Source: Thermoprotei archaeon
GTDB taxonomy: Archaea > Thermoproteota > Thermoprotei > Thermoproteales > B15-G16
Direction of reading: 5' to 3'
Assembly (NCBI GenBank): GCA_003649205.1
Contig: QMRC01000018.1
Location: forward strand, 1 to 20,285
Length of the DNA: 20,285 nt
Shown: one piece after another, positions 1 to 20,285 of the stretch
Layout of the letters: the number at the start of each line of letters is the position of its first letter
Position numbering within the stretch: the first letter of the stretch is position 1
Position numbers and translations under genes: made by a program
Notes under the pieces: model-generated
Database searches by the model: none
The model's input: only the letters and a program-made list of their open reading frames with translations
What the model was told of the DNA's origin: nothing

Positions 1-104
1 ACTAAAGGATCGAGACCTAACCTCTTTAAGTAGAGAGCTGCTGTGAGGCCTGCTGGCCCTCCACCAATGATAACTACATCACGAATAGTTGAGTTACCTG
101 ACAT
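1..104 (-). CDS. trxB: Thioredoxin-disulfide reductase-like FAD-dependent oxidoreductase, N-terminal fragment (runs off window)
   Basis: Not in the ORF track. Manual translation from ATG at 104 gives MSGNSTIRDVVIIGGGPAGLTAALYLKRLGLDPLV, the GxGxxG FAD-binding motif typical of TrxB. It starts 2 nt after the thioredoxin stop. Confidence 0.85.
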   Translation of the reverse strand, partial: MSGNSTIRDVVIIGGGPAGLTAALYLKRLGLDPL

Positions 105-106
105 GG

Positions 107-535
107 CTACACACCGATCTTGCTCAAGCAGTTGATAACCCACTTCTTAAACACTTCCTTAGGCATAGCACCTTCAACCCTACACACGACATTACCTCGG
201 TACACAATCATTAGCGTTGGGACAGCGAATATATTGAATTCCTCAGCAGCATCTTGAACCTCATCAACATTGACCTTAGCGAAGATGGCTCTATCAGATA
301 GCTCCTTTGCAATAGCTTCGAAGATAGGCTTCATTAGTAGGCAAGGTGGGCACCAAGGAGCCCAAAAATCTATCACAACAGGTTTATCACCATTAATTAA
401 CCTCTTCAACTCACTAACACTCTTAACCTCAATGATCCCACCAACCATGGTCTCACGTCTCCTAGTCTCAACAAGAAGTTTCATTAATTTCTTTCGAAGA
501 ATCTCCTCAGCTTCTCGATCAAACTCACTACTCAT
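107..535 (-). CDS. trxA: Thioredoxin
   Basis: VVIDFWAPWCPPC active site, AKVNVDE and VPTL motifs, archaeal-type N-terminal helical extension; directly upstream of trxB. Confidence 0.95.
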   Translation of the reverse strand: MSSEFDREAEEILRKKLMKLLVETRRRETMVGGIIEVKSVSELKRLINGDKPVVIDFWAPWCPPCLLMKPIFEAIAKELSDRAIFAKVNVDEVQDAAEEFNIFAVPTLMIVYRGNVVCRVEGAMPKEVFKKWVINCLSKIGV

Positions 536-583
536 AGCTAAACCCCCAAAGAAAACCCTTATGTAGGTATAGCTACTAAATCG

Positions 584-1183
584 TTAACTAATTTTCTTTA
601 CGAATATTTTCTCAATGCAGATACCTCTACCGGATAAATCACGCTCGATACGCTCCTTAACAACATCAGGTATGTATGGAAGACCAACTACCTCAAGAGT
701 AAATTTAGCTACCTCCTTAGCGGCGACGTTATATAGCTCACAGATCTCTCTCAATTCCGTTACCTCGACCATACCTAACCTCTTCAGTATACCATAGACC
801 ATAGCGACGTCACAAGTACCCTTCCACAGAACTCTACACTCACAATCATTTACTCTCTCGATCTCATGCTCATAAGCCTCCTTCGTATAAGCTCTCGAGA
901 ATACGTAACCAACGATAGAGGATACTGCTAATGCCTCTGCTCTACACATGTGGTACTCATTAGCGAGTTTCTGAACTATGTCATGAAACCACTTTTCCTC
1001 AAGATTCCTCCTCATCTTCTCCTTCCAGAAGTACGAGATAACTGATGCTAGAACGCTACTTACTTGCTCTAGAAGTCCTCTCCTCTTAGCCTCCTCATAG
1101 CATAGAATTATGTGAGCAATCTTAACGAGTTTCTCTCTGTGCTCTGGGCTGAATCTCATTAGGTAATCGTAAAAGCCAGCCAT
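584..1183 (-). CDS. Hypothetical protein, possible V4R/ATC-hydrolase-like small-ligand-binding fold
   Basis: 199-aa ORF with TTTAAA about 25 nt upstream (1208-1213). C-terminal spaced Cys pattern (GTCDV...EICEL...GRGICIE) resembles V4R. The fold is inference. Confidence 0.55.
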   Translation of the reverse strand: MAGFYDYLMRFSPEHREKLVKIAHIILCYEEAKRRGLLEQVSSVLASVISYFWKEKMRRNLEEKWFHDIVQKLANEYHMCRAEALAVSSIVGYVFSRAYTKEAYEHEIERVNDCECRVLWKGTCDVAMVYGILKRLGMVEVTELREICELYNVAAKEVAKFTLEVVGLPYIPDVVKERIERDLSGRGICIEKIFVKKIS

Positions 1184-1271
1184 TGTGTTTCCTCTCGCTA
1201 TTGTGTATTTAAACTTAACTCTTGATAGGTACCACGTACTACCTCCTTGTCTTTAGTCCACGCTCACTGCA

Positions 1272-2105
1272 CTACTCTCTAATTCTCCTCCTTGCTCTCT
1301 TAATGGTTAGTGAGATGAGGTACACTACTGCAGCAAGTACTCCAGCGAGAGCACCTGGAGCTATATTCACTAGCGTGAGCGATATCAGTAAGCTAGTACA
1401 GAGGTAGAGAAGGCTTAGTGCTGTTGCTAGTATGATAGCTCTCTCTATGGACTTTGCGTGCAGCAGTGCTGTGGCTGCTGGAGCAGTCATCATGGCGTAC
1501 ACCACGATAGCACCTATAGCCTTGGTAGCAATAACAGTTGAGGTAGCTATTAGCGATAGTAGCAGGTAGTTGTATAGGTGAACTCTCATTCCAAATGCCG
1601 CAGCTCCCTCCATATCGAAACATATGTACGTGAACTCCTTGAAGAAAATAGAGATCAGGCTAATGACGACTAAAGTAGCTACTGTGAGTATTAGTACATC
1701 TTGTTCAGTAAGCAGAAGTATGTCACCTAGCAAGAAACCCCATACTTGACTCATGAGTTCTGATGGTACGAGCGATATAGCGGCAACAGCTAAGCACAGC
1801 GAAAGAGCGAAGAACACGCTAATAGCTGTCTCCATTCTAGCTGTTATACCCCTACCACCTGCATACCCTGTAGCTAATGCCATTGCTAAAGCCATGAGTA
1901 AGGCACCAACTATCGGTGGGAGAAATGGTATACCAGTTTGAGTAGCTAAGATCAACGCTATTGTTGCTCCACCTAGAGCAGCATGTGCAGCACCAGCAAT
2001 CAGGAATGAAACTCCACGTAGTACAGCAAAGACACCTGCTGTTCCAGCAACAAATGATACAAGAACTGAAGCTATGAGTGCGTAAAGTACGAAGCTAGGT
2101 AGCAC
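1272..2105 (-). CDS. Mn/Zn-type ABC transporter permease (ZnuB/TroCD, ABC-3 family)
   Basis: Highly hydrophobic, with AAHAALGG, FLLGDIL and FDMEGAAAFG motifs. Start moved from 2153 to the GTG at 2105, behind a GGAG RBS, to avoid a long overlap with the ATPase gene. Confidence 0.9.
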   Translation of the reverse strand: MLPSFVLYALIASVLVSFVAGTAGVFAVLRGVSFLIAGAAHAALGGATIALILATQTGIPFLPPIVGALLMALAMALATGYAGGRGITARMETAISVFFALSLCLAVAAISLVPSELMSQVWGFLLGDILLLTEQDVLILTVATLVVISLISIFFKEFTYICFDMEGAAAFGMRVHLYNYLLLSLIATSTVIATKAIGAIVVYAMMTAPAATALLHAKSIERAIILATALSLLYLCTSLLISLTLVNIAPGALAGVLAAVVYLISLTIKRARRRIRE

Positions 2106-2931
2106 CTCTCCTTCTCCTCCACTCTCTTGACCTACAGTACTCACAGAAGTCACAGATATGTTGATCAGCTATGAACATTACCCTACCCTCCTTAGTTAAG
2201 AACATCCTAAGACCTTCACCATATGCCTTCACTAAGTTACTTGGCGTAAGAACATCACCTGGCTTACCAAATGCCAGCAATCTCCTATTGAGTAATGCAA
2301 CGTAATCGCTGTACTCAACAGCTACACTAACATCGTGAGTAACCATGATAACCGATACATTCCTCTCATCAACTAACTCACGTAGTAGCTCGAGAATAGA
2401 TACCTGAGTCTTGACATCTGTTGCTGATAACGGTTCATCAAGGAGAAGTAGTTTCGGATCAGATACAAGCGCTCTAGCAATGAGTACCCTCTGTTGCTGA
2501 CCTCCAGATAGTTCATCAAATCTCTTATCAGCAAGTTCCTCTAAACCAACAATTTTGAGTACTTCACGTACCTTCTCAAGATCACGAACAGTAGCTACTC
2601 TAGGTGGAGGTCTCCTAGCAAGTAAACCGAAGAGAATTACGTCACGTACCTTAATCGGGATGTCTCTCTCAATGAATTCCCTTTGAGGTAAGTACCCAAC
2701 TAACTTCCTAACTCTATAAGGCTCCTTAGTAGGGTCAATACCTAGAACACGAACAATACCTCTTACAGGTCTTATGAATCCAATTAAGGTCTTTAGCAGC
2801 GTTGACTTACCAGCACCATTAGGCCCCAAAACTACAGTAAACGAAGGTTCACTAACCTCCAAAGATACATCTTCAAGAGCAATAACACCTTCGTACTCAA
2901 CAGTTAAGTCCTTAACCACTACTATACCCAT
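2095..2931 (-). CDS. Mn/Zn-type ABC transporter ATP-binding protein (ZnuC/TroB family)
   Basis: Walker A GPNGAGKST, signature LSGGQQQR, Walker B LLLLDEP, H-loop VTHD, and the GYLPQ motif of metal ABC ATPases. Confidence 0.95.
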   Translation of the reverse strand: MGIVVVKDLTVEYEGVIALEDVSLEVSEPSFTVVLGPNGAGKSTLLKTLIGFIRPVRGIVRVLGIDPTKEPYRVRKLVGYLPQREFIERDIPIKVRDVILFGLLARRPPPRVATVRDLEKVREVLKIVGLEELADKRFDELSGGQQQRVLIARALVSDPKLLLLDEPLSATDVKTQVSILELLRELVDERNVSVIMVTHDVSVAVEYSDYVALLNRRLLAFGKPGDVLTPSNLVKAYGEGLRMFLTKEGRVMFIADQHICDFCEYCRSREWRRRRGAT

Positions 2932-2932
2932 A

Positions 2933-4003
2933 TCACCTAACCCTCCTCAACCTAATGATCAGCATAGTCTCAATAACTATAACAATAGATAGGCAGGCAA
3001 GTAGGACAATGTATAGCAGAGGTACTTGAGCCCCAACTCTCCCAGTTCCACTCACCTTCATCTCCGTAACTAGCTTGACCACATTGTACATTACATACTG
3101 CACATATGTCCTAGCGTACTTAACCTCCACCACATTTAGGTAGATTAGTGGTACTCCAGTTTCACGGCTTAGTGATGTAGCATAGTCACCTAACTTCGTA
3201 TATCTACAGATTTCAGGAGCGATAAGAGCACAGTAGGCTCCACTCTTCAAACCACTAACGATATCACTCAACGTCTTACCACCAGCAGTAACGGTACCGA
3301 TAGACAATACAGCATCAACCCTCATACCTAGACACTCAAGAAGGTACTGAGTACTAGGAGCAACAACAACTACACTTCTTCCAATTAACTCCTCACCTGT
3401 AGAAACTTCACTTAGAAACTCCTTAAGCTCCTTAATTTCCTCAAGAAACATCTCAAACCTAGTACGGTAGTACCTAGAGTGCTCTGGATCGATTTCAGAT
3501 AGTGTATCTACAAGTGCTCGAGCAACGGCAATAGCATTATCTGGATCTAACCACCAACCATGGACATTGTAGCCCATAGCACTTAGCTCTAGAGCGCTCT
3601 TTCCCTTAGGTACTACGGTTGGTACCTCCCTTCCAGGTAGTGGCTTGAGCTTAAGTCCATACCTAATGAAGTCACGTAAACCAAGGTCTCTAATACCCGT
3701 TACCTCAACTAGCTTAAGCTCGAAACCGCAGTGACCTGTGTGGACAATTAAATCACATCCCTTCACCTTATCAATTACCTCCCTTGTCAGCTGAAACTCA
3801 TGAGGTTCAACACCAGGAGGCAGTAGAACTACAACATCACCGTACTCACCAACAATCTCCTTAACTATGAGAGCTAGTGGTTCAATGGATACAGCTATCT
3901 TGAGCTTCCTACCTACACACATTACAGTAGCTGAAGAGAGAAGTATGAGGATGAGTAACGTAATTGCTATGATAGCAGCTGTACTACGTGTGTTCTTCTT
4001 CAT
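2933..4003 (-). CDS. Metal ABC transporter substrate-binding protein (ZnuA/TroA family) with C-terminal membrane anchor
   Basis: LLPPGVEPHEF and HGWWLDP motifs. Signal-peptide-like MKKNTRSTAAIIAITLLILILL begins at ATG 4003, preceded by GAGGTGG. Hydrophobic C-terminus ends in RLRRVR. Confidence 0.9.
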   Translation of the reverse strand: MKKNTRSTAAIIAITLLILILLSSATVMCVGRKLKIAVSIEPLALIVKEIVGEYGDVVVLLPPGVEPHEFQLTREVIDKVKGCDLIVHTGHCGFELKLVEVTGIRDLGLRDFIRYGLKLKPLPGREVPTVVPKGKSALELSAMGYNVHGWWLDPDNAIAVARALVDTLSEIDPEHSRYYRTRFEMFLEEIKELKEFLSEVSTGEELIGRSVVVVAPSTQYLLECLGMRVDAVLSIGTVTAGGKTLSDIVSGLKSGAYCALIAPEICRYTKLGDYATSLSRETGVPLIYLNVVEVKYARTYVQYVMYNVVKLVTEMKVSGTGRVGAQVPLLYIVLLACLSIVIVIETMLIIRLRRVR

Positions 4004-4439
4004 GAAATTCCACCTCAGGATGAGGAATAGGTACACCACATGGGCAGCATGCAGGTCTCCCAAGCATTTCACACAACTTATTCACTAGCTCGTCAGGAAC
4101 ATAGAGGTCAAACCTCTTAACCCACTCACACGCTACTCTCGGCTCAACACCAAGACATTTAACCAAGTACGTCTCTAGAACTAGGTGACGATGTAAAAAA
4201 TACTTAACAAGTGCTGCGCCCTTCCTTGTTAATGAAACTCCTCTTCTAGTAACGTAATTGACGTATCCTCTACTCGCTAACTTCCTTAAGATAGCTACAG
4301 TGGTAGGTGCTGTTACACCCATCTGCTGAGCAATCGTTGACACAGAGATAAGTTCTTCTTCACCTCGTAGAAGGTAGAGAGTAAACAGATATTCGAGTTC
4401 CTTTTCTGTAAGCTCCTTCCTTACATATCTTCTACACAT
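3984..4439 (-). CDS. DtxR/MntR-family metal-dependent transcriptional regulator
   Basis: EYL...IAQQMGVTAPTT...LRKL...GYV...GVSLT.KG winged HTH, HRHLVLETYL, and a C-terminal CPCGVPIP variant of CPHGNPIP. Start is ATG 4439 or GTG 4460 rather than 4556. Confidence 0.9.
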   Translation of the reverse strand: MCRRYVRKELTEKELEYLFTLYLLRGEEELISVSTIAQQMGVTAPTTVAILRKLASRGYVNYVTRRGVSLTRKGAALVKYFLHRHLVLETYLVKCLGVEPRVACEWVKRFDLYVPDELVNKLCEMLGRPACCPCGVPIPHPEVEFHEEEHT

Positions 4440-4471
4440 ACAGAGATTAAAGGACGTCACACATCTCCCTC

Positions 4472-4486
4472 TTAGACTCAGTCTAA
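4472..4486. promoter_or_regulatory. Perfect inverted repeat TTAGACT-C-AGTCTAA, candidate DtxR-family operator
   Basis: 7-1-7 palindrome between an AT-rich TATA-like element (about 4512-4521) and the regulator/ABC operon. The TTAG...CTAA arms resemble DtxR/SirR/EfaR-type boxes. Confidence 0.7.
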
Positions 4487-4554
4487 TTCTCTCTAGTAAA
4501 CAAACTACAAAGTTAATAATATGTGTTTCGCCTCTAAAGAAGGAGGTTACCAAC

Positions 4555-5229
4555 ATGGTTAAGCAGAGACCGCGAGAGCAGCTAAAGACCTATACAAAGA
4601 AAGAGAGGGAGAAGATATCTGATCTAGTGTTTCTAGCCCAAGCATTTGATGGGTATAGAGTTGGTGTCTACACAGCACCAGCATTAGTGGAGAGGGTACT
4701 TGAGAGAACAGGTTTAAAGGACCTACCTAAACCGTGGAAGACATTGAAGAAGATATTGTTCGATGTCTATGGTGAACTCTTCGATACGACTGAAGGTAGA
4801 AGGTACCTCAAAATGATCAGGATAAGTGATGGAATAACGAGATCGTGTTTCTGGGCGATGCTAGTACCTCTCTTCTCTCTAGTTCTCGGTGGTAAGAATC
4901 CAGCAATAGTGGCCATAGCCTACGTCATGATTATGGTGATACTAGTCCTCCTCTACATAGCGCTCATACTGAAGTCATACGGAGCATCTAGAGCAAATAA
5001 GATACTGAAGAAATGCGCAATGCAGCACTCAAACAAGCTTCAGACATTTAAGGAGGTAACACAAGCAATCCTCAATAAGCTCAGGGAGGAATTGAAGAGG
5101 TGCAAAACTATAGATTACAGAAATGTCAAGATAAGGTTGAGGAATGTAGACTACAAGGGGATAATAGTAATCAAGCAACCAACGAGGTTTAGACCCTACT
5201 ACGAGGTGATACTCGAAGTATATCGTTAA
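4555..5229 (+). CDS. Hypothetical membrane protein (central two-helix hairpin, basic soluble flanks)
   Basis: 224-aa ORF with a strong AGGAGG RBS and two adjacent hydrophobic segments; no family recognised. Confidence 0.7.
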   Translation: MVKQRPREQLKTYTKKEREKISDLVFLAQAFDGYRVGVYTAPALVERVLERTGLKDLPKPWKTLKKILFDVYGELFDTTEGRRYLKMIRISDGITRSCFWAMLVPLFSLVLGGKNPAIVAIAYVMIMVILVLLYIALILKSYGASRANKILKKCAMQHSNKLQTFKEVTQAILNKLREELKRCKTIDYRNVKIRLRNVDYKGIIVIKQPTRFRPYYEVILEVYR

Positions 5230-5641
5230 CAAATTGCCTCAATACCTCTCGAGAGAACTTACTCAACCTCAAGTTAAGACAATCGACTAGAGGAACCCAA
5301 CGAACATCAGTAACCTCCTTACCTGGTCTAGTAATCTCGTCCTTAGCTCTAGCTAAGTACACGATAATTACGTAGTGGTACTTCACCCTACCCTCACTAT
5401 CCCTCTCTACGTACGAAGTCACTGTATAGAGATTGAGAATTTCAATACCTAGACCAGTTTCCTCAAGTACTTCACGCTTTAGAGCCTCCTCAACACTCTC
5501 ACCAAGCTCAATAACACCACCAGGAAGTGAGTAGAAGCCCTTACTCGGCTCACTCCCCCTCTTAACAAGAAGTACCTTATCCTCCTTCACTACGAGAGCT
5601 GCAACAGCAGGTATTGGATAGGGAGGGTACTCACGAGTCAT
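5189..5641 (-). CDS. Nudix hydrolase (ADP-ribose pyrophosphatase-like)
   Basis: Nudix box GGVIELGESVEEALKREVLEETGL, plus REYP.YP and HYVII motifs. Confidence 0.93.
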   Translation of the reverse strand: MTREYPPYPIPAVAALVVKEDKVLLVKRGSEPSKGFYSLPGGVIELGESVEEALKREVLEETGLGIEILNLYTVTSYVERDSEGRVKYHYVIIVYLARAKDEITRPGKEVTDVRWVPLVDCLNLRLSKFSREVLRQFVNDILRVSPRSRV

Positions 5642-6069
5642 AAGAACTCAACCACCAACCTAGCGATACCACATCCAGGTCCCGGGATAGTGTATGCAGC
5701 GTACTCAACCCTACCATCAGACCAAACACCAACAATTAACCAGACCTCACCAGGGCACTGAATCATCGTATGAACATCCTCAGTAGAGGGTAATGGTTCA
5801 GCATCAGGATGGCTATGGTACATACCTATGTAGCACAGACCTTGCTTTACACCTGCTAGAACCCTCTCTAACCACTCACGATAATCGATACTGAAAGAGA
5901 ACTCACTAGAGTAACCCTTCTCGAGAGCAATAGCTCTCTTAACGATATATGCATCACCACTGAAGTAACCAAGCAATACACCAAAGGCTTCCCGTGGATA
6001 TGTAGATCTGACATGATTAAATATAAAATCCATAGCGTGAACATCAACCACTAATCGATTACACAACAT
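5638..6069 (-). CDS. JAMM/MPN+ (Mov34) metallo-isopeptidase, desampylase-like
   Basis: YPREAFGVLLG (catalytic Glu) and YHSHP-x4-PS-x2-D JAMM motif. Start probably ATG 6069 (TATA-like element near 6092-6100). ATGA overlap with the Nudix gene. Confidence 0.88.
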   Translation of the reverse strand: MLCNRLVVDVHAMDFIFNHVRSTYPREAFGVLLGYFSGDAYIVKRAIALEKGYSSEFSFSIDYREWLERVLAGVKQGLCYIGMYHSHPDAEPLPSTEDVHTMIQCPGEVWLIVGVWSDGRVEYAAYTIPGPGCGIARLVVEFL

Positions 6070-6118
6070 CAGAAGACTATGTGTTAACACCCTATTTATC
6101 AAGTAGCACAATGACACA

Positions 6119-6808
6119 CTATGCGAGGTATCTAAGGCATCTCTCAATTAACTCCTCAAGAAGACCCCTGTACAACCTCCCATGACCTGGAAGAACAAGG
6201 TACTCACCGTGTAACCTACTCCTAAGCTTCAACAAGCTAGATACCAAGTCTCGAGGAGATGAGGTCGGTACATCCACACGACCTGGAACACCATCACTAA
6301 ACACAGTATCTCCAGTAAATACAACTCTCAACTTAGGTACAACCAGGCAAATACTACCAATAGTGTGACCGGGTGTGTGAATTACCTCAACCGTGTACTC
6401 ACCTATAGAAACTTTATAGCCATCAGTAACAACTAGATCGATCTGAGTAGGTTCAAGAACGGAATCAAAGAACGGTACTGCAAGCGTTACATAGTTATCA
6501 CCTCGCTCTAAGTACTCAGCCTCACTACGGTGGTGAAGAACCAACACTCTAAAGCCACGACTACTTAGGTACCTCCTAAGTACAGCAGTAGAAGCAACGT
6601 GATCAAAGTGCATATGAGTGTGAATCACATACACATCACGTACACCAGATACCTCAAGAAACCTCCTCACTTCACATACCTCATCAGTAGTAGAGATACC
6701 AGGATCAACAACTAGAGCATGAGTACCTGAGACGACAATGTAGGTATTCGATGAATATGGGTTCTCATGCACCTGTACAACAGCACCCTCTCCAATTTCC
6801 CTCAACAT
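6119..6808 (-). CDS. Metallo-beta-lactamase-fold hydrolase (glyoxalase II-like)
   Basis: VVDPG, THMHFDH (HxHxDH), HTPGHT, FTGDT and PGHG motifs. Confidence 0.93.
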   Translation of the reverse strand: MLREIGEGAVVQVHENPYSSNTYIVVSGTHALVVDPGISTTDEVCEVRRFLEVSGVRDVYVIHTHMHFDHVASTAVLRRYLSSRGFRVLVLHHRSEAEYLERGDNYVTLAVPFFDSVLEPTQIDLVVTDGYKVSIGEYTVEVIHTPGHTIGSICLVVPKLRVVFTGDTVFSDGVPGRVDVPTSSPRDLVSSLLKLRSRLHGEYLVLPGHGRLYRGLLEELIERCLRYLA

Positions 6809-6861
6809 GAAGAGGTATAGCCTAGGAAACCTAATATACTTGACCTTAGGTTACAGTAAGT

Positions 6862-6914
6862 AGGTGCTGAAGCGGTAAGCACTGACTCGTGATGACTAAG
6901 CCTACAGCTGAGAA
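6862..6914 (+). ncRNA. C/D-box methylation guide sRNA
   Basis: C-like GTGCTGA 6864-6870, 11-nt guide, D' CTGA 6882-6885, C' GTGATGA 6889-6895, 12-nt guide, D CTGA 6908-6911. TATA-like TAATATA about 25 nt upstream. Confidence 0.82.
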
Positions 6915-6959
6915 AAACAATATATTCGCTTCAATGCAGGTAAATGTGGTGAGAAGTTC

Positions 6960-7217
6960 ATGCAGATGAGGCTCGTTGGTATTATCCTAGTTGGTTGTGG
7001 TGCAATACTACTGGTAGCAGTATTCCTACTAGCGTACACATACCTCGTATCGACACCCTACGTAGAGGTTAAGGGAGGTACTCTGGTCGATGCTATAACG
7101 AGCTTAGTCAATACATTAGCAGCCATACTACCGAAGTTGATGTACCTCATAGTAATGGTTGTCGTTGGCTTCATACTGATTAGTAAAGGTATTGAGTTCC
7201 TAACGAGGGTTAGGTGA
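6960..7217 (+). CDS. Small two-TM hypothetical membrane protein
   Basis: 85 aa with two hydrophobic helices; GGTGAG RBS; GTGA overlap with the next gene. Confidence 0.75.
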   Translation: MQMRLVGIILVGCGAILLVAVFLLAYTYLVSTPYVEVKGGTLVDAITSLVNTLAAILPKLMYLIVMVVVGFILISKGIEFLTRVR

Positions 7218-7633
7218 GTTCACCCATGAGTATTTCGGTGGTGTTGAAGCTACTTATCGTTGTACTAGCAGTGGTTGTAGCGGTATCCCTCTCAGTAGCT
7301 TTAGTGGAATTACTTCACCTATCTCGTGACCTTAAATTCGAGATCACACCAGTTGGGTACACAGTTAGAGGTAATGTAACTCTGGTCAGGTACCTGGTGA
7401 GGCTTGAGTATAGAGGTGATGTGCCTCTAAGTAACTTTAAGCTCGATGCTGAGATGGGTGGTAGGTACATTGAGTTAATTGATGTACCGCTCCTCACTAA
7501 GGGAACTGTAGTGAGTAGGTACATCACTATCGAGATCACCAGAGGTATGGGGTTTAGACCCTCGAGACTAAGGATTACTATGTCAATTCTCGAACTAATC
7601 AATGTAGTAGCTGAGGTGAAGCTCAGTGCATGA
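7214..7633 (+). CDS. Hypothetical protein with N-terminal TM anchor and beta-rich (Ig/LEA2-like) domain
   Basis: N-terminal hydrophobic helix followed by alternating beta-strand patterns; overlaps both neighbours. Start may be ATG 7226. Confidence 0.7.
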   Translation: MSSPMSISVVLKLLIVVLAVVVAVSLSVALVELLHLSRDLKFEITPVGYTVRGNVTLVRYLVRLEYRGDVPLSNFKLDAEMGGRYIELIDVPLLTKGTVVSRYITIEITRGMGFRPSRLRITMSILELINVVAEVKLSA

Positions 7634-8093
7634 AGGGAGTACTAGAGAAGTTGAGAGAAAAGCACTGATTTCAGCTGCTGTATTGGGCTCTCTTCACGGT
7701 ATTCTCGACTACGCAATATACTATCTAGCACCACACATCCTTCAGATAGTCCTCACCAATCCAATCGCACTCTCTAGAGCAATCTTCGACGTATTGACAT
7801 CACCCATTAGCATCTACGTACTTCTAGCACTTATAGCCATAAGAGCTATGACTAGCGTACTTGAACTGTTGAATAGAGTTGCTGGCTTTAGCCTCAACCT
7901 AGTGGTATCTATCGTGTTGTTTAGCTACATGCTACAGGTACTAAACTTCGGCTCGCTAGAGATCAAGTACCTGAGGGTAAACTCAGCTGTGGTTTCTGGC
8001 ACTATCGACATAACACCACTGATAGCTATCATGTTAGTGCTCTTCATACTGCACGTACTATCTGAAGTAATTTCACTTCTCACTGAAATATAA
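7626..8093 (+). CDS. Hypothetical multi-pass membrane protein (about 4 TM)
   Basis: 155 aa, mostly hydrophobic; GAGGTGA RBS; overlaps the upstream gene. Confidence 0.72.
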   Translation: MHEGSTREVERKALISAAVLGSLHGILDYAIYYLAPHILQIVLTNPIALSRAIFDVLTSPISIYVLLALIAIRAMTSVLELLNRVAGFSLNLVVSIVLFSYMLQVLNFGSLEIKYLRVNSAVVSGTIDITPLIAIMLVLFILHVLSEVISLLTEI

Positions 8094-8148
8094 TCAGCGT
8101 ATAGCCTTCTCTTCACCAGGATCTGTATGCGGACCCTCTCATCACAGT
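8092..8148 (-). ncRNA. C/D-box methylation guide sRNA
   Basis: Minus strand reads GTGATGA (8145-8139) gagggtccgcata CAGA tcctg GTGAAGA gaaggctatacg CTGA (8097-8094): C, D', C', D with 13- and 12-nt guides. Confidence 0.82.
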
Positions 8149-8204
8149 GGAGTGAACTGAACTAAAAGAGATGTTTAGAGGAGAATCACTAGCTAGTTAC
8201 TGTG

Positions 8205-8741
8205 CTAACTCTTCTTCTCTCTCTTAAATCTCTCAATTGCATCTGTAATCCTCTTCTTAGCTTCCTCAGCACTACCCCAACCAGTTACCTTAACCCATTT
8301 ACCTGGTTCCAATTCCTTGTAGTGTTCGAAGAAGTGCTTGATTTGGTCGAGGATTGCCTGTGGTAGGTCCTTGATGTCGTTCACATTAGCAAACCTCGGG
8401 TCTATCTTCGGGTGTGGTACTGCTATGATCTTAGCATCAGGCCCCTCCTCATCCTCCATGTAGAGTATGCCAACTGGTTTCACTCTAATGACTGTACCTG
8501 GTGCTAATGCTTCGTGTGATACAACCAGTACGTCTAGTGGATCACCATCTTCCTCAAGTGTCTGAGGTATTATTCCGTAGTTGAATGGGTAGAACATTGC
8601 TGTGTAGAGGATCCTATCAACTACGATAGCTCCTACCTCTTCATCAATTTCATACTTGACGTTTGAGCCCTTGGGGATCTCAATTACCACGTATATATCA
8701 TCAGGTGGACTCTTGCCTGGTGGTAGCTTCTCAAGGATCAT
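8205..8741 (-). CDS. ppa: Inorganic pyrophosphatase (family I)
   Basis: [33 protein letters not shown] and [10 protein letters not shown] motifs. Confidence 0.97.
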
Positions 8742-8798
8742 GGTCTCACCGAGGTAGTGTGGTTGTGGAGTAATTCAAGACTTTCTACATGGAGTATA

Positions 8799-8853
8799 GA
8801 CTCAGTGATCGAGGGCTTCCTCATTGATCAGTTGCGAACTGCTTCAGCATCTA
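8799..8853 (-). ncRNA. C/D-box methylation guide sRNA
   Basis: Minus strand reads ATGCTGA (8850-8844) agcagttcgcaa CTGA tca ATGAGGA agccctcgatca CTGA (8805-8802): two 12-nt guides, both D boxes perfect. Confidence 0.8.
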
Positions 8854-8951
8854 CGTGAGAAGACTCTAACTCACCTAAATTAACCTTGTGATCAATACCT
8901 CAGGTGAATACTTTTAACCAAGTAATGATTGAACCACGTGGTGAATACGTC

Positions 8952-9482
8952 TTGAGCCTAAGGTGCTTAGTGCTCTACTACGACATCCTCGGTGTAGCTA
9001 AGGACGTAGCTAAGTCACTAGCCACCGGTATAAAGAGCTATGGATTTAGTGTTGAAATAGAGAAGCTAGGTAAGCAAGCACTGAGAAAGCTCAGTACCGG
9101 GCAACACGACCTTGTAGTAATCGGTACAGCACACTTCATACTCACACCACCAAACATCTTCAGTTTCATCAGGAAGATGCCTAGAGGACCTGAAGACAAA
9201 GTAAACCCCGTACTAGCATTCCTAGTAGGGACGAGAATAGGTATGAGTAGGTACTTCAAGAAACTCCGCACACTTCTCCAGAAGAAGAACTACACGGTAA
9301 TTCGTGAGTTCTTCGCTGAAGTACAGGGATTCCCACCTAGAGTACCGAGTGAGTACCTAGCAATGGCTGAGAGATACGGTTGGAAGGTAGCTAGCTACGT
9401 AGATGCACATAGGTACAAGTTCACGAGACGTAGTAGAGTACTCCTCAGTACAGATTTGAGTCCGAGACTGAACTCCACATAA
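8952..9482 (+). CDS. Flavodoxin-fold protein with degenerate FMN-binding loop
   Basis: CLVLYYxxxGVAKDVAKSLATGI...HDLVVIGT follows the flavodoxin beta1-alpha1...beta3 pattern. Start at TTG 8952 (GGTGA RBS) or GTG 8904. Confidence 0.65.
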   Translation: MSLRCLVLYYDILGVAKDVAKSLATGIKSYGFSVEIEKLGKQALRKLSTGQHDLVVIGTAHFILTPPNIFSFIRKMPRGPEDKVNPVLAFLVGTRIGMSRYFKKLRTLLQKKNYTVIREFFAEVQGFPPRVPSEYLAMAERYGWKVASYVDAHRYKFTRRSRVLLSTDLSPRLNST

Positions 9483-9484
9483 AG

Positions 9485-10198
9485 CTACATGAAGTCAGTT
9501 AGCCTAGTACCCAAACACTTACTCAAAACCTTTCTAGCAGTACTCCAACTCTTCCTCACACAAGGAGGTAACTCACCGAACTTCCTAACGTAATCTTCAA
9601 GGAAACTAATAGTCTTGGGATCAGTAACGTAACCACTACCAAAATCACCGTAAATCCTCTTCAACTCATCAATCTCCCTATCCCTCAACACCTTAGCGAC
9701 AATTGACGCAGCAGCAACCACCACATACTTCGACTCAGCATGATTATCCGCAACAATACTGACACCACTCCCCACTCCTCTCTCAAGTAAGTACCTCTTA
9801 ACCATGGATGAGTACCTGTGAGGTACAGGATCAGGTGAATCAACGTAGATACAGAGCACTTCAGAGGAACTAAACCTAGAGAGACAATCAGCAATTAACT
9901 CAGAGCATATCCTCGCCTCTAAATCATTTAGATTCCTAGCACACCTACCCTCAACAGCAGAATCAATAACATCTGGAGGTACAACCCTATACGTAATGTA
10001 GTCAGCAACCTCCCGCAACACCGAGAAAATAGCTTCACGCCTACTCCTCGTAAGTTGCTTTGAATCCCTAACCCCGAGCCCAACTAGGTTGCTCACCCTA
10101 TCCTCACGAACAACAACACAAGCCATAACCATAGGACCAATAACAGGACCTCTACCAGCCTCATCAATACCAATGACGTACAGCCTCACCACCCCCAT
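9485..10198 (-). CDS. rnhB: Ribonuclease HII
   Basis: GIDEAGRGPVIGPMV, DSKQL, VAAASIVAKV, DFGSGY and VRKSW motifs. Confidence 0.97.
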   Translation of the reverse strand: MGVVRLYVIGIDEAGRGPVIGPMVMACVVVREDRVSNLVGLGVRDSKQLTRSRREAIFSVLREVADYITYRVVPPDVIDSAVEGRCARNLNDLEARICSELIADCLSRFSSSEVLCIYVDSPDPVPHRYSSMVKRYLLERGVGSGVSIVADNHAESKYVVVAAASIVAKVLRDREIDELKRIYGDFGSGYVTDPKTISFLEDYVRKFGELPPCVRKSWSTARKVLSKCLGTRLTDFM

Positions 10199-10280
10199 AC
10201 ATACCTAGGTAATACAACTCAAGACAAACATCTCCCTTATTACACATATCACTTACTCAAGCACCGAGGTGGTAGTAGGT

Positions 10281-10430
10281 ATGTCCTCTCCTCAAGTAAT
10301 GCTGAGAGAACTAGCACAGAGATTCGGAGTGAGCGAAGATATCATACTTGAGCAAGCACTCAAGCTATGGCTCAAGGCCAAGACAGGGAAGGTCAAGGTC
10401 ATTGAATTAGTGGAGGTGACTACACTATGA
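10281..10430 (+). CDS. Small 49-aa protein, helix-helix segment resembling ribbon-helix-helix (CopG-like) proteins
   Basis: Below the ORF-track cutoff. MSSPQVMLRELAQRFGVSEDIILEQALKLWLKAKTGKVKVIELVEVTTL; GAGGTGG RBS at 10266-10272; TGA overlaps the next ATG (ATGA). Confidence 0.72.
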   Translation: MSSPQVMLRELAQRFGVSEDIILEQALKLWLKAKTGKVKVIELVEVTTL

Positions 10431-12412
10431 AGCTCCACCACCTAACCCTAATCCTACTCACATTAGCAGTGATAACACTAACACCACTCACAGTCTACAG
10501 CGCCGAAGTAGATCAAGTACAGTACTACCTCAAGGTAGAGTACACACTACAGGTAGAATCAAGCATAACGTACCTAATCAAACCAGGCAAATCAATACAG
10601 GTAGCACCACTACCCTCACCACCAGGATTCAACCTAAAGTGTATAGAGCTAGAGTTCACGGAACCACTACCACCATCAGTAAAGGTAGAGGGTAAGGACG
10701 TAAAGTTCGTCAAGGTACCACCAAATCTGGTAAAGAAGGTAATTGTCTACGGTGAGAGAGCTGTACTAATCAACAAGGGGAATGAAGTGATTAGAGTTAG
10801 AGCAAATAGAGTATTCAAGTACACACAGACAACATACATACCGATTAGAGAGCTTAGGATCAAGGTAGAGACACCGGAGGTACCAAAGACCTTCGGAACA
10901 AGTAGCCTAGTGATGAAGATAGAGCTAGATAACTACGCACCATACAGGATAAAAGACGTAATAACACCACACGGAACATCACTACTTAGACCAGACATAC
11001 AGGAACAGTACCCACCAGACACAACATCGATAGACTACAAGCACGTAGTGATTAAGCTAGGTAGAGAACTACCAACAGGAACCTACACCATAGTGCTAGA
11101 GAAGGGTAAGGAGTACGTACTACCATCAGCAATGCTAGTAGCAGGAGAAAGCTTCTACAACCTAACCATACCACCAATGACAACAGAACAAATCTCAACA
11201 CCACTACCCGAGAAGGGGTGGAAACACCTAGGATACGTCGTACTGATATCAACCGTGTACCCAGTAACGGAAGTAGAGAAAGGTGATGTCAAGATCACAG
11301 CAGACCTTGTAGATAAGGTAATGATTGAGAAGAGGACTATCTCGGTAGCAGGAATAAGCTACCTAATACCACCAATCAAGTTCAAGACCTGGATAAAAGC
11401 ATACATAGTCTACGGAACAACACTACAGATAGAGAACACCTTCAGCTACCCAGTAATAGTCATCTACATACCACTCAAGTACAGAGAAGTAGGTAAGTGG
11501 ACAGAGAAAGGACTAGAGATAAAGGTAAGTGAGAACGACATAGCAACCTCAGTCTACGCATACCTAGTAGTACAGGTACCAGAGCACGCAGAGATAAAGT
11601 CAGTAGTGACACCAAGTGGAGCAATCTACGAGAACTACGTAGATAGCGAAGTACCGTGGGCAGGAATCAACAGGACAGTATCCATAACCGAGAAACAAGC
11701 ATACATCGCAGTGAAGATAGGTGAAGTCTACGAAGTAGGAACCTACAGATTCTTCATCAAGTGGAAACCAATGACAGTAAAGGTAATAGATACAGCTGGT
11801 AACCCACTACCAAACGCAACAATAACCATAGAAGGACCCATAACCACAACACTGACAACAGATGCAACAGGAAAAGTAACAACAGTACTCTACAGACCAG
11901 GACCATACACCATATCGATCAAGTACATGGGAGTTGAAGTAGGTAAGTACGCCCTAGGAACAGTACTGAAGACAGACATCTCAGTAATGGCACAAGTATA
12001 CAACCTCAAGCTAAAGGTAGTTGGAGTTAGAGAGCAACCAATAGAGAACGCAATTATCAAGGTAATGACAGAGACAGGTAAAGTCATCACAGTAGCGAGA
12101 ACAGATACGAACGGAACAGCAGTAATAAAGCAACTACCAAGAGGAAAGTACAGGATTGAGGTCAAGTACGTCAAGACATCAGCAATCAAGACAGTAGAGC
12201 TAGATAACAACAAGGAGGAGGAGATCAAGCTAGACATATTCATGGAACTACCAGTAATAGGACCAGTAACAACACTAGAAGCACTACTACTAACAGGAGG
12301 AATAGGTGGAGGAACAATAGCACTAGCACTAATAGGGAAGCTAGGTAGGAGAAAGGAGGAAGACGTAGAAGAGGAAGAACCAGAGATAGAGACAGAATTC
12401 ATAGAGGAATAG
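10427..12412 (+). CDS. Secreted, C-terminally membrane-anchored surface protein with two carboxypeptidase-regulatory-like beta-sandwich repeats
   Basis: Sec signal (MKLHHLTLILLTLAV...YSA); beta-rich body; repeats VKVIDTAGNPLPNATI...TDATG...GPYTI and LKVVGVREQPIENAII...TDTNG...GKYRI; C-terminal TM, then RRK and an acidic tail. Confidence 0.85.
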   Translation: MKLHHLTLILLTLAVITLTPLTVYSAEVDQVQYYLKVEYTLQVESSITYLIKPGKSIQVAPLPSPPGFNLKCIELEFTEPLPPSVKVEGKDVKFVKVPPNLVKKVIVYGERAVLINKGNEVIRVRANRVFKYTQTTYIPIRELRIKVETPEVPKTFGTSSLVMKIELDNYAPYRIKDVITPHGTSLLRPDIQEQYPPDTTSIDYKHVVIKLGRELPTGTYTIVLEKGKEYVLPSAMLVAGESFYNLTIPPMTTEQISTPLPEKGWKHLGYVVLISTVYPVTEVEKGDVKITADLVDKVMIEKRTISVAGISYLIPPIKFKTWIKAYIVYGTTLQIENTFSYPVIVIYIPLKYREVGKWTEKGLEIKVSENDIATSVYAYLVVQVPEHAEIKSVVTPSGAIYENYVDSEVPWAGINRTVSITEKQAYIAVKIGEVYEVGTYRFFIKWKPMTVKVIDTAGNPLPNATITIEGPITTTLTTDATGKVTTVLYRPGPYTISIKYMGVEVGKYALGTVLKTDISVMAQVYNLKLKVVGVREQPIENAIIKVMTETGKVITVARTDTNGTAVIKQLPRGKYRIEVKYVKTSAIKTVELDNNKEEEIKLDIFMELPVIGPVTTLEALLLTGGIGGGTIALALIGKLGRRKEEDVEEEEPEIETEFIEE

Positions 12413-13339
12413 CTACGAGAGTGGCCACTCGACAATTACATAAGGTATTTCGTAGGTACCTTCAGCGATGATAGAGTTATAGATGTAGACACGATACCTC
12501 AAAACGAATGAACCATAATCAGGAGGCCCAACAGCGCCCCAAACCCATGTAGGTACGCCATACGTACGATAATCAATAAACCAAGTTACGCAAACAGAGG
12601 CTCCAGGAGCTAAGTAGTCTATACTTTTTGTAGACAGTATCACCGGTGGTGTTAATGCTTCTGTTCCTGTTGTCTCTAAAGTACCATTGACCTTTATCTT
12701 ATAGAGAGGTATTGTTGAGTTATTATGTATGAAGATCTTTACTTCACACGTTGGTGTAACTAGCTCGTACCCAATCGTTATGTAGTACCACCATACACTA
12801 TACTCCCCAACATATTCCACGTACGGCGGTGCTATGGAGGCAGAAGCATTTACTCTAAGCACCTTGAAAATAGTGCTTCGCTCAGTACCCTGACTCGACA
12901 CTACCTTAACTACGTAGTACCCCCCATCAACTGAGGGAGGTGGATAATTCGTGGCATCTGGTATGGTAAATATGTACGAACTACTTCCACCAACAGGTAT
13001 CGTTAATGTAGTTAAATTCACAAGACTCCTCGTGATGTCTGTTGCTGGATCTACGTACGTCAGGAATGCTACCCTCGTAACTATTGCCCTTGATCCCCTA
13101 TTCACTATGTGCACTATGAATTTTGCCCCCGCTACCCACTCCTCTGGCGGCTCTAAGTATATCTCGAAATTCTCTTCAGTTTTCTCAGCTTCCTCAGCTA
13201 CTGCTGCCTGTACTGTCCTCACGTAATCACTAAACCTAATCATCATGAGTGTCATAGATACAATGAAGAGTGTCAGTACAATGAGTAGAAATACTGTCGC
13301 TATAGGAACCGATATACCTAATCCACCTCGACCCCTCAT
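12413..13339 (-). CDS. Minor pilin/adhesin with class III-like signal peptide and an extra C-terminal Ig/CARDB-like domain
   Basis: From ATG 13339: MRGRGGLG|ISVPIATVFLLIV. Pilin globular motifs IVNRGS and VKVVSSQG. Second domain IHNNST...IDYLAPGASV. Confidence 0.78.
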   Translation of the reverse strand: MRGRGGLGISVPIATVFLLIVLTLFIVSMTLMMIRFSDYVRTVQAAVAEEAEKTEENFEIYLEPPEEWVAGAKFIVHIVNRGSRAIVTRVAFLTYVDPATDITRSLVNLTTLTIPVGGSSSYIFTIPDATNYPPPSVDGGYYVVKVVSSQGTERSTIFKVLRVNASASIAPPYVEYVGEYSVWWYYITIGYELVTPTCEVKIFIHNNSTIPLYKIKVNGTLETTGTEALTPPVILSTKSIDYLAPGASVCVTWFIDYRTYGVPTWVWGAVGPPDYGSFVLRYRVYIYNSIIAEGTYEIPYVIVEWPLS

Positions 13340-13355
13340 GAAGTAACCCCTACAC

Positions 13356-13799
13356 CTAAGGTACCTTAACCAAGTACTCATTTGACACCGCATACCTCGA
13401 TGCTACTTTAACTAAGAATGCTCTTGCTGTTGTAACGTACTTTATCGCTACTACCTTACCTAACTGTCCCGGTGCTAGTCTAAGCTTAGTTGGTGTATAG
13501 GTGTCAGGTACCGTGTTGTTTACGTATACAACGTCTATCGTTTCTACAGTCTTCCCCGTATTGAGTACATAGATCGTTAAGTTGTATCCTCCTGTCACTG
13601 GTGATATATCTACGTGAACTACCTGTATCCTCGCTACTACCTCTCTTTCACCTCTCTCAATAACACCTGTCACTGCTGATGTTAGTGAGCTTAAATACCC
13701 ACTAGCCCACAGGTAGACACCTACCGATACCGATATCGTTACCGCTGCTAGGAGTACCGTAGCTGTTACCTCACTAATTCCCAGCTTTTTCCTCCTCAT
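13356..13799 (-). CDS. Archaeal type IV pilin
   Basis: MRRKKLG|ISEVTATVLLAAVTI class III signal peptide; IYVLNTG, VYVN, LAPGQ and VKVAS archaeal pilin motifs. Confidence 0.92.
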   Translation of the reverse strand: MRRKKLGISEVTATVLLAAVTISVSVGVYLWASGYLSSLTSAVTGVIERGEREVVARIQVVHVDISPVTGGYNLTIYVLNTGKTVETIDVVYVNNTVPDTYTPTKLRLAPGQLGKVVAIKYVTTARAFLVKVASRYAVSNEYLVKVP

Positions 13800-13829
13800 A
13801 CCACCTAATCACTTACTCACTTTCTGAAC

Positions 13830-13837
13830 TTTATAAA
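13830..13837. promoter_or_regulatory. Palindromic TATA box (TTTATAAA) between divergent pilin and ATPase genes
   Basis: Perfect archaeal TATA consensus on both strands, about 30 nt before the pilin ATG and about 85 nt before the ATPase ATG. Confidence 0.6.
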
Positions 13838-13923
13838 TCCTGTAAGGTTAGTAGCCATCTTGTGTATGTTAGTTAAGTAGATTAGTGAGGTAGTCGCTAA
13901 GAGCCTTGATTTGGGGTTACTGA

Positions 13924-15483
13924 ATGAGTTACAGCAGTTCTTCAGTGAGTAGGAGGAATGTAGTTCATCCAGTAGCTAGCATCAGAGATGAACTTCGTGA
14001 GAAAGGGTATGCAGTTGTTGATTTCTATGCTGTTAATCCTCCTCATGCTTACACGGTTATTGCTCGTGAGATCACTACTGGTAGGTTGATGTACTTCGTA
14101 ATTGAGCCTCCTCTAAGTGAGGAAGATCATAGGGTTTTGAAGGAGCTTAAGGAGTTGCTGTATGAAGAGTGTCGTGATCTCGACTCATTCCCCAATAAGG
14201 GTAGTGAGGAAGTGTTGAGGAAGTACATTGAGAGTAAGGTCAGAGATATCATCAATAAGTACAGTATTGAACTTCCAAGACCTGAAGCACTGAGTAAGTA
14301 CATGTACTACCTGATTAGGGACTTCATTGGTTATGGTAAGATTGATTCACTCATGAGAGATCCATACCTAGAGGATATCCTCTGTGATGGTGTTGGATCA
14401 CCTATCTATGTTTGGCACAGATTCTACGAATCAATGCCAACAAACATCGTATTCGATAGTCTTGAAGAGCTTGAGTCCTTCGTAACTAAACTTGCGTATA
14501 GAGCTGGTAAGCAAATCAGCATAGCAGATCCGATTGTTGAGGGTTCTCTACCTGATGGCTCGAGAGTACACATAACATTGACCGAGGTATCGAGGAGAGG
14601 CCCAACCTTTAGCATCCGTAGATTCAGTATTGAGGTCTTAACAATTATCGACCTACTAATCCAAAATACGATATCTGTTGAGGAAGCTGCGTACCTCTGG
14701 TACCTCGTCGATAACATGAGGACCATCATCATAACAGGTGCTACAGGTGCAGGTAAGACCACACTCCTAAACGCTATAGCTATGTTCATCAGACCTGAGT
14801 GTAGAGTCATTACGATAGAGGAGGTTCCAGAGCTTAGACTACCACACGAGCACTGGGTACCACTCGTAGCCAGACCATCTAGAGAAGCATACGTTAGAGA
14901 CGTTACACTATTCGACCTACTGAAGTCTAGCCTCAGAATGAGACCTGACTACATTATCGTAGGTGAGATTCGTGGTGAAGAAGCATTCGTACTATTTCAG
15001 GCACTAGCTACAGGTCACGCAGGTCTCTGCACCATGCACGCTGAGTCCATCGAGTACGCTATAAGGAGGTTACTCACGAAGCCAATGAACATACCGCCAA
15101 TACTCATACCACTAGCTAACGTCTTCATCCACATATCCAGAGTTAAGCTAGGTGATAGAATTGTGAGGAGAGTTGTCAGAATATGTGAAGTTGAGGATGT
15201 TGATGAGAAAGGTAACGTCAAGATTAGAGATATCTTCAGATGGACACCTCTCAATGATAAACACGAGAAAATCGGTGATAGTGTAGTGCTTAGGAGGATT
15301 GCAGAGGTTAAGTTCATACACCCAACACACATAGAGCAGGAACTCAAGAGAAGAGCCACAATCCTGAAGACACTCATGGAGTTGAAGTTAAGGGACTTCG
15401 CTACTGTTAGCAAGGTAATCAGAGAGTACTACTACAGACCTGAACTAGTTTACCTAAGGGCAACCGCAAAAGCACTACCATAG
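13924..15483 (+). CDS. Type IV pilus assembly ATPase (VirB11/TadA/FlaI family)
   Basis: Archaeal N-terminal domain (YFVIEPPL, RDFIGYGKID), Walker A GATGAGKT, Asp box TIEE, Walker B IIVGEIRG, His box TGH...TMHA. Confidence 0.95.
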   Translation: MSYSSSSVSRRNVVHPVASIRDELREKGYAVVDFYAVNPPHAYTVIAREITTGRLMYFVIEPPLSEEDHRVLKELKELLYEECRDLDSFPNKGSEEVLRKYIESKVRDIINKYSIELPRPEALSKYMYYLIRDFIGYGKIDSLMRDPYLEDILCDGVGSPIYVWHRFYESMPTNIVFDSLEELESFVTKLAYRAGKQISIADPIVEGSLPDGSRVHITLTEVSRRGPTFSIRRFSIEVLTIIDLLIQNTISVEEAAYLWYLVDNMRTIIITGATGAGKTTLLNAIAMFIRPECRVITIEEVPELRLPHEHWVPLVARPSREAYVRDVTLFDLLKSSLRMRPDYIIVGEIRGEEAFVLFQALATGHAGLCTMHAESIEYAIRRLLTKPMNIPPILIPLANVFIHISRVKLGDRIVRRVVRICEVEDVDEKGNVKIRDIFRWTPLNDKHEKIGDSVVLRRIAEVKFIHPTHIEQELKRRATILKTLMELKLRDFATVSKVIREYYYRPELVYLRATAKALP

Positions 15484-15496
15484 TGGAGGTGGTACA

Positions 15497-16381
15497 TTGC
15501 TCAAGAACTTGAGAGATAGGTTAGTGAACTCCGATGCAAACTCATTCATAGGTAGGTTCATGAACTCACTACACAGGTACTACTTGAAGAGTGGTGTTGA
15601 GGAACCATTTATAGCGTATGTGGATAAGTCGATAAGGTATGTAGTGACTACAGCAATCTCAACACTAACAATCTCCACAGTACTACACACACTACTCCTT
15701 AGGTACAGCATATTCACGGGATTAGCATCATCACTATCACTGACAGTAGCAGCTACCTCACTAGCAATCTTGATCAGGGTACTGTACCCACTCTACAGAG
15801 TACGTAAGAGGAGGAGAGAAATAGAGCAAAACCTCGTATACACCGTAGCGTGTATAGTTACCTTAGCAGCAGCTAACTTGAGACCTGATGTAATTATTGA
15901 GAGGGTATCTGAAATAGAGGTGTCTAGTGCTATCAGGTACGAGCTTAGGAGAATAACGAGGAATGTAAGAGCTTTTGGATTAAGCATCGTGAGAGCACTT
16001 GAGGTAGCTATAGAGCACACACCATCACCATCACTTGCAGAGTTCCTAAAAGGTCTAGTAGATACCATCAGGACTACAGGAAACATAGCAAGCTACGCAA
16101 ACTTCGTACTAGAGAGCTTGCTTAGGAAGAAGATCGAGAACATGAGAAGCGCACTCAACTCACTATCGCTAATAGTCGAGATCTACGTAGTGATCATCGT
16201 CGTACTACCACTACTACTCATAGTAATGCTAGTTGTCATAGGTACCATAACACCAACACTAGGATTCGCAGGACTAGCAGTACCAGTACCAGCACTACTC
16301 ACACTACTCATCTTCATACTAACACCCATCCTCGGAATAGCTATGTACCTCATAATAGACACAATAGTTTCGAGCCTGTGA
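15497..16381 (+). CDS. Type II secretion/T4P platform membrane protein (TadC/GspF family)
   Basis: TM pair, cytoplasmic GspF domain (ELRRI...FGLSIVRAL...TPSPSLAEFL.GL...TTGN), C-terminal TMs; GGAGGTGG RBS. Confidence 0.88.
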   Translation: MLKNLRDRLVNSDANSFIGRFMNSLHRYYLKSGVEEPFIAYVDKSIRYVVTTAISTLTISTVLHTLLLRYSIFTGLASSLSLTVAATSLAILIRVLYPLYRVRKRRREIEQNLVYTVACIVTLAAANLRPDVIIERVSEIEVSSAIRYELRRITRNVRAFGLSIVRALEVAIEHTPSPSLAEFLKGLVDTIRTTGNIASYANFVLESLLRKKIENMRSALNSLSLIVEIYVVIIVVLPLLLIVMLVVIGTITPTLGFAGLAVPVPALLTLLIFILTPILGIAMYLIIDTIVSSL

Positions 16382-17322
16382 CCATGGTTAAGTACATAGA
16401 GTTAAGAGGTAAAAACCTCGTAATACTACTCACGACATCAGCACTAGCCCTCCTACTCCTAGTCATAGTAATACCACTCATGATCGTACTACCACACCTG
16501 AGAAGACAAGGTATTGAAGTAGTATCAAGACACCTACCAATACCACTAATCGTAAACCCCCTACTAAACACACTAATGACAGTAGGGTTTAGCCTATCAA
16601 TCCTACCACTAGCTATCGTCATGTACATAAACGACATGTACGTAAGCAACATAGAGGATAACATACCAATAGCACTGAGAGCACTAGCAGATACAGTAGC
16701 ATCAGGCATCCCCCTACCAAGAGCTATAGAGGTAATTGCTAGAGGTAGGTACGGTGCATTGAGCTTAGAGATGAGAAACGTCGTATCCCAAATACTACTA
16801 GGTAAGACATTTGAAGAAGCAATACAGTACCTCTCAAGGAAATTCCCAACACCAATAATCAAGAGATTCGTAACCATCCTCATAGAGGCATATAGAAGCG
16901 GAGGTAGAGTAGCACAGGTACTACACGCAGCAGCTAACGTAATGTCATCAATAAGAGCATTCGAAACAGAGAAGAGAACTAGATTAAAACCCTACGTCTC
17001 ACTCCTCTACATGATAACCTACATCTACGTCCTCGTTGGAGCACTTATAGTGTATGGATTTGTAGAGTCAATAGAGACCATGGCAGCGAAAGCGAGTGGC
17101 TTCCTACAGGTCGCCATAACAACTGAAGAAGCAGCATCACTACTACACTTCGGACTACTAGTTCAATGCATTATCTCAGGTGCTATAATCGGTAAGATAT
17201 TGAGAGGTAGAGCTGTACTCGGAATACCACACATGCTGATAATGCTATCAACCGCAACAGTACTCTACTACATGATCCTACCACCACTAGTTAAGTTACT
17301 GATACCAATAGGAGCGAGATAG
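16378..17322 (+). CDS. Second T4P platform membrane protein (TadC/GspF family)
   Basis: IEDNIP.ALR.LAD...SGIPL.RAI, YGALS.EM, GKTFEEA, EAYRSGG and RLKPY motifs; GTGA overlap with the previous gene. Confidence 0.9.
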   Translation: MTMVKYIELRGKNLVILLTTSALALLLLVIVIPLMIVLPHLRRQGIEVVSRHLPIPLIVNPLLNTLMTVGFSLSILPLAIVMYINDMYVSNIEDNIPIALRALADTVASGIPLPRAIEVIARGRYGALSLEMRNVVSQILLGKTFEEAIQYLSRKFPTPIIKRFVTILIEAYRSGGRVAQVLHAAANVMSSIRAFETEKRTRLKPYVSLLYMITYIYVLVGALIVYGFVESIETMAAKASGFLQVAITTEEAASLLHFGLLVQCIISGAIIGKILRGRAVLGIPHMLIMLSTATVLYYMILPPLVKLLIPIGAR

Positions 17323-17332
17323 GTTAAGTACC

Positions 17333-18844
17333 TTAGAGTATCCCCAGTAAGCTAACTGCTCTCCTCCACTTAGCAATAGTCTCACAGAGCTCCCTAACCA
17401 TCGTAGACACCCTCTCAACATCACCACCAGGATCAACACGAGCAATAACACAGCACTCAGGAGATAGACAAACACAGTAGTACGACCCATCAACATACTC
17501 AATAGAGAAGCTCAAACCCCTCGCAGTAACCTCACGAACAACCTTCTCACAGACCCTGTAGTCAACATCACCAAACACATCCCTAGTACCACCGTACTCA
17601 ATCACTAGACCCCTAACGTACTTAAGCACAGAATTCACCAACTCACTAATAGCTGGTACCTGAGGAACTTCAGAACCCCTAACCTCCCTCTTCTCCTCAA
17701 CCTCACTAACCTTCTCCTCAACAGCTACAGGAGCCCCCTCAGTAAACTTAGGTAGAACCTCCTCAAGCTTAGGTACAGGAGCAACCTCCTCAACCTCAGC
17801 CTTAGCCTCAGGCTTCACCTCAACCCTGACCTCCGACTTAACCTCAACAACACCCTCCCTCCTCCTAGCACCCTTCTCCTCTAGAAGAGACTCAATGAAG
17901 AGAGTAAACTTCTCACCAATCTCACCAATCCTCAAAAAGTCAATAGCGTAGAGATTCTGAGTAGCACTAGTATCCAGAGCACGACCAATACTCGGGTGAA
18001 TAAGTATGAAGGCATCACCCCTAACATCGAGTGACTTACCGAAGAGAGAAGACAGCGCAGTACTAGCCGCATCAGCACTAGGGCAGATATCTACGTACAG
18101 CCTCAGCTCACGATCATCAAACCTACCAACAGCAACAACATCGAACACATGCTCAACACCAGAAGCACCCTGAATCCTACCCTGAACCTGAGTAGAGAAA
18201 CCATACCTAGACAAGACATCAGTCACTACCTTAACTATGAGCACCTTAATGACATCACTAACAACATCACGACGAATCCTATACGTGTAGAGAGGCTCAA
18301 GAACAGCCTCAAACTTAGAAAACTCACGACCACAAGAGAGACAACGATGCTTAACCTCAGGAGACTCAAACCTAGCACCACAGCGATCACAGGAAAAACA
18401 CGAACCAAAAACCTTAAGCTCCTCAGCAGGAACCTCCCTACCACAACCAGGACAGAAGAACCTACCACCCCTCACAAAGTTCTTAGAAGTATCAATGTAA
18501 CCACAGACAGTATGAATCAAGAGCTGAACAGAAGAAACACTCAAACTACCACACCTAGGACACACATAGAAAGTAGCTAGAGAACAAGAACCACACCCAG
18601 GACAAGTAACCACAGAACCATGCTCAACACGCTCAAAAACACCCAACTCAACAAGCCTCTCAAGAAGATCAGAAACCTCACCCCTACGAACATACTGATC
18701 ACCAACAACAAAGCAAACACCCTCACCAGTAAGAGATGAAGAAACCTCAAAAGAACCAGAATCAAGCATAGTCACTAACAGATTAAACGCCCTATCCTCC
18801 CTCTCAATGAATTCACTTAGAGAAATCATAGAGGAACCATCCAT
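17333..18844 (-). CDS. Multidomain protein: TackOD1-like multi-Zn-ribbon domain, degenerate restriction-endonuclease fold, E/V/K linker, C-terminal alpha/beta domain
   Basis: Six C/HxxC pairs after a wHTH-like segment (LLERLVELGVFER) ending in YTYRI; then GRIQGASGVEHVFDVVA; then a low-complexity linker. Start probably ATG 18844 (TATA-like CTTAAAAA at about 18896-18903). Confidence 0.75.
   Translation of the reverse strand: MDGSSMISLSEFIEREDRAFNLLVTMLDSGSFEVSSSLTGEGVCFVVGDQYVRRGEVSDLLERLVELGVFERVEHGSVVTCPGCGSCSLATFYVCPRCGSLSVSSVQLLIHTVCGYIDTSKNFVRGGRFFCPGCGREVPAEELKVFGSCFSCDRCGARFESPEVKHRCLSCGREFSKFEAVLEPLYTYRIRRDVVSDVIKVLIVKVVTDVLSRYGFSTQVQGRIQGASGVEHVFDVVAVGRFDDRELRLYVDICPSADAASTALSSLFGKSLDVRGDAFILIHPSIGRALDTSATQNLYAIDFLRIGEIGEKFTLFIESLLEEKGARRREGVVEVKSEVRVEVKPEAKAEVEEVAPVPKLEEVLPKFTEGAPVAVEEKVSEVEEKREVRGSEVPQVPAISELVNSVLKYVRGLVIEYGGTRDVFGDVDYRVCEKVVREVTARGLSFSIEYVDGSYYCVCLSPECCVIARVDPGGDVERVSTMVRELCETIAKWRRAVSLLGIL
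17651..17881 (-). repeat. Low-complexity E/V/K/P linker-coding region
   Basis: Encodes VEVKSEVRVEVKPEAKAEVEEVAPVPKLEEV...; recurrent cctcaac/cctcag units on the + strand. Confidence 0.6.
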
Positions 18845-18955
18845 TAAACATATCGCCCCAGAGTAAAAAGAAAATTTAGCGATCACCGAAAACTATTTTT
18901 AAGCACATCAAATACCTTGAAAAACTCCCCTGTTCCCTTGCTGTGATTGTTGCCG

Positions 18956-19453
18956 CTATGCCTGTTGTTGTGGAACTGTGTAGCTAAATGAGTACAGTGC
19001 TTCAACACCTTTTGCTGTAACAACCTTAACGTATATCGTGTACGTCGTACCAGACTCTAGAGAAATATTTGTAACAGTACCGACCACTCCACCTACCGTA
19101 TTTGGATTAATAGATGTCTGTGATTGATCTTGGATTTGAGCCTTCGTATAGCCATTAGTTAAGGAACCTTCTGGTCCTACAATATCGATATACATAGCAT
19201 CAATAGTAACAGTTTCTTCACCAACATTCCTGACATAAGCAGTTACTGTTAGTTCCTTAGTGTTGCTATCGTATGATGCTGTTGCTGCTTCTATCTTTAT
19301 TTCTTCCTTAAGTTCTGTTGGTGTTTCTGATGGTGTTGTTGCTCCTATGAATCCTGTTACCCATAGGTACACTAGTACTGATGCGATGACGGCGATTGTC
19401 ACTAGGAGTAGGACAGCAACAACGGGCTCTATACCCTTCTTCCTAAATCCCAT
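18956..19453 (-). CDS. Archaeal type IV pilin, probable major pilin
   Basis: MGFRKKG|IEPVVAVLLLVTIAVIASVLVYLWVTGF; YVRNVG, IDAMYI and VKVVTAKG motifs; AGGTGA RBS, own TATA box, and a T-run after the stop. Confidence 0.93.
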   Translation of the reverse strand: MGFRKKGIEPVVAVLLLVTIAVIASVLVYLWVTGFIGATTPSETPTELKEEIKIEAATASYDSNTKELTVTAYVRNVGEETVTIDAMYIDIVGPEGSLTNGYTKAQIQDQSQTSINPNTVGGVVGTVTNISLESGTTYTIYVKVVTAKGVEALYSFSYTVPQQQA

Positions 19454-19488
19454 TTACTTCACCTGCCAGTACCTGTACCTCTAGTGCA

Positions 19489-19497
19489 CTTATATAC
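19489..19497 (-). promoter_or_regulatory. TATA box of the pilin gene
   Basis: Minus strand reads TAAA GTATATAAG about 36-44 nt upstream of the ATG, with a purine-rich BRE-like stretch in front. Confidence 0.6.
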
Positions 19498-19945
19498 TTT
19501 ACTGCAATTACGCACAAAACCTACCTACCTAACGTAAACACGAATTGTACCTACGTACATATTTCACGTACGGGAAGACACTACCCACACTTCACCACTT
19601 TGATCAACTTCTCAAGAATTTCTTCTCAATGCACTAAACATCTCAACCACATTTTCCCAATAAACCAACTCTACCTCTCAAATTGTTGAACTCTCTTTAG
19701 CGCTCTCCGAAATTTAGTGACATTTCTTCAACTCATAATCTCTAGTTCTCTTCTCCTTCACCTTGAGCACACTATAGAGCTTAGGATGATCTGATGATGT
19801 TCTTGTACCTAGTTCTGGACTATTAGGGTCGTGTACTCACGTTACTCTCAGTGGGTTGAGTTTCTGTTCTAGTCTCCTTCACTAACGTACTGTTTTTATA
19901 AGCTACCTTAGGTAGTTACTTAGTGAAGTTGCTACGTCTTTCGAG

Positions 19946-20285
19946 TTGAGGGATGAGTTTCTTAGGTTGCTTAGGGAGGATGTTGAATTTAGGTATGCTG
20001 TACTTGGTCTACTGGGGATAGAGGAAGTTCTGAAGAGTATTAGCAAGAATACTGAGGCTATTAAGGATTTACAGCAACAAGTAAGAGATCTGCAGCATGC
20101 TGAGGAGGTGTTTAGGGAGGGTATGAGGGGTGTTGTTGAGAGGATTCTTGGTGTTGCTAGGGTTGAGAGGTGGTGTTATGTTGATGAGGAGGGTTTTGTC
20201 TATGGTTATCCTGTTGTTATCGATGTTGATTTAGTTGTTAAGGATGGTGAGCATATACTGATTGAGGTTAAGTCTAGTGTTGATC
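19946..20285 (+). CDS. COG5493/DUF3782-type coiled-coil PD-(D/E)xK nuclease-fold protein, 5' part (runs off window; possibly a pseudogene)
   Basis: Not in the ORF track. Translation: LRDEFLRLLREDVEFRYAVLGLLGIEEV...AEEVFREGMRGVVERILG...DEEGFVYGYPVVIDVDLVVKDGEHILIEVKSSV, with a D...ExK motif. TTTATAAG TATA at about 19895-19902. Confidence 0.82.
   Translation, partial: MRDEFLRLLREDVEFRYAVLGLLGIEEVLKSISKNTEAIKDLQQQVRDLQHAEEVFREGMRGVVERILGVARVERWCYVDEEGFVYGYPVVIDVDLVVKDGEHILIEVKSSVD

Follow-up and report, generated by a model that had tools for sequence, protein, structure and literature searches.

The 20,285-nt stretch of Thermoprotei archaeon DNA analysed here (the window; contig QMRC01000018.1) carries a gene for a cytoplasmic protein of the TackOD1/arCOG06883 family. 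The core of this protein follows the design of an Mrr-type DNA enzyme minus the canonical catalytic Lys, and the family is genetically linked to a type IV pilus module in which an ATPase gene accompanies two half-size TadC genes. The protein probably serves the pilus as a dedicated control factor in the cytoplasm, and we tentatively favour the view that it regulates the pilus locus in the style of a one-component system, with a DNA-binding head and zinc ribbons, a non-cutting nuclease-like domain and a tail that tunes control. To our knowledge, the only dedicated cytoplasmic regulators described for archaeal type IV pili are a few factors from Sulfolobales. TackOD1 proteins occur widely, in 187 of the 301 genomes sampled from the phylum, and show tight linkage to a single pilus module; what the protein studied here adds is the make-up of the core outside the Pfam model, namely a winged-helix head and an Mrr-like nuclease fold without catalytic Lys, and the fusion of this core, in one lineage, to a roadblock-like module that hints at the partners of the family. 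The gain is modest, because the occurrence of arCOG06883/TackOD1 in archaeal type IV pilus loci is already in print (Makarova et al. 2016, PMC4858521; Galperin et al. 2018, PMC5847659); of the "novel pilus regulator" proposed in a preliminary description of this DNA, the pilus linkage stands and the novelty of the whole protein does not, its core being known.

The gene and the predicted parts of its product, from N- to C-terminus, are:
17333..18844, minus strand: TackOD1-family CDS, 503 residues plus stop, no internal stops on translation
18629..18823, minus strand: winged-helix-like domain, about residues 8-72, AF2 pLDDT above 88
18275..18622, minus strand: TackOD1 zinc-ribbon cluster, residues 75-190, 11 Cys and 1 His in six pairs
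17870..18262, minus strand: Mrr/AF1548-like PD-(D/E)xK fold with the canonical Lys missing, residues 195-325
17654..17869, minus strand: disordered E/V/K/P-rich linker, residues 326-397, pLDDT below 50
17336..17653, minus strand: C-terminal domain, marginally assigned to the Roadblock/LC7 fold, residues 398-503, 106 aa, 6 Cys

The genes around it are:
13924-15483, plus strand: type IV pilus assembly ATPase (T2SSE, PF00437, E 8.1e-35)
15497-16381, plus strand: TadC-like platform gene 1, one T2SSF domain (PF00482, E 3.2e-10)
16378-17322, plus strand: TadC-like platform gene 2, one T2SSF domain (PF00482, E 2.9e-19)
18956-19453, minus strand: pilin-like gene (TIGR02537 archaellin/type IV pilin N-terminal model, 22.9 bits, cut-off 20)

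These models agree with the earlier placement of the CDS in a type IV pilus locus, between pilin and platform genes. The pilin-like gene lies directly upstream on the same strand, platform gene 2 converges on the CDS across a 10 bp gap, and the ATPase is 39-54% identical to the ATPases adjoining TackOD1 genes in 23 other loci. Judged from sequence, the likelier start of the CDS is ATG 18829, five codons downstream, since the public-database form (498 aa) begins there and residue 8 is where the alignment with the closest homologue begins. Direct reading of the protein sequence reveals neither a secretion signal nor a membrane anchor, and a phmmer search of PDB sequences with the full-length protein as query returned nothing below E 0.36.

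Family membership rests on a match of Pfam TackOD1 (PF18551) to residues 55-190, with E 2.9e-22 and 79.6 bits against a curated cut-off of 32 (82.6 bits in the genome scan). All six proposed C/HxxC pairs are present, as five CxxC (CPGC 81-84, CPRC 95-98, CPGC 131-134, CDRC 152-155, CLSC 168-171) and one HxxC (HTVC 111-114), and each ligand column is kept in 53-57 of the 57 sequences of a family alignment; the twelve ligands would make up three zinc sites. The same pattern, eleven conserved Cys in five CxxC and one HxxC, defines the motif of TackOD1, an output domain of response regulators, in Galperin et al. 2018 (PMC5847659). The protein described here has no receiver domain, unlike such response-regulator outputs, and comes from the Thermoproteales, not from the Thaumarchaea, in which that paper and PMC4858521 place most TackOD1/arCOG06883 members. 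Searches at E ≤ 1e-3 yielded 1638 relatives, nearly all of 290-360 aa and spanning query residues 8 to ~320, so that the ~320-aa core of head, zinc ribbons and nuclease-like domain is common property, as is the location within type IV pilus loci; the 72-aa acidic linker and the roadblock-like domain are extra, and among the genomes searched confined to this genus. One relative (P0087) carries a fused histidine-kinase ATPase domain.

A neighbourhood survey of homologues, of the kind suggested at the outset, ties the family to pilus loci: a strong homologue of the ATPase (E ≤ 1e-90) lies within 9 kb in 24 of 40 sampled loci, compared with none in 20 control regions 150 kb away on the same contigs. 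One further locus has an ATPase match clipped at its edge, one has a weak match, and 14 of the 40 lack a pilus ATPase in this range. What is conserved next to the gene is the ATPase/TadC module, not the pilin genes. Tail-to-tail pairing with TadC2 recurs (for example in loci L044, L046, L047, L056, L067, L069, L070 and L075), and in L059 the TackOD1 gene is directly upstream of the ATPase, at 63 bp; its orientation varies, and often it and the ATPase gene point away from each other across 92-171 bp (L040, L042, L043, L063). In all three genomes that were sampled twice, one copy is linked to a pilus locus and the other is not.

The predicted head resembles ArsR-type repressors in VIA-align (6j0e_B, Z 8.0, rmsd 3.9, 78 aligned; 3f6v, 2p4w, 7p6f and 1r1u, Z 7.1-7.5), at borderline Z values of a level that the tool rates as common. 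The restriction-endonuclease-like fold proposed for the middle domain is borne out by structure: Foldseek finds AF1548 (1y88, E 5.4e-4), and VIA finds Bax1 (6p4o_B, Z 11.3, rmsd 3.1, 117 aligned), AF1548 (1y88_A, Z 10.9, rmsd 3.9, 111 aligned) and NucS (Z 9.0). The relationship is also detectable by sequence at the level of the family, whose profile aligns with 1y88_A at E 6.3e-5; Mrr_cat (PF04471) is matched in 7 of 32 relatives scanned at E ≤ 0.05, twice above cut-off, and in the window's protein Pfam gives no Mrr_cat match at E ≤ 0.1. In Mrr-type enzymes a DNA-binding head precedes an Mrr-like domain, a layout resembling that of the TackOD1-protein core.

It is this pairing of ArsR-like winged-helix matches with a nuclease fold that suggests a DNA-level regulator, together with the variable and often divergent gene orientation, the unlinked second copies, the use of the domain as a response-regulator output and the histidine-kinase fusion. 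TrmB-type regulators, which carry a domain structurally similar to one in the TackOD1 protein, were counted on the same side. In such a scheme head and zinc ribbons would bind DNA near pilus promoters, the nuclease-like domain would mediate dimerisation or sensing and leave DNA uncut, and the roadblock-like tail could offer a second dimerisation or partner-docking surface through which control is tuned. A search for an operator shared among four intergenic regions returned a single 12-mer, at 10248 and 13808; allowing up to two mismatches it has 7 matches against 3.7 expected, a number reached in 6 of 100 shuffles, and so does not stand out clearly from chance.

The protein might instead act on the pilus motor, docking on the ATPase or the TadC platform to control assembly or retraction directly, with the nuclease-like domain and the tail as protein-protein modules, in the way that MglB/roadblock proteins work on NTPase switches. 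Action on the motor is favoured by three things: the conserved neighbours are ATPase and TadC genes, with the TackOD1 gene often tail-to-tail with TadC2 or upstream of the ATPase; a cluster of 771-aa Chloroflexota T2SSE/MshEN proteins (PilB-like ATPases), 54% of whose members carry Mrr_cat, resembles the nuclease-like domain (TM 0.74 by query, 128 aligned); and the tail has a roadblock-like fold, roadblock domains classically acting on NTPases. However, Pfam finds no nuclease-like domain in the window's own ATPase, about a third of the sampled loci are devoid of a nearby pilus ATPase, and winged helix, zinc ribbons and nuclease fold are typical of nucleic-acid binders. Co-folding of the ATPase (24-row alignment) with residues 1-330 gave run scores of 0.00, 0.41 and 0.00 in a set without controls, and tips the balance on binding neither way. 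We regard direct control of the motor as rather unlikely, and of the two predicted targets DNA seems somewhat likelier than the motor.

Beyond the core, the linker matches its earlier description as about 75 residues rich in E, V, K and P: it has 72 residues with 18 E, 17 V, 7 K and 7 P, and relative to the same-genus orthologue it carries three indels at a dN/dS of 0.27. Purifying selection acts on the tail (dN/dS 0.136 at dS 0.49, against the same orthologue), which, among the sequences searched, was seen in this genus only (2 genomes). An AF2 model of the isolated tail (pLDDT 77.4, pTM 0.67) has the order a-b-b-a-b-b-b-a, in agreement with the helix, two strands, helix, three strands and helix that had been predicted for this roughly 100-aa Cys-rich region. 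Whether the tail would model as a roadblock had been set beforehand as a test, and Roadblock/LC7, MglB and LAMTOR entries do lead its neighbours, if marginally. In Foldseek the best match is 3kye (E 1.5e-3, none reaching E ≤ 0.001), with MglB and LAMTOR2 at TMq 0.64; in VIA it is again 3kye (Z 8.9, rmsd 2.9, 99 aligned), followed by MglB 6hjm (Z 8.4); and an independent ESM Atlas (ESMFold) model matches Robl_LC7 clusters at TM 0.68-0.69. The tail therefore appears, marginally, to have a roadblock/LC7 fold, a call made on moderate-confidence models of two sequences and with a margin of under 1.5 Z over GAF and profilin.

Roadblock/LC7 proteins (MglB, LAMTOR2, and Asgard and Streptomyces representatives) have the size and element order of the tail and are its best structural neighbours (Foldseek TMq 0.58-0.64); unlike them, the tail is Cys-rich, forms part of a fusion with a DNA-enzyme-like core rather than a free-standing protein, has no adjacent small GTPase and lacks sequence similarity to them. 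Pfam Robl_LC7 (PF03259) gives no match to it at E ≤ 0.05, and hhalign probability is 0.1 against the genome's own Robl_LC7 protein and about 0.1 against a 146-aa protein adjoining a small GTPase. No homologue of the tail was found among proteins of 59-191 aa or in metagenome contigs; proteins of 276-881 aa returned its own cluster only, and accepted matches across 120 genomes of the class fall in its own genus only. Weak matches in another genus (E 0.004-0.009) were rejected, as they fall in an ABC-transporter ATPase, and a Bosea record, a lone 26-residue match in genome contigs, was judged a chance hit. Galperin et al. 2018 (PMC5847659) describe NitrOD3, from thaumarchaeal response regulators, as an output domain related to roadblock; it shows that signal output is a role of roadblock-like domains in the same archaeal group, and its fusion partner is different.

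That the tail is some other small alpha/beta sandwich, GAF-, profilin- or LasR-like, with six Cys that sense a ligand, a metal or the redox state, is unlikely. GAF 4g3k (Z 8.6), profilin (Z 7.7) and the LasR ligand-binding domain (Z 7.5) do come within 1.4 Z of the roadblock rows, at a level (best Z 7-8) that the tool rates as common, and the lack of a Foldseek match at E ≤ 0.001 and of a Pfam Robl_LC7 match, with the low hhalign probability, points the same way. All six Cys are kept in the same-genus orthologue, with C457-x-C459 and C464-C465 on adjacent strands; conservation across two sequences is weakly informative. Against this, size and strand order fit a roadblock and not GAF, and roadblock entries come first in both Foldseek and VIA and recur with the independent ESMFold model.

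Roadblock/LC7 proteins have been reported in archaeal type IV pilus loci, separately from TackOD1/arCOG06883. Given a roadblock-like tail, the fusion could be read as a Rosetta stone, in which TackOD1 and roadblock proteins work as a single unit that couples an NTPase switch to the assembly or expression of the pilus; we consider this improbable, although if true it would give archaea an equivalent of the MglA/MglB system that controls bacterial pili. The switch may be a small GTPase or the pilus ATPase itself. No GTPase was detected among the window ORFs scanned; the genome search that had been proposed found two Arf/Ras-like small GTPases, of 197 and 209 aa, on other contigs and unlinked to the pilus locus. 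None of the analyses lends support to the redox/metal or GTPase-linked mechanism suggested in the preliminary description. In 26 TackOD1-linked loci, none of the 239 ORFs of 85-290 aa selected (all scanned) is a stand-alone Robl_LC7 protein at E ≤ 1e-4, a scan that may miss divergent roadblocks, since Pfam misses the tail of the window's own protein.

As for the active site, the middle domain carries GASGVEHVFD at 226-235 and VDIC at 251-254, and the family profile pairs D252-I-C254 with E-C-K of AF1548 (PDB 1y88), so that the canonical Lys position is Cys254 here; none of the 57 aligned family members has Lys at this position. The "inactive nuclease" of the preliminary description is thus right as to the missing Lys, which is a family-wide trait, while inactivity itself is something we infer and no more, because other residues are conserved and make residual catalysis possible: D235 and D252 are present in this protein (D235 kept in 43/57, D/E252 in 43/57), H232 is kept in 51/57, K270 is Lys in 48 and Arg in 3 of 57, and D273 is found in 57/57. 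An active divergent nuclease, processing DNA taken up or exchanged via the pilus, would have these residues and the fold of the real nucleases Bax1, AF1548 and NucS in its favour, but is very improbable given the universal loss of the canonical (D/E)xK Lys, the replacement of D235 and of D252 in 14/57 each, the alignment of K270..D273 with R..D of AF1548, which looks like a shared helix motif and not a relocated catalytic Lys, and a sequence free of export or anchoring signals. Head and nuclease fold also superpose on Can2/Card1/VC1899-type nucleases over 163-187 residues (Z 9.6-10.7) at a high rmsd of 5-7 Å; the TackOD1 protein differs from these in having a zinc-ribbon insert, no CARF sensor and no catalytic Lys, and the likeness is one of layout only.

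The gene under study, 17333-18844 (−), is open throughout without stops and translates into 503 residues, and the database version of its product (498 aa) starts at ATG 18829, five codons downstream of the 18844 start. Because the database form begins there and the alignment of the closest relative begins at residue 8, ATG 18829 is, judging from the sequence, the likelier true start. As first described, the gene lies inside the type IV pilus locus, with a pilin-like gene on one side and two half-size T2SSF platform genes on the other:

10427-12412 (+): 661-aa protein with an N-terminus resembling a signal, a pair of CarboxypepD_reg/prealbumin-like domains, a membrane helix at the C-terminal end and an acidic tail
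15497-17322 (opposite strand to the TackOD1 gene, after the T2SSE ATPase): two half-size T2SSF platform genes (Pfam)
18956-19453 (−, same strand as the TackOD1 gene): pilin-like gene (22.9 bits to the archaellin/type IV pilin N-terminal model, against a cut-off of 20)
19946-20284 (+, runs off the window end): DUF3782 and PDDEXK_10 nuclease-superfamily gene adjoining the pilus locus

Two more pilin-like genes are found on the other side of the ATPase, together with the 661-aa surface-type protein, a candidate pilus-associated or surface adhesin. The exact 12-mer ATCACTTACTCA recurs, not clearly above chance, in two intergenic regions of the locus, upstream of the latter gene (10248-10259) and between a pilin-like gene and the ATPase (13808-13819).

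Residues 55-190 match TackOD1 in Pfam (E 2.9e-22, 79.6 bits, cut-off 32), and the six C/HxxC pairs noticed at the outset are borne out by an alignment of 57 TackOD1 members, used for conservation counts and for the AlphaFold2 model, in which each ligand is retained in 53-57 sequences. By profile scan, the 2.07-Mb assembly has TackOD1 only once, in this gene. Searched exhaustively with HMMER, 1.84 billion representatives yielded 1638 relatives at E ≤ 1e-3, with 55 at E ≤ 1e-30; among the best 150 of the 1638, nearly all are 290-360 aa long and span query residues 8 to ~320, and none extends past residue 402. In the portions of two papers considered here, TackOD1 is equated with arCOG06883, defined by five CxxC and one HxxC, described in stand-alone, REC-TackOD1 and REC-wHTH-TackOD1 forms, and placed in thaumarchaeal type IV pilus loci with a function termed obscure (Galperin et al. 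2018, PMC5847659), and the "double Zn-ribbon" proteins of arCOG06883 are uncharacterised, cytoplasmic and pilus-locus-linked (Makarova et al. 2016, PMC4858521). A full-text search for TackOD1, arCOG06883 and PF18551 gave nothing beyond these papers. The family of the window protein and its association with pilus loci were both already published, and the candidate novelty of the protein as a whole does not stand. One family member, P0087 (476 aa), carries a C-terminal histidine-kinase-type HATPase_c domain (E 8.7e-27), an architecture absent from the forms listed in that portion of Galperin et al. 2018 (PMC5847659).

Of 301 sampled genomes in the phylum, 187 have a PF18551 match (174 above cut-off), as against none of 14 control genomes. 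The proposed linkage to pilus ATPases was surveyed in 40 loci from 37 genomes, some of them close kin, taken from the listed matches well inside long contigs and picked before their neighbours were viewed: in 24 of them a strong homologue of the window ATPase (E ≤ 1e-90) lies no more than 9 kb away, in most cases accompanied by the two half-TadC genes, versus 0 of 20 control regions 150 kb away on the same contigs. One further locus has the module cut at its edge, another a weak ATPase match only, and in 14, one of which ends at a contig edge, no pilus ATPase homologue was found within 9 kb. In all three genomes sampled twice, one TackOD1 copy is pilus-linked and the other unlinked. The gene's orientation differs between loci: it may converge tail-to-tail on TadC2, the window's own arrangement, be transcribed away from the ATPase across gaps of 92-171 bp, or lie upstream on the same strand. 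No Pfam-detectable roadblock gene occurs among 239 small ORFs of 26 linked loci. Two neighbouring genes of ~290-330 aa, with one T2SSF domain each, share the platform protein between them (window 15497-17322; homologue loci L042-L079); in the majority of the 24 linked loci this split pair goes with an ATPase of the same type, and "two TadC" systems are mentioned for Thermoproteales clade 4B in the portion considered of Makarova 2016 (PMC4858521). In two same-genus loci, a KaiC-like ATPase gene and then an HTH_40 gene lie 1.3 kb from the TackOD1 gene (L042:11136-12372, L043:6058-7264). At another homologue locus, with a weak pilus ATPase match only, a stand-alone response-regulator receiver gene (L060:9478-9867, −) is convergent with the TackOD1 gene, 4 bp from its end.

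Most of residues 10-330 are modelled at pLDDT above 90 (AlphaFold2, 57-sequence alignment). For the first 75 residues, superposition on winged-helix repressors of the ArsR type gives Z 7.1-8.0, borderline by the rating of the tool (VIA-align). Residues 195-327 resemble PD-(D/E)xK nucleases, led in Foldseek by 1y88 (AF1548, E 5.4e-4), then Cdn1, Bax1, McrC and Can2, and in VIA-align matching Bax1 (Z 11.3, rmsd 3.1, 117 aligned), AF1548 (Z 10.9, rmsd 3.9, 111 aligned) and NucS (Z 9.0); at sequence level, the family profile finds AF1548 at E 6.3e-5, and 7 of 32 other members scanned match Mrr_cat at E ≤ 0.05, two above cut-off (Pfam). In the profile alignment, the E-C-K of AF1548 aligns with D252-I-C254. 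None of the 57 members has Lys at the position-254 column, so that its absence is a trait of the whole family. The core has the layout of an Mrr-type DNA enzyme without the catalytic Lys. The nuclease fold of the preliminary description is matched, and its inactivity is a reasonable inference from sequence, although other residues are conserved (of 57: G226 57, S228 56, H232 51, D235 43, D/E252 43, K/R270 51, D273 57).

The linker (residues 326-397; 25% Glu, 24% Val, plus Lys and Pro) is disordered in the model. Modelled alone with the one available orthologue, residues 392-503 (pLDDT 77.4, pTM 0.67) show exactly the element order predicted initially: helix, two strands, helix, three strands, long helix. 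No Foldseek match reaches E ≤ 0.001; the top one is a Streptomyces Roadblock/LC7 domain (E 1.5e-3), and behind it come profilin, EGO/Ragulator subunits, MglB (TMq 0.64), Asgard roadblocks and MglC. VIA-align against 48,161 chains, a search whose top Z is often 7-8 by the tool's own warning, gives roadblock entries at Z 8.9, 8.7, 8.5 and 8.4; a GAF domain scores 8.6 and profilin 7.7. The ESM Atlas's own independent model hits Robl_LC7 clusters at TM 0.68-0.69 over 100 residues. A roadblock-like fold is the best reading of these models, but membership of Robl_LC7, a family without a Pfam match in the tail, is unproven. Roadblock-type folds are a class that regulates NTPases.

At sequence level the tail matches no Pfam family, and no homologue of it was found outside the genus in any search run. 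A same-genus genome has it in the same place, interrupted by a contig end (91 of 106 residues identical, six of six Cys retained; dS 0.49, dN 0.066, dN/dS 0.136), and other relatives within the order have the 310-340-aa form. This genus-restricted roadblock-like fusion is the only element not found elsewhere. The search for a small GTPase partner found, in the window's own genome, one membrane-anchored Robl_LC7 protein and two paralogous Arf/Ras-like GTPases:

Contig 4, L101:1480-2073: Arf/Ras-like GTPase, 197 aa, adjoining a 260-aa gene without Pfam match and facing a 146-aa protein of unknown family
Contig 1, L102:1225-1854: Arf/Ras-like GTPase, 209 aa, adjoining a SAM-methyltransferase-like gene

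All three are on other contigs, with no link to the TackOD1 locus.

The preliminary description, confirmed in its observation, is partly supported in its interpretation of the protein as a pilus regulator. Somewhat short of an even bet, we would see a DNA-binding regulator; the family serves as response-regulator output (Galperin 2018, PMC5847659, portion considered). Pointing the same way are the fusion of P0087 to a histidine-kinase ATPase domain, the paralogues away from pilus loci, the frequent divergent promoters and a structurally similar domain in TrmB-type regulators. Direct action on the pilus motor, a less likely reading, is favoured by three observations: the conserved neighbour is the motor module and not pilins, a Chloroflexota PilB-like ATPase cluster has a structurally similar Mrr-like domain, and the added tail is of a fold class that regulates NTPases. 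An active nuclease is very improbable.

Within the nuclease-like part, 17870-18220 and L003:2-352 (the same-genus orthologue) share 116 of 117 residues with zero synonymous differences, against dS 0.5-0.6 for the linker and tail just downstream and 91.6% identity across the whole 2.4-kb overlap; the stretch begins at the contig end of the other assembly and possibly reflects recent recombination or an assembly/binning artefact.
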